Part shown: positions 1 through 29,615 of the stretch, piece by piece
How the letters are laid out: the number at the start of each line of letters is the position of its first letter
How positions within the stretch are numbered: position 1 is the stretch's first letter
Virus record (IMG/VR): IMGVR_UViG_2654587686_000021
Coordinates: 1 to 29,615 of that record
DNA length: 29,615 bases
Origin: a virus
Taxonomy: Duplodnaviria; Heunggongvirae; Uroviricota; Caudoviricetes
Strand: one strand, 5' to 3'
Notes under the pieces: model-generated
The model's input: the letters and a program-made list of their open reading frames with translations, nothing else
Database searches by the model: none
Told to the model about the DNA's origin: nothing
Position numbers and translations under genes: made by a program

Positions 1-1209
1 ATGTCGGTTTTTCATAACTGGCTGCTTGATATCGCAAGCGGGAATTACTTTATCTACATCAAACGCCTTTCTGCAAACGACACAGGCGCAACAGGTGGCC
101 ATCAGGTCGGACTTTATATCCCCTCAAATATCGTTGAAAAGCTTTTTCCATCTATCAATCATACTCGCGAACTGAACCCTTCAGTCTTCCTTACTGCGCA
201 TGTATCATCCCATGATTGCCCTGATACCCAAGCACGCGCAATTTATTACAACAACCGTTATTTTGGTAAGACCCGAAACGAAAAAAGAATTACGCGCTGG
301 GGGAGAGGAAGTCCATTACAGAACCCTGAAAATACAGGAGCCCTCACAATTCTTGCTTTCAGGTTAAACGAACAGAACACTGACTGTTCCGAGGTAGATA
401 TATGGGTCTGCGTCAATCCCGATGAAGAGGATATCATCGAGTCTGCTATTGGCGAAATCATACCTGGAACCCTAATTTCCGGCCCTGCCGGACAAATTTT
501 GGGCGGATTGTCTCTTCAGCAAACTCCAGTAAATCATAAATATGTTATTCCTGAAGACTGGAAGAAGCGTTTTCCTTCTGGAAACGAAATTATTCAATAT
601 GCTGCTGGCCATTATGCTAAAAACTCCAAGGATCCAGATGAGCAACTGATTGACCGTCGGCGTGTCGAGTATGATATTTTTCTACTCGTCGAGGAATTAC
701 ATGTTCTTGATATTATTAAGAAAGGATTCGATTCTGTAGATGAGTTTATTGCATTAGCCAACTCTGTCAGTAATCGACGTAAATCAAGGGCAGGTAAATC
801 ACTTGAACTTCACCTAGAGAAGCTTTTTATCGAGCACGGACTACGGCATTTCTCCACTCAGGCAGTTACTGAAGGTAATAAAAAACCAGATTTCCTGTTT
901 CCTTCAGCAGAGGCATATCATAACGTTGAATTTCCTGTAGAAAACTTACGTATGCTGGCAGTAAAGACCACCTGCAAAGATCGCTGGCGTCAGATACTGA
1001 ATGAAGCAGATAAAATCCATCAGGTACATTTATTTACGCTGCAAGAAGGTGTTTCTTCAGCACAATACCGGGAAATGAAAGATGCGGGTGTCAGACTCGT
1101 TGTACCATCAACTTTACATAAAAAATACCCAGAAGCAGTTAGAGAAGAATTAATAACGCTCGGAGCATTCATTACTGAGCTGATAGAACTTTACGCTGAA
1201 CTATCATAG
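1..1209 (+). CDS. ecoRIIR: Type IIE restriction endonuclease, EcoRII-like (CCWGG)
   Basis: 402-aa ORF starting exactly at window base 1. N-terminus MSVFHNWLL...KRLSANDTGATGGHQVGLYIP matches my recollection of R.EcoRII (about 404 aa). Convergent with a Dcm/M.EcoRII-family methyltransferase 35 bp away. Upstream region is outside the window. Confidence 0.75.
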   Translation: MSVFHNWLLDIASGNYFIYIKRLSANDTGATGGHQVGLYIPSNIVEKLFPSINHTRELNPSVFLTAHVSSHDCPDTQARAIYYNNRYFGKTRNEKRITRWGRGSPLQNPENTGALTILAFRLNEQNTDCSEVDIWVCVNPDEEDIIESAIGEIIPGTLISGPAGQILGGLSLQQTPVNHKYVIPEDWKKRFPSGNEIIQYAAGHYAKNSKDPDEQLIDRRRVEYDIFLLVEELHVLDIIKKGFDSVDEFIALANSVSNRRKSRAGKSLELHLEKLFIEHGLRHFSTQAVTEGNKKPDFLFPSAEAYHNVEFPVENLRMLAVKTTCKDRWRQILNEADKIHQVHLFTLQEGVSSAQYREMKDAGVRLVVPSTLHKKYPEAVREELITLGAFITELIELYAELS

Positions 1210-1214
1210 GCTGA

Positions 1215-1237
1215 CTCCCGGCTTAAAAGGCCGGGAG
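1215..1237. terminator. Hairpin between convergent R and M genes (8-bp stem ctcccggc/gccgggag, 7-nt loop)
   Basis: Perfect inverted repeat seen directly between R stop (1209) and M stop (1244). No strong U-tract on either side, so terminator function is uncertain. Confidence 0.4.
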
Positions 1238-1243
1238 GTGTTC

Positions 1244-2677
1244 TCAAGGCTGCCCAGTCTTACCAGCATCAGCAGAAACAGCTTTGAGGATATAGGGTTC
1301 CAGAAGTCTGGCAACGGCTTCAAATACTGGCACCACAACGGAGTTACCGAACTGCCGATATGACTGAGTATCTGAAACCGGAATACGGAATGGTTTCCCT
1401 CCAGGTTTTTCAAACCCCATAAGGCGTGCGCACTCTCGGGGAGTCAGCCTGCGTGGTCGACGAGCCTGGTTACTCTCATTCATAAAGTCAGCCTCTCCCG
1501 TTGCCATATCCCAACCACGATCAATAAGAATTTCTGATCCGTCTTTGTGATATCTGGCAGAAAGTGTGCGTGCAATGCTTTCCTTATTCTCAGGATTGAC
1601 CAACCCAAAGCCAAAACCATTCCCCTTGGCTGCATGCTTTTTGGCGTAGTTATAAAGGTACTCCCATAGTTTTGGCGTAAGTATATATTTACTGTCGACT
1701 ACAGGCTCCAGCAATTCACCAAATGATGGGCGGTGTTCCGGATAAAAACGACTGATATCACGCAAGGTAAACCCCTTGTGAATATTCAGATCTCGTCTAA
1801 ATCCGACCAGAACAATGCGTTCACGATGCTGAGGCAAAAAATGCTTCCCATCGATAATCTTTGGATCGTTTTTTCCCATTTCTGCAGCATCGGCAACTTC
1901 GTAGCCCAGCTCGTCAAGGGTCTCCATAATGACTTTGAAAGTTTTACCCTTATCATGGCTCTTCAGATTTTTGACATTTTCCAGCACAAAAATTGCCGGT
2001 TTTTTTGCTCGTATAATACGTGCCACGTCAAAAAAAAGTGTTCCTTGTGCTTCACATTCAAAACCATGCGCACGACCAAGTGAGTTTTTCTTACTAACAC
2101 CAGCAAGGCTAAATGGCTGGCACGGGAACCCCGCAAGAAGCACATCATGATCCGGCACATGCTCATCAATATATGCATAAGCATCCGTTTCCAATACATC
2201 GGTTTTATCACTCAGCGTGACTTCCCGAATATCGAGATTGAATTTATGCACCTGTTCATCGTTAAACCAGTTGGCCTTGTATGTACGCACAGCATCTTTA
2301 TTCCATTCACTGGTAAAAACACACTGGCCTCCAATGGCCTCAAAACCTTTCCGTATCCCTCCAATTCCAGCAAATAAGTCAATGAAGCGGAAAGCATATT
2401 CCGGATGGTTTGCAGGTGGTTCTGGTAGCATCTTACGCAGAAGAGACTCTTCTACTGAAGTCAACGATTTTGGTAAACACTTGCCATTAATCCAGCGGTT
2501 GATGGTTTCACGGCTCCACTCATTTTTTCCGACTTTTCTCAGTAATTCAGCCACATACTTCTGATCATAGATTTCCAGCACTTTCTCGATAAGCTTTTTA
2601 TCATTTTCCTGTCGCAGCTTTTCTTCCGCCTCGGCTTCCTTCAGCAGATGCTGTGCCAACACTTCAAATTCAGACAT
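1244..2677 (-). CDS. ecoRIIM: DNA cytosine-5 methyltransferase, Dcm/M.EcoRII family (CCWGG-specific)
   Basis: C5-MTase motifs in the translation: [10 protein letters not shown] (motif I, AdoMet binding), [11 protein letters not shown] (motif IV, catalytic Cys), ENVKNL (motif VI), [10 protein letters not shown] (motif X). Start moved from ORF-track 2719 to the ATG at 2677 (MSEFEVLAQ...), which has a GGAGGA ribosome-binding site 4 nt upstream and gives 477 aa. Confidence 0.88.
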
Positions 2678-2984
2678 AATTCCTCCAAGGGGTCTAATGG
2701 GTGAAACTCTATCACTCATTCAACCCAGAAGGAAATGTTTTATCTGGATATTTAAACAGTGACTACAACGTAATCTAGCACTGGTGATGCTTTGTTAGGC
2801 ATAGAGAATCATTCTATATACGACTAATGACAGAAAAACAGCAGACAAGTAGTTTGTTCATAAATTAACGCATACTACGTGCCTACGGTTTTCGAGACCG
2901 GTCCAATCATCAAACGAAACATAAAATTAGCTCACATTATGAGGAAAAGTATCTTTTTTGTACTATGTAAATTCAAAGGCTTAG

Positions 2985-3854
<870 letters not shown>

Positions 3855-3876
3855 GTCTTTAAGTGATAAGCATAAA

Positions 3877-3909
3877 CCGCAGCACGATCTTGCATACGAC
3901 GTGCTACGG
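3877..3909. terminator. Imperfect hairpin between convergent GIY-YIG and invertase genes
   Basis: ccgcagcacg / cgtgctacgg (one mismatch) with 13-nt loop, followed by tttcattt on the plus strand. Confidence 0.4.
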
Positions 3910-3911
3910 TT

Positions 3912-4502
3912 TCATTTATCTCCGACCGGAAACTTCTTATACAGTGTCGATATACCAACATCATAGATGATCGCCACCTTCTGGCGAGGAACGCCTGATG
4001 CAATTAATCGCCCGGCCTGCGCCCATTGTTCTGGTGTAAGTTTGGGACGACGTCCACCAATTCGTCCCTGTGCGCGAGCAGCTTCCAGTCCAGCTTTTGT
4101 TCGTTCAACAATCAGTTCTCGTTCCATTTCAGCCAGGGCACCCATCACATGAAAGAAAAAACGCCCCATCGGTGTGCTGGTATCAATAGCATCCGTCAGG
4201 CTGCGAAAATTAACGCCACGTTCGCGCAACTCCTCAACCAGAATGACCAGATGCCGCATACTACGCCCTAGCCGATCCAGCTTCCAGACAACCAGAGTGT
4301 CACCTGCCGATAATGTCCTGAGCAGTTTTTTCAATCCCGGCCTTTCGGACTTTGTACCGCTTATCTTGTCTTCAAAAATCAGCTCGCATCCTGCACAGTT
4401 CAGCGCATTACGTTGTAGATCTGTGTTCTGGTCATTTGTTGACACACGTACATAGCCAATAAGCATGGTAGATCTCCCTGACAAAAGCAGGAATGATGCC
4501 AT
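3912..4502 (-). CDS. pin: Serine recombinase, DNA invertase of the Pin/Gin/Hin family
   Basis: N-terminal catalytic region LIGYVRVSTNDQ, resolvase-type core, and a C-terminal helix-turn-helix (RRPKLTPEQWAQAGRLIASGVPRQKVAIIYDVGISTLYK). Lies immediately beside an inverted-repeat-bounded tail-fibre segment. Confidence 0.9.
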   Translation of the reverse strand: MASFLLLSGRSTMLIGYVRVSTNDQNTDLQRNALNCAGCELIFEDKISGTKSERPGLKKLLRTLSAGDTLVVWKLDRLGRSMRHLVILVEELRERGVNFRSLTDAIDTSTPMGRFFFHVMGALAEMERELIVERTKAGLEAARAQGRIGGRRPKLTPEQWAQAGRLIASGVPRQKVAIIYDVGISTLYKKFPVGDK

Positions 4503-4532
4503 TTGCTCGTTATTTCTGCATTTTCATAAACG

Positions 4533-4563
4533 TTGGTTTGGGAGAAGCGGCAAAACGGAATGT
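4533..4563. repeat. Left inverted repeat / crossover site of the invertible tail-fibre segment
   Basis: 31-nt core ttggtttgggagaagcggcaaaacggaatgt is the exact reverse complement of 6035..6065. The flanking aaac(g/c)ttggttt resembles the AAACCnnGGTTT core of hix/gix/pix sites. Confidence 0.8.
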
Positions 4564-4900
4564 AGGTAACGAGCAAAACCAAATTCCGGATATGGCGGCG
4601 TTTGCCAGTTCACTTTCATCAACGGGGTTTCAAAAACTCCCTTCAGGTCTGATTATTCAGTGGGGTATTGTCAGTGGAGCATCAAACTATACGGTGACTT
4701 ACCCGGTAACATTCCCAAATCGTTCACTTGCGCTGTTGGCTGTGCCACATACAACGTCGGTGGCTGGTATATCTGCAATGGGCATAGCGAACTGTTCTGA
4801 TATCAGCAAATCACAGTTCTATATAATTGTTGGCGGTATATCTCAGGGAGAAATTGTCAAATATGAAAGGTCCTGTTTTTGGGTAGCAATCGGTGTATAG
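4564..4900 (+). CDS. Alternative tail-fibre C-terminal variable segment (silent orientation; joins the constant N-terminal part only after inversion)
   Basis: The plus-strand frame continues directly out of the left inverted repeat. It shares [11 protein letters not shown]...NQIPDM with the active fibre gene and then diverges. It has no start of its own; the ORF-track portion 4493..4532 is upstream of the repeat and not coding. Confidence 0.6.
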
Positions 4901-4908
4901 GTATATCT

Positions 4909-5304
4909 ATGATTTATTTCTCAAAATCGACTAATGGTTTTTTCTTTGATGGTATAAACAGCGACATGCCTGCTGACATTGTTGAGATAAGTACAGACTT
5001 ATACAATGAATTAATTGCCGGACAGCAGGAAGGGGGGGAATTAATCACGTCAGATGAAAATGGTTTACCGGTACTGAAATCTCCGGCGATTGATTATGTC
5101 GCACGTGCTGAAAATCAGCGAATGCAGTTACTTGCTCATGCCGATAATGTCACAGCTGACTGGCGGGTGGAATTAATGCTTGGTGATATCAGCAGTACAG
5201 ATAAAGAAAAACTATCTGCCTGGATGGACTACAAAAAAGAAGTAAAAGCCGTCGACACTTCGACGGCTCCTGAGATTAGCTGGCCTGAGTTACCGGAGGT
5301 GTAG
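4909..5304 (+). CDS. Tail fibre assembly protein (Tfa), partner of the silent fibre segment
   Basis: N-terminal MIYFSKSTNGFFFDG and C-terminal [12 protein letters not shown] are the conserved ends of Tfa chaperones (lambda Tfa ends VDTSTAPDIEWP). The first ATG is 4909; ORF-track start 4879 is a TTG. Confidence 0.7.
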   Translation: MIYFSKSTNGFFFDGINSDMPADIVEISTDLYNELIAGQQEGGELITSDENGLPVLKSPAIDYVARAENQRMQLLAHADNVTADWRVELMLGDISSTDKEKLSAWMDYKKEVKAVDTSTAPEISWPELPEV

Positions 5305-5695
5305 GCCATTCAATATCTGGCGCACCGGAAGTATCGACCAGTTCCAGTGCGTCCAGGTAATCCAGCCACAAATTATATTGTGCCAGTTCCTCACCTTTCA
5401 GCCGGCCAATAGCCGCTTTACCAGGCCATTGTTTACTGTTCATATAATCGTTGGCCTGTTCAATAAGTATATTTTTCATTCCCTCCGCTTCAGCTATTTC
5501 CTGTTCCTGTGTCTTCGCTGGATATTCAGTAAGTATAGGGTAGTTATCCGGGCTATTGATAATAATTTTCCCCGTACTCTGACCATTCATAAGTTCATAA
5601 TAAAGAGCATCTTCAATATCGAAAGCATCATCGGGAATATCGCTGTTGTTTTCAGAGAAAAATCCCTGAACAGATGGGGACCATTTCATTTTCAT
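5276..5695 (-). CDS. Tail fibre assembly protein (Tfa), active orientation
   Basis: C-terminal [13 protein letters not shown] Tfa signature. Start ATG overlaps the fibre-gene stop (ATGA). Confidence 0.8.
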
Positions 5696-6354
5696 AATTT
5701 CCCAATTCCTAAAATATGGACATCATCAGCCTTACGGGCATTCCAGGTGACAATTACATCGGTAGAGTGACGATTAACTGAGATTGCGTATGCTTCGTTA
5801 GTCGAGCCAGAAACTTTTGTGGCAAACACAGCAAACAGGACACCAAATGACTGGGGCCATTTATAGCCTGACAGCTGATAATTACCATTATTCAGTGTTA
5901 CAGCTTTGGCTGCTGCACTTGATGGAATCGTCAGCCACTGGAGTATCAACCCTCCTGGCAAAAGTTGTTTTCCGTAATAATCCCTCACCCCACTAAATGA
6001 AACCATGTCCGGTATCTGATTTTCCCCTGTGCCCACATTCCGTTTTGCCGCTTCTCCCAAACCAAGGTTTTCGAGAGCCGTTTTCACCGTGCCATCCGAT
6101 TTGATATCGCTAAACGGATTCTTGCGGCTTAACAGCAGCGCACGAAGCGCGGTAAGCAGCTGGTCATGCCGCCCCTTCTCCAGGCTGGCACCGGATGCCT
6201 CCACCACGCTGCAGAGTTCTTCCTGCAACATATCAAAGTAGTCATCATCAAGATCGGTGGCAGGTGTGCCGGTCTGGGGGTTACCACGGGTAAAACCGTT
6301 TTTACCCGCGCCGAACTTATCCTTCTGCGCGGTTTTCGTGTCTATACGATGCAT
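5692..6354 (-). CDS. Tail fibre protein (e14 StfP/YcfK-like); constant N-terminus outside and variable C-terminus inside the invertible segment
   Basis: 220-aa ORF that crosses the right inverted repeat at GLGEAAKRN. Gene order follows YmfQ-like and baseplate J-like genes, as in e14. Confidence 0.8.
6035..6065. repeat. Right inverted repeat / crossover site of the invertible segment
   Basis: Exact reverse complement of 4533..4563 (31 nt), lying inside the fibre gene. Confidence 0.8.
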
Positions 6355-6357
6355 GGA

Positions 6358-6942
6358 TTACTCCGGATATTTAAAAATTACGTAGGTATGCGACGGGCAG
6401 AGTTTGTTAAGCACACACTCGACAACGGTGTCGCCCCATATACGCAGCGCGGAATCACAGGGATCGCCACATGTCATCCAGGTGGTGTTGGTGGCGGCTG
6501 GCATGTTGATCTGCCAGTAATACCGCCATTCCGGCGCATTCACCTCGTCAGTACAGGCCGATGAGCAGGTGAAGGTGCTTTTGTCGTATCGCGTGATGGT
6601 GGCATCTGGCCTGCCCAGGGCAGCAAGCTGTGCAAGATAAAAATCCTCGTTGATGCCGCCCGCCAGGTTAACCTTCGCATCCAGCCGTTGCTGACGCTGG
6701 CGAAGGGTCTGCGCTCCCGCCGGAATACATTCATCCGGCAGACCGCACAGACGCTCCCAGCGGTTTATCAGTTCAGTGGTGGTGCGCGGATCCAGCTCCC
6801 GCATCAGGGCATCCGCACGCTGATGAACGCGGGTTAATGACGGTGCCGCACCGGCAATCGCCGGATCTCTGGCTGACCACGCCGGACCGGGTGGCAACAG
6901 TGCCGACAACAGACGGATGTAATCATCGTTTGTCACGTCCAT
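6358..6942 (-). CDS. YmfQ-like tail/baseplate protein (Mu gp48 position)
   Basis: Size and position between baseplate J-like and tail-fibre genes. Called from gene order and my recollection of the e14 layout. Confidence 0.65.
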
Positions 6943-7991
6943 GAAATCGTCCCCAGAACCGCCAGTTCATTTTTCGCAATGGAGATATTGTCTGCCGGTG
7001 CAAGCAACTGATGGCTATATTCCCCGTTCGCACCGGAAATCGCCTCACTGATACGCGATACCTTCAGTTCTCCCTGCGGATAACCATCACGCAGAAGAAA
7101 CGAACGCAACTCCGCGGTGATGGCGGCTCGTATTTCTGGTGTGTCCGGCGTCACGCGGATATGAAAATCCACCGTATGTGCCACCGGCCTGAATACATAC
7201 AAATCAGAGCCTGCCACCGGGGCCAGTGGCACGATATGTTGTCTTGCTGCCGTTTCCGTTGATTCTTCCGGAATGGGATTAATCAGGTCACTGCTGGCAA
7301 TCATCACACCGACAGTTCCCGTTCCCATCCAGTGACGGTATGTCCATGCGCGGGTAATGCCGGGCACTTCTTTAGCCCAGACGACATAGTCCCCGTCAGC
7401 CCCGCCCTGAGGCGTCCAGTAATACCGCTCAATGACGCGGGCGCGCCACGTTTCCAGCTCTTCAGTATCAAATCCGCCTGTAAGGGTGTCAGCCACACCG
7501 GAAGACGGCAGACCATTCACCGGCGTGACCAGGATTAATGCCGTACCGTCGTCAGCGTTACCGACCGCACCTGCACTTGAGCAGGCGATCGGCACGCGCA
7601 GGACACCACCGGAGCTGGTTGCATCGGCAGTTGCCGTGTACTGAACCAGGTCATCGCGCTGAATAACACTCCCGGCGGTCACCTTCAGGCCATCGCTGAC
7701 ACCTTCCCAGCGCATATACCCGCTGGCAGCCGTGGCCCCCTTGCGCGGACACCGTTTCATCGCAGCATGTCGCGCCAGCCAGGACTCATCGCACAGGTCA
7801 GGCAGCATGTTCATTGCCAGATAATCGATGTAACCGTAAACCGTATGCAGCGCCGCCGCATACACCTTTGCCCGCACGTCTTCATCCATGCGCCGGAGCG
7901 TGTCGCTGACGTCCAGCCTGGCGAATAAATCGTTACGGAGCATACTGATATTTTCTGCCAGCGTCGGGCGCTGAAATTCACTGTCCGCCAT
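6933..7991 (-). CDS. Baseplate J-like protein (Mu gp47-like)
   Basis: 352 aa, in the baseplate block with overlapping start/stop codons with neighbours; called from position and composition. Confidence 0.75.
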
Positions 7992-8406
7992 GCGTTATCG
8001 CACTCCACAGATCATCAAAAGAAATCATTACCGGTCCGTCACGACGCCAGAGAGTGATACTGTTACCCAGTTCATTAATCCCGGTGCGGCGGATATCCAG
8101 ATCAATACGGGACACCACGCCGTCATCAATCATCCATTGCAGGCATTCGCGGATATACCCCCTTACCGTCTGCACCAGCTGATTGGTCAGTTTGCTGCGC
8201 TGAAGCAGCCACAGTCGGGAGCCGTAACGGTCATTCTGTACCGCAGGCCAGGTATCCCCCCACCATCCCATCGGGACGTCGGCGTTGTCATCAGGCTCCG
8301 CCCGCCGCCAGGTAAACAGGGAAATCACCACGGCGCGGGTCAGCGGATCCAGTTGTGCGCTGGCGCAGGTGCGTTTACCGTTCACCGTCAGCCACAGTTC
8401 CATCAT
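7978..8406 (-). CDS. Baseplate protein, Mu gp46 / gpW-like
   Basis: 142 aa, between V-like and J-like genes, translationally coupled. Confidence 0.65.
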   Translation of the reverse strand: MMELWLTVNGKRTCASAQLDPLTRAVVISLFTWRRAEPDDNADVPMGWWGDTWPAVQNDRYGSRLWLLQRSKLTNQLVQTVRGYIRECLQWMIDDGVVSRIDLDIRRTGINELGNSITLWRRDGPVMISFDDLWSAITHGGQ

Positions 8407-8951
8407 GCCTCCATCGCTTTATCAGGTTTGTCGGTGTTACTGCCCTGACCGTTCTCTCTGTGACGATGCCCGTTATAGGCAAGCCGCATCGCTGACATGG
8501 TGGTGCCGGTGGAGTCGCACAGGTCTTTCACCTGTCCGGTCACTTCTAGGTCCATTTCAAAACGTGCCTTAGGCGCATTGCGAAACGTGATCGTTTTACC
8601 TGCACCGTCCACCACGATCCCCTCCCGGGCCAGCGTCACGGACTGCCCCTGATCGTCATAGACAGCCACCTCACCCGTCTGCAGCCCTTTCAGGCGGTAG
8701 CGCCGGTCCGACACCGTAACAACCACCGCATGAGAACGGTCGCCATCCGGAAACAACACCACCGCTTCCGCACCGCTGTTTGCCCTTGCGGTAAAACCGT
8801 AGGGTTCAAGATGTTCAACCCCGGCTTTGGGTTCACCGGCAATCAGGGACACATCCACGGTCTGACATTTCGTGGCGGCACTGATGCTTTTCACCACTGC
8901 CCGCCCAATCAGGCCGAGGAGTTGTCGCTGCATGGCTTCAATCGTCCTCAT
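8403..8951 (-). CDS. Baseplate assembly protein V-like (central spike, Mu gp45-like)
   Basis: 182 aa at the V position; start overlaps upstream gene stop. Confidence 0.7.
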   Translation of the reverse strand: MRTIEAMQRQLLGLIGRAVVKSISAATKCQTVDVSLIAGEPKAGVEHLEPYGFTARANSGAEAVVLFPDGDRSHAVVVTVSDRRYRLKGLQTGEVAVYDDQGQSVTLAREGIVVDGAGKTITFRNAPKARFEMDLEVTGQVKDLCDSTGTTMSAMRLAYNGHRHRENGQGSNTDKPDKAMEA

Positions 8952-10030
8952 CAGAACGGGTCCTCCTGTACTCTGGCTTTTTTCTTTTTCCGCGCGCCGG
9001 GGGCTTCGGGTTCAGGCAGATAAGCATCAGGTGGGCCGACACGGATTTCCGTCATGGTGCCGTTCTGGTCCTGAGTGAACGTGACTTCCGAGACAAGCAG
9101 TTCGGTATTGTCGAAACCACAGACCGGATCGAAGACAATCACCCGCTGGTTGGGCTGCCACAGCGTACCGTTACCCTGTCGCCAGCCCTGCACCAAATAG
9201 GTGGTTTCATCCGTCCGCGCCGCCCGTTGTCGGGCTTCAAAGTCAGCACGCGCAATACAGCCTGCCCCCGTGGCCTGCCCTGTCTGCCTGATATACATCG
9301 GACGGTAACGGGCAATAAATGCGTCCTCTGTGCGGGCCCGCAGCGCGGTGGTGGTGGCCTCACCGAAATCATCGTCGTTCCCGGCACGCTGCCCCGCCAC
9401 CTGGTAAACAGAAAATCGCTCCCGGATACTCTTCTCCGTATCGCAGGAAAGGATGTTTTCCCCGAGTACCAGCGCAGTATGTGCCCGCGTTGAGCCAATA
9501 CCGCCAATCACCAGCCTGCCGTGCGGGTCGTCGTAAGCCAGTGCCTGCTGCTGACCGAGTATTTTGTTGATTACCTCAATCACCGTTTCACCGTGATCAG
9601 GCTGAACATCAGGAATAACACCCGACGGCGCACCGCTGTTCACCACCTCAATGCCGAAAGGCGCAGCAAGCGCCTGCGCAATCTGCACCAGCGAGCGTCC
9701 GTTAAACTGTGTCGGTTCGGCTGCACAGTCAATCAGGTCAGCCGTCAGACTACGTCCGGCAATACCGGTGCTGACCGAACGGGCATCGTAACGAACGGGA
9801 GTCGCCTCCACCCAGCCGGTGATCACCAGCTCATCACCAATCAGCACTTCCACTTTTGAACCGTTTTTAATGCGCGGCTGAAGCGTGGTGATACCCTCAT
9901 CTCCCGGCCACTGGCGAGTGATCTCCACACTGAAATCCCGCGCCAGCCGTTCAATACCGGCACCGATGCGCACCGATGTCCAGCCATTCCACTCCCGGCC
10001 ATTTACCCGTAGCGTGACATTGTCGTTCAT
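8951..10030 (-). CDS. Mu P-like / P2 gpD-like tail baseplate hub protein
   Basis: 359 aa immediately downstream of the Mu N-like gene, as in Mu-type tail modules. Confidence 0.65.
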   Translation of the reverse strand: MNDNVTLRVNGREWNGWTSVRIGAGIERLARDFSVEITRQWPGDEGITTLQPRIKNGSKVEVLIGDELVITGWVEATPVRYDARSVSTGIAGRSLTADLIDCAAEPTQFNGRSLVQIAQALAAPFGIEVVNSGAPSGVIPDVQPDHGETVIEVINKILGQQQALAYDDPHGRLVIGGIGSTRAHTALVLGENILSCDTEKSIRERFSVYQVAGQRAGNDDDFGEATTTALRARTEDAFIARYRPMYIRQTGQATGAGCIARADFEARQRAARTDETTYLVQGWRQGNGTLWQPNQRVIVFDPVCGFDNTELLVSEVTFTQDQNGTMTEIRVGPPDAYLPEPEAPGARKKKKARVQEDPF

Positions 10031-11355
10031 TGCACTGGCACCTTCAGAGGGATCACCGGCACAAAGCCGGGATGCGTAATGGCATTACGCCGGATAATGT
10101 CCGCGTCACGCGCCGCGTTATCAAACCAGGTCGCCGCCAGCACCAGCGCGGGTAAAACCTCATCCGGTGTGCGCTGAATGATCCGTGCAGACTGTTCAAG
10201 GCGCGTGTTGATATCCGCATTCAGATCTGCTTTCACCCGGCGCAGCGCCAGAAACAGCGCATCACTGGTTGTACGGGACAACTCCTTATCAATTGCCGTA
10301 TTCAGTGTGTCGCGAATGTCAGTCAGTTCTTCCCACGTCGGCAGGTCAACCGTGTTTTTCACCGCCGGTGCATTGTTCAGTGCCGGATGCGTGACGGAAG
10401 GCCAGCCAGTGCTCTGCGCAGGTGTTGTTGCCTGCCCCACTGCGGAATTCTGCATCACCGCGGAAGTTGTTGGCGCAGGCAATCGGGTGACGGCATACGC
10501 CGCTTCACTGATTGCGGTCGTACGAAGGGTGCTGGCAACCACATTACGCTGCTGCGTAGCCGTGGCGGTGGTTTTACTGTCCGTTTTCCAGACACCGCGC
10601 GGTTGCAGATCGCTGCCGAGGCTGACACCGGAAAGCGTTTTGATCATGGTGACCAGGTCGCTGGCGTTACCATAAAGGCGTTTCCCGGTACGCCACATTT
10701 TCTGCACCTGCTCAACGAGATTTTTGCCTGACGATGGTGGCGGCAGAAGTACCGAGATATCCCCCTGCAACAGCCTGGCAGCATCCGATACGGCAGAATC
10801 CACCACTTTCATCGCATCAGAAACATACCCAAGCATTGTGCTGACATTACCAACGACGTCGTTCTGCACGAAATCCGCCACGCCATCGATACTGAAACCT
10901 CTGAAGCTGTCACTGATGCAGTCATCCAGTGCAGAACAGGATGACATCAGCGTCTGCGCCGTCGCCGCACCTGAAGTGGGGTAAGAGAGTTCTCCCGCTT
11001 CGACAAACTTCAGGTCAAAGCGGACAATACGCCCTTCACTCTTCGATGTGCTGACCCGAACTTCCCCGTCAACACAGACTTTCAGCTCACCATATGTCGG
11101 GTGGACAAGCGTGCCGGGACCGGGTTTATTCAGCGCTTCAATCAGGCGATCTCGCTGGTCAAAGCAGTCATCTCCCACCACATAAGCTGTGATGGACGGG
11201 CGGAAAGTGACTTTTCCCAGATCTTCGGTATAGGGTTTGTCGCGGTTCGGGTATTCATGTGTTTCCACACGGCGACCGGTTCCCGCACTTTCTTCTTCAA
11301 CCTTAAACGGCACACCTCGAAATGACGCATCCTGAAGCCTGTCTTTCCACGTCAT
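10027..11355 (-). CDS. Mu N-like DNA circularisation protein
   Basis: N-terminus MTWKDRLQDASFRGVPF...THEYPNRD matches the Mu gpN-type N-terminal domain as I recall it. ATG at 11355 has a GGAG ribosome-binding site; ORF-track start 11361 is a GTG. Confidence 0.7.
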   Translation of the reverse strand: MTWKDRLQDASFRGVPFKVEEESAGTGRRVETHEYPNRDKPYTEDLGKVTFRPSITAYVVGDDCFDQRDRLIEALNKPGPGTLVHPTYGELKVCVDGEVRVSTSKSEGRIVRFDLKFVEAGELSYPTSGAATAQTLMSSCSALDDCISDSFRGFSIDGVADFVQNDVVGNVSTMLGYVSDAMKVVDSAVSDAARLLQGDISVLLPPPSSGKNLVEQVQKMWRTGKRLYGNASDLVTMIKTLSGVSLGSDLQPRGVWKTDSKTTATATQQRNVVASTLRTTAISEAAYAVTRLPAPTTSAVMQNSAVGQATTPAQSTGWPSVTHPALNNAPAVKNTVDLPTWEELTDIRDTLNTAIDKELSRTTSDALFLALRRVKADLNADINTRLEQSARIIQRTPDEVLPALVLAATWFDNAARDADIIRRNAITHPGFVPVIPLKVPVQ

Positions 11356-11364
11356 ATACACTCC

Positions 11365-11396
11365 GAAAATAAAAAAGCCACCTATTAGAAGGTGGC
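11365..11396 (-). terminator. Intrinsic terminator after the moron gene (stem gccacc/ggtggc, then T-tract on the minus strand)
   Basis: Minus strand reads ggccacc ttctaata ggtggc followed by ttttttatttt. Confidence 0.55.
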
Positions 11397-11416
11397 CTTG
11401 TAATGAATTTTATTAA

Positions 11417-11947
11417 TTAGCGAGTCAGAAACAACGAATCTTTATACTTTTGCTGTTGTTCATTTAAATACTTAGCTGTTTCATCGCTGGCAAATGGAAA
11501 TATTACCGTATTTTTAGGCATGGTAATTTCTTTTTTGTCCAGCGTCAGAGTAAACATAGGAACATACTGAGCAGAGTAACGCACCGCAGAAACGAGCTCT
11601 AGTTTAGACTCTTCAATAACACTTAAATTATCCAGGCTAACTTTCTCTTCATCTTTTTTCTTTGACGCATTTAAAGTTTTTATTACTTTATTTAATTTCT
11701 CCTGAAAATCCTCCTTAAAGTTTTCAGGATTGCCGTCGACAACAAGAATCTGTTCACCCTGATTATCTGGAAAAATAATCTTTGCACTTATCAATTTATT
11801 TTCTTTATAAACATCACCAAGTTTTATGGCTCCTCCAGATAACTGAATAATATGTTCATCTTTAAAGGAGATGTTGCCAGAGATTATGAGAGATGAAAAA
11901 ATAGCCGCTACTCCAAGAATTACACTTGCTGTGATATAGCCTTTCAT
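11417..11947 (-). CDS. Hypothetical exported or membrane-anchored protein (AT-rich moron)
   Basis: 176 aa with N-terminal hydrophobic signal/anchor MKGYITASVILGVAAIFSSLIISG and a Lys/Glu/Asp-rich body. Markedly AT-rich, with its own downstream terminator. Inserted between tape measure and Mu N-like genes. Confidence 0.6.
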   Translation of the reverse strand: MKGYITASVILGVAAIFSSLIISGNISFKDEHIIQLSGGAIKLGDVYKENKLISAKIIFPDNQGEQILVVDGNPENFKEDFQEKLNKVIKTLNASKKKDEEKVSLDNLSVIEESKLELVSAVRYSAQYVPMFTLTLDKKEITMPKNTVIFPFASDETAKYLNEQQQKYKDSLFLTR

Positions 11948-12038
11948 TTTTCGCCTATTAACATTTTTCTAAATGTGCATTAATTCTATCACTCTATTTA
12001 TGACTTACAACCAGCAATACATGTGAGGGGAATCCTGG

Positions 12039-13871
12039 CTACCAAAATCGGGTATAGCCAACATCGTGATTTATATCAATGCCACTGGAGCGTGTTTCCG
12101 TAACCCGCATACCTGATGGCATATTTATAAATGATACCTTGATCTCACCATCAACTTTTGGCGCGGTAGCTTTATTAATCATGAAGGGATTCGAGCCTGT
12201 GGCATCGGAGGCGTTGTTTGCCTGAGCCGGATCCACCGCCGGATAAGGAGTGTATCCCCGTGCCGGTATTCCCGTCCCATAAGCATCATAAGCACCCGCG
12301 CCCCACTGCGCAGAGTTAATGGCATCGACCGTGTCACCGGAACTGTCGGTAAACCACTCAATAATTGGCTTCAGCTTGTCCCACATATCCTGAAACCACT
12401 TAACAACCGGCCCCCAGTTATTGATCACCATCCCCAGCGGCGACCAGGCAAAAACTTTCTTAAGGAGTTCCCAGCCAGCCTCAAAATAAGGACCAATGGT
12501 TTCCCAGAGTTTCTTAAAATAAGGTCCGACAACATCCCAGTTAGTGATAATTAATCCCGCAGCCAGGGCTATCGCCGTCGCAATCATGCCAATCGGCGTC
12601 ATCGACATGATCCTGCTGACAATACTGATGGCACCGCCAACGCCCATCAATCCCAGTTTCAGAATCGCAAGACCGGCAGCAAGCCCGACGACGCCGCGAA
12701 TAACCCGGGGATTTTCATCCGCAAACTTCGTGAATTTTTCCCCCAACTCCCCCAGCCATTGCGTGATATTTTTAGCGTCACCAGAAAATGCGCCGCCAAT
12801 AGCAGCAAGACCGTTAGTTGCGGTCCCCGTCATTGCCTCCCACAGGTTGGACAGCGTACCAAGCTGAGCCTGAACACGTTTATTCAGGCTGGCCTGTTTA
12901 TTCATCTTCTGCTGGATCTGATCGTAGCCATCCTTTCCTTTATCGATCAGGGCATTGACCACCTGAAGGGTTTCGGCATCATCACCAAATATTGCCTTAA
13001 GTACGCCTGTTCGCTTAACGTCGGTCAGTTTTCGCAACTTTGCCAGTTGCCTGAACATGTTATCAAGACCGCCAAAACTTCCTTTGCCGTCAGTAAAATC
13101 GAGCTGTACCCCGAGTTTCTGGCGGGCCATGACTTTATTGACGTCCCTGATTTTCTTAACACTTAATCCGGACTGGATAACTTTTCGCAGGGCATTACCT
13201 GCCGACTCCCCGTTCATCCCCATCTGATCCATCATGACGCTGATGGGGGCAAGGCTCTGTGCAGCCTGAAGACCGTCCTTGTTCACCATCTTCAGAACAG
13301 AACTGGTTTTAGTGAAGAAGGACAACATGTTGGTATCGTCAACGCCCAGATAAAACGCCTTCTGGATAGTGTCGAACAGCCCCATCATGTCTTCTGACGC
13401 CGTTCCGGTAGCATCCTGCATCTTTGCAGCAAACTCAGCAGCCGCTTCCGGTGTTTTTTTCAGTTGTACCGCAAGATAAGCTGTCGCTTTACCCACACCA
13501 CCCAGAATGTTTTCTGCCGGGATCCCCTGCCGCACCAGCATCTGCATCATGTTCTGGAAATCAGCCGTTGTACCGGGTAGCTGGTTACCCAGGCCAATAG
13601 CCAGTTTATTGATGTCCTGAAAGCTCTTTCCAACCTCGCCGTTCGCATCCATCATGGCGACTTTCAGCCCGGTAGCGGCGTTTTCCTGATCGGCATAAGA
13701 TTTCAGGGAAAGCGTCAGCCCCGCTGCCAGTCCTCCACCAAGCGCCAGCCCACCCTGTGACGCTTCTTCCGCCTGGCGTTTAAATCCCCGGATTTTCTTT
13801 TGCATTTTCGACAGCGCGGGAGAAAGCCTGTCGACACCGGTGATCAACGCCTTAAGCTCAAATTCAGCCAT
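12039..13871 (-). CDS. Tail tape measure protein
   Basis: 610 aa with Ala/Gly-rich helical N-terminal half and hydrophobic Gly-rich central segments, directly downstream of the frameshifted chaperone. Confidence 0.85.
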   Translation of the reverse strand: MAEFELKALITGVDRLSPALSKMQKKIRGFKRQAEEASQGGLALGGGLAAGLTLSLKSYADQENAATGLKVAMMDANGEVGKSFQDINKLAIGLGNQLPGTTADFQNMMQMLVRQGIPAENILGGVGKATAYLAVQLKKTPEAAAEFAAKMQDATGTASEDMMGLFDTIQKAFYLGVDDTNMLSFFTKTSSVLKMVNKDGLQAAQSLAPISVMMDQMGMNGESAGNALRKVIQSGLSVKKIRDVNKVMARQKLGVQLDFTDGKGSFGGLDNMFRQLAKLRKLTDVKRTGVLKAIFGDDAETLQVVNALIDKGKDGYDQIQQKMNKQASLNKRVQAQLGTLSNLWEAMTGTATNGLAAIGGAFSGDAKNITQWLGELGEKFTKFADENPRVIRGVVGLAAGLAILKLGLMGVGGAISIVSRIMSMTPIGMIATAIALAAGLIITNWDVVGPYFKKLWETIGPYFEAGWELLKKVFAWSPLGMVINNWGPVVKWFQDMWDKLKPIIEWFTDSSGDTVDAINSAQWGAGAYDAYGTGIPARGYTPYPAVDPAQANNASDATGSNPFMINKATAPKVDGEIKVSFINMPSGMRVTETRSSGIDINHDVGYTRFW

Positions 13872-14046
13872 GTGTGCGTTTCTCCTGCTCTATCCTGTTT
13901 GCCTGACTGACCAGCAAGGGAATTTCACTGATCGGCATATTCAGCAATTCGAAGGGATTAATGCGCCAGTAGCTGGCGCAGTCAAAGAAGCGATCAGTGA
14001 GGTATTCAGCCGTCAGGCCTGGAGGAAAAAACCAGCCACAAGCCAC
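13864..14046 (-). CDS. Frameshift extension of the tail assembly chaperone (GT / E-prime-like)
   Basis: ORF in the -1 frame overlaps the 3' end of the chaperone gene and ends 8 nt into the tape measure gene. A T-TTT-TTC slippery heptamer lies in the overlap. Confidence 0.6.
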   Translation of the reverse strand: MACGWFFPPGLTAEYLTDRFFDCASYWRINPFELLNMPISEIPLLVSQANRIEQEKRTHG

Positions 14047-14282
14047 GCCGCTGCATTCAGGTCTGCCGGAGACATCTGGTCGACAGAGCTTTGCGGCACT
14101 TTCGCCAGCCGCACAATGTATTTCGACACCACATGCGCCAGAAGTCTGACGGACTCATCCTGATTCATCTGGTAGGGATACCCCAGCTCGCCGACATCTT
14201 TCCCGGTGGGCTCATCAAACTCCAGTACGGAGAGTGTCTCGCCATGAGCGGTAATCGGTTTCTTTAACTCAAGCTCTTTCAT
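14013..14282 (-). CDS. Tail assembly chaperone (lambda G / P2 E / Mu gp41 analogue)
   Basis: 89 aa between tube and tape measure genes, with a downstream -1 frame overlap. Confidence 0.7.
   Translation of the reverse strand: MKELELKKPITAHGETLSVLEFDEPTGKDVGELGYPYQMNQDESVRLLAHVVSKYIVRLAKVPQSSVDQMSPADLNAAAWLVAGFFLQA
14024..14033 (-). promoter_or_regulatory. Programmed -1 ribosomal frameshift site (minus strand GGT-TTT-TTC-C)
   Basis: Six consecutive T followed by C on the coding strand in the zero frame G-GTT-TTT-TCC; a shift to -1 reads TTT-TTT-CCT-CCA (..FFPPGLT..). Confidence 0.6.
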
Positions 14283-14638
14283 TACTGGTAATCCCCTTCT
14301 TCACCGTGGAACTCAAGATCGACCGTGCCTTCTTCGGCATTATGGTTCGCTTCGCCGTGCAGCCAGGCAGACGACAGTACATAGACCTGACCGTTCGCCA
14401 GCTCGGCAGTGATGGTCATCTCATCAGACGAGGTGATTTTGCTCACCGGAAAATTCTTCGGCACCTTGAAGGTCCCTTTGACATAAGGCGCACGGTGAGT
14501 TTCCTTGCGGTCCACTGAACCGTCCAGGCCGATGATGTCATCATTGACCGTCCTGTTCATGGGCACCTCAATGCCGCCGGTCAGCGATAGCTGCTGACCG
14601 TCAATTTTGAAATAACAGGTTCCCCCGATACGGGCCAT
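14282..14638 (-). CDS. Tail tube protein (Mu M-like)
   Basis: 118 aa immediately downstream of the sheath gene. Confidence 0.7.
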   Translation of the reverse strand: MARIGGTCYFKIDGQQLSLTGGIEVPMNRTVNDDIIGLDGSVDRKETHRAPYVKGTFKVPKNFPVSKITSSDEMTITAELANGQVYVLSSAWLHGEANHNAEEGTVDLEFHGEEGDYQ

Positions 14639-16134
14639 TATGCGGACTCCTCTGAATACTGAAGACGGAACTGGTTAACCACGGCAAAGACACGCAACTG
14701 GTTAACATAGTCAGGCGGGAACAGCGTGTTCAGGCGGTTCGGATCGCTGGCATCACGCTCCACAACTAGGTACTGCTTAAACAGTGCGTAGTTTTCCACG
14801 ATCCCCGCACGCTCAAGCTGACGGTAGGTTGCCAGCAGTTCCCCTTTGATCACCGCCGGGGTGACAATCGCCTGACCGGGACCAAAGCGGGTACCGTCAC
14901 TGGCAAGCTTGTGACGCCCGTACTTACTGGTAATGACGGATTTCAGTTTGCGCAGTACATACGCGCTGGTATGCAGAGTCTCACTGTCTAGGTAGCTGTT
15001 ATCCGCAACCCCGTAAGCGTTTTTCCTGTACGTGGTGACATCACGCTGAATGCGCAGTACCCCGCTTTCGACATACGCCGTTGCCACGCCATGAGACAGC
15101 AGGGTCTGTTGTTCGGTCATCGTGAACCGTTTCCCCTTCGGCGCAGGCAGCATACCCACCAGCTCACCGGTCTGCGTGGGACGTGCCGGATCGTTGCGAA
15201 TAAACACCGCTGCGCGGGCGGTACGGCTTGCCGCCAGTTCGTCGGCAGGCGTCTGGGTCTCTTTTTCGTACCCCGCCAGGGTAATGTGCTGCTGGTTAAA
15301 CTGGTCACCTGCGGTCACCAGTTCTGACAGCGTGCCGATCTTTGCCGTATACACATGACCATACAGCTGACGCGCATAGCTCCAGCGACCGCTGGTATCG
15401 TTCATCTCGGTCACCAGCGTGTTAACGGAGGCCGTGTCGTTGAACGGCAGGCCGATATAATCAAACGGCTCATCCGCCATTGCAGCCACCGCGCCGGTGA
15501 GAACCGGAGCGCCCGTTCCGGCGGTCCCCGTCGCCACGGCAATCTGTACGCCCGCTGGCAGCACTTCGCCCCCACCAAAGCCGTAGTAATTGAGGCTGAC
15601 AGGAATTTCATTCCCGCAAAGCCCCTTATGACGCGCGGTCAGCGTGACCACGCCTGCCGAAGATGAGGCCGTAAACGGCAGGGCCGGAACGGCATTAATG
15701 GCATCTTTGATACTGCCGGCAATCGTCGTGACGTTATCGCCGTTGGTCACCGGTGCCTGCACGCGGGTACGTCCCACATAAACATTCACCGTGCCGGTTT
15801 CGGTTGCCGCCCCGGTCACCGTCAGCGTAACCGTTGCCGCCGCGCCTGTGGCTTCCGGAACGGCAATCACATACAGCTCGCCAAACGGGTCAGTCTGGCG
15901 ATAAGCCTCGACCATACGCGCCAGCTGACTTCCCGCACCACAAATCTGGCGTGCATAGTCTGCCGACGGCATCAGCACCAGACTGTTGGCAACAATCTCT
16001 GCACCGTTATTGGCATGACCAATCAGCAGCGATGCTCCGCTGTCCTGTGCAGTATTCGCCGCCGAGTTATCCATTTCCGCATAAAACAGCGGAACCAGCG
16101 TATTCGACGGAATGGTGTTAAAGCTTATCGTCAT
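14638..16134 (-). CDS. Contractile tail sheath protein (Mu L-like)
   Basis: 498 aa, Thr/Ala/Gly-rich, followed by tube and chaperone genes. Confidence 0.85.
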   Translation of the reverse strand: MTISFNTIPSNTLVPLFYAEMDNSAANTAQDSGASLLIGHANNGAEIVANSLVLMPSADYARQICGAGSQLARMVEAYRQTDPFGELYVIAVPEATGAAATVTLTVTGAATETGTVNVYVGRTRVQAPVTNGDNVTTIAGSIKDAINAVPALPFTASSSAGVVTLTARHKGLCGNEIPVSLNYYGFGGGEVLPAGVQIAVATGTAGTGAPVLTGAVAAMADEPFDYIGLPFNDTASVNTLVTEMNDTSGRWSYARQLYGHVYTAKIGTLSELVTAGDQFNQQHITLAGYEKETQTPADELAASRTARAAVFIRNDPARPTQTGELVGMLPAPKGKRFTMTEQQTLLSHGVATAYVESGVLRIQRDVTTYRKNAYGVADNSYLDSETLHTSAYVLRKLKSVITSKYGRHKLASDGTRFGPGQAIVTPAVIKGELLATYRQLERAGIVENYALFKQYLVVERDASDPNRLNTLFPPDYVNQLRVFAVVNQFRLQYSEESA

Positions 16135-16288
16135 CGGTGTTCACCTTTTTATTCACGCGCCGGATATCACCCGCGGCTTCACGGCGCAGCCAGTAGTTGT
16201 TCTCGTCAACATTTCGCCCTTCGGCGGGCAAAAGGTCGCCGCGGGCAGGGTCAGGCACTGACCGCCCTTTAACAGGTTTCACAAACAT
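16118..16288 (-). CDS. Small hypothetical protein (56 aa), not in the supplied ORF track
   Basis: ATG at 16288 preceded by TGAGGA (the upstream gene's stop codon plus GGA acting as ribosome-binding site). Reads MFVKPVKGRSVPDPARGDLLPAEGRNVDENNYWLRREAAGDIRRVNKKVNTDDDKL and ends 17 nt into the sheath gene. Confidence 0.3.
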   Translation of the reverse strand: MFVKPVKGRSVPDPARGDLLPAEGRNVDENNYWLRREAAGDIRRVNKKVNTDDDKL

Positions 16289-16296
16289 GAGGATCC

Positions 16297-16857
16297 TCAG
16301 GAAGGAAGGGTTATTTCGGTGTGATGTTCGATATCGCCGTCAGGCCCGTTACCGGGCTCGAGATAATCAACATCAATCGCCAGCGTTTGCAGTTCATCCA
16401 GACTGTTCAGATCATCCTGCTGGCGGGTATCGTCTTCAGTCAGCTCGCTGATGACCGAAAAATCGAACTGATAAATCAGCTCATGACGATTCAGATCCAG
16501 CAGCGTGCCGCCGTCATAGGTAATCGGGTTACCGCACGCTTCCGGGTTCCAGCCCAGCAGGGCCTTAAAGAGCATCTGCCGGACATCGTCCACCACATCA
16601 TATGAGGCAAACTGACCGCGCTCATCACGCCCGTTACTCAGTATGACAACCACGGAGAAGCCCTCTTTCAGCTCCTGCCAGTAGTCGGTCTGGCTTTTGT
16701 TTTCTCCCGGAGAGTCATCACCCGGTACCACATACGCCGCCGGGAGTCTCAGCTTTCCGACCTCCGGCAGATTTTTGAACTGTGCCGCGCCTGCCACCCG
16801 GTTTTCAAAATACGGGCAGCGGGCACGCAGCGCAGCAATAACAGGCGTCAGTTTCAT
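16297..16857 (-). CDS. Tail completion / Mu gp37-like protein
   Basis: 186 aa between HK97 gp10-like and sheath genes. Confidence 0.55.
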   Translation of the reverse strand: MKLTPVIAALRARCPYFENRVAGAAQFKNLPEVGKLRLPAAYVVPGDDSPGENKSQTDYWQELKEGFSVVVILSNGRDERGQFASYDVVDDVRQMLFKALLGWNPEACGNPITYDGGTLLDLNRHELIYQFDFSVISELTEDDTRQQDDLNSLDELQTLAIDVDYLEPGNGPDGDIEHHTEITLPS

Positions 16858-17360
16858 CTGTGTCGTCGCTCCGGCTTCAGTGATTTACGCAATTCCCGCG
16901 CCAGAAAATAGCGTGTCCAGCTGCGGTTCTTTTCAAGAGTTTCCACCATGAAGTTATTACGTGGAGCCAGTCGCCAGCCGCTGCCACCGGATGCGCCACG
17001 ATGATGACTACGACGACGTTTTGCTCCTCCCCGGACACCAAAAAACAGAAACGCCGGATAGAAGTCACCAGAGATCATCCGGTTCCCCTTCCCGTTGCGC
17101 TGGTTAGGGGCAATGCGTGTCATAAAACCGGCTCGCTTTTTACTGGCTCTCGGCACCATATAACCAATCGAACGAGCCAGGCGTCCGGTCTGATAACCGG
17201 GGTTTTCACCCGGTGCCGACCGCGCACGGCGCATCACCAGCCGACGGGCATCACGCATATGACGCTGCCCAATCGTGACAAACGCCCGCCGGACACGGGC
17301 GCGGTTAAAGCGCATCTCGGCGGGCTGCTGAACATCAACGTGAAAAAAGGGAGTCGCCAT
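16854..17360 (-). CDS. HK97 gp10-family head-tail joining protein
   Basis: 168 aa, Arg-rich, at the expected position after the head closure protein. Confidence 0.65.
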   Translation of the reverse strand: MATPFFHVDVQQPAEMRFNRARVRRAFVTIGQRHMRDARRLVMRRARSAPGENPGYQTGRLARSIGYMVPRASKKRAGFMTRIAPNQRNGKGNRMISGDFYPAFLFFGVRGGAKRRRSHHRGASGGSGWRLAPRNNFMVETLEKNRSWTRYFLARELRKSLKPERRHR

Positions 17361-17745
17361 TGCTGCCTCCGTGACTCTGCCTACATTCGCCCAGCTCCGT
17401 ACACTCCAGCAGCAGAAAGCGCCGCGCCCCGTTCAGATCACGCTGACGTTTCACCCGGTACACACTGTCATCACAGACCACCTCATAATCAGCGGTGATC
17501 CCCCGGCGGTAACGAATGGTGATGTAATGGGTGATGGCGTCCCCGGTCTGCGCGGTTTCCTGCCAGGTGGTGGCACTGGTCTGGATAACCTTCGCCCATG
17601 TCCGGAACGTAACCGGGTATTGAGGCTCCACGCCAAAGTTATCCGCGGGCATATCCACCCGCTGGCGGATCAGGACGCGTTTATTCAGTTCACCGGGGTC
17701 CGGCAGAATGTAGGTTGCGCTGGTCTGCGCCTGACGAATTTTCAT
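17335..17745 (-). CDS. Head closure / head-tail adaptor protein
   Basis: 136 aa, follows the gp6-like connector gene. Confidence 0.65.
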   Translation of the reverse strand: MKIRQAQTSATYILPDPGELNKRVLIRQRVDMPADNFGVEPQYPVTFRTWAKVIQTSATTWQETAQTGDAITHYITIRYRRGITADYEVVCDDSVYRVKRQRDLNGARRFLLLECTELGECRQSHGGSNGDSLFSR

Positions 17746-18065
17746 TGCGGAAAGTACCTGTACGGGCCGACAAGCCAGCCAAAACTCTGCGGCATGTCGA
17801 GTTTCTCCACTTCCGTAACCGACGAGCGGTTTTCGTAAAAATGGCTGATAAGCATCAGCATCCCCAGACGAATATCATCCGGCAGGTGCAGCCCGTCCGG
17901 ATCGCTGTCCGGAATGGTTTCATCCGGTGCATAGAGCTTCCGGTTCAGATACGTTTCCGTCCGCTTTTGTGCCGCACAGGCCAGCAGTTGCAGATGGCGG
18001 TCATCAGCATCGAAATCCTCATCCAGCCGGAGTTGGGCTTTAATCTCTTCCATTGTCAGAAGCAT
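17742..18065 (-). CDS. gp6-like head-tail connector protein
   Basis: 107 aa; MLLTMEEIKAQLRLDEDFDADD..ENR pattern typical of phage gp6-like connector proteins. Confidence 0.7.
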   Translation of the reverse strand: MLLTMEEIKAQLRLDEDFDADDRHLQLLACAAQKRTETYLNRKLYAPDETIPDSDPDGLHLPDDIRLGMLMLISHFYENRSSVTEVEKLDMPQSFGWLVGPYRYFPQ

Positions 18066-18067
18066 AC

Positions 18068-18268
18068 TCAGCCCTCTTTACTGGTCGTGGCTTTTTTCTC
18101 TTTTGTCGCTTTACTGCTTTTTGCACTGGTTCCGCGCTCTGCTAACCCGGCCTGAAGTGCAATCTCCTGCACCCGGGCAGGAAGCGCCCCGTCGTCATAC
18201 TCACCGGCCCGAATGACCTCAACACGCATACCGTCCGGTGACCATTTCAGATCTTGTTTCAGGATCAT
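18068..18268 (-). CDS. Small hypothetical head-module protein (66 aa)
   Basis: Tightly packed between capsid and connector genes; Lys/Thr-rich tail. Confidence 0.45.
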   Translation of the reverse strand: MILKQDLKWSPDGMRVEVIRAGEYDDGALPARVQEIALQAGLAERGTSAKSSKATKEKKATTSKEG

Positions 18269-18316
18269 GATTCTTCACCCGTCAGAACAGGGGCGCGGTT
18301 CCGCGCCCCTGAGTGA

Positions 18317-19522
18317 TTACGCCACTGCAATCTTCAGCAGTTTGATGGCCTGCGAATCGACCAGCATGCCGCCGGTGCGTTTGGTGGTATAAAAACCGAC
18401 AAACGGTTTATTGGTGTACGGGTCACGCAGAATGCGGGTGCCGATACGGTCAACGATGGTGTAACCCCGTTTGAAGTTACCAAATGCAATGGCTTTCGCA
18501 TCAGCGGCGATATCCGGCATCTGTTCGTTTTCAGCGATACCGTAACCCGCCAGAGAGGACGGCTGCCCCAGCTCCAGCCCCGGACGCCACAGATAGTTAC
18601 CCTCGCTGTCTTTCAGCAGACGGATGGCAAACAGGCTATTGTTGTTCATCATGAACTTCGCGCCTGTGCGGTGTGCCTTACGCAGCGTGTAAATCAGTTT
18701 GATAATGGCGTCTGCGGTCACCGCCGTCGCGTCGCCGGATACAATATGCTGAAGTTTGCCGAACGCCCGGACCTTATCGGTTTCATCCGTGGATTCATAC
18801 GCCAGGAACCCTTTCGGCTTCTTGGTACCATCGCCGGTGGTAAAGGCAATTTCTTCCTGTTCGGCAAATTCGGTTGCCAGCTCGCTGTTGATCCATGCTT
18901 CCACGTTGAAAAAGGCATCATCCAGCATTTTCTGGGTGGCCTGCGGGTTACCGTAGATTTCCCCCATGAAAGGTTCAATCAGGCCCAGTTTTGAGGTGGC
19001 AGTCTGGGAGCGCGCGTCAGTCTCACCAACCCATCCGGAAGCCGTGCCGCCCAGATTCACCAGTTTTTTGTAGTCGGAACCACCAACGGTGATCACCGTG
19101 GCTTCCTGGCGCATCACCACTTCATCTTTCAGCAGGGTGAGAATGTTGCGATCCAGTGCTTCCGGCATGGCATAGCCGCCGTCTTCATCGGTGCCCACCT
19201 GTAATGCCTTGCGCTCCAGATCGCGCAGACCATCTTCACGGCCTTTACGCAGGAAGCCCACAAACGCTTCTTTATGCTCGGTGGCCAGTTTATTTTGCGC
19301 ACCACCTGCCGGACGTTTCAGCTCAAGCAGCTCTTTTTCAAGATCGCTTTTGAGGTTTTCCAGCTCGCTGAGTTTCCCGTTCAGGGTTTCCACCTGCCCG
19401 GCAAGCTTGCCTTTTTCCTGCTCAATCGCATCCACGCGCTTGTCGTTCTTTGCTTTGAAGTCGTCAAACTTCTGCTGCAGCTCCTGCGCGACCTGTTCGA
19501 CATCTTTAATATCAACCGCCAT
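18317..19522 (-). CDS. Major capsid protein, HK97 family (with N-terminal scaffold-like coiled coil)
   Basis: 401 aa, coiled-coil N-terminus (..KLSELENLKSDLEKELLELKRPAGG), directly after the prohead protease. Confidence 0.85.
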   Translation of the reverse strand: MAVDIKDVEQVAQELQQKFDDFKAKNDKRVDAIEQEKGKLAGQVETLNGKLSELENLKSDLEKELLELKRPAGGAQNKLATEHKEAFVGFLRKGREDGLRDLERKALQVGTDEDGGYAMPEALDRNILTLLKDEVVMRQEATVITVGGSDYKKLVNLGGTASGWVGETDARSQTATSKLGLIEPFMGEIYGNPQATQKMLDDAFFNVEAWINSELATEFAEQEEIAFTTGDGTKKPKGFLAYESTDETDKVRAFGKLQHIVSGDATAVTADAIIKLIYTLRKAHRTGAKFMMNNNSLFAIRLLKDSEGNYLWRPGLELGQPSSLAGYGIAENEQMPDIAADAKAIAFGNFKRGYTIVDRIGTRILRDPYTNKPFVGFYTTKRTGGMLVDSQAIKLLKIAVA

Positions 19523-19536
19523 CGTATTTCTCCTGA

Positions 19537-20223
19537 TTAGAAGTTCAGATTTTTCAGTGCATTCAGTGCAGAGCCCACATCCTCAGCGTCGCGCAGGGAC
19601 AGTGCGCCATAGCCCCCGGCCATGAATGCTTTGGCCTGGGTACGGGAGAGTCCGACATCACGCAGGACTCTTTCGATTTTTTTCTGTTCGGGGATTTCCC
19701 CGCGGGCCAGTGCGTTCTTGACGTCGCTGATCCGCGCCTCGTCGTTAGACGGGAACGTCACCAGGCTGACTTCCCAGAGGTCAATTTCTTTCAGCAGAAA
19801 GGCTTCTTTGCTCCGGTCGTATTCCCAGTCTTTCAGGACGTACCCAATAGAAAGGCCGGTTAACGAACCGGCCTTCATGTGTGCATGTGCGCGTTTTGCG
19901 AGGGGATCATCATCAATAAGCAACCGTCCCCTGACGTAAAGCCCGACATCGTCTTCCTTCATTTCAGTGTAAACACCGATGGGTTCATCCATGCGGTGCT
20001 GCCAGAGCAGCGCAGGTAACGCTTTTCTGTCACTCCACGCCCGCAGGGAAGCAGCAAATGCCCCGGACATCACCACATCATCGTGGCTGTCCTTTACACC
20101 AAAGACGGAGCCATACCCTTCAAACTCACCGGAGTCACTGACAGATTTCAGACTCAGCGGTACATCAAGACGTTGTTTCGTCTGCATTGGCGTTATCCTT
20201 CTGCTTACCGGCTTTACTGCCAT
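19537..20223 (-). CDS. Prohead maturation protease, HK97 family
   Basis: 228 aa between portal and capsid genes. Confidence 0.8.
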   Translation of the reverse strand: MAVKPVSRRITPMQTKQRLDVPLSLKSVSDSGEFEGYGSVFGVKDSHDDVVMSGAFAASLRAWSDRKALPALLWQHRMDEPIGVYTEMKEDDVGLYVRGRLLIDDDPLAKRAHAHMKAGSLTGLSIGYVLKDWEYDRSKEAFLLKEIDLWEVSLVTFPSNDEARISDVKNALARGEIPEQKKIERVLRDVGLSRTQAKAFMAGGYGALSLRDAEDVGSALNALKNLNF

Positions 20224-21406
20224 CGGAGGGTTCCGTGGTCATGTTCATCGGTGTGAGATAGACATCACCACCGGGTCGTGGATTCATATCTTCCAGGTCG
20301 CGGCAGTCATTGGGAGAGTAAATTCCCCAGTTGATCCCGGTGGCGTAGGCTTCAAAACGGGACTTCATATCCCCGCGCAGTAACGCCCCGGCGTTAAATT
20401 TGGCGTAATAAACGCCCTGCTTACTTTTTCGTACCAGTCCGGTGTTGATCCGCTGTTCGATGCGGGTCAGATACGGCACCAGTGAATAGTTGATAAATCC
20501 CAGCCCCAGCTCTTCGATATTGTTGAAGGTGGCGCGATCGGTGTTCTGCACCATGTGCAACGGCACCCGGAACAGACGACAGATTTCTTCAAGCTGAAAC
20601 TTGCGGGTTTCCAGGAACTGGCTGTCCTCGGCGTTCAGCGCCATCGACTTCCAGTCCAGCCCCATCTCAAGGATCATCGGGCGGTGAGCATTGCCAAGCC
20701 CGGTGTGACGCTCCTCAAAATCTTTCTTCAGGCGCTCATAAGCCTGATCTGACAGCGTCTGCTCTGTACGCAACACACCCGACGTCACCGCGCCATTGCT
20801 GAACAGTCTGGCCCCGTGCTCTTCGGTCGCTGCCGCCAGCGATATTGCCTCGCGGGCATAGGCGATGGGATTCAGCCCCACCAGTCCGTCCAGCGTCAGC
20901 GTGCGCACATGCCAGATATCCTCCTGGCTCAGTACATCCGTGGAGCCATCCGGGAATGTGACCTGATAGACCGGCTCCCAGCTACTGTTAAGCTTCGGTA
21001 CCACACAGCCGGGATCGACGGGCAGCAGTTCAGCCACTTCGCCAAATGCTTTCACTTTGTAGGCGTAAAAGTTTCCCCGCAGGCACAGACAGGTGACCAC
21101 CAGCTCCCAGAACTCCTGCGGCGTCATATAGCCATTGGGATGCGTGGAGATCAGCTTATGCAGACGTTCGCCAGCGGCTCTCTGCTTCAGACTGCCGTTC
21201 AGGTGATACAGGTTGCAGGGCAACATCCCGACCGACTCCGCCAGCACCCTGACACAGGAAAAAACCGCCGTCAGTCGCATGGCCCGCTGGCTGCTGATCT
21301 GCTTTCCGGTATAGGTGTCGTAGGACAACCCGATAGCATCCGCCAGCTCTGCTGGCGTGGTCATCGGTGCGTCACTTTTTCGTTGAAATAATCCCGAAAA
21401 GAACAC
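20165..21406 (-). CDS. Portal protein, HK97 family
   Basis: 413 aa following terminase large subunit. GTG start overlaps the stop of the preceding small ORF, with GGAGG upstream. Confidence 0.85.
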   Translation of the reverse strand: MFFSGLFQRKSDAPMTTPAELADAIGLSYDTYTGKQISSQRAMRLTAVFSCVRVLAESVGMLPCNLYHLNGSLKQRAAGERLHKLISTHPNGYMTPQEFWELVVTCLCLRGNFYAYKVKAFGEVAELLPVDPGCVVPKLNSSWEPVYQVTFPDGSTDVLSQEDIWHVRTLTLDGLVGLNPIAYAREAISLAAATEEHGARLFSNGAVTSGVLRTEQTLSDQAYERLKKDFEERHTGLGNAHRPMILEMGLDWKSMALNAEDSQFLETRKFQLEEICRLFRVPLHMVQNTDRATFNNIEELGLGFINYSLVPYLTRIEQRINTGLVRKSKQGVYYAKFNAGALLRGDMKSRFEAYATGINWGIYSPNDCRDLEDMNPRPGGDVYLTPMNMTTEPSDGSKAGKQKDNANADETTS

Positions 21407-21588
21407 TATTTACCTCCGCCGACAGACGACTGTGTACGGTCAAGATATCGCGCCACCAGCCACGACCAGAACAGGCACAACGCCCCGGCAACAACAAACC
21501 CCGCCGGGGGATAAATCAGCCAGGCACCATACGCCAGCAAAAGCGCCCCCAGCACGCCCACCAGAGGCGCGAGAATCAGCATGATCAT
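21406..21588 (-). CDS. Small membrane protein (60 aa, two predicted TM helices)
   Basis: ATG preceded by GAGG; hydrophobic [26 protein letters not shown]; translationally coupled to portal. Confidence 0.45.
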
Positions 21589-21599
21589 AATTACCTCAG

Positions 21600-23333
21600 T
21601 TAAAGCGAGCGGATCCCATAGGACTCAATGTGGTCAGACAACGTGTCTTCTTTCTCGTACAGCATGGCTCTGCCAACCGCCATAATCAGCGCAACTGCAC
21701 CATCGATTTTGTTTTCCGCCTGCTCTTTGACGGGCTTCACCACATCATCGTTACCCGGAATGGTTTTGCCGACCACGTTGCCGATACACCAGGTCATGAT
21801 GGGATTGCCATCATGATGAAAGCGCCCCGATTCAATTGCCGCTTCCAGCTCTTTCATCGGGTCGGACATGTTGGTGTAGTTCTGAATGATAGTGATGGGG
21901 TTCAGGTCTTCATCAGCAAGGTCATGTGACAACCCGGTCGCCCCGAAGGGGTCGATGGGTGACTCACTGACCGGGCTGATTTTGTTCGCCGCTTTGGCCT
22001 CCTCGAGGATGTAGCGATAATCCACCTCCGCACCATCGGTAACGGTCAGAACGCCCATTTCCACCCATTTCTGAAAGCGTTCGGCTGTCCGGCGATCTTC
22101 ATTTTTCTCGACGCTGTACACCGTGTCATACGGTACCCAGAAACGCGGGGCCACACTGTAGTAATGCGTTTTACCATCAATCTCGCGGGTATAAAGTCGC
22201 GCCATGCTGTTCATATCCAGCTTACGCGCCAGGTCAAAGGCCAGAATGCACGGCTGCCCCTCGAACTGCTCAAGGGTCAGTGATTTATCCTCGCAGCTCT
22301 GCCAGCTCACCAGGTTGAAATACGCCGAACGCGCCGACACCCAGATATTGAGGTGTTTTGTTTTAAAGACGTTTGCCAGACGGGCGTTATTTTTCGCACG
22401 CTGCTGCTGACTTAACAAAAATTCGCGATAAACCGACACGCCAATATTTGGATTGGCTTTTTCCAGCACCTGCGGGTCGGTCCAGTCGTCACCTTCATCA
22501 ACGGTATAGATGATCCCGAACAGTTCATCGTTAGGCACCGAGCCGTTGAGCATCTCGATGACTTCCCGCCGTTTGTCGTAGCACGGCCCCTCAATGTTGT
22601 ACCCGGCGGTAGTGATAGCCCACATCAGTGGCTGACGTCGCGCCCCCATCCCGGTAAGCATCGTGGTGTAAAGCGCATCTGTGGCGTGCTCGTGATATTC
22701 ATCCACCACCGCACAGTGGGGTGATGAACCATCACCGGGGTTACCGATCAGCGGTTCAAAACGCGCACCATCCTCCGGACGGTTCATGTTTGAGGCGTTA
22801 ACCTCAATCCCGAACGCTTCCGTCAGCATGGGTGTGCGTTTACACATCAGTCTTGCCGGACGAAAGACTTCCCATGCCTGTTTCTCCGTCGTGGCACCGG
22901 AATACACTTCCGCGCCGAACTCGTTATCACAGGCAAAACAATACAGGGCGACACCGGCAGAGATTGCCGATTTGCCGTTCTTACGGGGGATTTCGGTATA
23001 CACCTCACGGAAGCGGCGCAGCCGGGAGCCTTTATTGACCCAGCCAAACGCGCAGCAGATCACAAAGAGCTGCCACGGCTCCAGCGTGATGGGCATCCTC
23101 TTAAATGCCCACTCACCCTTGGTGTGCGGCAACAGCTGAATAAATTTCGCGGCCCGTTCAGCCAGGTCCTTGTCGAAGCGGTAACGAAACGACTTACTTT
23201 TTTCCTCCATCAGGTCATCAAGATGGCGCTGGCAGGCCTGAATCACAAACTGGCAGGCCACAATCTTTCCGCGCACGACATCACGGGCATACTGATTGGC
23301 AGCATTTACGTTGGGGTAAGATTTCCGGCTCAT
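21600..23333 (-). CDS. Terminase large subunit
   Basis: 577 aa downstream of the small terminase with overlapping stop/start. Confidence 0.88.
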
Positions 23334-23833
23334 GATTCGATGATTTTCAGAAACGGGTTAGTGGCTTTCTTCTGCCCCGCCAGGCCAATCAGACGCTGGC
23401 GGCTGCTGGGGTCGAGTCCGAGCATTGCCCCCGTACTGCTCATCTCGGACTCCTGTTCTTTTTTGGCGGTCAGCTCCGGATTTTTGACCATACCGCCCAT
23501 TGCACCGGTGATGGTGTTGCCCTGTCTGGCAATATTTTTCACGGCACGTCGCCAGAACTCGTAGGCCACGCACCACCGCTCAAGCACCGCGAGGTCAGTC
23601 ACGCACAGCAGGCCCTGACCGCAGAGTTCTTTAGTTGTCAGTTGCCACATGATCGTAGCGAGAGGGAGATCTTCTTCAGCGAACCACTCCGGTGGCTCAA
23701 CACCTTTGATGGGCGTAAAAACAGGTTCATCTTTATTCAGGGCTCGCTTGCCGGGGTTTCCGGCCTGCGCCTTGCGCGCCGTTGGCTTGGGGCGACGCCC
23801 GGAACGCCCCGCCGTTCCAGCCATATGCGGCAC
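23330..23833 (-). CDS. Terminase small subunit (P27 family-like)
   Basis: 167 aa, basic N-terminus [34 protein letters not shown], upstream of large terminase. Confidence 0.8.
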
Positions 23834-23874
23834 TCCTGGTTAAATTTCATTTTTCGCGGGTATAAAAAAACGAT

Positions 23875-23923
23875 GGGGCGGGCAGTCCGGAAGACGTCAG
23901 GTCACAGGGATGTGACCCGCCCC
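23875..23923. repeat. GC-rich nested palindrome in the HNH-terminase intergenic region (candidate cos element)
   Basis: ggggcggg ... cccgcccc outer inverted repeat enclosing ggtcaca-ggga-tgtgacc. Confidence 0.35.
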
Positions 23924-23949
23924 TCCCCTCAGACAGTTGAGAGTTATTA

Positions 23950-24300
23950 TCACTTTAACCGTTCACGGGCCGTCTTCGCCTTATGACACGGCCAACACAG
24001 ACTCTGCAGATTACAGTCGGCATCAGTGCCGCCATGCGCTTTAGGGATGATGTGGTCAACGGTTTTCGCCTCACGCACCACACCGGCACGCAGACATAAC
24101 TGACATAAACCTTTGTCACGCTTCAGCACACGCGCGCGGATAGCGTCCCACTTCGAACCATAACCGCGCTGATGACGGGACTGACCTGGCTTGTATTGCT
24201 TCCAGCCTTCGCTTTTGTGGCTTTCGCAGTAGCCTGACGGGTCTGTGGTTGTAGAGCGGCAGCCGCGAACACGGCAGGCTTTTGGGGTTCGTGGTGGCAT
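23950..24300 (-). CDS. HNH endonuclease (terminase-associated)
   Basis: CxxC ... HIIPKAHGGTD ... N ... CWPCH motif; immediately upstream of terminase small subunit. Confidence 0.85.
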   Translation of the reverse strand: MPPRTPKACRVRGCRSTTTDPSGYCESHKSEGWKQYKPGQSRHQRGYGSKWDAIRARVLKRDKGLCQLCLRAGVVREAKTVDHIIPKAHGGTDADCNLQSLCWPCHKAKTARERLK

Positions 24301-24311
24301 TGGTAAGCTCC

Positions 24312-24344
24312 AATAAAAAAGCCACCATCGATTGCTAGTGGCTT
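24312..24344 (-). terminator. Intrinsic terminator after moron gene (stem aagccac/gtggctt, then T-tract on minus strand)
   Basis: Minus strand reads aagccac tagcaatcgatg gtggctt followed by ttttttatt. Confidence 0.55.
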
Positions 24345-24379
24345 AGCATCTACTAATGTTACTAATGTGAAGAGTAGGT

Positions 24380-25138
24380 TTATTTTTTCTTCTTATTTAA
24401 CTTATCTAAATTGACGGGATCTTTCCCTGTGGCAGCTAAACACCAAAAAGAATAACTCTTTTGCATGACATAGGTTCTAATTCTCTCTAATGTTTCATTA
24501 TATTTTTTCTCAACAACCTGTATCGCATGTTCAAATAAATTAATCATATCAACATGCTCGTCCTCGACACCAATCATGCTCAGTTGTTTTCTATCTGTCA
24601 CTGCTTGATAAAATGTTTTCCCATTTTTCCTTATTAGTAACAATGAAGTTTCTGCTGACTCATAGTCTTGGTTGCCGCTATGTGCTGCAAAATTATGCCT
24701 GTAGTTAATAATACAGTCATGCAACCCAAAATATTCAGAATCAAGCCAATCACGCTCCATCTTTAACTTTCTCCCTTTAGCTTCAGAGAAAGCTTTACCA
24801 TAAAACGTTAGGCTTGCCACAAATAACGCTCTAATTTCACTTGATAAATCTAGATCAAGTATATTCCCGTATAACTTGCCATCTGTCCTTAATTCGTTTC
24901 TCCCTGCCAGTTCATTAGCTATTTGGTACCACTCTTTAGCACTTTTTAAGTCCCTATGAATTAGGGACAGTGAAGATGCTCTATCGGCAATACGCCCACT
25001 CAATTTTATGCGATCTACAATTTCATTATTGAATGTATAAACCGCTTTAAATTCCCCCGTTTCGGAATCAATATAATATTCAACATCTAACCCTTCATAT
25101 GATTCACACCCGGGACCTTCTAATTTTTTTCTTTTCAT
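24380..25138 (-). CDS. Hypothetical protein (AT-rich moron between lysis cassette and packaging genes)
   Basis: 252 aa from the first ATG (ORF-track start 25162 is a TTG). No motif I recognise; AT-rich with Lys-rich termini; own terminator downstream. Confidence 0.6.
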   Translation of the reverse strand: MKRKKLEGPGCESYEGLDVEYYIDSETGEFKAVYTFNNEIVDRIKLSGRIADRASSLSLIHRDLKSAKEWYQIANELAGRNELRTDGKLYGNILDLDLSSEIRALFVASLTFYGKAFSEAKGRKLKMERDWLDSEYFGLHDCIINYRHNFAAHSGNQDYESAETSLLLIRKNGKTFYQAVTDRKQLSMIGVEDEHVDMINLFEHAIQVVEKKYNETLERIRTYVMQKSYSFWCLAATGKDPVNLDKLNKKKK

Positions 25139-25219
25139 ATAGAATATCCATATACGTTTCAATTCTCAGTCAGCATAGTAGAAAAAAAAGATGTCCAGAT
25201 CCATACATCGAAAGCAATT

Positions 25220-25684
25220 TTATTTTTCACACTGACTAGAGATATAGTCCTGCAATGCTCTTATCTGTTTATAACTGATTTCAATTCTCTCTCTGAGGGT
25301 GAAATAATCCCGTTGAGCGGTGTCAGTAAGTCGGGGGGCGGTAGCATCATCCAGGCTGGTGGTAATGGTCGTTGATTGCACTCTCGGGCAACTAGCGGCG
25401 AGGAACAGCCGCTTAGTGCCAACAGCAACATCACGCTGAAGCTGTTCAATAGTTGCTTTAGCATTTGCAAGTTCTCCGGTGTATTTCGCATCGAGCGCAG
25501 AAACATCACGCTGGCGCTGCTGCATCTCAGTAATGGTGGCGTTCGCCTGGCTGAGTTTTTCCTTCGCTTTATCGCGCTGTTCTTTGTAGGCGATGGCGTT
25601 ATCACGATAATGATTAACAGCCCATGATAGGCAGACGATGGTGCAGATAACCAGAGAGGACAGAATCGCAGTTACTCTACTCAT
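25220..25684 (-). CDS. rz: Rz-like i-spanin
   Basis: [31 protein letters not shown]...[10 protein letters not shown] closely matches lambda Rz. Start set at the MSRVT methionine (25684) rather than ORF-track 25732. Confidence 0.85.
25261..25464 (-). CDS. rz1: Rz1-like o-spanin lipoprotein embedded in the +1 frame of Rz
   Basis: Internal frame encodes [22 protein letters not shown]...[24 protein letters not shown], with a lipobox (LSGC) and the proline-rich Rz1 signature. Exact start (25464 or 25431) uncertain. Confidence 0.7.
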
Positions 25685-26159
25685 ATAGCTGAATTTCTCT
25701 GACCGTTCCGCCCGATTCTTTGAATTTTTCAATCAGGCTGTCAACCTTATGTTCGAACTGACCATAACCAGCGCCCGGCAATGACGCCCAGATATTGCTG
25801 CAACGATCAATAGCCTGACGGATATCGCCGCGATCAATCATCGGTAAAGCACCACGCTCTTTAATCTGCTGCAATGCCACAGCATCCTGGCTTTTTGGAG
25901 AGAAGTCTTTCAGCCCAAGCTGCTTACGGTAAGCATCCCACCAGCGTGAAAGAAGCTGATAACGTCCTGCGGCTGTTGATTTAAGTTTCGGGTTTAGCGT
26001 GACAAGTTTGCGAGGGTGATCGGAGTAATCAGTGAACAGTTCACCTCCGACAATAACGTCATAACCGTGGTTACGTGTCGGTTGTCGCCCGTTATCCGTT
26101 CCTTCTGACCATGCCACCATATCGAGGAAAGCTTTACGCTGGGAATTTAGTACCTGCAT
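25677..26159 (-). CDS. R: Endolysin, lambda R-type lytic transglycosylase
   Basis: [64 protein letters not shown] is near-identical to lambda R as I recall it. Confidence 0.9.
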
Positions 26160-26162
26160 AAA

Positions 26163-26489
26163 TTACTCCTTAGAGCCACCAAACTTATTACCGATTACTC
26201 TCATTGCAGCCCCACGAATAGCATCGACCCCGATCAGCCCAACGCCGCCACCAATGGCAACAGAAAGAGATTTAGGCCATCCGACATACTCAAGAGCGGA
26301 TGCAAAAGTCAGCGTCAGAGCACCACAGAGCAAAATCTCGAGCGTTTTTCGTTTCCAGCCACCACCACCGCCAAAATAGGCAATGCGCAAGCCAGCCATA
26401 ACGATCGACATAATCACTGCGCCCAGCGGTGTGTCTCCACGCCACCAGCTCTGGACCAACTCCAGCCAGGTATTTGGGTTATGAGGCAT
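26163..26489 (-). CDS. S: Holin, lambda S family (class I, three TM segments)
   Basis: 108 aa with three hydrophobic segments and a Gly-rich loop (AGLRIAYFGGGGGW, compare lambda S AYLRGRYNGG); directly upstream of R and Rz. Confidence 0.75.
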   Translation of the reverse strand: MPHNPNTWLELVQSWWRGDTPLGAVIMSIVMAGLRIAYFGGGGGWKRKTLEILLCGALTLTFASALEYVGWPKSLSVAIGGGVGLIGVDAIRGAAMRVIGNKFGGSKE

Positions 26490-26641
26490 TTGTAGTTATC
26501 TCTCACCTCGCTGATACAGCAGGTGCAAATTGAGGGAACATCATGTACCGCAAATCAGAAGCGGAAACATCAAAGAAGCCGAACCGATGGAGAACTGCGG
26601 AATAGGCCAGGACCAACGAATCCCCAGCCACAGAAACGACA

Positions 26642-26663
26642 AAACCCGCTCGACGGCGGGTTT
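26642..26663 (-). terminator. Hairpin plus U-rich tract in the leader upstream of the holin (candidate tR'-like late terminator)
   Basis: aaacccgc / gcgggttt stem with 6-nt loop; the minus strand continues ttttgtcgtttctg. Confidence 0.35.
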
Positions 26664-26740
26664 AAGCTGTGTGGCGAAGTAACCACTCTTAACAGATTAC
26701 AATGTTTTTTGCGGACCGCGCTAATGATTTCCTCTTTTTT

Positions 26741-26770
26741 TTGTTGTATTTTTCACACGGTTGCTAAAAT
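26741..26770 (+). promoter_or_regulatory. Candidate sigma-70 promoter for the plus-strand two-gene cassette
   Basis: ttgttg (-35-like) and taaaat (-10-like) about 17-18 bp apart, 16 nt upstream of the ATG at 26786. Weak prediction. Confidence 0.2.
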
Positions 26771-26785
26771 TATTTCGGATCGATA

Positions 26786-27727
26786 ATGAGTACAGAAAAT
26801 AAGAATAAAACCAGGCGAGTGAGAGTTGGTTTTTTCACTGGTAATGGAAGCAAAAAAGATGGCACATCTGCTGCAAAACTAGCCTTTGAGCAAATGACCA
26901 CAGCAGATACTGTAACTTTTCCAATAACTTACACAACAGACACCCCAAGTCGAGGGTTAAAGTTAGTTATTCTTCAAAAAGATACCACACTGCAATGTTA
27001 CTTTGGTTACGTATCGTGGAGAAGGGAATGCCTACTACCGTTCATCGAGGATGCTACAGGTAGTGAGAGAACAATTCCTTTAAATGATAAAGATTCTGTA
27101 GTTGAAAGAACATATTTTATCTATTACTACGAAACGGACTTATTAGCTATGACCCTCAACCATATAGGGCCCAAAGTAAATGATCTGGCATTCATTTTGT
27201 ATAACAAAACTGATTTAAAAAGCGTCACTTTTGAAGCCATTTGGAAACAAGAGAGCATGAAGGAACTGCTTGAGGACGGAAATATCCTACGTAGTTTCGA
27301 TCTTATAGTTGCTGCTCCAAGAAACTTTAACAAAGCTAATTATAAGATTAAAAACCCTTTAGCTAATGAAATTATTGACATGGTTGTTGGTATGGGCGGG
27401 TCGCATCTAAGATTAAATATGCGAGGTCGGATTCGCCCGAAAAAACAAGGGTTTAACTATCTAAAAACTTCTGTCACCGATGCTATTAAGGAACTACTTG
27501 AACTTTTTCCAAAAGGTTCTGGAGGTCTAAAAATTAAAAAAATTGATGTAACAGAGCCATCCAATAGAACGCCCAAAAGTCTACTTGACCAAGTATTGGT
27601 CAGTACAAAGACAATCATTGTCAAAAGCGGTTATCCATCCGATTCTGATATCAGAACGGCGATGATATCTGCTAAAATTGATAACGCGAACTATCTTGCA
27701 CAGTATGAGCTCGCTAGCAGAGACTAA
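26786..27727 (+). CDS. Hypothetical soluble protein, first gene of AT-rich two-gene cassette (candidate sensor of an abortive-infection/defence module)
   Basis: 313 aa with no recognisable catalytic motif; AT-rich codon usage unlike flanking phage genes; followed 21 nt later by a membrane-protein gene with a strong ribosome-binding site. Confidence 0.6.
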   Translation: MSTENKNKTRRVRVGFFTGNGSKKDGTSAAKLAFEQMTTADTVTFPITYTTDTPSRGLKLVILQKDTTLQCYFGYVSWRRECLLPFIEDATGSERTIPLNDKDSVVERTYFIYYYETDLLAMTLNHIGPKVNDLAFILYNKTDLKSVTFEAIWKQESMKELLEDGNILRSFDLIVAAPRNFNKANYKIKNPLANEIIDMVVGMGGSHLRLNMRGRIRPKKQGFNYLKTSVTDAIKELLELFPKGSGGLKIKKIDVTEPSNRTPKSLLDQVLVSTKTIIVKSGYPSDSDIRTAMISAKIDNANYLAQYELASRD

Positions 27728-27748
27728 TAACCAAGCATGGAGGACACA

Positions 27749-28198
27749 ATGAGAGAATTAGCCACTTTTCTCTGGAAATGCGTCCTCTGGATTCTGTTGA
27801 CCTATGCAGCGACAAAACTGTTTAAACCGATGAAGCATGCTGACGTACTCACAACAGCGGGGGTGCTCTCGACTATATCAGGCATCCTGTTTGGTTTTGT
27901 TCTGGCTGCAATATCTATATTTAGTAGTGCAAACAGCGATAAGGAAGGAGCAATTAATGCCCTTAAGCAAAACAACGTGTTACCAACTCTGGTAAATAGA
28001 TTACTTTCAACAGGGTTAACTCTCATCGTCGCATGTATATTTCCATTGATAGCGATGTTTCTACCTGATGATGTTATTGTTGCGGGCAAACCTATTGATT
28101 TCCTGTTCATACTGTTAGGCTTATCCTCCCTTATAATTTCGCTATATACCTTCGGAAGGTGTTGGTTAGTGTTACGAAAAATCTTCCCCCACTTGTGA
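27749..28198 (+). CDS. Small polytopic membrane protein (four predicted TM helices), second gene of the cassette
   Basis: GGAGGA ribosome-binding site 4-5 nt upstream of ATG 27749 (ORF-track start 27737 is 12 nt further up). Hydrophobic segments FLWKCVLWILLTYAATKLF, VLTTAGVLSTISGILFGFVLAAISIFSS, LLSTGLTLIVACIFPLIAMFL, IDFLFILLGLSSLIISLYTF. Confidence 0.65.
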   Translation: MRELATFLWKCVLWILLTYAATKLFKPMKHADVLTTAGVLSTISGILFGFVLAAISIFSSANSDKEGAINALKQNNVLPTLVNRLLSTGLTLIVACIFPLIAMFLPDDVIVAGKPIDFLFILLGLSSLIISLYTFGRCWLVLRKIFPHL

Positions 28199-28226
28199 CA
28201 GGTTGGCCTCATATGGGGCCAACCTG
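28199..28226. terminator. 10-bp perfect hairpin between convergent cassette and Q genes
   Basis: caggttggcc tcatatgg ggccaacctg, directly after the cassette stop codon (28196-28198) and before the Q stop (28234). Confidence 0.4.
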
Positions 28227-28233
28227 TGCAACC

Positions 28234-28602
28234 CTAAGCGTCCATTTCAAGGTTAAAATCCAACATTGAAAGGCAACCATCAATAAATCCTTCGGCTAGT
28301 TGTATTTCTATGCGTACCAATTTTTCATCCTTTCCACGCACCTTTGCAATCTTACGCTTGGATATTCTGTATAAATAATGTGCCACAAGCAGCGAGTGCT
28401 CATCTGGCTTTTTTTGCTTTAGACGAGCAAGACAACCTTCAATAATTAATGCATCACTATCTGAACAAGCCTGACGTGTTTTGCTTGTGTAGGGAAGAAG
28501 CCCCTTAAACCCAGCAGCTATAGGCGAATAGTCTACTCCAGAACTATCACTCGCCGCCCATGCTCCCCAACGCTCCAGAACCATCTGAATATCACGCATC
28601 AA
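28234..28602 (-). CDS. Late-gene antitermination protein Q (QuuD-like)
   Basis: MRDIQMVLERWGAWAA...IAAGFKGLL N-terminus matches prophage Q antiterminators (QuuD-like) as I recall them; lies between the nin region and the lysis genes. Confidence 0.8.
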   Translation of the reverse strand: MMRDIQMVLERWGAWAASDSSGVDYSPIAAGFKGLLPYTSKTRQACSDSDALIIEGCLARLKQKKPDEHSLLVAHYLYRISKRKIAKVRGKDEKLVRIEIQLAEGFIDGCLSMLDFNLEMDA

Positions 28603-28616
28603 CTTTCTCCACCAAA

Positions 28617-29522
28617 TCAGGCCAACACCCCAATCGCCAGCGCGCGATCGATAAAACGAAATATCAGCTCCAGTTGGGAGCCATACTTCTCTTCAAATGC
28701 CACGGTATCCGCATGCAGCTCGTCGTGATGCTTTCTGCACAAAGGCAACACAAAGAGGTCATGCGCTTTTGTACCCATTCCACCCTGACCGTGACCTATC
28801 AGGTGGTGGGGATCATCAGCAGGCTTTCCACAACATGCACACGGCTGTGTCTTAACCCAGCGCGTGTACTTTTCATTAACCCAGCGGCGGCGTTTTGGGC
28901 GTAACATAAAAGACTCCAGCGACTCCGGATCCACTTTCAGCGCCAGCACCTTTTTCGCTTTATCCTGGATAATGCTGGTGGCAGGAACCGAAGGCACAAG
29001 GTCACTTTCCCGGGTGACCGCCTGCACAACAGGCTTCGGTAATCTCAGTGCCTTACGGGCTGCACTTTCCGGTAAGGCATCCGCCAGGTCATTACGAATC
29101 AGCCACCAGCACAGTTCCGGTATTGTCACAACGTGACTATCATCAAAACCGAGATCCCGACGCACAACAGACAACACCCAGCGGGCACAGTTATCCGTTG
29201 CCATTGATTCCAGCCGTTCCGTGAACTGATCGCGCAGCTGGTTATCGCAGTGCCAGCACAAACGGATTGCGCCCGGAGCGTGTCGCATTGTTGTCATGTT
29301 CTCGCTGTGCCAGTCGGAATGAGGCCACTGGCAGCCTTTTTCACGAAGTAACCAGCTTTCAAGACATTCCACGCCACCAGCACGACGGATCACTGCCTCA
29401 TTGCGGAATACGGCCCGAACGGCAGGATCATCCGCCAGCGGTTGTGATGCCGCCGGAACGGCACCACTGGCGAAAGATGAATAACGTTCCGGCTCAGGCT
29501 CCAGCAGGACACGCCCCTGCAT
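28617..29522 (-). CDS. Lambdoid nin-region protein with C-terminal Cys/His-rich HNH-like motif (DUF968/YdfU-like, from memory)
   Basis: 301 aa; C-terminus CACCGKPADDPHHLIGHGQGGMGTKAHDLFVLPLCRKHHDELH; immediately upstream of Q. Confidence 0.5.
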   Translation of the reverse strand: MQGRVLLEPEPERYSSFASGAVPAASQPLADDPAVRAVFRNEAVIRRAGGVECLESWLLREKGCQWPHSDWHSENMTTMRHAPGAIRLCWHCDNQLRDQFTERLESMATDNCARWVLSVVRRDLGFDDSHVVTIPELCWWLIRNDLADALPESAARKALRLPKPVVQAVTRESDLVPSVPATSIIQDKAKKVLALKVDPESLESFMLRPKRRRWVNEKYTRWVKTQPCACCGKPADDPHHLIGHGQGGMGTKAHDLFVLPLCRKHHDELHADTVAFEEKYGSQLELIFRFIDRALAIGVLA

Positions 29523-29528
29523 AAACCT

Positions 29529-29559
29529 GTCTCTTGATCAGATCTCCTGATCAAGAGAC
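29529..29559. repeat. Perfect 13-bp inverted repeat with 5-bp spacer (gtctcttgatcag atctc ctgatcaagagac)
   Basis: Seen directly; spans the stop codon of the upstream partial ORF and lies 7 bp from the ATG of the DUF968-like gene. Confidence 0.7.
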
Positions 29560-29615
29560 TTCATCACCAGGTAACCCTCAACCATATCCTGAAGTCTGAA
29601 CCAGCCATCCCACAT
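29538..29615 (-). CDS. Small or partial ORF at window edge (MWDGWFRLQDMVEGYLVMKSLDQEI)
   Basis: In frame from an ATG at the last three bases of the window to a TGA inside the palindrome; may be the 3' end of a longer gene continuing past the window. Confidence 0.25.
   Translation of the reverse strand: MWDGWFRLQDMVEGYLVMKSLDQEI

Follow-up and report, generated by a model that had tools for sequence, protein, structure and literature searches.

The DNA analysed here (the window, 29,615 nucleotides) opens with two convergent genes, R and M, whose products belong to the EcoRII family of restriction-modification (R-M) enzymes, and these are followed by a second nuclease gene, by part of an attachment-like site and by an invertase gene that marks the tail-fibre end of the prophage. 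The features of this end of the window are listed below, with the basis of each assignment in brackets.

1-1209, plus strand: R gene, EcoRII-family type IIE restriction endonuclease, 402 aa (phmmer, Pfam, PADLOC)
1215-1237, no strand assigned: conserved hairpin in the R/M spacer (fold and allele conservation)
1244-2677, minus strand: M gene, M.EcoRII/Dcm-family C5 cytosine methyltransferase, 477 aa (NCBIfam, Pfam, motifs)
2678-2760, minus strand: conserved region upstream of M, with ribosome site, presumed promoter and presumed M-binding operator (allele alignment)
2761-2869, no strand assigned: insertion-specific spacer (blastn limits)
3081-3854, plus strand: CMoRE/PD-T4-3, single-gene type IV GIY-YIG nuclease (PADLOC, PDB)
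3875-3914, no strand assigned: left half of a second att-like (ssrA 3'-end-like) site (alignment)
3912-4502, minus strand: Pin-family serine invertase, tail-fibre end marker (Pfam Resolvase and HTH_7)

The R product matches EcoRII (PDB 1na6) over its full length (phmmer, query residues 1-401, E=1.3e-242, about 86% identity) and scores 772 bits with the PADLOC model REase_II. It has the N-terminal effector (B3-like) DNA-binding domain (Pfam EcoRII-N, residues 16-163, E=3.9e-61; PDB 3hqf, E=9e-100) and the C-terminal catalytic PD-(D/E)XK domain (Pfam EcoRII-C, residues 227-391, E=2.4e-71), and shares 87.6% amino acid identity with the plasmid alleles. The acidic and lysine residues E271, D299, K324 and E337 (404-aa numbering), which from the structural literature we take to be the catalytic set, are all conserved. 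Also retained are R222 and Y226, the pocket residues with which EcoRII checks the flipped central A/T base (PMC2577355), and the segment that surrounds them, DRRRVEYD, is that of EcoRII (1na6). From its 86-88% identity to EcoRII, R is predicted to cleave CCWGG unless the inner C is methylated and to need a second site for activity. An in-frame ATG lies 6 nt 5' of the window and would give the 404-aa R that is annotated on plasmids. The exact R protein is found on at least 1000 public contigs, under a generic name only.

M is a full-length match to the Dcm subfamily model PRK10458 of NCBIfam ('DNA cytosine methylase'; 927 bits, cut-off 710), with the family-specific N-terminal domain (Pfam DNA_meth_N, E=7e-27), the catalytic part (Pfam DNA_methylase, E=4.7e-78) and the C5-methylase motifs I, IV, VI, VIII and X (FAGIGG, PCQ, ENV, QHRER and GNS). 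It is 90.4-90.6% identical to plasmid M.EcoRII alleles and 66.3% identical to Dcm, and would be expected to methylate the inner C of CCWGG. A preliminary description of the window, made from its letters alone, had recognised an EcoRII-like endonuclease and a methyltransferase with all the C5 motifs and a Dcm-like N-terminus, and both identifications hold. It had placed the pair at 1-2719, where both reading frames are indeed present and intact; the M frame is open up to 2719, but the true start of the gene is almost certainly at 2677, because a Shine-Dalgarno box (GGAGG) lies 5 nt 5' of the ATG at that position and because PGAP and all plasmid homologues agree on this start and on the 477-aa length.

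Measured against two plasmid alleles, both genes are under strong purifying selection (dN/dS 0.035-0.048 for the pair, 0.04-0.05 for R and 0.035-0.04 for M), and among 34 near-identical IMG/VR copies R is intact in 33 and M in 31. The prophage M allele contains a T8 run (window 2030-2037) that is absent from plasmid alleles and from dcm. A 7-base form of the run occurs in two IMG/VR copies (L019 and L037), with R intact in both, and in one of 263 complete-genome records searched with a 68-nt probe of M. Phase variation of M through this run was considered and rejected, the rarity of the 7-base form pointing instead to rare mutation or sequencing error.

Limits and regulation of the cassette

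The stop codons of R and M are separated by a spacer of 34 bp (1210-1243), for which 35 bp had been given previously, and the perfect 8-bp hairpin described within it is real, with CTCCCGGC (1215-1222) opposite GCCGGGAG (1230-1237). As RNA the hairpin forms 10 pairs (-18.6 kcal/mol, z=-3.0; 1 of 200 shuffles equally good), and its stem is invariant in four alleles that have diverged by about 20% elsewhere, while the flanks vary. It is presumed to act as a two-way transcription stop or as a stabiliser of RNA 3' ends and, following the EcoRII literature, would keep the two convergent transcripts apart. A role as terminator is uncertain because the hairpin has no U tract, and a terminator scan lists no canonical intrinsic terminator there. 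Rfam gives no match at the gathering threshold in the window.

The cassette extends from about -66 to 2760 (2.8 kb) and shares about 80% DNA identity with the EcoRII loci of conjugative plasmids, the common unit taking in some 66 bp 5' of R and some 85 bp 5' of M. The stretch of about 85 bp before the ATG of M is nearly invariant in three aligned alleles and unalignable further out, and homology to the plasmids stops abruptly at 2759-2760 (blastn). The adjoining 2761-2869 is absent both from plasmid EcoRII loci and from prophages without R-M, and homology to relatives of the latter kind resumes at 2870 or 2883 (blastn). M.EcoRII binds the DNA upstream of its gene and thereby represses its promoter (Som & Friedman, 1994, as cited in PMC3874152), and the conserved stretch upstream of M fits a predicted regulatory site. 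A simple scan found no consensus sigma-70 promoter 5' of R or M. To judge from conservation, the cassette may have a promoter and a terminator of its own, and its base composition is foreign (42-45% G+C vs 52% for the rest of the window).

EcoRII had been noted at the outset to be a plasmid system, in keeping with the loci of about 80% identity that are found on 640 PLSDB plasmids; conjugative plasmids make up 482 of the 643 matching records, which come from Escherichia, Klebsiella, Enterobacter, Citrobacter and Salmonella. Like plasmid EcoRII (PDB 1NA6, 3HQF and 3HQG; M.EcoRII), the pair described here combines a two-domain endonuclease with a 477-aa methylase that carries DNA_meth_N, in a convergent layout, and the hairpin of the spacer is conserved along with the regions upstream of either gene, with R about 86-88% and M about 90% identical. 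It differs in the roughly 20% divergence of its DNA, in the T8 run of M and in its carrier, which is a prophage at ssrA. With Dcm of E. coli, M shares one methylase family, one NCBIfam subfamily model, 66% identity and the presumed CCWGG target, whereas Dcm is solitary and chromosomal, its gene overlapping vsr, and M comes with a nuclease and without vsr.

Prophage context and the cargo slot

R begins at the first base of the window, and its upstream context was inspected in matching genomes, where the tmRNA gene, ssrA, lies 234 bp before it and R starts just within attL. In strain R12, the att core is repeated directly and perfectly at a distance of 41,051 bp, with R-M, CMoRE and the whole phage in between, and a circular record of phage length (43,671 bp) carries the pair in the order int-dinI-attP-R-M-CMoRE-tail genes, which places it on the tail-fibre/pin side of attP, opposite the integrase. 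The pair, present in 34 IMG/VR viral contigs, lies inside the att repeats and is accessory cargo (a moron) of the prophage, as had been proposed for the tail-fibre end. The phage body is 97% identical to SfII, SfI, SfIV and SfV, and 86-88% of window positions 5000-25000 matches SfII, SfI and vB_EcoM-689R6 at 97%. Its structural module (P27-type terminase, HK97-type head, Mu-type contractile tail and baseplate) is shared with temperate myoviruses of the SfV/e14 type, and PGAP uses the e14 gene names ymfQ, ymfR, ymfL and stfP for this prophage. Two plus-strand reading frames at 26786-28198 have no Pfam or PADLOC match. The e14 site, icd, was considered as the integration site and rejected; ssrA is the site.

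The pair had been described as adjoining Pin in the position that mcrA has in e14. The invertase, annotated pinE in relatives, is near, but the CMoRE gene sits between it and M, so that CMoRE, not R-M, abuts pin. The CMoRE product matches PDB 9u75 over its full length (residues 1-257, E=3.7e-172) and PADLOC PD-T4-3 (E=2.4e-140); CMoRE/PD-T4-3 targets DNA with 5hmC or glucosyl-hmC (PMC12923530; bioRxiv 10.1101/2024.12.20.629700), and is the second restriction cargo in the R-M slot. The comparison with e14 of E. coli K-12 stands as far as the slot is concerned: in both, a restriction gene lies between pin and the attachment site on a homologous phage backbone (pinE-mcrA-icdC/att in e14). McrA, however, is a single HNH type IV enzyme, whereas here a GIY-YIG CMoRE accompanies a type II R-M pair, and attachment is at ssrA, not at icd as in e14. 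SfV, a member of the same phage family (structural genes 97% identical), has this same slot for cargo between tail-fibre assembly and attP/int, but its gtrABC serotype-conversion cassette alters O antigen and does not restrict DNA.

Other cargo occupies the slot from pin and the tail fibre to att in the relatives L003-L008, and the alternatives include an AraC regulator and BRO-N/HTH/ImmA as well as gtrABC. The suggestion of a hotspot that exchanges restriction cargos is thus borne out in that relatives carry different cargos, but not all of these are restriction genes. R-M is dispensable and replaceable, since there are relatives without it or with other genes in its place, and the CMoRE region is found in 868 genomes as against 261 for R-M. 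The R-M DNA had no megablast match among 50,697 phage records, and tblastn in deposited phage genomes found only relatives of at most 40% identity, Burkholderia phage KL3 among them. KL3 is also a temperate phage with an EcoRII-related nuclease and a CCWGG-type methylase (PMC3091744), but it is P2-like, its genes are co-oriented with vsr in between, and only the catalytic C-terminal part of R aligns with it (residues 169-395, 39% identity).

The second att-like site, which follows CMoRE and is present in full at about 15600-15715 of the circular phage record L002, is a common break point of homology among relatives, breaks falling at 3912-3914 (blastn). In strain elppa10 lambda-like tail genes adjoin the ssrA-R-M-CMoRE block, and the tmRNA locus is a known hotspot for multiple elements (PMC10121019). 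All of this would accord with a small resident islet at ssrA, made up of R-M and CMoRE between two att-like sites, beside which phages integrate, the link to the phage being one of adjacency only. Such an islet is unlikely, given that circular phage-length records contain the block between attP and the tail genes, that the only perfect core repeats in R12 have the block and the entire phage between them, and that the second site has a degenerate sequence (CCCCCA in place of CCACCA) or, in the window, is truncated. An equally doubtful proposal is that R-M and CMoRE form a hitch-hiking defence cassette without an integrase, swapped among ssrA-integrating phages at the inner att-like site; if true, it would explain why the tail junction is of the SfV type in most genomes and of the lambda type in elppa10.

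Host Dcm and the role of the R-M pair

Of 5426 complete E. coli genomes, 261 carry the prophage R-M allele, which in these carriers is always linked to one and the same att arm (R-M pair at 99% identity or more, 263 records; att arm and 68-nt stretch of M, 263 records from 261 genomes each). As anticipated from the redundancy of Dcm-family methylation in E. coli, 5367 of the 5426 genomes have a dcm-like gene, and two carrier records among the matches listed show a second methylase match besides M, which is presumably dcm. The window contains 60 CCWGG sites; base composition predicts 59.7, dinucleotide shuffles give 56.4 +/- 6.9 and a third-order Markov estimate is 91. Avoidance of CCWGG in the prophage was rejected (60 observed vs 56-60 expected), and this lack of depletion is uninformative rather than contrary, no signal being expected in a Dcm+ host.

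We consider it likely that the locus is a complete and most likely active type IIE R-M system of the EcoRII family, specific for CCWGG, and that it travels as a moron in a temperate myovirus of the SfV/SfII/e14 type, whose integration site is the 3' end of ssrA. By extension from the EcoRII literature, M would methylate the inner C of CCWGG and repress its own promoter via its N-terminal domain, and R would be auto-inhibited by its N-terminal effector domain and cut only DNA with at least two unmethylated sites. The phage brings its own copy of the ssrA terminator, 75 bp ahead of R, and this copy may shield R from read-through of ssrA. In a lysogen the pair would restrict phage and plasmid DNA arriving from dcm-minus sources, in which CCWGG is unmethylated, and CMoRE would cut hydroxymethylcytosine phages, so that between them unmodified and hypermodified cytosine DNA would both be covered. 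The phage could enter without self-restriction because nearly all E. coli methylate CCWGG via Dcm; the defensive benefit may in turn be small, since near-universal Dcm protects most incoming coliphage DNA.

Dcm bears equally on whether the pair is mainly a selfish addiction module that stabilises the prophage by post-segregational killing and does not serve host defence. Chromosomal Dcm, which has the same specificity, attenuates host killing by EcoRII (PMC3874152), and with a dcm-like gene in nearly every genome and a second methylase match in the carriers listed, addiction would be workable only in rare dcm-minus hosts; in Dcm-methylated E. coli a post-segregational hold on the host would be impossible for R-M. 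Plasmid EcoRII does cause such killing, which is enhanced by the instability of M (PMC3874152). The pair also sits at the very edge of the mobile element and is co-inherited with the att arm in 263 of 263 records, but we regard addiction as its main role as very unlikely.

Phage-borne methylases that protect progeny DNA are common. M might accordingly be the useful gene, topping up CCWGG methylation of fast-replicating phage DNA against plasmid EcoRII, with R as a passenger, although R is constrained like M, is intact in all but one of the IMG/VR copies and keeps all its catalytic residues. EcoRII-type plasmid loci are widespread across the genera named above (643 records), the chromosome is already covered by host Dcm, and the EcoRII-C/Vsr/methylase module of KL3 has been proposed to act in the lytic cycle (PMC3091744). 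M of the present pair, however, points away from the phage late genes and retains the plasmid-type, presumably autoregulated upstream region, an arrangement that steady, low expression in the lysogen would fit better than a lytic burst, and a benefit from M alone appears highly improbable.

The R-M pair is an intact, uncharacterised relative of classic EcoRII and belongs to an ordinary, already annotated type of phage cargo, and there is little to be gained from it for basic mechanism, the enzymes being closely related to one of the best-studied restriction systems. Its carriage means that about 5% of complete E. coli genomes have a prophage-borne second CCWGG methylase together with an EcoRII-type nuclease, which is relevant to the transfer of dcm-minus DNA into wild strains and to the reading of 5mC methylomes. 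The cargo slot of the SfV/e14 lineage offers a clean single-slot example, in which mcrA, CMoRE, an EcoRII-type pair, an AraC regulator or O-antigen genes may be found, and in the present prophage a nuclease for unmodified cytosine DNA would be paired with one for hydroxymethylcytosine DNA.

The EcoRII-type gene pair

The restriction-modification pair lies at one end of the window, and the features relevant to it are as follows.

1–1209, + strand: R, endonuclease gene, uninterrupted open reading frame of 402 aa
1244–2719, − strand: M, C5 methyltransferase gene, open over 491 aa; start almost certainly at 2677 (477 aa), from GGAGG, PGAP and homologue lengths
3081–3854, + strand: CMoRE (PD-T4-3), GIY-YIG gene (PADLOC E = 2e-140; PDB 9u75 E = 4e-172)
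L001 (the locus running upstream of the window) 19767–20000: ssrA–R interval, 234 bp directly upstream of window base 1
L001 19894–19917: strong terminator hairpin in the phage-borne ssrA flank

By every sequence feature that could be tested the locus is a member of the EcoRII family, with a predicted CCWGG specificity. The preliminary description had likened R to R.EcoRII and M to a C5 methyltransferase with a Dcm-like N-terminus, and both assignments hold. The R protein matches R.EcoRII (PDB 1na6) over its full length (residues 1–401, E = 1.3e-242), at about 86% identity by hand count on the printed alignment. Both family domains, EcoRII-N and EcoRII-C, are found, together with E271, D299, K324 and E337 (404-residue numbering), which we take from the structural papers to be the catalytic residues of R.EcoRII. 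Its DRRRVEYD segment is identical to that of EcoRII and contains R222 and Y226, which form the pocket probing the central A/T base once it is flipped out (PMC2577355). A second in-frame ATG two codons (6 nt) upstream of window base 1 (L001 19995–20000) would give the 404-aa length annotated for plasmid EcoRII; the ATG at base 1 is favoured because of its ribosome-site spacing. NCBI already lists the exact protein, under the name 'MULTISPECIES: type II restriction endonuclease', for at least 1000 contigs.

The M protein scores 927 bits against NCBIfam PRK10458 'DNA cytosine methylase' (cut-off 710), and comprises DNA_meth_N and DNA_methylase domains with the FAGIGG, PCQ, ENV, QHRER and GNS motifs. 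The ATG at 2677 is almost certainly the true start, since GGAGG lies 5 nt upstream, PGAP chooses it and all plasmid homologues have equal length. Amino acid identity to the plasmid alleles is 87.6% for R and 90.4–90.6% for M, which is 66.3% identical to Dcm, and both genes are lower in G+C (42% and 45%, respectively) than the rest of the window (52%). Against the plasmid alleles dN/dS is 0.042–0.048 for R and 0.035–0.041 for M, values that are rough because synonymous sites are near saturation; despite this, their sequences indicate that both genes are kept functional over time. A T8 run in M (A8 on the + strand, window 2030–2037), which only the prophage allele has, is reduced to seven bases in two IMG/VR copies (L019 and L037), where M is frameshifted and R intact. 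A phase switch was considered here and rejected, as the shortened form occurs in only one of 263 complete-genome records (strain AH02).

The spacer was first described as 35 bp with a perfect 8-bp hairpin; the stop codons are in fact 34 bp apart, while the stem is as described, forming 10 pairs in RNA (−18.6 kcal/mol, z = −3.0) and remaining unchanged across four alleles whose divergence elsewhere is about 20%. A U tract is absent, and in a terminator scan the hairpin is not a textbook terminator. Plasmid carriage of EcoRII, invoked previously, is borne out by loci of about 80% DNA identity (IncF plasmids, Salmonella and Enterobacter), the similarity running from 67 bp 5' of R to window 2760. 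In relatives that do not have the pair, homology ends 65 bp 5' of R and restarts at 2870 or 2883. The unit therefore took its flanking DNA along when it moved. A TATAAC/TATAAT box and a GGGA ribosome site are both conserved 5' of R, and a region of about 85 bp 5' of M is almost invariant among alleles. M.EcoRII binds and represses its own promoter (Som & Friedman, 1994, as cited in PMC3874152), and by analogy the M operator may lie in this conserved region.

Attachment site and phage carriage

Among complete E. coli genomes, 263 records contain the DNA of the pair at ≥99% identity. In strain VTB96816v, a 100% match, the start of R lies 234 bp 3' of ssrA (the tmRNA gene). This upstream sequence, which the preliminary description wished to see inspected, holds the att core, about CCACCAATCATGATTGG, followed by the phage's own version of the ssrA 3' flank, including the terminator hairpin; some 75 bp then remain before R begins. 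Of the probed flank, the first 132 bases (L001 19790–19921) are 88–93% identical to native sequence in >4000 genomes, whereas the last ~79 occur only in the 263 carrier records; the native flank comes to lie at the opposite end of the prophage. The phage thus brings its own ssrA flank with a strong terminator, so that R would be insulated from ssrA transcription. In strain R12 the att core is repeated 41,051 bp away, past an integrase, which places the pair just inside attL of a complete prophage, in agreement with its earlier description as prophage cargo at the tail-fibre end.

Three PLSDB records deposited as unnamed non-mobilisable plasmids of 30–44 kb (NZ_CP081794.1, NZ_CP081704.1 and NZ_CP104634.1) carry the prophage allele at 99.6–99.7%. 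Of these, NZ_CP081794.1 (43,671 bp) was inspected and proved to be the phage genome in circular form (int, dinI, attP, R, M, GIY-YIG gene, tail genes), which suggests that the prophage excises spontaneously. In IMG/VR, 34 viral contigs have R at 99–100% identity and many begin exactly at its start codon, which is probably why the window does so.

The structural genes are 97% identical to those of Shigella phages SfII, SfI, SfIV and SfV and Escherichia phage vB_EcoM-689R6. Window 4493–5700 is the Pin-invertible tail-fibre segment, with tail-fibre C-terminus and assembly genes opposed, and about 70 bp of it (4528–4596) match relatives in inverted orientation. Elsewhere, between holin and the Q antiterminator, the opposite strand bears two ORFs (313 and 153 aa; 26786–28198, + strand); neither Pfam nor PADLOC gives a match for them, and they may form a second cargo locus among the late genes.

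An EcoRII-type module on a phage is not without precedent: Burkholderia phage KL3 carries one (PMC3091744). Distant EcoRII-like nucleases (38–52% identity) also occur beside C5 methylases on other predicted viral contigs from IMG/VR metagenomes (L048–L053), co-directional with M preceding R; EcoRII-type phage modules are therefore not confined to this prophage lineage.

The cargo slot and its neighbour CMoRE

The pair had been placed next to Pin. It is close, but the gene directly adjoining pin (3912–4502, − strand) is CMoRE. This type IV GIY-YIG nuclease degrades T-even phage DNA containing 5hmC or glucosyl-hmC (PMC12923530) and is active in a native clinical host (bioRxiv 10.1101/2024.12.20.629700). 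The CMoRE region occurs in 868 genomes; 261 carry the R-M pair. The analogy drawn with the mcrA position of e14 is sound, the K-12 order being tail fibre, pinE, mcrA, icdC/att; the closest counterpart of mcrA is, however, CMoRE.

Cargo in the slot among related prophages
Window and carriers, att region ssrA: EcoRII-type R-M and CMoRE
Strain KSC1031 (L005 4538–6789), ssrA: BRO-N protein, HTH protein, ImmA/IrrE metallopeptidase and two small ORFs, then CMoRE and pin
O157:H7 and several other strains, another site: AraC-family regulator, sometimes insertion sequences, then CMoRE
Phage SfV, own attP/int (tail-fibre end): gtrABC
e14 (K-12), icd: mcrA

The proposed exchange of cargos is thus upheld, although not its restriction to restriction genes, since the AraC regulator, gtrABC and the BRO-N set also occur: this is a general cargo slot, often but not always occupied by restriction genes. 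The tmRNA locus is defence hotspot #9 in an E. coli pan-genome catalogue (PMC10121019). The R-M pair itself is ordinary, an uncharacterised EcoRII-family member in a known type of cargo slot.

The R-M-CMoRE block may once have been, or may still be, a separate islet captured by phages. A second att-like site, resembling the ssrA 3' end, lies just past CMoRE (window 3875–3914; about 15600–15715 in the circular phage record, L002); the circular record has the entire site in degenerate form, only its left half is present in the window, where pin begins, and the homology of relatives breaks there (3912–3914). Furthermore, in strain elppa10 (L009, NZ_CP083478.1) the ssrA-R-M-CMoRE block continues into lambda-type tail genes (Lom, tail tip J) rather than an SfV-type tail, and has therefore joined different phage bodies. 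Two observations, however, argue that today the block travels as phage DNA, namely the circular record and the outer repeats of the core.

Dcm and the role of the pair

The redundancy with Dcm noted previously is real: of 5426 genomes, 5367 contain a dcm-like gene, and both of the carrier records listed show, in addition to M, another match that is presumably dcm. Native dcm overlaps vsr, whereas the prophage M has no vsr partner. Host killing after EcoRII loss is attenuated by Dcm (PMC3874152), which makes addiction unlikely as the main role in E. coli. The CCWGG count proposed earlier revealed no depletion in the prophage (60 sites against 56–60 expected), and none is expected if the sites are always methylated.

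The actual benefit of the pair in a Dcm+ species is uncertain. M may serve to methylate phage progeny fully against plasmid EcoRII systems, which are found in 643 PLSDB records, 482 of them conjugative. With CMoRE beside the R-M pair, the prophage end has two complementary restriction functions, and the most economical reading is that the pair functions as a restriction barrier to DNA arriving from dcm-minus sources, coupled with CMoRE against hmC phages.

Follow-up and report, generated by a model that had tools for sequence, protein, structure and literature searches.

What kind of element is formed by two exact inverted repeats that enclose parts of a tail-fiber gene, next to a gene for a recombinase? 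The question is raised by positions 3912-6354 of a 29,615-nucleotide stretch of tailed-phage DNA, the whole of which we refer to here as the window. Our answer, to which we would give a probability of about 93%, is that the locus is the Pin/P-segment site-specific inversion switch of an e14-type Escherichia coli prophage. It has the repeats, two canonical crossover sites, an intact recombinase gene and two fiber ends that both fuse in frame, and close relatives carry the segment in both orientations. The original prediction had called it a phase-variation device of the e14, Mu G and P1 C type. This assignment holds and could be narrowed specifically to the e14 Pin system by an invertase that is 95% identical to PinE of E. 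coli K-12, by identical pix sites and by the N-terminus of the fiber protein StfP. The carrier is a prophage whose early region is lambdoid, whose head is of the HK97 type and whose contractile tail resembles that of Mu. The switch itself is already known in kind, i.e., it is an ordinary, textbook inversion switch of the Din family.

The two arms of the repeat, 4533-4563 (TTGGTTTGGGAGAAGCGGCAAAACGGAATGT) and 6035-6065, were recomputed and are exact reverse complements over 31 bp, just as had been claimed. The perfect match is not extendable by even one base at either end, and an imperfect inverted repeat carries on inward (4528-4595 and 6003-6070, 84%). The chance expectation of a 31-bp perfect inverted repeat in the 29.6-kb window is ca. 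1e-10 (about 4.4e8 position pairs/4^31). The outer end of each arm is spanned by a 26-bp crossover site. The pin-proximal one (4521-4546) reads, on the minus strand, TTCTCCCAAACC AA CGTTTATGAAAA, with its core dinucleotide at 4533-4534, and the distal one (6052-6077) reads, on the plus strand, TTCTCCCAAACC AA GGTTTTCGAGAG, with its core dinucleotide at 6064-6065. When compared with the reference pix sequences (those listed in Table 3 of PMC3241671 and those of the K-12 genome itself), the pin-proximal site was found to be, base for base, the K-12 e14 site and the published pixR, and the distal one the K-12 e14 site and the published pixL. Both are in inverted orientation, have identical AA cores and match TTC---AAAC- -A -GTTT---GAA, which is the consensus of the Din family. 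The likeness to hix, gix and pix sites that the original prediction had seen in the outer part of each repeat is real, amounting to identity with pixL and pixR, but the sites straddle the repeat ends: each repeat takes in the inner half-site together with the AA core, and the outer half-sites (4521-4532 and 6066-6077), which are unlike each other, are beyond it. Measured from core to core inclusive, the invertible segment covers 1,533 bp (4533-6065). A search of the whole window with the pix inner half-site plus core (TTCTCCCAAACCAA), allowing up to two mismatches, recovered the two known sites and no third one; with only two sites in 29.6 kb, this is therefore a simple two-state switch. A multiple-inversion, shufflon-like arrangement was also considered and is ruled out by the same count. 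At the distal site, the GC content goes up from ~0.42-0.47 to 0.54-0.60. The homology to the P2-like module found in the LF82 prophage and in phage Cartapus ends at 6076, i.e., at the crossover site, which marks the module boundary.

The segment contains the alternative ends of a single fiber gene. As now assembled (ORF at 5692-6354, minus strand, 220 aa), the gene is made up of a constant part, i.e., the first ca. 96 codons, outside the repeats (6066-6354, minus strand), a joint encoded by the repeat (6035-6065, minus strand) and a variable part, Sv (5692-6034, minus strand). The other C-terminal cassette, Sv' (4564-4900, plus strand, ca. 110 aa), is unjoined in the captured orientation, and a simulated inversion fuses it in frame, giving an alternative fiber of 218 aa. 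Each cassette is paired with a chaperone gene, Sv with tfa (5276-5695, minus strand, 139 aa; Pfam Caudo_TAP, 3e-22) and Sv' with tfa' (4909-5304, plus strand, 131 aa; Caudo_TAP, 3.1e-24). The product of tfa', a tail-fiber assembly chaperone, is annotated in relatives as “tail fiber assembly protein.” Tfa and Tfa' are 33% identical, and the 3' ends of their genes overlap by 29 nt. The ORFs, the Caudo_TAP matches and the simulated inversion bear out the predicted layout, with the constant fiber N-terminus outside and two C-terminal segments plus two tfa genes inside in opposite orientations, and the ORF also confirms that it is the 5692-6354 variant to which the constant part is attached in the captured orientation. 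The protein segment shared by both forms had been attributed to the repeat itself. This is correct for GLGEAAKRN and the first two bases of the following Val codon, but the perfect repeat stops just short of the third base of that codon (GTG/GTA) and of the Gly codon at the end (GGC/GGT), at both of which the two versions differ synonymously.

The first ca. 100 aa of the fiber are nearly identical to StfP of K-12 e14, and residues 37 to 107 weakly resemble the N-terminal part of the Mu fiber protein S in a PDB sequence search (E value of 0.01). The resemblance between Sv and Sv' is confined to the first 30 aa of each. Sv' belongs to the Pfam family Gp53-like_C (7.3e-15) and weakly matches the putative tail fiber protein 4mtm in the PDB sequence search (1.5e-4); the match of Sv to Gp53-like_C is weak (0.0064) and under Pfam's cutoff. 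The comparison of both C-terminal segments with known receptor-binding domains, proposed as a check on the prediction, thus gives fold-family hints only (Gp53-like_C, 4mtm and the N-terminus of Mu S), and receptor specificity cannot be read from the weak PDB matches of either fiber form. A YmfQ/Mu Gp48 gene is found at 6358-6942. The virion genes upstream of the switch are intact, and the prophage has all the head, tail and lysis genes.

The gene next to the segment, pin (3912-4466, minus strand), codes for a DNA invertase of the small serine recombinase type (184 aa, starting with MLIGYVRVST) with the Pfam domains Resolvase (8.9e-52) and HTH_7 (5e-13). It is identical to K-12 PinE at 175 of its 184 positions (95%), with all nine differences being conservative, and shares 77% identity with Mu Gin and 80% with P1 Cin. 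The YVRVS9T motif (Ser9) is retained, as is every column that is invariant among Pin, Gin and Cin. Residues specific to invertases are also present, namely K46/K47/R50 in helix B and R153/L154 (Pin numbering is that of Hin minus one); in Hin, K47, K/R48, K/R51, R154 and L155 contact the enhancer and Fis (PMC3798978). PADLOC gave no match for Pin itself. By sequence comparison, positions 4377-4448, at the 5' end of pin (codons 7 to 30), were recognized as the counterpart of the recombinational enhancer that depends on Fis. This stretch aligns gap-free to the one annotated in phage P1 as “enhancer of Cin-mediated C-segment inversion,” with 55/72 identical positions in P1 (76%), 54/72 in Mu gin and 70/72 in K-12 pinE (97%), and it contains two G-N13-C 15-mers 49 bp apart, in positions matching those of gin. 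From its near edge to the core of the pin-proximal site, the distance is 85 bp; the Hin enhancer is located ca. 100 bp from the crossover site (PMC3798978). From the homology to Cin, Gin and Hin, we infer that 4377-4448 acts as a Fis-dependent enhancer. No inactivating change was seen in Pin, the pix sites or the enhancer-equivalent, and, judging from the sequence, the copy of the switch in the window is probably active.

In the mechanism that we propose, Pin dimers would bind the 26-bp pix sites (4521-4546 and 6052-6077) and assemble into an invertasome with host Fis, itself bound to the enhancer that the 5' end of pin contains. Both sites would then be cut at the central AA/TT dinucleotide, rotated and religated, leaving the 1,533-bp segment 4533-6065 inverted. 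The late tail operon, on the minus strand, would run on from the baseplate genes through the constant 96 codons, from 6354 down to 6066, and would continue into Sv and tfa in the captured orientation, giving the 220-aa fiber, or into Sv' and tfa' in the inverted one, giving the 218-aa fiber. With the operon joined to either cassette, a lysogen population would yield virions with two fiber tips. These two tips would presumably bring two receptor specificities, a host-range role suggested by that of the Mu G and P1 C segments. Just past the stop of the active tfa, there is a terminator-like hairpin followed by a T run (5244-5271, minus strand, 12-bp stem), with a folding energy of −18 kcal/mol (z of −3.65), which is kept in strains DAM and ANT and in Cartapus. 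No plus-strand counterpart was found after 5304 by hairpin search and folding. Since this terminator is there in one orientation only, the orientation could govern how far late transcription reads through into pin and, with it, the bias of the switch.

Both orientations do occur among close relatives. E. coli DAM and ANT differ by the inversion of exactly the segment corresponding to 4533-6065, with the rest identical over 8,601 nt, and between E. coli N17 and N24, the homologous segment is inverted, with the rest identical over 8,061 nt. It should be noted that the DAM/ANT locus is only 97.9% identical to the one described here, and that the N17/N24 locus, inside a P2-like prophage, is only ~94.6% identical to it; in both pairs, the perfect repeat has 26 bp only. 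The RefSeq names at the 97.9%-identical DAM locus are pinE and ymfQ. Junction types were counted among 5,426 complete E. coli genomes, giving 80 with the orientation of the window and 26 with the opposite one. The sequence of the inverted product (DAM/ANT) hides the exchange point within the repeat. Where the original prediction had named a single fixed orientation together with a broken invertase as the finding that would speak against it, we found an intact invertase and both orientations in near-isogenic relatives.

Besides the virion, the switch may serve the lysogen. A short leader of 13 to 14 codons (4493-4532, plus strand; MMPFARYFCIFINV), located outside the invertible segment, is in frame with whichever cassette adjoins pin; here, it forms an ORF (4493-4900) that links these codons to the pin-proximal cassette. 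This leader is conserved, and it is also present, in frame, in K-12 stfE (MPFACYFFIFINV) and in Cartapus gp22 (MPVSRYLCIFINV). It is conceivable, although in our view unlikely, that service to the lysogen is the main function. The cassette next to pin would be translated from the leader ATG (4493 or 4496) as a free fiber-tip protein, along with its Tfa, and would mask an outer-membrane receptor against superinfecting phages, in the way reported for StfE2 of K-12 e14, with inversion toggling the receptor that is masked; this would be compatible with a host-range role. In favor of this, Kirigo et al. (2025) reported StfE2 to be generated when the e14 P segment is inverted, and the adsorption of T2 to be blocked by it (PMC12529663). 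The locus also adjoins other defense cargo, an EcoRII-type restriction-modification system and PD-T4-3. A point against the host-range reading is that inversion in K-12 e14, which is defective, has so far been tied to defense against T2 instead (PMC12529663). Against the lysogen role, no promoter-like site was found upstream of 4493, which only 26 bp separate from the divergent start of pin. The simple promoter scan of 3800-6500 placed none to drive either pin or the 4493 ORF and was uninformative, with fewer promoter-like sites than in shuffled controls. The AGGA motif, 0 to 3 nt from the ATGs, has a poor Shine-Dalgarno spacing, and the amino acid changes among the three copies of the leader are not conservative. 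Part of the leader is also part of the outer pix half-site, and the sequence may therefore be conserved for a function of the DNA. The full set of virion genes in the prophage and variable cassettes unrelated to those of K-12 also argue against a role mainly in the lysogen. Just as doubtful is a version in which each orientation gives two products, the virion fiber bearing one of the tips and, separately, a free protein in which the leader is fused to the other tip. If true, the switch would couple the host range of the virion to a complementary superinfection shield in lysogens.

A considerably poorer candidate is a fossil switch, with its structure intact and the segment locked, e.g., by pin being unexpressed or by the prophage being defective outside the window, where the integrase and the early region are located. 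A single orientation is seen here, which is unavoidable with a single sequence, and the orientation of the window is three times commoner in complete genomes (80 versus 26). Against this, the far more decayed e14 of K-12 still inverts through PinE: inversion of its P segment by this enzyme has been obtained experimentally (PMC12529663; PMC4272514), and a pinE pinQ mutant is locked, inversion needing Pin-family recombinases (PMC12529663). Moreover, Pin, the pix sites and the enhancer-equivalent have no inactivating change, and near-isogenic strain pairs differ in orientation. Finally, we find it very hard to believe that the neighboring recombinase is incidental and that the 31-bp repeats turn the segment through homologous recombination dependent on RecA. 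Perfect repeats of 31 bp are about the minimum length for RecA-mediated exchange, and the exchange point within the repeat is not revealed by the sequence of the inverted product. However, each repeat ends precisely where the AA core of a canonical pix site lies, and these sites are the very ones used experimentally; the perfect repeat is only 26 bp long in DAM/ANT and N17/N24, and K-12 e14 inverts with a 16-bp repeat only, needs Pin-family recombinases and is locked in the pinE pinQ mutant.

Read as a Pin inversion switch, the locus has some practical consequences. The two “gp53-like” ORFs near pin in annotations are halves of one switchable fiber gene and not separate genes, and inversion alone may make assemblies of the region disagree from one isolate to another or appear as a mixture in a single isolate. 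This prophage is full length, unlike the decayed e14 of K-12, and would be suited to the study of fiber inversion and host range, as well as of a possible anti-phage role of the pin-proximal fusion ORF like that recently claimed for K-12. Beyond correct annotation its importance is small, and near-identical copies are already labeled pinE in RefSeq.

The nearest known system is e14 of K-12 (stfP-tfaP-tfaE-stfE-pinE). Both have in common the gene order, the identical 26-bp pixL and pixR, a Pin identical at 175/184 residues, the constant fiber N-terminus (residues 1 to ~100 of StfP) with the upstream baseplate gene ymfQ, the 29-nt overlap of the tfa 3' ends and the leader ORF adjoining pin. The variable cassettes, however, are unrelated past the joint, and the similarity to StfP stops a few residues after GLGE. 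The StfP and StfE tips of K-12 are replaced here by Sv' (Gp53-like_C) and Sv (Gp53-like_C below Pfam's threshold only), and the cassettes of the window match those of Cartapus and LF82, not the StfP/StfE tips or TfaP/TfaE of K-12. This mismatch is an allele or cassette difference that leaves the mechanism unaffected. The segment has 1,533 bp here and 1,797 bp in K-12, the perfect repeat 31 bp versus 16 bp, and a full-length prophage contrasts with a 15-kb remnant. In place of the mcrA gene of K-12 e14 there are here the EcoRII-type restriction-modification system and PD-T4-3, and a relative in strain R12 sits at ssrA rather than at icd, the site of K-12 e14.

With the Mu G and P1 C segments the locus shares its logic, i.e., a constant fiber N-terminus outside, two convergent pairs of variable C-terminus and chaperone inside and an adjacent invertase gene with the enhancer in its 5' end (here an enhancer-equivalent, by sequence). 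The recombinases Gin and Cin are 77 to 80% identical to Pin, and the crossover sites share a consensus, with an AA core here as in hix and cix, whereas gix has GA. The segment is smaller (1.5 kb; Mu, 3.0 kb; P1, 4.2 kb), as is the fiber (220 aa versus 504 aa for Mu S), and the variable domains and chaperones are of other families, Gp53-like_C (clear for Sv' only) and lambda-gpK-type Tfa. The effect on host range is demonstrated in Mu and P1 and presumed in e14-type fibers. In Cartapus (NC_070909, P2-like) and the LF82, N17 and N24 prophages, the invertase and both cassettes are ~94.7% identical over 4017-6076, and the pin-proximal site and the terminator hairpin are as in the window. That module is attached to a 473-aa P2-type fiber instead of the 96-codon e14 constant part, and its distal site has an outer half unlike that of the window (GGTATGCGAGAA). 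In Min, the multiple-inversion system of plasmid p15B, a Din-family recombinase also acts on C-terminal fiber cassettes through mix sites that resemble pix, but with six sites and many permutations versus two sites here. Shufflons, in turn, are driven by tyrosine recombinases, unlike the serine recombinase Pin of this switch.

The inverted repeats of the original prediction are present as claimed, 4533-4563 being the exact reverse complement of 6035-6065. The perfect 31-bp match ends at both borders of the repeats, and an imperfect inverted repeat (84% identity) extends inward to 4595 and 6003, since both variable cassettes start with homologous codons. By our own arithmetic, chance would produce such a 31-bp repeat ca. 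1e-10 times per window. The ORF map agrees with the proposed gene layout as well. The fibre gene (220 aa; 5692-6354, minus strand) has its first 96 codons outside the repeats and is followed downstream by the chaperone gene tfa (139 aa; 5276-5695, minus strand). On the plus strand lie the currently unjoined fibre C-terminus, Sv' (4564-4900), and next to it tfa' (131 aa; 4909-5304), while the recombinase gene pin (184 aa; 3912-4466, minus strand) is found past the left repeat. Two details had to be amended. The protein segment said to be encoded by the repeat itself is so for GLGEAAKRN plus two bases of a Val codon, but the remainder of "VG" falls just beyond the perfect match on its inner side, and is kept by synonymous differences. 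Likewise, the crossover sites placed in the outer parts of the repeats are there, but they straddle the outer ends instead of lying wholly inside.

The distal site (6052-6077) reads TTCTCCCAAACC AA GGTTTTCGAGAG, and the pin-proximal one (4521-4546, minus strand) TTCTCCCAAACC AA CGTTTATGAAAA; these two 26-bp sites have been published as pixL and pixR (Table 3, PMC3241671). The AA core is the exact endpoint of the perfect repeat. Strand exchange in this invertase family occurs at this dinucleotide. There are no crossover sites in the window beyond these two, which makes this a two-state switch and rules out a Min-type multiple-inversion system.

Pfam placed the pin product in the Resolvase (8.9e-52) and HTH_7 (5e-13) families, and both chaperones, 33% identical to each other, in Caudo_TAP (lambda gpK-type assembly chaperone; 3e-22 for tfa and 3e-24 for tfa'). 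Gp53-like_C was detected in Sv' (7e-15) and, below threshold (0.006), in Sv, the expressed C-terminus; similarity between the two cassettes is limited to their first 30 residues. Weak similarity (E 0.01) links the fibre's constant N-terminus to that of Mu fibre protein S, and the gene upstream (6358-6942) belongs to the Mu Gp48/YmfQ family. Inverting 4533-6065 in silico brings the second cassette in frame, giving a fibre of 218 aa. Within pin, a 72-nt stretch (4377-4448) aligns without gaps to the Cin enhancer, annotated in the P1 record at cin codons 7-30, with identities of 76% to P1, 75% to Mu gin and 97% to K-12 pinE. Its near edge is 85 bp from the proximal core, comparable with the ca. 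100 bp of the Hin enhancer (PMC3798978). According to PMC3798978, two sets of residues are peculiar to DNA invertases, basic ones in helix B contacting the enhancer and an Arg-Leu pair contacting Fis; Pin has all of them (K46, K47, R50, R153 and L154). This conservation suggests that 4377-4448 works as an enhancer.

Since the orientation of one sequence says nothing about inversion, we searched public genomes for the flipped form, using a simulated inverted locus of 2,601 nt alongside the native one. Two E. coli seawater isolates from Lebanon, DAM and ANT (chromosomes of 4,603,072 and 4,603,065 bp), gave the same score (97.9% identity along the full 2,601 nt), DAM with the native query and ANT with the flipped one. 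Around the locus, 8,601 nt are identical in both except for the exact inversion of the segment matching 4533-6065. The same pin-plus-cassette module, carried there by a P2-like prophage, differs between the CSF isolates N17 and N24 by the same exact inversion in 8,061 otherwise identical nucleotides. Queries of 330 nt spanning the pin-proximal junction recovered, among 5,426 complete genomes, the window orientation in 80 and the opposite one in 26. Experimentally, the P segment of K-12 inverts within clonal cultures, dependent on Pin-family recombinases (PMC4272514, PMC12529663). A standard Pin inversion switch is the best explanation, with a probability of roughly 0.93. Pin and Fis would form a complex with the enhancer and both pix sites, strands would be exchanged at the AA cores, and the constant part of the fibre would be linked to either tip together with its chaperone.

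That the pin-proximal fusion ORF (4493-4900) serves in defence, which would be compatible with a host-range role, seems rather improbable. This ORF starts 13 to 14 codons outside the segment with a leader also present in K-12 stfE and Cartapus (a P2-like phage) gp22, and StfE2, the K-12 equivalent formed by inversion, is reported to block T2 adsorption (Kirigo et al. 2025, PMC12529663). However, we rate it low because no promoter-like site was found for the ORF, its sole Shine-Dalgarno motif is poorly spaced and the leader overlaps the outer pix half-site. That the copy in this strain is locked is very unlikely, as its parts are intact and the behaviour of its relatives points the other way. 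RecA exchange at the repeats is even less likely, given that the sites are canonical and that inversion in K-12 is Pin-dependent with a repeat of only 16 bp (PMC12529663).

A strong terminator-like hairpin with a T run behind it (5244-5271, minus strand; -18 kcal/mol, z -3.65) is located directly after the stop of the active tfa and still inside the silent tfa', near the 3' end of its coding sequence. The hairpin is kept in DAM, ANT and Cartapus, and no counterpart was found for the other orientation, so the stop of late transcription may depend on orientation. As the window stands, late transcription may end at the hairpin; after inversion, it may run on, crossing the other cassette in antisense before it enters pin in sense.

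Most of a full-length e14-like prophage is contained in the window. The minus strand carries, leftward, the Q antiterminator and lysis genes, then terminase, portal, protease and HK97-type capsid genes, followed by Mu-like sheath, tube, tape measure and baseplate genes, and finally ymfQ, the fibre gene and the switch. Searched as a whole, the window is matched best by an element beside ssrA in E. coli R12 (98.2% identity, with 92% of the query covered). Gene order and this match place the fibre gene at the end of a late operon that appears intact. In R12 itself, the invertible region (16492-18034 in the R12 locus) contains other cassettes, along with three partial pseudogene fragments of tail-fibre-assembly genes, so that the content of the segment is being rearranged, and is decaying, in some lineages. 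The pin-plus-cassette module (ca. 94.7% identity) also appears in Cartapus and the LF82 prophage, joined to a 473-aa fibre; homology ends at 6076, where the distal site has its outer edge, and at that point GC content rises from 0.42-0.47 to 0.54-0.60. This module boundary (ca. 6065-6077) suggests that the pix site is the edge of an invertase-plus-cassette unit moving between unrelated tail-fibre genes. The module evidently passes whole from one phage type to another, as long recognised for fibre genes.

At the left end of the window there is a convergent type II restriction-modification pair (1-2719), made up of an EcoRII-type endonuclease (1-1209, plus strand; Pfam EcoRII-N and EcoRII-C, PADLOC REase_II 1.5e-233), whose ATG is exactly the window start, and a C5 cytosine methyltransferase (1244-2719, minus strand). 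The R12 copy of the pair lies at the end of the prophage, with ca. 235 bp between it and ssrA. A LEM-3-like GIY-YIG protein (3081-3854, plus strand) matched over its full length PD-T4-3 (PADLOC, 2.4e-140), a single-gene anti-phage system. Pair and PD-T4-3 occupy the position that mcrA has in K-12 e14, so this place next to pin looks like one where defence cargo is exchanged. A 176-aa ORF (11417-11947, minus strand; GC 0.325, hydrophobic N-terminus), with no match in Pfam or PADLOC, is inserted between the tape-measure (12039-13871) and DNA-circularisation (10027-11361) genes; coordinate offsets indicate that it is missing from R12, and hence it looks like a moron within the tail operon. Three other low-GC ORFs (0.36-0.41) are candidate accessory or defence genes, one of 260 aa after the HNH endonuclease gene (24380-25162, minus strand) and, between the holin and Q antiterminator genes (26786-28198, plus strand), one of 313 aa followed by a predicted membrane protein of 153 aa; a weak, below-threshold DUF4064 match on the latter was the only family hit.

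The original reading of the switch was correct, and the feature is ordinary and well understood: system, sites, recombinase and logic are all already known, and RefSeq has a 97.9% identical locus annotated as pinE. Compared with the e14 region of K-12 MG1655, the recombinase is identical to PinE at 175 of 184 positions, every difference being conservative, StfP (ycfK) shares its first ca. 100 residues with our fibre, and the 26-bp sites are base-for-base identical to both of ours. In contrast, K-12 has another pair of variable cassettes, a longer invertible segment (1,797 bp versus 1,533 bp) and a shorter perfect repeat (16 bp). Its e14 is also decayed, whereas the prophage here is intact, and the apparently intact late operon fits a role in virion host range better than the decayed K-12 element does.

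What the first reader, a model, noticed from the sequence alone, without database searches (positions are those of the whole stretch)
13864..14282. Programmed -1 frameshift site (T-TTT-TTC) joining tail chaperone to a downstream extension
The 3' end of the 89-aa chaperone ORF contains GGT-TTT-TTC in frame. An overlapping -1 ORF (13864-14046) begins its meaningful reading at exactly this run and ends 8 nt inside the tape measure gene. This is the conserved G/GT (lambda) and E/E-prime (P2) arrangement; I predict a fusion of roughly 140 aa made at low frequency.
Basis: partly seen in the sequence, partly recalled or inferred. Interest (0 to 1): 0.4.

Follow-up and report, generated by a model that had tools for sequence, protein, structure and literature searches.

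The report
Tail chaperone frameshift site, SfV-like prophage
This is the usual "slippery" spot in a phage tail-assembly gene, where a few ribosomes slip back one base to make a longer second protein. It is real and strongly conserved, but it is an ordinary example of a well-known mechanism that database annotations of this phage group have left out.

Summary
All the genes are on the minus strand. The 89-aa tail assembly chaperone gene (14282-14013) lies between the tail tube and tape measure genes. Four codons before its stop it carries T_TTT_TTC (14031-14025) in the correct X_XXY_YYZ phase. A -1 slip gives a 139-aa fusion with junction ..LVAGFF|PPGLTAEY... The fusion ends at 13864, 8 nt inside the tape measure gene.

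The window is about 99% identical to Shigella/E. coli phages SfV, SfI and SfII. I examined 19 non-redundant relatives, down to 38% chaperone identity and including Derxia. All of them keep GGT TTT TT[C/T] at the same aligned position. Its synonymous positions are frozen, while every other conserved codon varies. The -1 frame encodes a conserved 50-59-aa domain (..FDCAxYWRINP..QANRI..) that ends at the tape measure start. In 11 of the 19 relatives that frame has no start codon of its own.

The site aligns with the annotated P2 E/E+E' frameshift site (GGT TTT TTG), and both chaperones belong to Pfam Phage_TAC_7. I found no conserved stimulatory RNA structure.

None of the public records examined annotates the fusion.

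Verdict: a real programmed -1 frameshift site. It is an unannotated member of a thoroughly known class and of low interest.

The parts
14282..14638 (-). Tail tube gene (118 aa). Its stop overlaps the chaperone ATG by one base (TAATG).
   Evidence: Pfam Tail_tube, E = 2.4e-33. ORF list. Sequence.
14013..14282 (-). Tail assembly chaperone ORF, zero frame, 89 aa. It is the equivalent of lambda gpG and P2 gpE.
   Evidence: Pfam Phage_TAC_7, E = 1.3e-14, residues 4-86. PHROG 166 'tail protein'. RefSeq names it 'phage tail assembly protein'.
14025..14031 (-). Slippery heptamer T_TTT_TTC in X_XXY_YYZ phase (codons GG[T TTT TTC]).
   Evidence: One search gives position and phase. GGT TTT TT[C/T] is invariant in 19 non-redundant loci, while all other conserved degenerate codons vary.
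13864..14025 (-). The -1 frame extension ('T' domain): 53 codons (PPGLTAEY...EKRTHG) plus the TGA stop. It can be reached only by a -1 slip at the heptamer.
   Evidence: Conserved motif FDCAxYWRINP...QANRI. Substitutions are biased to the third codon position. 11 of 19 relatives have no start codon in this frame. It matches PHROG 32181.
12039..13871 (-). Tail tape measure protein gene (610 aa). Its ATG lies 8 nt before the end of the -1 ORF (ATGGCTGA).
   Evidence: Pfam PhageMin_Tail, E = 9.8e-27. The 8-nt overlap is kept in most relatives and in P2.
13962..13980 (-). Local 8-bp hairpin UGCGCCAG-CUA-CUGGCGCA, 44 nt downstream of the heptamer. It is probably a by-product of the conserved C-A-S-Y-W-R codons and not a frameshift stimulator.
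   Evidence: Single-sequence fold. RNAalifold finds no consensus structure: -3.77 kcal/mol, covariation term +0.1. Pair counts are 85% paired against 82% in shuffles, with 3 compensatory cells.

Best explanation
This is a programmed -1 ribosomal frameshift site in the tail assembly chaperone gene of an SfV-like prophage. The prophage has a contractile, Mu-like tail.

**Proposed mechanism.** Most ribosomes read GGU UUU UUC CUC CAG GCC UGA and release the 89-aa chaperone. A minority have tRNA-Phe on UUU in the P site and tRNA-Phe on UUC in the A site, and slip back one base. Both tRNAs then re-pair with UUU. Those ribosomes continue in the -1 frame for 53 more codons and make a 139-aa fusion protein that ends 8 nt inside the tape measure gene.

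**Inferred function.** By analogy with lambda gpG/gpGT and P2 gpE/gpE+E', the shared N-terminal part would coat the tape measure protein. The frameshift-only C-terminal domain would recruit the tail tube protein. The fixed slip frequency would set the ratio of the two proteins that tail assembly needs.

**Shown here:** the anatomy, nucleotide-level selection on the heptamer, protein-level selection on the -1 frame, and homology of the site to the P2 site.

**Inferred, not shown:** that the fusion is made, how often it is made, and what each domain binds.

The slip appears to depend on the heptamer and its local context alone. No conserved downstream structure or upstream Shine-Dalgarno-like element was found.
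For: 1. **Anatomy.** The heptamer is in phase, 4 codons before the stop. The -1 ORF runs to the tape measure start.
2. **Context.** Sheath, tube, Phage_TAC_7 chaperone and tape measure gene are in the expected order.
3. **Conservation in genomes.** 22 genome loci spanning 99% to 38% chaperone identity each carry GGT TTT TT[C/T] once, in phase, at the same aligned ..GFF position. They come from Enterobacterales, uncultured proteobacteria and Derxia gummosa. Each has a -1 ORF of 50-59 codons that ends at or within the tape measure start, while the zero-frame stop moves between 9 and 63 nt downstream.
4. **Conservation in phages.** Eight further phages carry T_TTT_TTN at the same place: AH07, F1055, ST64B, SfIV, phiP27, BgVeeders33, DVM-2008 and PG1.
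5. **Codon-level selection.** Among the 18 amino-acid columns invariant in 19 loci, only Gly GGT and Phe TTT of the heptamer are invariant as codons. Trp has a single codon and is uninformative. Every other column uses 2-6 codons.
6. **The -1 frame is coding.** Substitution counts by codon position are 478:291:950. The frame has a conserved motif.
7. **No independent start.** 11 of 19 loci have no ATG, GTG or TTG in the -1 frame upstream of the conserved domain. Where one exists, it comes from the overlapping Trp codon and the 16 nt upstream of it look unrelated between loci.
8. **Homology to P2.** A profile of the fusion proteins aligns over 118 columns with P2 gpE+E' (E = 8.3e-5) and places VAGF on P2's VVGF. 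The P2 record annotates a -1 frameshift there, at GGT TTT TTG. P2 has the same geometry: 91 aa, 142 aa and an 8-nt overlap. PMC3091744 cites Christie 2002 and Xu 2004 for this site.
9. **The motif is slippery in E. coli.** U_UUU_UUC gives up to 7.6% frameshifting with a stimulator in reporter assays (PMC4066793 Table S3).
Against: - There is no direct evidence that the fusion protein exists.
- The bare heptamer gave only 0.12% frameshifting in an E. coli reporter without a stimulator, and I found no conserved stimulator. P2's UUUUUUG is equally weak in that reporter (0.118%). The review PMC5009743 nevertheless describes the native P2 site as 2-3 fold more efficient than lambda's.
- 3 of 80 near-identical prophage copies in IMG/VR have GGG instead of GGT (L047, L078, L084). 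This breaks P-site re-pairing.
- One unverified relative, Paraburkholderia phage IPK, has GGC TTC TTC and no heptamer at all.
- None of the database records examined annotates the fusion.
Confidence: 0.9

Rival explanations
1. The -1 ORF (14046-13864, 60 aa from a GTG) is a separate small gene, translated from its own start and not as a fusion.
For: One phage record, vB_EcoM-689R6, annotates it as a separate 'hypothetical protein'. PHROGs holds a family of such calls, phrog_32181, of unknown function.
Against: 11 of 19 relatives have no ATG, GTG or TTG in that frame before the conserved domain. Where a start codon exists, it is the xTG created by the overlapping Trp codon of the chaperone, and the 16 nt upstream of it look unrelated between loci. 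An independent gene would not explain the codon-level invariance of GGT TTT TTY. In the homologous P2 arrangement the record annotates a fusion.
Confidence: 0.03
2. The fusion is made by transcriptional slippage. RNA polymerase adds one extra U in the T run, which gives exactly the same protein without any ribosomal slip.
For: The site is a homopolymer run, and inserting one U would give the same GFF|PPGL product. Some relatives have a 7-T run.
Against: The run here is only 6 T. To my knowledge, efficient bacterial transcriptional slippage needs roughly 9 or more (background knowledge, not tested here). The run is kept in the same codon phase in all relatives. Ribosomal tandem slippage requires that phase and polymerase slippage does not. 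The base after the run is restricted to C/T, or G in P2 and PG1, which fits A-site decoding.
Confidence: 0.05
3. The heptamer and the open -1 frame are coincidental, and only the 89-aa protein matters.
For: In-phase X_XXY_YYZ heptamers are frequent in this window, about 38 in 28 kb of ORFs. A few close relatives have a damaged heptamer.
Against: The heptamer is conserved at the nucleotide level. The -1 frame is conserved at the protein level across relatives down to 38% chaperone identity and in high-GC genomes. The end of the -1 ORF is consistently tied to the tape measure start.
Confidence: 0.02

Closest known systems
Phage P2 gpE / gpE+E' (-1 frameshift at T_TTT_TTG in the FETUD tail operon)
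   Same: Both chaperones belong to Pfam Phage_TAC_7. The slip site sits at the aligned ..V[AV]GF position with the shared nucleotides GGT TTT TT. The sizes nearly match: 89/139 aa here against 91/142 aa in P2. The frameshift ORF overlaps the tape measure gene by 8 nt in both. No downstream structure is reported for P2 (PMC3091744) and none was found here.
   Different: The last base of the heptamer is C here and G in P2. Similarity of the C-terminal extension to P2 E' is weak: there is no hit to Pfam Phage_P2_GpE, and a T-domain-only profile comparison gives E = 0.002 at 14% probability. The rest of the tail module is Mu-like, not P2-like (DNA_circ_N, Phage_Mu_Gp48).
Phage lambda gpG / gpGT (-1 frameshift at G_GGA_AAG)
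   Same: The gene position is the same, between the major tail (tube) gene and the tape measure gene. The logic is the same: a short abundant chaperone plus a rare frameshift-extended form. The roles described for lambda are that the G part binds the tape measure protein and the T part binds the tail tube protein, and that neither is in the virion (PMC5009743).
   Different: I detected no sequence similarity. The heptamer and the tRNAs differ (Phe-Phe here, Gly-Lys in lambda). Lambda has a non-contractile tail.
Phage Mu gp41 (tail assembly chaperone with a reported -2 frameshift)
   Same: The surrounding tail module is Mu-like: sheath, 118-aa tube, DNA-circularisation-type protein and gp48-like baseplate protein. 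The gene position is the same.
   Different: Mu gp41 is 144 aa and belongs mainly to a different Pfam family, Gp41_Mu. BLASTP finds no similarity to this chaperone. Mu is reported to use -2 and not -1 (PMC2628397 and PMC5009743, citing Xu et al. 2004). In the window the +1/-2 frame closes 7 nt after the stop.
Phages SfV, SfI, SfII, SKA5 and vB_EcoM-689R6, and prophages in about 20% of complete E. coli genomes
   Same: The DNA is 98.3-99.9% identical over this region, with the same heptamer and an identical 53-aa extension.
   Different: There is no biological difference. In those records the fusion is not annotated: they show only orf13 / 'tail protein', and in one case a separate hypothetical ORF.

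Membership tests
Tailed-phage tail assembly chaperone pair made by programmed frameshift (lambda G/GT type, Xu-Hendrix-Duda 2004) | The gene lies between the major tail/tube gene and the tape measure gene. | tested here: met
   Tube 14638-14282, chaperone 14282-14013, tape measure gene 13871-12039. Pfam assignments.
Tailed-phage tail assembly chaperone pair made by programmed frameshift (lambda G/GT type, Xu-Hendrix-Duda 2004) | [quoted passage not shown] | tested here: met
   T_TTT_TTC at 14031-14025, in phase, 4 codons before the stop.
Tailed-phage tail assembly chaperone pair made by programmed frameshift (lambda G/GT type, Xu-Hendrix-Duda 2004) | A second ORF in the -1 frame overlaps the first, lacks its own start, and extends to the tape measure gene. 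| tested here: met
   53 codons ending 8 nt inside the tape measure gene. 11 of 19 relatives have no start codon in that frame.
Tailed-phage tail assembly chaperone pair made by programmed frameshift (lambda G/GT type, Xu-Hendrix-Duda 2004) | The slip site and the shifted-frame protein are both conserved among relatives. | tested here: met
   Exceptions are noted: IPK and 3 of 80 close copies.
Tailed-phage tail assembly chaperone pair made by programmed frameshift (lambda G/GT type, Xu-Hendrix-Duda 2004) | Both proteins are made in a fixed ratio, the long form being the minority. | not testable with these tools
   This needs protein detection or a reporter assay. The only indirect figure is 0.12-7.6% for UUUUUUC in E. 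coli reporters, depending on the stimulator (PMC4066793 Table S3).
Tailed-phage tail assembly chaperone pair made by programmed frameshift (lambda G/GT type, Xu-Hendrix-Duda 2004) | Both proteins are required for tail assembly and are absent from the virion. The short part binds the tape measure protein and the extension binds the tube protein. | not testable with these tools
   Inferred only, from the description of lambda in PMC5009743.
Pfam PF10109 Phage_TAC_7 (P2 gpE-type chaperones) | The score is above the Pfam gathering threshold. | tested here: met
   54.4 bits against a cut-off of 25, E = 1.3e-14, residues 4-86. P2 gpE+E' scores 47.8 bits.
Pfam PF10109 Phage_TAC_7 (P2 gpE-type chaperones) | The frameshift site is positionally homologous to the P2 E/E+E' site. 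| tested here: met
   hhalign of the fusion profile against P2 gpE+E': E = 8.3e-5, probability 61%, VAGF aligned to VVGF. GGT TTT TT is shared at the DNA level.
Pfam PF06528 Phage_P2_GpE (the E' extension of P2) | The C-terminal extension matches the family model. | tested here: not met
   No hit even at E <= 10. A T-domain-only profile against P2 E' gives E = 0.002 but only 14% probability. A distant relationship is possible but is not established.
Mu gp41-type chaperone with -2 frameshift | It matches Pfam Gp41_Mu, and the downstream ORF lies in the +1/-2 frame. | tested here: not met
   No Gp41_Mu hit for the window protein. The +1/-2 frame closes 7 nt after the stop. There is no BLASTP similarity to Mu gp41.

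The most novel reading that the evidence does not exclude
The recoding site itself (GGU UUU UUN at the ..GFF/GFL position) may be an inherited character of the whole gpE-type chaperone family. It would then be shared by P2-like tails and by SfV-type, Mu-like tails across Gamma- and Betaproteobacteria. In that case it may work far more efficiently in its native context than the bare heptamer does in reporters (0.12%), through a stimulator not yet recognised. Candidates are the conserved nascent peptide W-x-V-A-G-F-F or the hairpin 44 nt downstream.
Probability: 0.15. Interest if true: 0.4.

Novelty: new member of a known kind. Interest (0 to 1): 0.15.

Why it matters
The main value is for annotation. 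About one in five complete E. coli genomes carries this prophage region (1099 of 5426). The reference records I examined for phages SfV, SfI, SfII, SfIV, ST64B and phiP27 do not show the 139-aa fusion. [quoted passage not shown] Recognising the frameshift explains the gap and assigns that orphan family to the frameshift-only domain of the tail chaperone.

The finding also shows that a Mu-like contractile tail module can use a P2-type -1 site where Mu itself uses -2. It does not change what is understood about frameshifting or tail assembly.

Tried and rejected
- **Downstream stimulatory RNA structure.**
  - The single-sequence fold of the 105 nt after the heptamer looks stable (z = -3.8).
  - RNAalifold on 19 relatives gives essentially no consensus structure: -3.77 kcal/mol, covariation term +0.1.
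  - The one good hairpin lies 44 nt downstream, which is too far for a canonical 5-9-nt spacer. It sits on the conserved CASYWR codons. It is 85% paired against 82% in shuffles, with three compensatory cells.
  - I rejected it as a demonstrated stimulator.
- **Upstream Shine-Dalgarno-like stimulator.** By eye, nothing is conserved in the 30 nt upstream.
- **Structure prediction of the fusion.** The single-sequence model had pLDDT 44.5 and is unusable, so I ran no fold search.
- **Solved structures.** There is no meaningful hit for the family profile; the best E-value is 0.18.
- **Literature.**
  - Xu et al. 2004, Christie et al. 2002 and the SfV genome paper are not held in the library.
  - I therefore could not check whether SfV was already listed among predicted frameshift sites.
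  - Searches of the open-access library found no paper describing this family's site.
  - The E. coli-wide heptamer screen of Sharma et al. 2014 lists only A_AAA_AAG and G_GGA_AAG tail-chaperone clusters, not this one.
- **Full-length fused ORFs in the protein database (P0001-P0003).** They looked at first like annotated fusions. Each changes frame at a different place and is a singleton, so they are most likely assembly indels and not evidence.
- **My first gene set for the chance estimate.** It dropped the chaperone gene itself because of an overlapping antisense ORF. I used it only for the background heptamer rate.
Full report
**1. What is in the sequence**

All the relevant genes are on the minus strand. 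Reading down from 16134, the order is as follows:

| Gene | Coordinates | Size | Pfam evidence |
|---|---|---|---|
| Tail sheath | 16134-14638 | 498 aa | Phage_sheath_1, E = 1e-33 |
| Tail tube | 14638-14282 | 118 aa | Tail_tube, E = 2e-33 |
| Chaperone | 14282-14013 | 89 aa | Phage_TAC_7, E = 1.3e-14 |
| Tape measure | 13871-12039 | 610 aa | PhageMin_Tail, E = 1e-26 |

The 89-aa ORF ends ...GCT GGT TTT TTC CTC CAG GCC TGA. The heptamer T TTT TTC therefore occupies 14031-14025, in exactly the X_XXY_YYZ phase that tandem -1 slippage needs. In the -1 frame the reading continues CCT CCA GGC CTG... for 53 codons, to a TGA at 13866-13864. That stop lies inside ATGGCTGA, 8 nt into the tape measure gene. 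The predicted fusion is 86 + 53 = 139 aa, with junction ..LVAGFF|PPGLTAEY... Every factual statement in the finding is correct.

**2. Where the window comes from**

The region is 98.3-99.0% identical to phages vB_EcoM-689R6, SfI, SfV, SKA5 and SfII. It is up to 99.9% identical to prophages in complete E. coli genomes, and 1099 of 5426 such genomes have a match. This is an SfV-type temperate phage with a Mu-like contractile tail module. Supporting Pfam hits are DNA_circ_N at 11361-10027 and Phage_Mu_Gp48 at 6942-6358.

None of the records I opened annotates a fusion:
- SfV shows orf13 alone, followed by a 141-nt gap.
- RefSeq E. coli shows 'phage tail assembly protein' alone.
- vB_EcoM-689R6 calls the -1 ORF a separate hypothetical protein.

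**3. Is it more than chance?**

A heptamer alone is weak evidence. About 38 in-phase X_XXY_YYZ heptamers occur in about 28 kb of ORFs in this window. That greedy ORF set left out the chaperone gene itself. None of the 38 heptamers it listed gives a -1 reading that passes the stop of a real gene. The single positive case lies in an ORF I judge spurious, antisense to real genes.

The comparative evidence is decisive. A scan of one genome per species returned 23 loci encoding relatives of the chaperone, at 99% to 38% identity. The 22 loci I analysed each carry GGT TTT TT[C/T] exactly once, in phase, at the same aligned ..GFF position. In each, the -1 ORF runs 50-59 codons and ends at or overlaps the tape measure start. 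The overlap is the same 8-nt ATGGCTGA in most of them. The zero-frame stop, by contrast, moves between 9 and 63 nt downstream. The set includes Derxia gummosa, a high-GC betaproteobacterium in which a T run stands out.

Eight further phages have T_TTT_TTC, T_TTT_TTT or T_TTT_TTG at the same position, with the same kind of extension: AH07, F1055, ST64B, SfIV, phiP27, BgVeeders33, DVM-2008 and PG1.

**4. Selection acts on the nucleotides of the heptamer and on the protein in the -1 frame**

Eighteen amino-acid columns of the fusion are invariant across 19 non-redundant loci. Every degenerate one uses 2-6 different codons, with two exceptions: the Gly (GGT in all 19) and the first Phe (TTT in all 19) of the heptamer. 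The second Phe is TTC in 17 and TTT in 2, and both keep the site slippery.

Downstream, substitutions fall at -1-frame codon positions 1:2:3 as 478:291:950. This is the signature of a translated frame under purifying selection. The peptide carries a conserved motif..[FY]-[FY]-D-C-A-x-[YF]-W-R-I-N-P-x-E-L-L ... Q-A-N-R-I...

**5. The -1 ORF is not an independent gene**

In 11 of 19 loci there is no ATG, GTG or TTG in the -1 frame between its upstream stop and the conserved domain. Where a start codon exists, it is the xTG produced by the overlapping Trp codon of the chaperone. The 16 nt upstream of it look unrelated between loci. A fusion made by frameshifting is the only route to expression common to all relatives.

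PHROG 32181 (63 positions, 'unknown function') matches this ORF at E = 2e-41. In my reading, that family consists of this frameshift-only domain miscalled as a stand-alone gene.

**6. Relation to known systems**

P2 gpE and gpE+E' are annotated in NC_001895 as a joined CDS with a -1 frameshift. PMC3091744 describes E as 91 aa and E+E' as 142 aa, with the slip at TTTTTTG and no downstream structure, citing Christie 2002 and Xu 2004. Extracting the P2 sequence gives ...GTC GGT TTT TTG TCG..., that is ..VVGFL... P2 E+E' ends 8 nt inside the P2 tape measure gene T, the same geometry as here.

P2 gpE+E' and the window protein both hit Pfam Phage_TAC_7. A profile of 16 fusion proteins aligns with P2 gpE+E' over 118 columns (E = 8.3e-5, probability 61%), with the two slip sites superposed.

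The extension is a different matter. It does not hit Pfam Phage_P2_GpE. A T-domain-only profile comparison with P2 E' is collinear but weak (E = 0.002, probability 14%).

Mu is the phage whose tail genes this module most resembles, yet it differs at this point. Mu gp41 is 144 aa and belongs mainly to Pfam Gp41_Mu. It shows no BLASTP similarity to this chaperone. It is reported to use a -2 shift (PMC2628397; PMC5009743). In the window the +1/-2 frame closes after 7 nt.

Lambda G/GT is a functional analogue only.

**7. Mechanism**

*Shown directly by the sequence.* P-site UUU and A-site UUC are both read by tRNA-Phe. After a -1 shift both pair with UUU, so re-pairing is fully cognate.

*Drawn from reporter data.* In E. 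coli, U_UUU_UUC gives 0.12% frameshifting alone, 0.89% with the IS911 stimulator and 7.6% with the IS3 pseudoknot. P2's U_UUU_UUG gives 0.118% alone (PMC4066793 Table S3). The review PMC5009743 nevertheless describes the native P2 frameshift as 2-3 fold more efficient than lambda's, whose product ratio it gives as 30:1. The low value for the bare heptamer therefore does not argue against function, and the true efficiency here is unknown.

*Stimulators.* I found no conserved stimulatory structure:
- RNAalifold over 19 relatives gives -3.77 kcal/mol with a covariation term of +0.1.
- The stable hairpin at 13980-13962 starts 44 nt after the heptamer and coincides with the CASYWR codons.
- That hairpin is barely more paired than column shuffles: 85% against 82%, with three compensatory cells.

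*Function of the two products.* This part is inferred from the description of lambda in PMC5009743. The shared part would bind the tape measure protein, the extension would recruit the tube protein, and neither would be in the virion.

**8. Rivals**

- **Transcriptional slippage** would give the same protein. However, the run is only six T, and its codon phase is conserved throughout the family. That fits ribosomal slippage and not polymerase slippage.
- **Independent initiation** is addressed in section 5.
- **Coincidence** is excluded by sections 3 and 4.

**9. Caveats and exceptions**

- Among 80 near-identical IMG/VR prophage copies, 76 have the intact site and extension. Three (L047, L078, L084) have GGG instead of GGT, which spoils P-site re-pairing. 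One (L045) has the extension interrupted by unrelated sequence. These may be decaying prophages.
- Paraburkholderia phage IPK, an 'UNVERIFIED' record, has GGC TTC TTC and no heptamer. Its -1 frame opens only 10 nt before the chaperone stop, yet it encodes a recognisable extension.
- Three full-length 'fusion' proteins in the protein database (P0001-P0003) change frame at three different places and are singletons. They are most likely assembly indels.
- Structure prediction failed to give a usable model.
- There is no related solved structure.

**10. Verdict**

The finding is correct and its interpretation is supported. This is a real, strongly conserved, programmed -1 frameshift site of the tail-chaperone class. 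It is homologous to the P2 E/E+E' site and sits in an SfV-type prophage. The class is textbook knowledge. What is new is limited to two points:

1. This widespread family lacks the annotation.
2. The orphan PHROG 32181 can now be explained.

I could not read Xu et al. 2004 to see whether SfV-type phages were already listed there. If they were, the site is simply 'already known'. Interest is low.

Noticed in passing
window 1-1209 (+) and 1244-2719 (-): This is a convergent EcoRII-type restriction-modification pair at the left end of the window. It consists of an EcoRII N- and C-domain endonuclease (E = 4e-61 and 2e-71) and a C-5 cytosine methyltransferase (E = 5e-78). I did not determine whether it is prophage cargo or flanking chromosome.
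   Followed up: partly
window 3912-4502 (-), with 4493-5304 (+) and 5276-6354 (-): A serine recombinase or invertase (Resolvase + HTH_7, E = 1e-51) sits next to two oppositely oriented sets of genes for a tail-fibre C-terminus and a tail-fibre assembly protein (Gp53-like_C, and Caudo_TAP twice). It looks like a Mu G-segment or Pin/Cin-type invertible host-range switch. I did not search for the inverted repeats.
   Followed up: partly
window 3030-3854 (+): A 274-aa ORF with a LEM-3-like GIY-YIG nuclease domain (E = 2e-14) lies between the methyltransferase and the invertase.
   Followed up: no
window 11417-11947 (-): A 176-aa ORF lies between the tape measure gene and the DNA-circularisation-type gene. 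It has no Pfam match at E <= 0.001.
   Followed up: no
window 13962-13980 (-): This is a perfect 8-bp hairpin, UGCGCCAG-CUA-CUGGCGCA, 44 nt downstream of the slip site. It coincides with the most conserved codons of the extension (C-A-S-Y-W-R). It is kept in most relatives but with almost no compensatory change. No role is established.
   Followed up: yes
L047, L078, L084 (IMG/VR prophage contigs), around locus position 2748-2756: Three of 80 near-identical copies have GGG in place of GGT just before the T run (GGG TTT TTT CTC or GGG TTT TTC CTC). This removes the first base of the heptamer. They may be decaying prophages, or the site may tolerate an A-site-only slip.
   Followed up: partly
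L045 (IMG/VR contig), downstream of locus position ~2850: The -1 extension diverges after ..INPFELLN and runs into a long unrelated ORF of several hundred codons in place of the tape measure start. This suggests an insertion or rearrangement in that contig.
   Followed up: no
L116 (Paraburkholderia phage IPK, PV588664.1, UNVERIFIED), locus ~800-920: This relative has GGC TTC TTC and no slippery heptamer, although it has a recognisable extension in the -1 frame. That frame opens only 10 nt before the chaperone stop. The slip site may have moved, a different recoding mechanism may be at work, or the sequence may contain an error.
   Followed up: partly
Proteins P0001-P0003: These are 137-139-aa 'fusion' ORFs in public assemblies. 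They match the whole predicted fusion, but each changes frame at a different position and each is a singleton. They are most likely indel errors in or near the T run, not annotated frameshift products.
   Followed up: yes
PHROG phrog_32181: This PHROG family of 63 positions, labelled 'unknown function', matches the -1 ORF at E = 2e-41. It appears to consist of the frameshift-only domain of this chaperone family miscalled as a separate gene.
   Followed up: partly

Follow-up and report, generated by a model that had tools for sequence, protein, structure and literature searches.

Does the GC-rich palindromic stretch located between the HNH endonuclease gene and the small terminase gene of this phage DNA mark the ends of the virion genome, and if so, which of its parts are responsible? 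The window, i.e., the whole stretch of 29,615 nucleotides analyzed here, carries this element in an intergenic stretch extending from 23825 to 23949. A preliminary description based on the sequence had suggested two possibilities, namely that the element might be a cohesive end (cos) site or that it might be only a terminator following the HNH gene.

The flanking genes had been correctly named in that description as an HNH endonuclease and a small terminase: both assignments agree with the open reading frames (ORFs) and with the Pfam families identified, and both genes are on the minus strand. The genes of the packaging module adjacent to the site are the following:

23950-24300, minus strand: HNH endonuclease gene, encoding a packaging HNH protein similar to HK97 gp74 (PF01844, E = 5e-15; phrog_144)
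23330-23824, minus strand: small terminase gene of the P27 family (PF05119)
21600-23333, minus strand: large terminase gene with ATPase and nuclease domains (PF03354, PF20441)

The HNH gene is the last one before the site along the direction of late transcription, and the holin, endolysin, spanin, and HNH genes, the site itself, and the small terminase, large terminase, and portal genes occur in this order on a single strand. The HNH protein matches HK97 gp74 (BLASTP, E = 2e-10), and the large terminase matches the N-terminal 219 residues of HK97 gp2 (BLASTP, E = 5e-11). The small terminase showed no similarity to HK97 gp1 either by sequence or by profile, and a Foldseek comparison was not significant.

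Three other loci of the window were noted in passing. A low-GC insert between the spanin and HNH genes (24319-25162, minus strand; 32-40% GC, with the flanks at about 55-58%) codes for a 260-aa protein of unknown function (phrog_8440, E = 2e-117), ends in a canonical terminator of its own (24344-24319), and looks like a moron within the late operon. A second, large ORF of the HNH family (301 aa, 28617-29522, minus strand; phrog_96, E = 8e-162) lies near the right edge of the window and has no relationship to the small packaging HNH protein. Two ORFs without a known function, located at 26786-28198 on the plus strand (phrog_7651, 313 aa, and phrog_8552, 153 aa), are oriented against the late genes and lie immediately upstream of the lysis cassette.

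The palindromic features of the intergenic stretch are as follows:

23875-23923: outer inverted repeat, consisting of the arms GGGGCGGG (23875-23882) and CCCGCCCC (23916-23923), 8/8 complementary and separated by 33 nt
23900-23917: inner hairpin, consisting of GGTCACA (23900-23906), the loop GGGA, and TGTGACC (23911-23917), 7/7 complementary
23864-23870, minus strand: T-tract of seven T (A7 on the plus strand)

Both repeats are present where the preliminary description had placed them, but they are not strictly nested as it had claimed: the 3' arm of the inner repeat (23911-23917) shares 2 nt with that of the outer one (23916-23923), so that the two stems cannot both form fully at the same time. 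The T-tract reported on the minus strand (23870..23864) is likewise present, though 4 nt (ATCG) separate it from the outer stem. The frequency of such repeats expected by chance was estimated using first-order Markov simulations of the 29.6-kb window, in which the 8-nt repeats were allowed loops of up to 40 nt. Perfect inverted repeats of 8 nt numbered about 17 per simulated window and perfect hairpins of 7 nt about 15, and strict nesting was observed in 2% of the simulations. Both repeats only weakly exceed chance, and neither of them is statistically remarkable. Since repeats of these sizes are common in the simulated windows, the palindrome alone is weak evidence, and the case for a function rests on homology and conservation instead.

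A 1.1-kb region including the site shows 95-99% identity (megablast) with Shigella phages SfV, SfII, SfIV, and SfI, as well as with several E. coli and Salmonella phages. The ends of the SfI virion DNA have been directly sequenced by run-off sequencing, which yielded a 10-nt gap, 5'-TGCCCGCCCC-3', relative to the prophage, and cos packaging was inferred as in SfV (PMC3636060); the cos site is stated to be identical in SfI, SfII, SfIV, and SfV (PMC3851460). The SfI record, which ends in ...CCGGAC TGCCCGCCCC and restarts at GTCGTTTTTTT / GTCGTTTTTTTATACCCGCG, was aligned base for base with the window. Since this record breaks exactly between 23875 and 23874, the cohesive end corresponds to 23884..23875 on the minus strand, that is, to the arm of the outer repeat nearer the terminase genes together with 2 additional nt. 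Positions are numbered below from +1 = 23874, the first minus-strand base past the 10-mer. Over -49..+60, the window differs from SfI at three positions: it has C where SfI has A at 23912, within the TCAAATC motif, a C/T difference occurs at 23908, and at +1 (23874) the window has A and SfI has G.

The linear GenBank records of the related phages vary as to where in the cos region they open. Expressed in coordinates of the window, the SfV record starts at 23891, that of SfII at 23949, and that of SfI at 23874, and the ST64B record ends at 23840; among these four, only the SfI record coincides with the mapped end. The SfV start lies 6 nt upstream of the SfI cohesive end, and the published records differ on the exact end.

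The record ends of HK97 and the Burkholderia phage phi644-2 were joined and then lined up with the window, and the three sequences aligned without gaps. All three show a G-run followed by T(C/G/A)AAA(T/A) from -41, a spacer, GAC, a GC-rich 10-mer, and a small-terminase ATG at +50/+51. Along the minus strand, the site can be divided into the following parts:

23916-23930, minus strand: G-run GAGGGGAGGGGCGGG (-56..-42), a high-information block in the 80 distinct relatives described below, likewise found at this distance in HK97 and in HK97-like loci
23909-23915, minus strand: TCACATC, the window's variant of a TCAAATC-type motif, starting at -41, counted from the 3' terminus of the cohesive end
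23889-23908, minus strand: variable spacer (-34..-15), holding the 3' arm of the inner hairpin
23885-23888, minus strand: GGAC, directly 5' of the cohesive end, with AC at -12,-11 in 76/80 distinct sequences
23875-23884, minus strand: 10-nt cohesive end TGCCCGCCCC, identical to the SfI end mapped on virion DNA (PMC3636060)
23864-23870, minus strand: T7 run (+5..+11), with TTTTTA at +7..+12 nearly invariant across relatives
23840-23863, minus strand: ATACCCGCGAAAAATGAAATTTAA (+12..+35), candidate cosB-like small-terminase recognition site and the most conserved non-coding block

The last 8 nt of the G-run GAGGGGAGGGGCGGG constitute the HNH-proximal arm of the outer repeat. The start of the TCAAATC-type motif at -41 is common to the window, HK97, and a Klebsiella phage; the TCACATC of the window falls within the 5' arm of the inner hairpin, and the TCAAATC present in most relatives breaks this hairpin. 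In the spacer (23889..23908), no conserved pairing was found among the relatives. The GAC preceding the cohesive end also stands before the mapped ends of HK97, phi644-2, and SfI, and the cohesive end itself is in register with CGCCCGCTTC of phi644-2/phiE125 and CGCCGCCAAA of HK97. Within the +12..+35 block, CCCGCGAAA is invariant or nearly so, and the best-conserved part is ATACCCGCGAAAAAT, located at +12..+26 between T7 and GAAATTTAA. The position of this block corresponds to that of the small-terminase site of HK97 (+15..+29, CTAACCCGATTTTTT; PMC11331095). The small-terminase ATG of the window follows the cut at +51, with AGGAG (23833-23837) in front of it. A search by eye for an IHF site (WATCAANNNNTTR) around the cut yielded no convincing match.

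In order to compare these parts among relatives, one genome per species was scanned with a small-terminase alignment, which gave 80 loci with small-terminase identities ranging from 48% to 98%, in Enterobacterales, Pseudomonas, Burkholderia, Comamonas, Herbaspirillum, and Gilliamella. Anchoring on CCGCGAAA yielded 80 distinct 120-nt sequences, which aligned almost without indels and gave the consensus gGGGagGGGggGGt.aAAtc...ggAC/cGCcccCtca/gtcgtaTTTTTAtaCCCGCGAAAaATgAAaTTtAa (the slashes bound the 10-nt end). The layout common to these loci consists of the G-run and TCAAATC (-56..-35), a variable spacer, GAC, a GC-rich 10-nt end, a T-run, and a near-invariant ACCCGCGAAAAATGAAATTTAA block on the terminase side, and the HK97-like loci retain the same left half. 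The mean identity to the window is 87% over +5..+35 (75 species), 71% over the G-run block, 70% over codons 1-40 of the small terminase gene, 65% over the cut block, and 41% over the spacer. In some lineages, such as Xenorhabdus, the terminase-side block is located about 50 nt further from the ATG; since its distance from the start codon varies in this way, this block behaves like an independent unit and not like a translation signal.

Several observations on the surroundings of the site were made in the course of this comparison. Among those of the viral contigs L003-L082 whose small terminase is 99% identical, the sequence hardly varies between about -19 (CTTCCGGAC...) and the beginning of the small-terminase gene, the cohesive end included, and beyond about -20 in the upstream direction, where the HNH 3' end lies, it falls into several distinct types; this switch from invariant to variable sequence points to a recombination (mosaic) boundary within the cos region, at about 20 bp on the upstream side of the cohesive end. 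Many relatives (L093-L172, L173-L252) carry a dyad upstream of the G-run, at -100..-49, overlapping the HNH stop codon, in the form of ATGAGA-N5-TCTCAT or AATGATAATCATTATCATT. It matches the Fur-box consensus at 16/19 positions in L101, L111, L143, and L144, and at no fewer than 13/19 positions (>=13/19) in 22/76 sequences; the version present in the window (23931-23955, GTGATAATAACTCTCAAC) is degenerate, and Burkholderia phages carry a GC-rich 10-11-bp palindrome in its place. This Fur-box-like dyad was set aside as a signal, since it is heterogeneous among the relatives. Vibrio phage H20 (L091) was omitted from the comparison: its HNH gene, annotated "holin," abuts the P27-family small-terminase gene with a gap of only 6 nt and without any intergenic block. 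Since there is no cos-like block between these genes, the packaging site of this phage must be located elsewhere or inside the coding sequence.

Taken together, these comparisons indicate that the site is very probably the cos of an SfV/SfI-type temperate phage with an HK97-like packaging module. It carries the cohesive end TGCCCGCCCC and the near-identical flanks of the SfV group, and it shows the characteristics of HK97-type cos sites: it lies between the HNH gene and the small and large terminase genes, with all three on the same strand; gp2 and gp74 have homologs in the large terminase and HNH proteins; and the GAC, the GC-rich 10-mer, and the first-packaged side are in register with the mapped ends of HK97, phi644-2, and SfI. 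The idea initially put forward that the element marks the virion DNA ends is thus supported by its homology with mapped cos sites. The element is, judging from its sequence, a near-identical copy of a mapped cos site that is already known, and for this reason it is not novel.

The prominence initially given to the palindrome, in comparison, was not borne out. The palindrome itself, acting as a cruciform or as a symmetric protein site, might conceivably be the signal recognized by the terminase or the HNH protein, its nesting being functionally required. The two perfect repeats do fall in the cos region, strict nesting is as rare in the simulations as stated above, the arms are 41 bp apart, i.e., about four helical turns, and the cosN of lambda likewise has partial two-fold symmetry. 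Natural variation nevertheless largely refutes this reading, which we regard as scarcely credible. The mapped phage SfI, as well as SfV, carries an imperfect inner repeat, GGTCAAATCTCTGTGACC, and HK97 has no corresponding repeat. Among 76 species-level relatives, the inner stem is complementary at 7/7 positions only in the window sequence, and the outer one at 8/8 positions in 4/76; the inner hairpin is also perfect in a few viral contigs having an identical intergenic sequence, such as L042. The outer stem shows 53% Watson-Crick pairing among the 76 relatives, vs. 38-57% when the partner is slid by 1-3 nt, and the inner stem shows 39%; the longest complementary run in any register averages 5.05 nt, vs. 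4.44 nt in composition-matched shuffles. The G-run and the 10-mer vary independently of each other: the former stays GGGGCGGG where the cohesive end becomes CGCCGCCTCA, and becomes GGGGGAGG where the end stays TGCCCGCC. The palindrome was rejected as a structure, since the register-specific, slid, and any-register tests and the RNA folds of the individual sequences all gave composition-level pairing only. The outer "repeat" results from the complementary base composition of the G-run and the C-rich cohesive end, and the inner hairpin, which is perfect in the window because C replaces A at 23912, is an accident of one substitution. The palindrome does not appear to be the functional unit or the feature under selection: one of its arms is the cohesive end and the other is part of the separately conserved G-run.

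Another reading is that the element is only or mainly a Rho-independent terminator of HNH/lysis transcription, with pairing in the RNA between the G-run and the C-rich stretch, followed by release of the transcript at the U7 run. The minus-strand RNA does fold with the outer stem and is moderately stable (-33.5 kcal/mol, z = -2.8), a U7 run occurs 4 nt past this stem, and in 47/76 relatives the fold of lowest energy joins the C-rich end to the G-run region over 5 nt or more. Yet a terminator scan called nothing at the site, although it detected the canonical terminator located 400 nt upstream (24344-24319), and the stem with a short loop directly before a U-run typical of terminators is absent here, the loop being 33 nt long and the U-run not adjoining the stem. 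Nor is the stem pairing maintained in the relatives, where the in-register pairing equals that of the slid controls without any compensatory changes, the longest complementary run compares with the shuffled value as given above, the mean fold z is -1.28, and the pairing shifts register. HK97 has no T-run beside its cohesive end, and in the window the terminase and head genes are located directly downstream on the same strand. With these genes following holin, endolysin, spanin, and HNH, the window has the gene order of a lambdoid late operon, in which the terminase and head genes have to be read through cos. A search with the Rfam covariance models gave a chance-level match only (RsmV, 13 bits vs. 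a gathering score of 100, E = 0.44). It is therefore highly improbable that the element serves only as a terminator, as had been proposed alternatively, and a minor additional effect on transcription is conceivable.

Whether this particular copy of the cos is still used is a different matter. It might be a relic in a defective prophage, homologous to cos sites and without any present function here: SfV-type prophages are very common, as described below, many prophages decay, and the window is a 29.6-kb piece of a phage that may be incomplete. An intact cos could also belong to a prophage that is defective in packaging. Full-length ORFs with strong family matches are present, however, for the HNH protein, both terminase subunits, and the portal, and conservation of the cos block equals that in isolated phages capable of forming plaques, which makes a relic rather unlikely.

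Judging from the homology, the terminase cuts replicated concatemers at this point into unit genomes. The predicted nicks are staggered, one falling between 23875 and 23874 (minus strand) and the other between 23884 and 23885 (plus strand), and would leave the 10-nt GC-rich cohesive end TGCCCGCCCC (minus strand). Packaging would proceed from 23874 toward lower coordinates, the terminase genes entering first. The cohesive end is probably a 3' single-stranded extension of the right genome end. Since run-off reads stop at 5' ends, a gap between such reads means that the 5' ends are recessed and the extensions are 3'; the polarity proposed here follows from the fact that SfI shows a "gap" and not an overlap (PMC3636060) and from the 10-nt 3' extensions described for HK97 (PMC9410871, PMC11331095) and for phiE125/phi644-2 (CGCCCGCTTC; PMC2920897).

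By analogy with HK97, the cuts would be made by the nuclease of the large terminase, aided by the adjacent HNH protein. The small terminase of HK97 acts as a roadblock stalling the motor at cos, and gp74 stimulates cleavage (PMC9410871); this small terminase binds +15..+29, a site comprising a critical C:G pair and an A-tract (PMC11331095), and about 25 bp of DNA stays in the lumen of the large terminase after cleavage (PMC10359639). In the window, the ACCCGCGAAAAATGAAATTTAA block at +12..+35 (23863..23840) might form, together with the T-run, the recognition site of the small terminase, which, when bound at +12..+35, would stall the incoming motor with the cut site held in the nuclease. The ATACCCGCGAAAAAT region is the natural candidate for an HK97-like small-terminase site, the support for which from the protein comparison is modest.

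The G-run and TCAAATC block (-56..-35) would constitute a second sub-site on the last-packaged side, and its possible roles include a termination signal similar to cosQ of lambda or a docking site for the nuclease or the HNH protein. This sub-site is kept across unrelated small-terminase families (the HK97 gp1 type and the P27 type), whereas the terminase-side block (CCCGCGAAA...) tracks the small-terminase family. The fact that the G-run/TCAAATC block is shared with HK97, that the large terminase and HNH proteins are homologous, and that the small-terminase families differ suggests that it is read by the shared machinery. We tentatively raise the possibility, which we hold to be somewhat less than an even chance, that HK97-type cos sites have in common a position-fixed sub-site of this kind at -56..-35 on the last-packaged side, where it would be recognized by the large-terminase/HNH/portal machinery that these phages share. 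A description of such a sub-site was not found in the literature searched, which consisted of papers other than the original HK97, SfV, and HNH ones.

The 1.1-kb region was found to be present in 1204 of the 5426 complete E. coli genomes (1390 places of this HNH-small-terminase region), and the 88-nt cos core in 1097 of the 5426, i.e., about 20% (1213 places), where it carried no annotation among the matches listed. With 1213 places for the cos core vs. 1390 for the region, there was no excess in E. coli of orphan cos copies such as those of phage satellites without terminase genes. The genome ends and the direction of packaging would thus be pinned down for a type of prophage occurring in about one fifth of the complete E. 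coli genomes. The conserved sub-site layout is only a mildly new observation, and the current understanding of cos phages is unchanged by it. The gapless comparison over about 80 species nevertheless provides, for the HK97-type machinery, now a structural model system, a map of cos sub-sites that can be put to the test: this map separates the fixed bases, the part tracking the small-terminase family, and the part common with HK97, and could guide packaging experiments of the HK97 type.

Among the known systems, the closest are SfI, SfV, SfII, and SfIV, which have the identical 10-nt end, flanked by the same HNH gene and the same two terminase genes; in the SfV record, no gene lies between spanin and HNH, where the window has its extra low-GC gene. 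HK97 resembles the window in that its cos lies between the HNH and small-terminase genes, with a G-run and TCAAATC from -41 and an ATG about 50 nt downstream, and the window has a CCCG-plus-A/T-tract motif at the place where the HK97 small terminase binds. The two differ in their cohesive ends (CGCCGCCAAA vs. TGCCCGCCCC), in the sequence and offset of the downstream sub-site, in the small terminase (gp1 has no Pfam match, and that of the window belongs to PF05119), and in the fact that HK97 has neither an inverted repeat joining the G-run and the cohesive end nor a T-run beside the latter. The phages phiE125/phi644-2 share with the window a P27-family small terminase (53% identical), a 10-nt 3' extension, CGCCCGCTTC, in the same register, and an identical downstream CCCGCGAAAAATGAAATTTAA block; their cohesive-end sequence is different, and they have a GC-rich palindrome upstream of the G-run instead of an AT-rich dyad. 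In lambda, the extensions are 5' and 12 nt long, the cos has R sites for gpNu1 together with an IHF site, and an HNH partner is absent. No sequence relationship with the cos of the window was seen, nor was any expected, and the likeness to lambda lies in the three-part plan of the site, with one part for nicking, one for binding of the small terminase on the first-packaged side, and one conserved element toward the last-packaged side.

What the first reader, a model, noticed from the sequence alone, without database searches (positions are those of the whole stretch)
24312..25162. Single-gene AT-rich moron between lysis cassette and HNH/terminase, with its own terminator
A 252 to 260-aa protein with no motif I recognise sits downstream of Rz, where lambda carries bor and other lambdoid phages carry accessory genes. 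It is strongly AT-rich, has a weak ribosome-binding site, and is followed on the minus strand by a hairpin-plus-T-tract terminator (24312-24344) 12 nt before the HNH start codon. This promoter/gene/terminator layout is typical of horizontally acquired lysogenic-conversion or phage-exclusion genes. Its position just before the packaging genes means late transcription must read through its terminator.
Basis: partly seen in the sequence, partly recalled or inferred. Interest (0 to 1): 0.6.

Follow-up and report, generated by a model that had tools for sequence, protein, structure and literature searches.

The report
Prophage cargo gene: probable solo HEPN nuclease
Between the lysis genes and the DNA-packaging genes of an E. 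coli prophage sits a rare, AT-rich, horizontally acquired gene. Its product looks like a previously unrecognised branch of the HEPN RNA-cutting enzymes, which bacteria and prophages use to abort infection by rival phages, but its function has not been tested.

Summary
A 252-aa ORF (24380-25138, minus strand) lies between Rz/Rz1 and the HNH/terminase genes. It has 35% GC against 54-58% in the neighbouring late genes, and a hairpin plus T-tract follows it.

Two parts of the interpretation need correcting:
- No promoter was found.
- The terminator is not the gene's own. Sibling prophages with unrelated cargo in this slot carry the same hairpin, with compensating stem changes.

The slot does hold variable cargo: it is empty in SfV and holds different small ORFs in eight relatives. 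This gene is present in only 23 of 5426 complete E. coli genomes.

The protein has no Pfam, PADLOC or NCBIfam hit. It belongs to a large family (876 cluster representatives), mostly in prophages and always without a conserved partner gene.

Evidence for a divergent HEPN domain:
- R147-H-x4-H153 is nearly invariant and sits at the end of helix 3.
- Weak profile matches to two HEPN families cover this motif.

DefensePredictor (Science 2026) already lists this protein cluster as a predicted, untested defence gene.

Verdict: probably a single-gene HEPN-type abortive-infection or defence cargo. It is a new member of a known kind, of moderate interest, and unproven.

The parts
24380..25138 (-). Cargo gene, 252 aa (alternative TTG start at 25162 gives 260 aa). 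Predicted cytoplasmic protein: a four-helix core plus a small beta subdomain.
   Evidence: ORF list. RefSeq annotates 759 nt as WP_001407090.1. Matches phrog_8440 at E=3e-117, with no Pfam, PADLOC or NCBIfam hit. AF2 model has pLDDT 87.8.
24680..24700 (-). Codons for R147-H148-N149-F150-A151-A152-H153, the candidate HEPN Rx5H catalytic motif.
   Evidence: R147 and H153 are invariant in a 63-sequence divergent alignment and at least 90% conserved in 145 sequences. They lie at the end of helix 134-152. Codons were read.
24310..24344 (-). Hairpin (9-bp stem, 8-nt loop) plus T-tract, directly upstream of the HNH ribosome-binding site. It is a boundary element of the slot shared with sibling prophages, not specific to this gene.
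   Evidence: Terminator scan. Folds. Alignments with VTB96816v, EC_J_9 and SfI show compensating stem changes.
25139..25219 (-). 81-nt AT-rich spacer between the Rz stop and the cargo start. No promoter-like site, weak RBS, and a weak 5-bp hairpin followed by T8.
   Evidence: Sequence. Promoter scan found nothing here. GC is 0.32. The spacer is not conserved with siblings.
25220..25684 (-). Rz (i-spanin) with embedded Rz1; upstream flank of the slot. The last gene of the holin-endolysin-spanin cassette (to 26489).
   Evidence: Pfam Phage_lysis E=2e-40. RefSeq 'lysis protein'. This exact Rz allele occurs only in the same 23 genomes as the cargo.
23950..24300 (-). HNH endonuclease gene; downstream flank of the slot, followed by the P27-family small terminase and the large terminase.
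   Evidence: Pfam HNH E=5e-15. Annotation. The flank is present in 882 E. coli genomes.

Best explanation
The gene is horizontally acquired accessory cargo in the lysis-to-packaging junction of an SfV/e14-like myovirus prophage. Its product is a cytoplasmic, stand-alone member of a large uncharacterised family that is most likely a divergent HEPN-fold nuclease.

Inferred mechanism, by analogy with the solo prophage HEPN proteins HepS and Tha:
- The protein is made in a latent, probably dimeric or oligomeric form.
- A component of a superinfecting phage activates it.
- It then cuts RNA (tRNA, rRNA or mRNA) through the R147/H153 site.
- Infection is aborted, which protects the lysogen population and the prophage.

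Status of each step:
- Shown: position, composition, rarity, variable slot, family breadth, lack of a partner gene, conserved R...H motif at the end of helix 3.
- Inferred: HEPN homology (probable), RNase activity, defence role, trigger.
- Unknown: whether it is transcribed in the lysogen, or only as part of the Q-dependent late transcript.
For: Cargo status:
- GC is 0.354 against 0.54-0.585 in the flanking late genes.
- Homologues are AT-poorer than their surroundings in 6 of 7 other contexts.
- The gene is in 23 of 5426 E. coli genomes, the HNH flank in 882.
- The slot is empty or holds other ORFs in 9 relatives.

Family:
- 197 word-indexed homologues.
- 876 50%-cluster representatives at E<=1e-3, nearly all 220-260 aa.
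- Members occur in prophages of Escherichia, Citrobacter, Pseudomonas and Vibrio (a filamentous phage), and in Burkholderia chromosomes.
- No conserved neighbour was found.

HEPN evidence:
- The AF2 model has pLDDT 87.8 and pTM 0.84, with four long helices.
- Only Y113, R123, H140, R147 and H153 are invariant across 63 divergent members.
- R147-H148-x4-H153 fits Rx4-6H with a polar residue after R. It sits at the end of helix 3, exactly where Anantharaman et al. 2013 place the motif (PMC3710099).
- hhalign against the pEK499_p136 HEPN family (PF18736) aligns RHNFAAH with RHSVA-H at P=0.006. None of 300 shuffled controls reached that score.
- HEPN_AbiU2 is the Pfam family most often hit below threshold (6 of 145 members). 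In the one hit inspected, the match covers the motif.

Defence evidence:
- DefensePredictor Table S10 lists cluster WP_001407090.1 as a 'Predicted novel defense gene', mean log-odds 8.2 (PMC13092281).
- One homologue lies next to a TIR_2 protein.
Against: Against the HEPN assignment:
- No significant sequence hit to any HEPN model: Pfam, NCBIfam, PADLOC and PDB profile searches were all negative.
- Foldseek against PDB and BFVD found nothing.
- hhalign probability is only 6%. The narrower alignment A1 gives a different, non-motif alignment.
- The conserved acidic residue (D63, within an E-x3-R-like consensus) lies in helix 1, not helix 2 as described for HEPN.

Against the defence role:
- DeWeirdt et al. 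found no HHblits homology to known defence proteins for this cluster.
- No promoter was detected.
- The enterobacterial subfamily is always co-oriented with late genes. That fits a lytic-cycle role as well as a lysogen-expressed defence.
- There is no experimental evidence of any kind.
Confidence: 0.5

Rival explanations
1. A late lytic-cycle function for the phage itself. The protein is a nuclease or RNA-binding factor made from the Q-antiterminated late transcript together with the lysis and packaging genes. It could shut off host or early-phage RNA, or tune lysis and packaging. It would not be a lysogen-expressed defence.
For: - Same strand as the late operon, with no detectable promoter of its own and a weak RBS.
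- Members at 42-60% identity keep the same position, between lysis genes and the small terminase or HNH, in four different phage backbones.
- In one of these the gene ends 10 nt before HNH, as in an operon.
Against: - Absent from most relatives of this phage, including SfV, which has an empty slot. It is therefore dispensable.
- More distant members sit in non-late slots: next to the integrase in 2H10-type prophages (13 IMG/VR contigs), on the opposite strand in Pseudomonas prophage early regions, in a filamentous phage, and in non-phage chromosomal islands.
- Strong compositional foreignness.
Confidence: 0.15
2. A non-catalytic helical protein that only resembles HEPN. It could be a superinfection-exclusion factor, an anti-defence protein or a regulator, in which the conserved R/H/Y residues bind a ligand or a partner.
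For: - No significant HEPN sequence hit.
- Additional invariant residues Y113, R123 and H140 are not part of the canonical HEPN description.
Against: - The near-invariance of exactly an R-polar-x4-H pair at the end of helix 3 is the defining HEPN signature.
- Independent weak profile matches to two HEPN families both land on this motif.
- An invariant His/Arg/Tyr set is more typical of a catalytic site than of a binding surface (inference).
Confidence: 0.15
3. A selfish toxin or addiction element. It would be a solo HEPN toxin whose antitoxin is unrecognised (a small RNA or a host factor), stabilising the prophage rather than defending against phages.
For: - The best structural matches are HEPN toxins of HEPN/MNT toxin-antitoxin systems.
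- In Pseudomonas prophages two small ORFs (about 63-89 aa) follow the gene on the same strand.
Against: - There is no MNT or other conserved partner in any context examined. In the window only 79 nt separate the stop from HNH.
- Solo HEPN proteins such as HepS are non-toxic until triggered (PMC13043305).
Confidence: 0.1

Closest known systems
HepS (STM14_3211), the solo HEPN abortive-infection protein of the Salmonella Gifsy-1 prophage (Sargen et al., Nature 2026, PMC13043305)
   Same: - Single-gene, partner-less HEPN-type protein carried in an accessory slot of a lambdoid-type enterobacterial prophage.
- Of similar size class (homologues of at most 250 aa).
   Different: [quoted passage not shown] Here the motif is Rx5H (R147-H153), with an N-terminal beta hairpin and a beta hairpin after the motif, and the gene lies in the late operon.
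- The sequence relation could not be tested, because the LT2 Gifsy-1 record has no ORF with R100/H105.
- Trigger and target are unknown here.
Tha-1/Tha-2, tail-activated HEPN defence of Staphylococcus aureus prophages (Rostol et al., Nat Microbiol 2024, PMC11087260)
   Different: - Tha is 301 aa, with the HEPN domain at the C-terminus.
- Tha has a cognate small inhibitor gene (ith). No inhibitor gene is evident here.
- Different host phylum.
pEK499_p136 HEPN family (Pfam PF18736), e.g. the nuclease of the validated two-gene system DS-28/ANEX (DeWeirdt et al. 2026)
   Same: - The best profile-profile alignment joins helix 3 and RH-x3/4-H of both families.
- The extended alignment continues through a beta segment after the motif and a final helix.
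   Different: - The score is weak (P=0.006, probability 6%).
- hmmscan gives no PF18736 hit.
- That family is about 160 aa, has Rx4H, and works with a second protein.
AbiU2 (Pfam PF18734 HEPN_AbiU2), from the lactococcal AbiU abortive-infection system
   Same: It is the Pfam family most often hit below threshold by family members (6 of 145). In the one hit inspected (P0251), the match covers helix 3, the R...H motif and the following hairpin.
   Different: - The best score is 13.8 bits against a gathering cut-off of 26.8.
- The window protein itself gives no hit.
- PADLOC Abi models do not match.
Lambda bor and other cargo of the Rz-to-cos/terminase junction of lambdoid phages
   Same: Same genomic slot, and the same presence/absence pattern among relatives.
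   Different: By established knowledge, Bor is a small lipoprotein on the opposite strand with its own promoter. This protein has no signal sequence, is 252 aa and lies on the late strand.

Membership tests
HEPN superfamily (Anantharaman et al. 2013) | Core of four helices in an up-down bundle | tested here: met
HEPN superfamily (Anantharaman et al. 2013) | Conserved Rx4-6H motif with a polar residue (N/D/H) after R | tested here: met
   R147-H148-N-F-A-A-H153. R147 and H153 are invariant in alignment A2 and at least 90% conserved in A6. The definition comes from PMC3710099.
HEPN superfamily (Anantharaman et al. 2013) | [quoted passage not shown] | tested here: met
   Helix 134-152 ends at A152, and H153 starts the loop. 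This matches the description.
HEPN superfamily (Anantharaman et al. 2013) | Statistically significant sequence or profile similarity to a recognised HEPN family | tested here: inconclusive
   No Pfam, NCBIfam or PDB hit. hhalign against PF18736 gives P=0.006-0.007 with alignments A2 and A6, motif-anchored, and exceeds 300 shuffles. Probability is only 6%, and alignment A1 does not reproduce it. Six of 145 members give sub-threshold AbiU2 hits.
HEPN superfamily (Anantharaman et al. 2013) | Upstream conserved acidic residue (Ex3[KR]) in helix 2 | tested here: inconclusive
   The family consensus is I-E-K-D-L-R, with D63 at least 90% conserved, but it lies in the first long helix.
HEPN superfamily (Anantharaman et al. 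2013) | Metal-independent RNase activity dependent on the R and H residues; dimer with a composite site | not testable with these tools
   Needs biochemistry or a multimer prediction.
HepS family | Sequence homology to STM14_3211, with R100-x4-H105 | tested here: inconclusive
HEPN_AbiU2 (PF18734) | Score above the Pfam gathering threshold (26.8 bits) | tested here: not met
   The window protein gives no hit. The one family-member hit examined in detail (P0251) scores 13.8 bits.
pEK499_p136 HEPN (PF18736) | hmmscan match to the family model | tested here: not met
   No hit in any of 145 members at E<=10. Only weak hhalign similarity.
Known anti-phage defence systems (PADLOC-DB 2.0) | Match to any defence protein model | tested here: not met
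   No hit for the protein. Only two chance-level hits among 63 members. DeWeirdt et al. also report no HHblits defence homologue.
Moron (Hendrix-type: extra gene with its own promoter and terminator, atypical composition, patchy among relatives) | Atypical composition and presence/absence among related phages | tested here: met
Moron (Hendrix-type: extra gene with its own promoter and terminator, atypical composition, patchy among relatives) | Own promoter | tested here: not met
   No sigma-70-like site in the 81-nt upstream spacer. This was a consensus scan only, so weak or non-canonical promoters are not excluded.
Moron (Hendrix-type: extra gene with its own promoter and terminator, atypical composition, patchy among relatives) | Own terminator | tested here: inconclusive
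   A hairpin plus T-tract is present, but it is homologous to that of three prophages with other cargo. It is absent after the homologue in L016.
Bor-like lysogenic-conversion lipoprotein | Signal peptide with lipobox; opposite-strand gene with its own promoter | tested here: not met
   The N-terminus MKRKKLEGPGCESYEG has no hydrophobic stretch, and the gene is on the late strand.

The most novel reading that the evidence does not exclude
The family may be a distinct HEPN-derived enzyme class. It has an Rx5H site augmented by invariant Y113, R123 and H140, and a beta subdomain built from the N-terminal and post-motif hairpins. The enterobacterial branch may be tied functionally to the lysis-packaging junction of the late operon. 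For example, it could be a sensor-effector produced with, or gated by, HNH/terminase or lysis proteins. That would let a prophage distinguish its own late programme from that of a competitor, or perform a late RNA-processing step not known in lambdoid phages.
Probability: 0.12. Interest if true: 0.7.

Novelty: new member of a known kind. Interest (0 to 1): 0.45.

Why it matters
If confirmed, this would add a widespread family (hundreds of sequence clusters in Proteobacteria prophages, absent from Pfam and PADLOC) to the single-protein HEPN abortive-infection systems. Only a few of these, such as HepS and Tha, have known triggers.

Its recurrent placement inside the late operon, just before the packaging genes, raises a testable question. 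How does a prophage avoid being killed by its own RNase when the gene is co-transcribed with lysis and packaging genes?

The analysis also gives a concrete mechanistic hypothesis and catalytic residues (R147, H153) for a gene that DefensePredictor flagged only as a 'predicted novel defense gene'.

Tried and rejected
- Pfam, NCBIfam and PADLOC scans of the protein, and of 48, 63 and 145 family members, gave nothing above threshold.
- PDB sequence and profile searches gave nothing relevant.
- Foldseek against PDB and BFVD gave no match at E<=0.001. The afdb50 library was unavailable.
- I tried to fetch HepS from the Gifsy-1 (LT2) record for a direct comparison. STM2620 is not HepS, and no ORF has R100/H105.
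- hhalign against the validated single-gene system 'HEP3' of DeWeirdt et al. showed no similarity.
- An accession search of the literature gave no main-text hit. The only hit was in Table S10 of DefensePredictor. The family's motif strings are absent from that paper's table of validated proteins.
- The left (Rz-side) junction is not conserved with siblings, so the cassette boundary could not be mapped there.
- A structural or packaging role is rejected: the gene is absent from most relatives and matches no such family.
- A lipoprotein or Bor-like role is rejected: there is no signal sequence.
- The DprA fragment fused to one family member (P0235) was judged a chimeric or truncated gene call.
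- Plasmid carriage is negligible: one record.

Full report
**What is there**

The window is the late and structural half of an SfV/e14-like myovirus prophage of E. coli. It is 100% identical over the tested stretch to strains R12 and EC43. On the minus strand the gene order is:
- Q antiterminator
- an opposite-strand two-gene insert
- holin, endolysin, Rz/Rz1
- the ORF in question
- HNH endonuclease, P27-type small terminase, large terminase, portal

The ORF is open from a TTG at 25162 (260 aa). The ATG at 25138 (252 aa) is the start used by RefSeq (WP_001407090.1) and matches the N-termini of homologues.

GC is 0.354 (GC3 0.308), against 0.54-0.585 for HNH, TerS and TerL. Fewer than 1% of same-sized windows are as AT-rich. 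The ribosome-binding site is weak, as read.

A hairpin with a 9-bp stem and a T-tract lies at 24344-24312, directly before the GGAG and ATG of HNH.

**Corrections to the description**

No sigma-70-like promoter was found in the 81-nt spacer after Rz. The 'promoter/gene/terminator' layout is therefore not demonstrated.

The terminator is not the gene's own:
- Three prophages carry the same element upstream of HNH: E. coli VTB96816v, E. coli EC_J_9 and Shigella phage SfI. The element is TAAGCC-stem-GGCTT-T5-6-ATTGGAG. Their cargo in the slot is unrelated: ORFs of 82, 128 and 124 aa.
- The interior of the stem differs between them while pairing is kept.
- Three further relatives (689R6, SKA5, SfII) have non-homologous hairpins followed by a U-run at that place. 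SfV, whose slot is empty, has none.
- A 60%-identical homologue in another phage ends 10 nt before its HNH gene, with no terminator.

The hairpin is best seen as a boundary element of the slot. By itself it is not statistically remarkable: 2 sites against 3.0 expected, and a fold z-score of about -1.8. Its conservation is what makes it credible.

**Is it variable cargo?**

Yes. The complete 1.1-kb stretch is present in 23 of 5426 complete E. coli genomes, while the HNH flank occurs in 882. The slot between the spanin genes and HNH has these contents:
- SfV: empty
- SfIV: unannotated
- SfI, SfII, 689R6, SKA5 and two E. coli prophages: different small hypothetical genes

The particular Rz allele next to the gene is found only in the same 23 genomes. 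In IMG/VR contigs, holin, endolysin, Rz and the cargo stay 98-100% identical while Q and HNH vary. The cargo therefore seems to travel with this lysis cassette.

**The family**

The protein matches only PHROG 8440 (unknown function). Nothing matches in Pfam, NCBIfam or PADLOC.

Homologues number 197 in the word-indexed search, and 876 cluster representatives in the exhaustive profile search. Nearly all are 220-260 aa single-domain proteins.

The contexts examined:
- Between lysis genes and the small terminase or HNH, co-oriented with late genes. This holds in four different phage backbones at 42-60% identity.
- About 285 nt after the integrase, in 2H10-type lambdoid prophages: 13 IMG/VR contigs at 29% identity.
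- On the opposite strand in early regions of Pseudomonas prophages.
- Among tail genes.
- In a filamentous Vibrio phage.
- In Burkholderia and Paraburkholderia chromosomal islands, once next to a TIR_2 protein.

No partner gene is conserved. In six of seven contexts the gene is much more AT-rich than its surroundings.

**What the protein looks like**

An AlphaFold2 model built on 48 sequences is confident (pLDDT 87.8, pTM 0.84). It shows four long helices (49-79, 96-115, 134-152, 198-224), an N-terminal beta hairpin, and a second hairpin (160-185) between helices 3 and 4.

Structure comparisons:
- Five more HEPN chains are in the top 50: 5yep_B, 8xdj_A, 1ylm_B, 1jog_A and 3jrt_A.
- Unrelated helical bundles score almost as high.
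- Foldseek finds nothing.

Conserved residues:
- In a 63-sequence alignment at 19-40% identity, the only invariant residues are Y113, R123, H140, R147 and H153.
- They remain at least 90% conserved in 145 sequences.
- R147-H148-N-F-A-A-H153 fits the HEPN signature Rx4-6H with a polar residue after R.
[quoted passage not shown] This is the position described for HEPN domains (PMC3710099).

Profile evidence is weak but points the same way:
- I built an alignment of the pEK499_p136 HEPN family (PF18736) from the nuclease of a validated system in DeWeirdt et al..
- hhalign places RHNFAAH on RHSVA-H at P about 0.006.
- None of 150 column-shuffled or 150 block-shuffled controls reached that score.
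- The result is reproduced with the 145-sequence alignment but not with the narrower 48-sequence one.
- Among all 24,736 Pfam families, HEPN_AbiU2 is the one most often hit below threshold by family members (6 of 145). In the member inspected, the match spans helix 3, the motif and the hairpin.

I judge HEPN homology probable (about 0.65), not proven.

**Function and mechanism**

Solo HEPN proteins carried by prophages are now documented abortive-infection systems:
- HepS of Gifsy-1 is a latent tetramer. Siphovirus tail-tip proteins activate it, and it then cuts tRNA anticodon loops (PMC13043305).
- Tha of staphylococcal prophages is activated by minor tail proteins (PMC11087260).

Both were first recognised by the same kind of evidence used here.

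Independently, DefensePredictor lists this protein cluster (representative WP_001407090.1) among 1,041 uncharacterised E. coli clusters as a 'Predicted novel defense gene'. Its mean log-odds is 8.2, with no HHblits homology to known defence proteins. It is not among the 42 validated systems (PMC13092281).

The most likely explanation is a latent, self-contained HEPN-type RNase. It protects the lysogen by aborting infection when a foreign phage component activates it.

What is shown:
- cargo status
- family breadth
- lack of a partner gene
- the conserved motif and its placement

What is inferred:
- homology to HEPN
- RNase chemistry
- the defence role
- the trigger

The main rival is a function in the phage's own late programme. 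The gene is co-oriented with the late operon, lacks a detectable promoter, and keeps the lysis-packaging position across diverged members. Its patchy distribution, and the non-late positions of more distant relatives, argue against this.

**Novelty and score**

The gene is not in any curated family and has not been studied experimentally. It had already been flagged computationally as a defence candidate. On my reading it is another branch of a well-known effector superfamily, in a well-known accessory slot.

That makes it a new member of a known kind. It offers a useful, testable hypothesis (R147/H153) and an interesting question about self-immunity in the late operon. Interest 0.45.

Noticed in passing
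window 26786-28198 (+ strand): A second AT-rich cargo lies on the strand opposite to the late genes, between Q (28234-28602) and the holin. It has a 313-aa protein (phrog_7651, GC 0.378) followed 9 nt later by a 153-aa protein with about four hydrophobic segments (phrog_8552, GC 0.416). Neither has a significant Pfam, PADLOC or NCBIfam hit. The sibling prophage in VTB96816v carries a different plus-strand pair at the same place. This may be another defence or exclusion module.
   Followed up: partly
window 24310-24344 (-); L004 3602-3661; L005 3602-3661; L006 427-486: The hairpin plus U-run upstream of HNH is homologous in four prophages with unrelated cargo. The stem interior differs while pairing is kept (e.g. 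CACTA/TGGTG against CATCGA/TCGATG). SfV, whose slot is empty, lacks it. It behaves as a conserved boundary of the cargo slot, and possibly as a recombination joint.
   Followed up: partly
window 26642-26663 (-): A strong terminator-like hairpin (AAACCCGC...GCGGGTTT plus a T-rich tail) lies just upstream of the holin gene, at the position where SfV has an annotated terminator. It is probably the tR' of the late promoter region. If so, the opposite-strand cargo lies between Q and pR'.
   Followed up: no
L012/L037, L016, L038 and the window: Family members at only 42-60% identity occupy the same position in four different phage backbones. They sit after the lysis genes, before the small terminase or HNH, and are co-oriented with the late genes. 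The backbones have different holins, endolysins and terminases. Such positional persistence across this divergence is unusual for a freely moving moron.
   Followed up: partly
L049-L056, L059-L061, L063, L067 (IMG/VR); L002: A distant branch (27-42% identity over the matched segments) sits about 285 nt downstream of the integrase gene in 13 lambda-like (2H10-type) prophage contigs. This is the other classical accessory slot.
   Followed up: partly
L029 4001-5368: In Paraburkholderia tropica the homologue (39% identity) is followed on the same strand by a TIR_2-domain protein. This suggests a defence-island setting.
   Followed up: no
window about 11400-12160: This is the lowest-GC stretch of the whole window (0.33-0.345). 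By the RefSeq annotation of strain R12 it falls in the 5' part of the 'DNA circularization protein' gene, next to the tape-measure gene. It points to a mosaic joint inside the tail module.
   Followed up: no
window 25715-25744 (-): This is the best promoter-like site in the region (TTGACA-18-AAGAAT, 10 of 12). It lies inside the 3' end of the endolysin gene, upstream of Rz and the cargo. The number of such sites in the region is at chance level, so its significance is unknown.
   Followed up: no
L007-L011 6766-7330: In Pseudomonas prophages the homologue is followed on the same strand by two small ORFs (about 81 aa and 63-89 aa) with no Pfam hit. They are absent from the E. coli context. They could be regulators or inhibitors, or unrelated morons.
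   Followed up: no

Follow-up and report, generated by a model that had tools for sequence, protein, structure and literature searches.

A divergent DUF6731 gene pair between Q and the holin gene of a lambdoid prophage as a probable RexAB-type abortive-infection module

What is the role of an AT-rich pair of genes that lies antisense between the antiterminator gene Q and the holin gene of a lambdoid phage? The question was raised by a caudoviral sequence of 29,615 nucleotides (IMG/VR record IMGVR_UViG_2654587686_000021), referred to here at its full length as the window, in which an earlier note made from the letters alone had singled out such a pair and guessed that it forms a Rex-type module of a new family. 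RexAB was the first abortive-infection system to be described. Here we conclude that the cassette is probably, though well short of certainly, a prophage-carried two-gene abortive-infection module of the RexAB type, representing a divergent and uncharacterised family in which a DUF6731 protein is joined to a partner with four transmembrane (TM) helices. The guess of a Rex-type module is thus supported on both sides of the pair, by remote homology.

The two genes are arranged as the earlier note had them, with coordinates and sequence in agreement: both lie on the plus strand, 21 nt separate the ORF1 stop from the ORF2 start at 27749, and the second gene is preceded by GGAGGA (Table 1). An alternative start for ORF2, the ATG at 27737, would yield 153 aa in place of the 149 aa obtained from ATG 27749, and the RefSeq start is that of the shorter version, with GGAGGA just 5' of it. 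The ribosome-binding site of ORF1 is weak in the window. Pfam identifies both minus-strand neighbours, Q (PF06530, 28234-28602) and the holin (PF05106, 26163-26489), confirming the antisense placement between them. As to composition, the cassette is indeed AT-rich, at 39.1% GC (37.8% in ORF1 and 41.3% in ORF2), but the backbone described as GC-rich is only moderately so, given 52.1% GC over bases 1-24300 and 52.6% in the holin gene, with Q itself at 43%.

Table 1. Features of the cassette and its flanks (positions are those of the window)
Feature	Position	Strand	Description
ORF1	26786..27727	+	313 aa; soluble, basic (pI 9.3); DUF6731 family by its relatives, predicted RexA-like fold
ORF2	27749..28198	+	149 aa; four hydrophobic helices; supported as remote RexB homologue; RefSeq WP_001208502.1; phrog_8552
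Ribosome-binding site of ORF2, GGAGGA	27740..27745	+	Ends 3 nt before ATG 27749; read from sequence
Hairpin between convergent ORF2 and Q stop codons	28199..28226	none	Perfect 10-bp stem that extends further, -27.3 kcal/mol
Phage-backbone block, ~100 nt	26641..26740	-	Holds intrinsic terminator 26663-26642 (terminator scan); outside cassette
Candidate weak sigma-70 promoter of cassette	26741..26770	+	TTGTTG, 18 nt, TAAAAT; within the AT-rich 45 nt 5' of ORF1; inferred by reading sequence

Standard searches are blind to this family. Neither ORF1 nor ORF2 matched any protein model of PADLOC-DB 2.0.0 at E<=1, and NCBIfam linked neither of them to RexA or RexB. Against Pfam-A, hmmscan of ORF1 returned no family at E<=1, the RexA model PF15969 and the DUF6731 model included, and ORF2 did not match the RexB model PF15968 at E<=10; the Pfam and NCBIfam scans of ORF2 gave weak, noise-level matches to membrane families and nothing else. 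Rfam returned no match for the entire window or for the cassette region, and literature searches for DUF6731 and PF20505 found no papers in the library searched. That neither protein reaches the Pfam RexA and RexB models, PADLOC or NCBIfam bears out the expectation of a new family. The contrary case of a metabolic enzyme with a transporter was rejected, as no enzyme or transporter family matched.

The identity of ORF1 emerges from its relatives. A protein 61% identical to it (P0022) scores 32.7 bits against DUF6731 (PF20505), for which the cut-off is 27, more distant relatives score 38-56 bits, and the ORF1-family profile matches distant DUF6731 proteins with a probability of 99.9% (E 1e-35). 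Judged by these relatives and this profile comparison, ORF1 is a member of the DUF6731 family. In profile-profile comparisons, all run with hhalign, a DUF6731 profile of 81 sequences aligned with a RexA profile of 29 sequences at a probability of 76-79%, under the customary line of 90-95%, with E 2e-5. The alignment runs through 253 colinear columns, near the full length of both families, and its score of 43 compares with 15 for a reversed control and at most 26.5 in 120 shuffled controls; E-x-D...GP-x3-DL and FEAIW/IEPLM are motifs common to both, although sequence identity to RexA amounts to only about 13-15%. Significance against RexA and RexB was reached only with diverse profiles of each built from IMG/VR loci, and the family profiles gave no significant match to the single sequences of lambda RexA, lambda RexB, or gp30 and gp31 of phage Sbash. 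With the ORF1-family profile, hmmsearch through all PDB sequences returned nothing at E<=10, and lambda RexA was absent from the Foldseek matches of the ORF1 model in BFVD. In its predicted secondary structure, ORF1 corresponds to the published organisation of RexA, a split globular domain with an inserted domain of four strands and four helices, and ORF1 is predicted to adopt the RexA/RdgC fold, in which the split globular domain is interrupted by a beta-alpha dimerisation domain. Sequence profiles and predicted structure together support ORF1 as a remote homologue of lambda RexA.

For ORF2, the AlphaFold (AF2) model (pLDDT 80) contains four long helices with which the hydropathy peaks agree, so the four TM helices claimed for the 149-aa protein are upheld as a prediction, and ORF2 agrees in length and predicted helix number with RexB, a four-TM protein of the inner membrane with about 145 aa. 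One distant member of its family, encoded by the downstream gene at locus L018, approaches PF15968 with E 0.13 and 13 bits, under the 27-bit cut-off. By hhalign, the ORF2 family matched an 11-sequence RexB profile at a probability of 86-92% (E 5e-6 to 5e-7) and the distant DUF6731 partners matched RexB at 96.5% (E 9e-10, 98 columns), while the close ORF2 family and these distant partners matched each other at 99.6% (E 3e-24). The ORF2-RexB score of 39.9 compares with at most 23.2 among 100 shuffled controls in which the TM architecture was kept. The stretch most conserved among ORF2, the distant partners and RexB is TM2 with the loop that follows, and this alignment core lies where the earlier note had suggested a faint RexB resemblance, in the second TM region. 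Foldseek of the ORF2 model against BFVD did not return lambda RexB; its second-best match was a 165-aa protein of Sbash, by its length gp31, which is the RexB-like effector of an experimentally tested Rex-like system (PMC6426596). These profile comparisons support ORF2 as a remote homologue of lambda RexB.

The strongest of the competing explanations, which we still regard as improbable, is that the likeness is convergent or confined to the fold, ORF1 being a DNA-binding protein of the RdgC/RexA fold that happens to accompany a membrane protein in an unrelated cargo role, such as envelope or surface modification or superinfection exclusion at entry. Identity to RexA and RexB is indeed only about 13-16%, the RexA fold is shared by RdgC and kinetochore proteins, whose roles are different, and four-helix membrane proteins are common. 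However, each partner independently points to its counterpart in one known system, the gene order is identical, rexA then rexB on one strand, here with the 21-nt gap, and the profile scores stand far above those of architecture-preserving null controls.

The association of the two genes is itself conserved. At every DUF6731 locus examined (15+; the profile search of genome contigs yielded three loci only), a small gene with hydrophobic helices lies immediately downstream, either adjacent or overlapping, and the adjacency of ORF1 and ORF2 is kept across the lineages examined, from Enterobacterales to Vibrio and metagenomes. The top BFVD matches of the ORF1 and ORF2 models come from one and the same uncultured phage. 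As a two-gene unit the pair occurs in 73 of 5426 complete E. coli genomes (~1.3%) and in many other Enterobacterales, a recurrence that is not due to chance; the cassette is found in prophages of Yersinia, Serratia, Citrobacter, Pectobacterium, Xenorhabdus, Vibrio and others. It is AT-rich and patchy in distribution, and it always occupies prophage accessory slots, be it from Q to holin, beside an integrase or near the immunity region, and is present even in a Vinavirales prophage whose regulatory layout is unrelated. The pair is a conserved, tightly linked unit that moves between the accessory slots of unrelated prophages.

The function of the cassette, its expression in the lysogen and its mechanism we infer by analogy with lambda RexAB, Sbash gp30/31, CarolAnn gp44/43 and RexABpp (PMC12894663, PMC6426596). 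The lambda pair excludes superinfecting phage, classically T4 rII, by a loss of membrane potential that RexA triggers and for which RexB is required. By that analogy, ORF1 would be a cytoplasmic sensor or activator, probably dimeric and DNA-binding like the RexA homodimer, that upon infection by another phage would activate ORF2 in the inner membrane. As the effector, ORF2 would then cause loss of the membrane potential or permeabilise the membrane, and the damage would lead to growth arrest and abort the infection. The wiring could also be reversed, with the soluble ORF1 as the growth-arresting effector and ORF2 serving only to sequester it until infection. Such a logic has been reported for Butters gp30/31, in which the membrane partner holds the soluble effector until infection (PMC12894663), and the homology found for ORF1 and ORF2 does not separate the two arrangements. 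Nonetheless, the membrane protein is the effector in four of the five Rex-like systems described (PMC12894663), and conservation of TM2 and its loop is more readily expected of an effector or gating element than of a passive anchor, which leaves the reversed arrangement with only a slim chance.

The surroundings of the cassette bear on how it would be expressed. The hairpin reported on the Q side is present with its perfect 10-bp stem; a U-tract is absent from both of its strands, and in four of the five cassette lineages checked, Yersinia included, a hairpin unrelated in sequence stands at this point between ORF2 and Q. It is likely a bidirectional insulator or terminator, and as a convergent element it would insulate the cassette from Q. 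The second hairpin, at 26642-26663, is real and carries a U-tract on the minus strand, but it does not flank the cassette in the sense first proposed. In the cassette-less phage PhiR49_2, the ~100-nt block that contains it comes directly after the Q stop codon, which marks the hairpin as a terminator of the phage itself, probably tR', rather than a boundary of the cassette. The hairpin was likewise rejected as a terminator of the cassette, being upstream of ORF1, acting on the other strand and belonging to the phage backbone. The block is kept upstream of ORF1 in the E. coli, Yersinia, Pectobacterium, Citrobacter and Xenorhabdus lineages and forms the holin-side edge of the insertion slot. It is probably the Q-controlled pR'/tR' unit, that is, late promoter and terminator. 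Since the cassette lies between Q and this probable pR'/tR' block, late transcription probably starts beyond it; the antisense orientation claimed earlier stands, but late transcription probably does not run through the cassette, which would be upstream of the late transcription unit rather than inside it. In the lysogen, it would probably be transcribed from a weak candidate promoter of its own. A sigma-70 consensus scan upstream of ORF1 found no promoter above threshold, the candidate in Table 1 being sub-threshold, and the AT-rich stretch equivalent to this region varies among lineages.

The same slot accommodates other cargo. In Shigella phage SfII, the conserved post-Q block sits between a different cassette and the holin gene, and the identical slot from Q to this block is filled by PDC-M53, a gene pair that PADLOC lists as a candidate defence system. 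Lambdoid prophages appear to exchange defence-like cargo at this point, in the interval from Q to the late promoter. The slot also invites the thought that the pair serves the life cycle of the prophage, tuning the decision between lysogeny and lysis or shielding phage or host proteins from proteolysis; the cassette does, after all, separate Q from the probable late promoter. RexB reportedly inhibits ClpP-dependent degradation. The DNA binding of lambda RexA is non-specific, and the protein tips the CI/Cro switch toward lytic growth independently of RexB (PMC11077077). Because the lambda Rex proteins also have such non-defence roles, homology does not fix function. However, the pair does not adjoin the repressor region, as the earlier note had recognised, lying between Q and holin at ~5 kb or more from that region in related prophages; it also occurs beside integrases and in the Vinavirales prophage, and these contexts argue for an autonomous cargo function. 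With the slot shared by a candidate defence pair in SfII as well, we give a life-cycle role as little credence as the reversed wiring. A silent or decaying cassette, carried along without current function, as the weak promoter and weak ORF1 ribosome-binding site might suggest, is very improbable, given that both ORFs are intact and 99-100% conserved across the 73 E. coli genomes and remain full length, with many invariant residues, down to 44% identity in other genera.

The favoured reading of a RexAB-type module would be of use because a second, very divergent pair adds comparative leverage on the activation and channel mechanism of RexAB. Comparison with lambda Rex shows which residues survive divergence, the pair sits in an E. 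coli background in which genetics and phage panels are at hand, and its frequency among complete E. coli genomes, together with its presence in many genera, makes it common enough to matter. As a broader and tentative proposal, in which our confidence falls somewhat short of even, DUF6731 and its partner may constitute a large, unrecognised branch of a RexAB superfamily, a self-contained prophage cargo that extends across viral realms (lambdoid Caudoviricetes and Vinavirales) and acts as a stand-alone sensor-channel defence with triggers or targets unlike those of lambda Rex, with TM2 and its loop as the gating element and the Q-to-pR' slot as a general defence hotspot. If this is true, the residues shared by RexB and the partner in TM2 and the loop (G-x-L/I-x-x-x-x-A-A and a K-x-x-G-Y/H/L-Y-like motif) would pinpoint a conserved gating element, the 70-year-old Rex mechanism would be open to comparative testing, and PDC-M53 in SfII would be a second occupant of the hotspot with the same architecture.

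Only five Rex-like systems have been described so far (2026 paper, PMC12894663), and the cassette resembles and departs from known pairs in different ways. PDC-M53 (SfII genes 50 and 49) shares its antisense slot and its architecture, a soluble protein of ~340 aa with one of ~190 aa that has four hydrophobic helices, but comparison of single sequences to profiles detected no relationship to ORF1/ORF2 or to RexA/RexB, and this slot-mate was rejected as a relative of the cassette. Sbash gp30/gp31 of a mycobacteriophage and CarolAnn gp44/gp43 of a Gordonia phage are likewise prophage-expressed exclusion systems of a soluble and a 4-TM protein (PMC6426596, PMC6426606), and gp30/31 resembles the cassette in locus as well, lying just after the lysis cassette and not beside the repressor; in contrast, the hosts of both phages are actinobacteria, and Sbash gp30 has 372 aa and was described with a DUF4747 motif. 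RexABpp of Pseudomonas putida prophage P1 (PP_5643/PP_5644) differs from the cassette in lying near a CI-like repressor, and HHpred gave no RexB link for PP_5644 (PMC12894663), whereas the ORF2 family does align with RexB. The closest counterpart is lambda RexA/RexB (PF15969 and PF15968; RexA PDB 8TWQ), in which, as in the cassette, a soluble protein of ~280-310 aa is followed by one of ~145 aa with four hydrophobic helices, which is also prophage-borne and to which profile-profile comparison links ORF2 and, at 76-79%, under the customary line, ORF1, even though the two pairs share less than 16% identity and both Pfam models are missed. Unlike the lambda pair, which follows cI in the immunity operon and is co-transcribed with the repressor, the cassette runs antisense to the genes on either side, in the interval from Q to the probable late promoter, and its regulation, in contrast to that of lambda rexAB, is presumably independent of the repressor promoter.

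The window carries a lambdoid prophage whose genes lie on the minus strand in the order DUF968, Q antiterminator, holin, endolysin, spanin, HNH, terminase and onward, with the cassette, ORF1 followed by ORF2, set between Q and the holin gene. The earlier note had described a plus-strand pair 21 nt apart, with a GGAGGA before the second gene and an AT-rich composition, and each of these was found (39% GC for the cassette versus 52% for bases 1-24300). An alternative upstream ATG at 27737 would lengthen ORF2 to 153 aa. A second AT-rich cargo gene (24380-25162, minus strand, 35% GC, 260 aa, phrog_8440) lies on the late-gene strand with the spanin genes on one side and the HNH/terminase genes on the other; it has no meaningful match in Pfam, PADLOC, NCBIfam or PDB sequences.

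Features of the Q-to-holin interval of the window
Feature	Position	Strand	Remark
Holin	26163-26489	-	PF05106
Post-Q block, about 100 nt	26641-26740	-	contains an intrinsic terminator
Promoter candidate TTGTTG-18-TAAAAT	26741-26770		sub-threshold; in the AT-rich nucleotides 5' of ORF1
ORF1, 313 aa	26786-27727	+	between Q and holin
GGAGGA	27740-27745	+	precedes the ORF2 ATG
ORF2, 149 aa	ATG at 27749	+	same start in RefSeq (WP_001208502.1)
Strong hairpin, -27 kcal/mol	28199-28226		no U-tract; between the convergent ORF2 and Q stop codons
Q antiterminator	28234-28602	-	PF06530

Searches of Pfam, PADLOC and NCBIfam gave nothing informative for either protein, PHROGs assigns them to two families of unknown function, and the literature library searched holds no mention of DUF6731 or PF20505, the Pfam family matched by most scanned relatives of ORF1. 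A relationship emerged when profiles were compared. An 81-sequence DUF6731 alignment was aligned by hhalign with a RexA alignment enriched with relatives of 23-30% identity from IMG/VR, giving a probability of 76-79% (E 2e-5) over 253 colinear columns that cover nearly all of both proteins. The score of 43 compares with 15 for the reversed profile and at most 26.5 in 120 local or block shuffles. The two families have motifs in common, YYETDLLAMTLNHIGPKVNDLAFIL versus FVEGDTIGFARTVFGPTTSDLTDFL and FEAIW versus IEPLM, the latter adjoining the hinge of RexA. The AlphaFold model of ORF1, built from a 30-sequence alignment, is usable (pLDDT 78.6, pTM 0.77).

For ORF2, the model (pLDDT 80) has four long helices, in agreement with the four-TM protein proposed earlier. 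The RexB set was assembled from ORFs 3' of RexA in IMG/VR loci, of which 11 distinct sequences were aligned, and the ORF2-family profile matched it with 86% probability (E 5e-6) across TM2, loop and TM3 (ORF2 residues 29-94, RexB 38-98). Here the score was 39.9, against at most 23.2 in 100 shuffles with the TM/loop layout preserved and 16.7 for the reversed profile. Adding two more distant partners, that is, the small helix-rich proteins encoded just downstream of DUF6731 genes, raised the match to 92.4% (E 5e-7), and seven distant partners alone reached 96.5% (E 9e-10, 98 columns); the close ORF2 family and the distant partners match each other at 99.6% (E 3e-24). The second Foldseek hit of ORF2 in BFVD is a 165-aa mycobacteriophage Sbash protein (E 0.027, TM 0.52), which by its length is putatively gp31, the RexB-like effector of the experimentally tested gp30/31 system (PMC6426596). 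The best BFVD matches of both models come from the same uncultured phage, ctylc9. A rival reading limits the likeness to RexAB to the level of fold, and it has to be set against sequence profiles that outscore their shuffled controls for both proteins. Given that ORF1 leads to RexA and ORF2 to RexB independently and in the same order, we regard homology to RexAB as well supported and highly probable.

The pair recurs widely. Of 5426 complete E. coli genomes, 73 have the 1.8-kb region at no less than 99% identity, always with 'hypothetical protein' as the annotation of both genes; in phage cdtI the pair is orf54/orf53. Relatives of both proteins (ORF1 44-86% identity, ORF2 44-88%) turned up in protein searches in Citrobacter, Serratia, Yersinia, Hafnia, Salmonella, Enterobacter, Klebsiella, Pantoea, Pectobacterium, Proteus, Providencia and Xenorhabdus, and the contigs bearing the two often agree in length. 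Among the loci that we read from Yersinia, E. coli and Pectobacterium, the pair is always antisense between a PF06530 Q and the lysis genes, despite differing lysis and head modules. The sole Enterobacterales setting departing from this is Xenorhabdus sp. PB62.4 (7229-8632 of the locus), where the pair follows tail sheath/tube genes and a PA-IL lectin gene. When 1.84 billion cluster representatives were searched exhaustively with a profile, only 170 ORF1 relatives emerged, mostly of 280-320 aa and, among those scanned with Pfam, mostly DUF6731. Every distant relative looked up has a small gene (117-152 aa) directly 3', including one in an integrase-adjacent metagenomic prophage and one in a Vibrio Vinavirales prophage; the products of these genes contain three to four hydrophobic helices each and have in common with ORF2 the TM2 motif (S/A)-G-x-L-(F/L)-G-F...A-(A/S)-(I/L)-(S/T). 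The Vibrio pair (phage 10N.286.54.F4_PE001, PQ189356, 1389-2896), a DUF6731 homologue of 34% identity and a 150-aa downstream gene, adjoins the integrase of this non-tailed prophage, so that the pair crosses from one viral realm to another.

Several neighbouring observations deserve mention. One E. coli plasmid record of 100.8 kb (NZ_CP104632.1, 78549-80349) contains a full-length copy of the cassette together with Q, and could represent a phage-plasmid or a plasmid with an integrated prophage. A 45%-identity ORF1 homologue is labelled 'portal (connector) protein', probably a mis-annotation, in Escherichia phages vB_EcoS-733R5 and vB_EcoS-716R3 (ON470608.1, 30277-31179; ON470622.1, 15473-16375). 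Two Pectobacterium prophages (L006, 6843-7691; L007, 2852-3712) carry an Endonuclease_NS (PF01223) gene between cassette and holins, which is further cargo of the Q-to-lysis interval. An E. coli prophage with a 44%-identity cassette version (GCA_040417015.1, locus L005) encodes beside its lysis genes (5792-6085) an Acb2/Tad1-hairpin protein of the anti-defence family PF24729.

Both hairpins proposed to flank the cassette exist. The Q-side one is as described, and of five cassette lineages four have a hairpin of unrelated sequence at this place. The holin-side one (26642-26663) reads as an intrinsic terminator on the minus strand and belongs to the phage's own post-Q block. This block has matches in many lambdoid phages and none among Rfam families; in PhiR49_2, with a related Q and no cassette, it starts at the Q stop codon. 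Its core, CATTAGCGCGGTCCGCAAAAA...TGTTAAGAGTGGT and then the terminator, is kept 5' of ORF1 in all cassette lineages, across which the cassette proteins have diverged to 44% identity. Since pR', a pause element and a terminator canonically come after a Q gene (Yin et al., bioRxiv 10.1101/651190), the block probably represents the Q-dependent pR'/tR' short-RNA unit, and the cassette would thus sit between Q and Q's target promoter. The claimed antisense setting holds for gene orientation, but late transcripts would then begin past the cassette instead of traversing it in the antisense direction. Between the block and the start codon of ORF1 lie only about 45 nt, rich in AT, and a consensus promoter scan did not report the candidate there.

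In Shigella phage SfII (NC_021857, 1582-3196, equivalent to window 26741-28233), a different antisense cassette lies between Q and the block, with the holin on the block's other side. Its products are SfII_50, a soluble protein of 340 aa, and SfII_49, a 194-aa protein with four hydrophobic helices; they match PDC-M53A/B, a candidate defence system of PADLOC (E 2e-32 and 3e-54). The architecture is that of our cassette without any sequence link: no similarity to ORF1/ORF2 or RexA/RexB was detectable. The SfII pair supports the slot being an exchange site for defence-like cargo.

By analogy with the described Rex-like systems, ORF1 would most likely sense an infecting phage and then activate ORF2, which would damage or depolarise the inner membrane, so that growth stops and infection is aborted. 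A rival wiring reverses the pair, in the manner of Butters; another reading has it act in the prophage's own lysis-lysogeny control. That the cassette is a silent passenger is a further rival.

Rex-like systems described so far include lambda RexAB, Sbash gp30/31, CarolAnn gp44/43 and P. putida RexABpp (PMC12894663). The cassette extends this very small set to a new case in E. coli, a tractable background, and its comparison reveals residues surviving RexAB divergence. It brings no new component or architecture, and its function is predicted. Relative to lambda RexAB it is a remote homologue with the same gene order that may work similarly. However, it matches neither PF15969 nor PF15968 and, unlike lambda RexAB, lies outside the immunity operon, consistent with the new family and different locus first suggested. 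We therefore place it apart from lambda-type RexAB, as a divergent RexAB relative that occupies a new locus and belongs to a family made up of DUF6731 and its partner.
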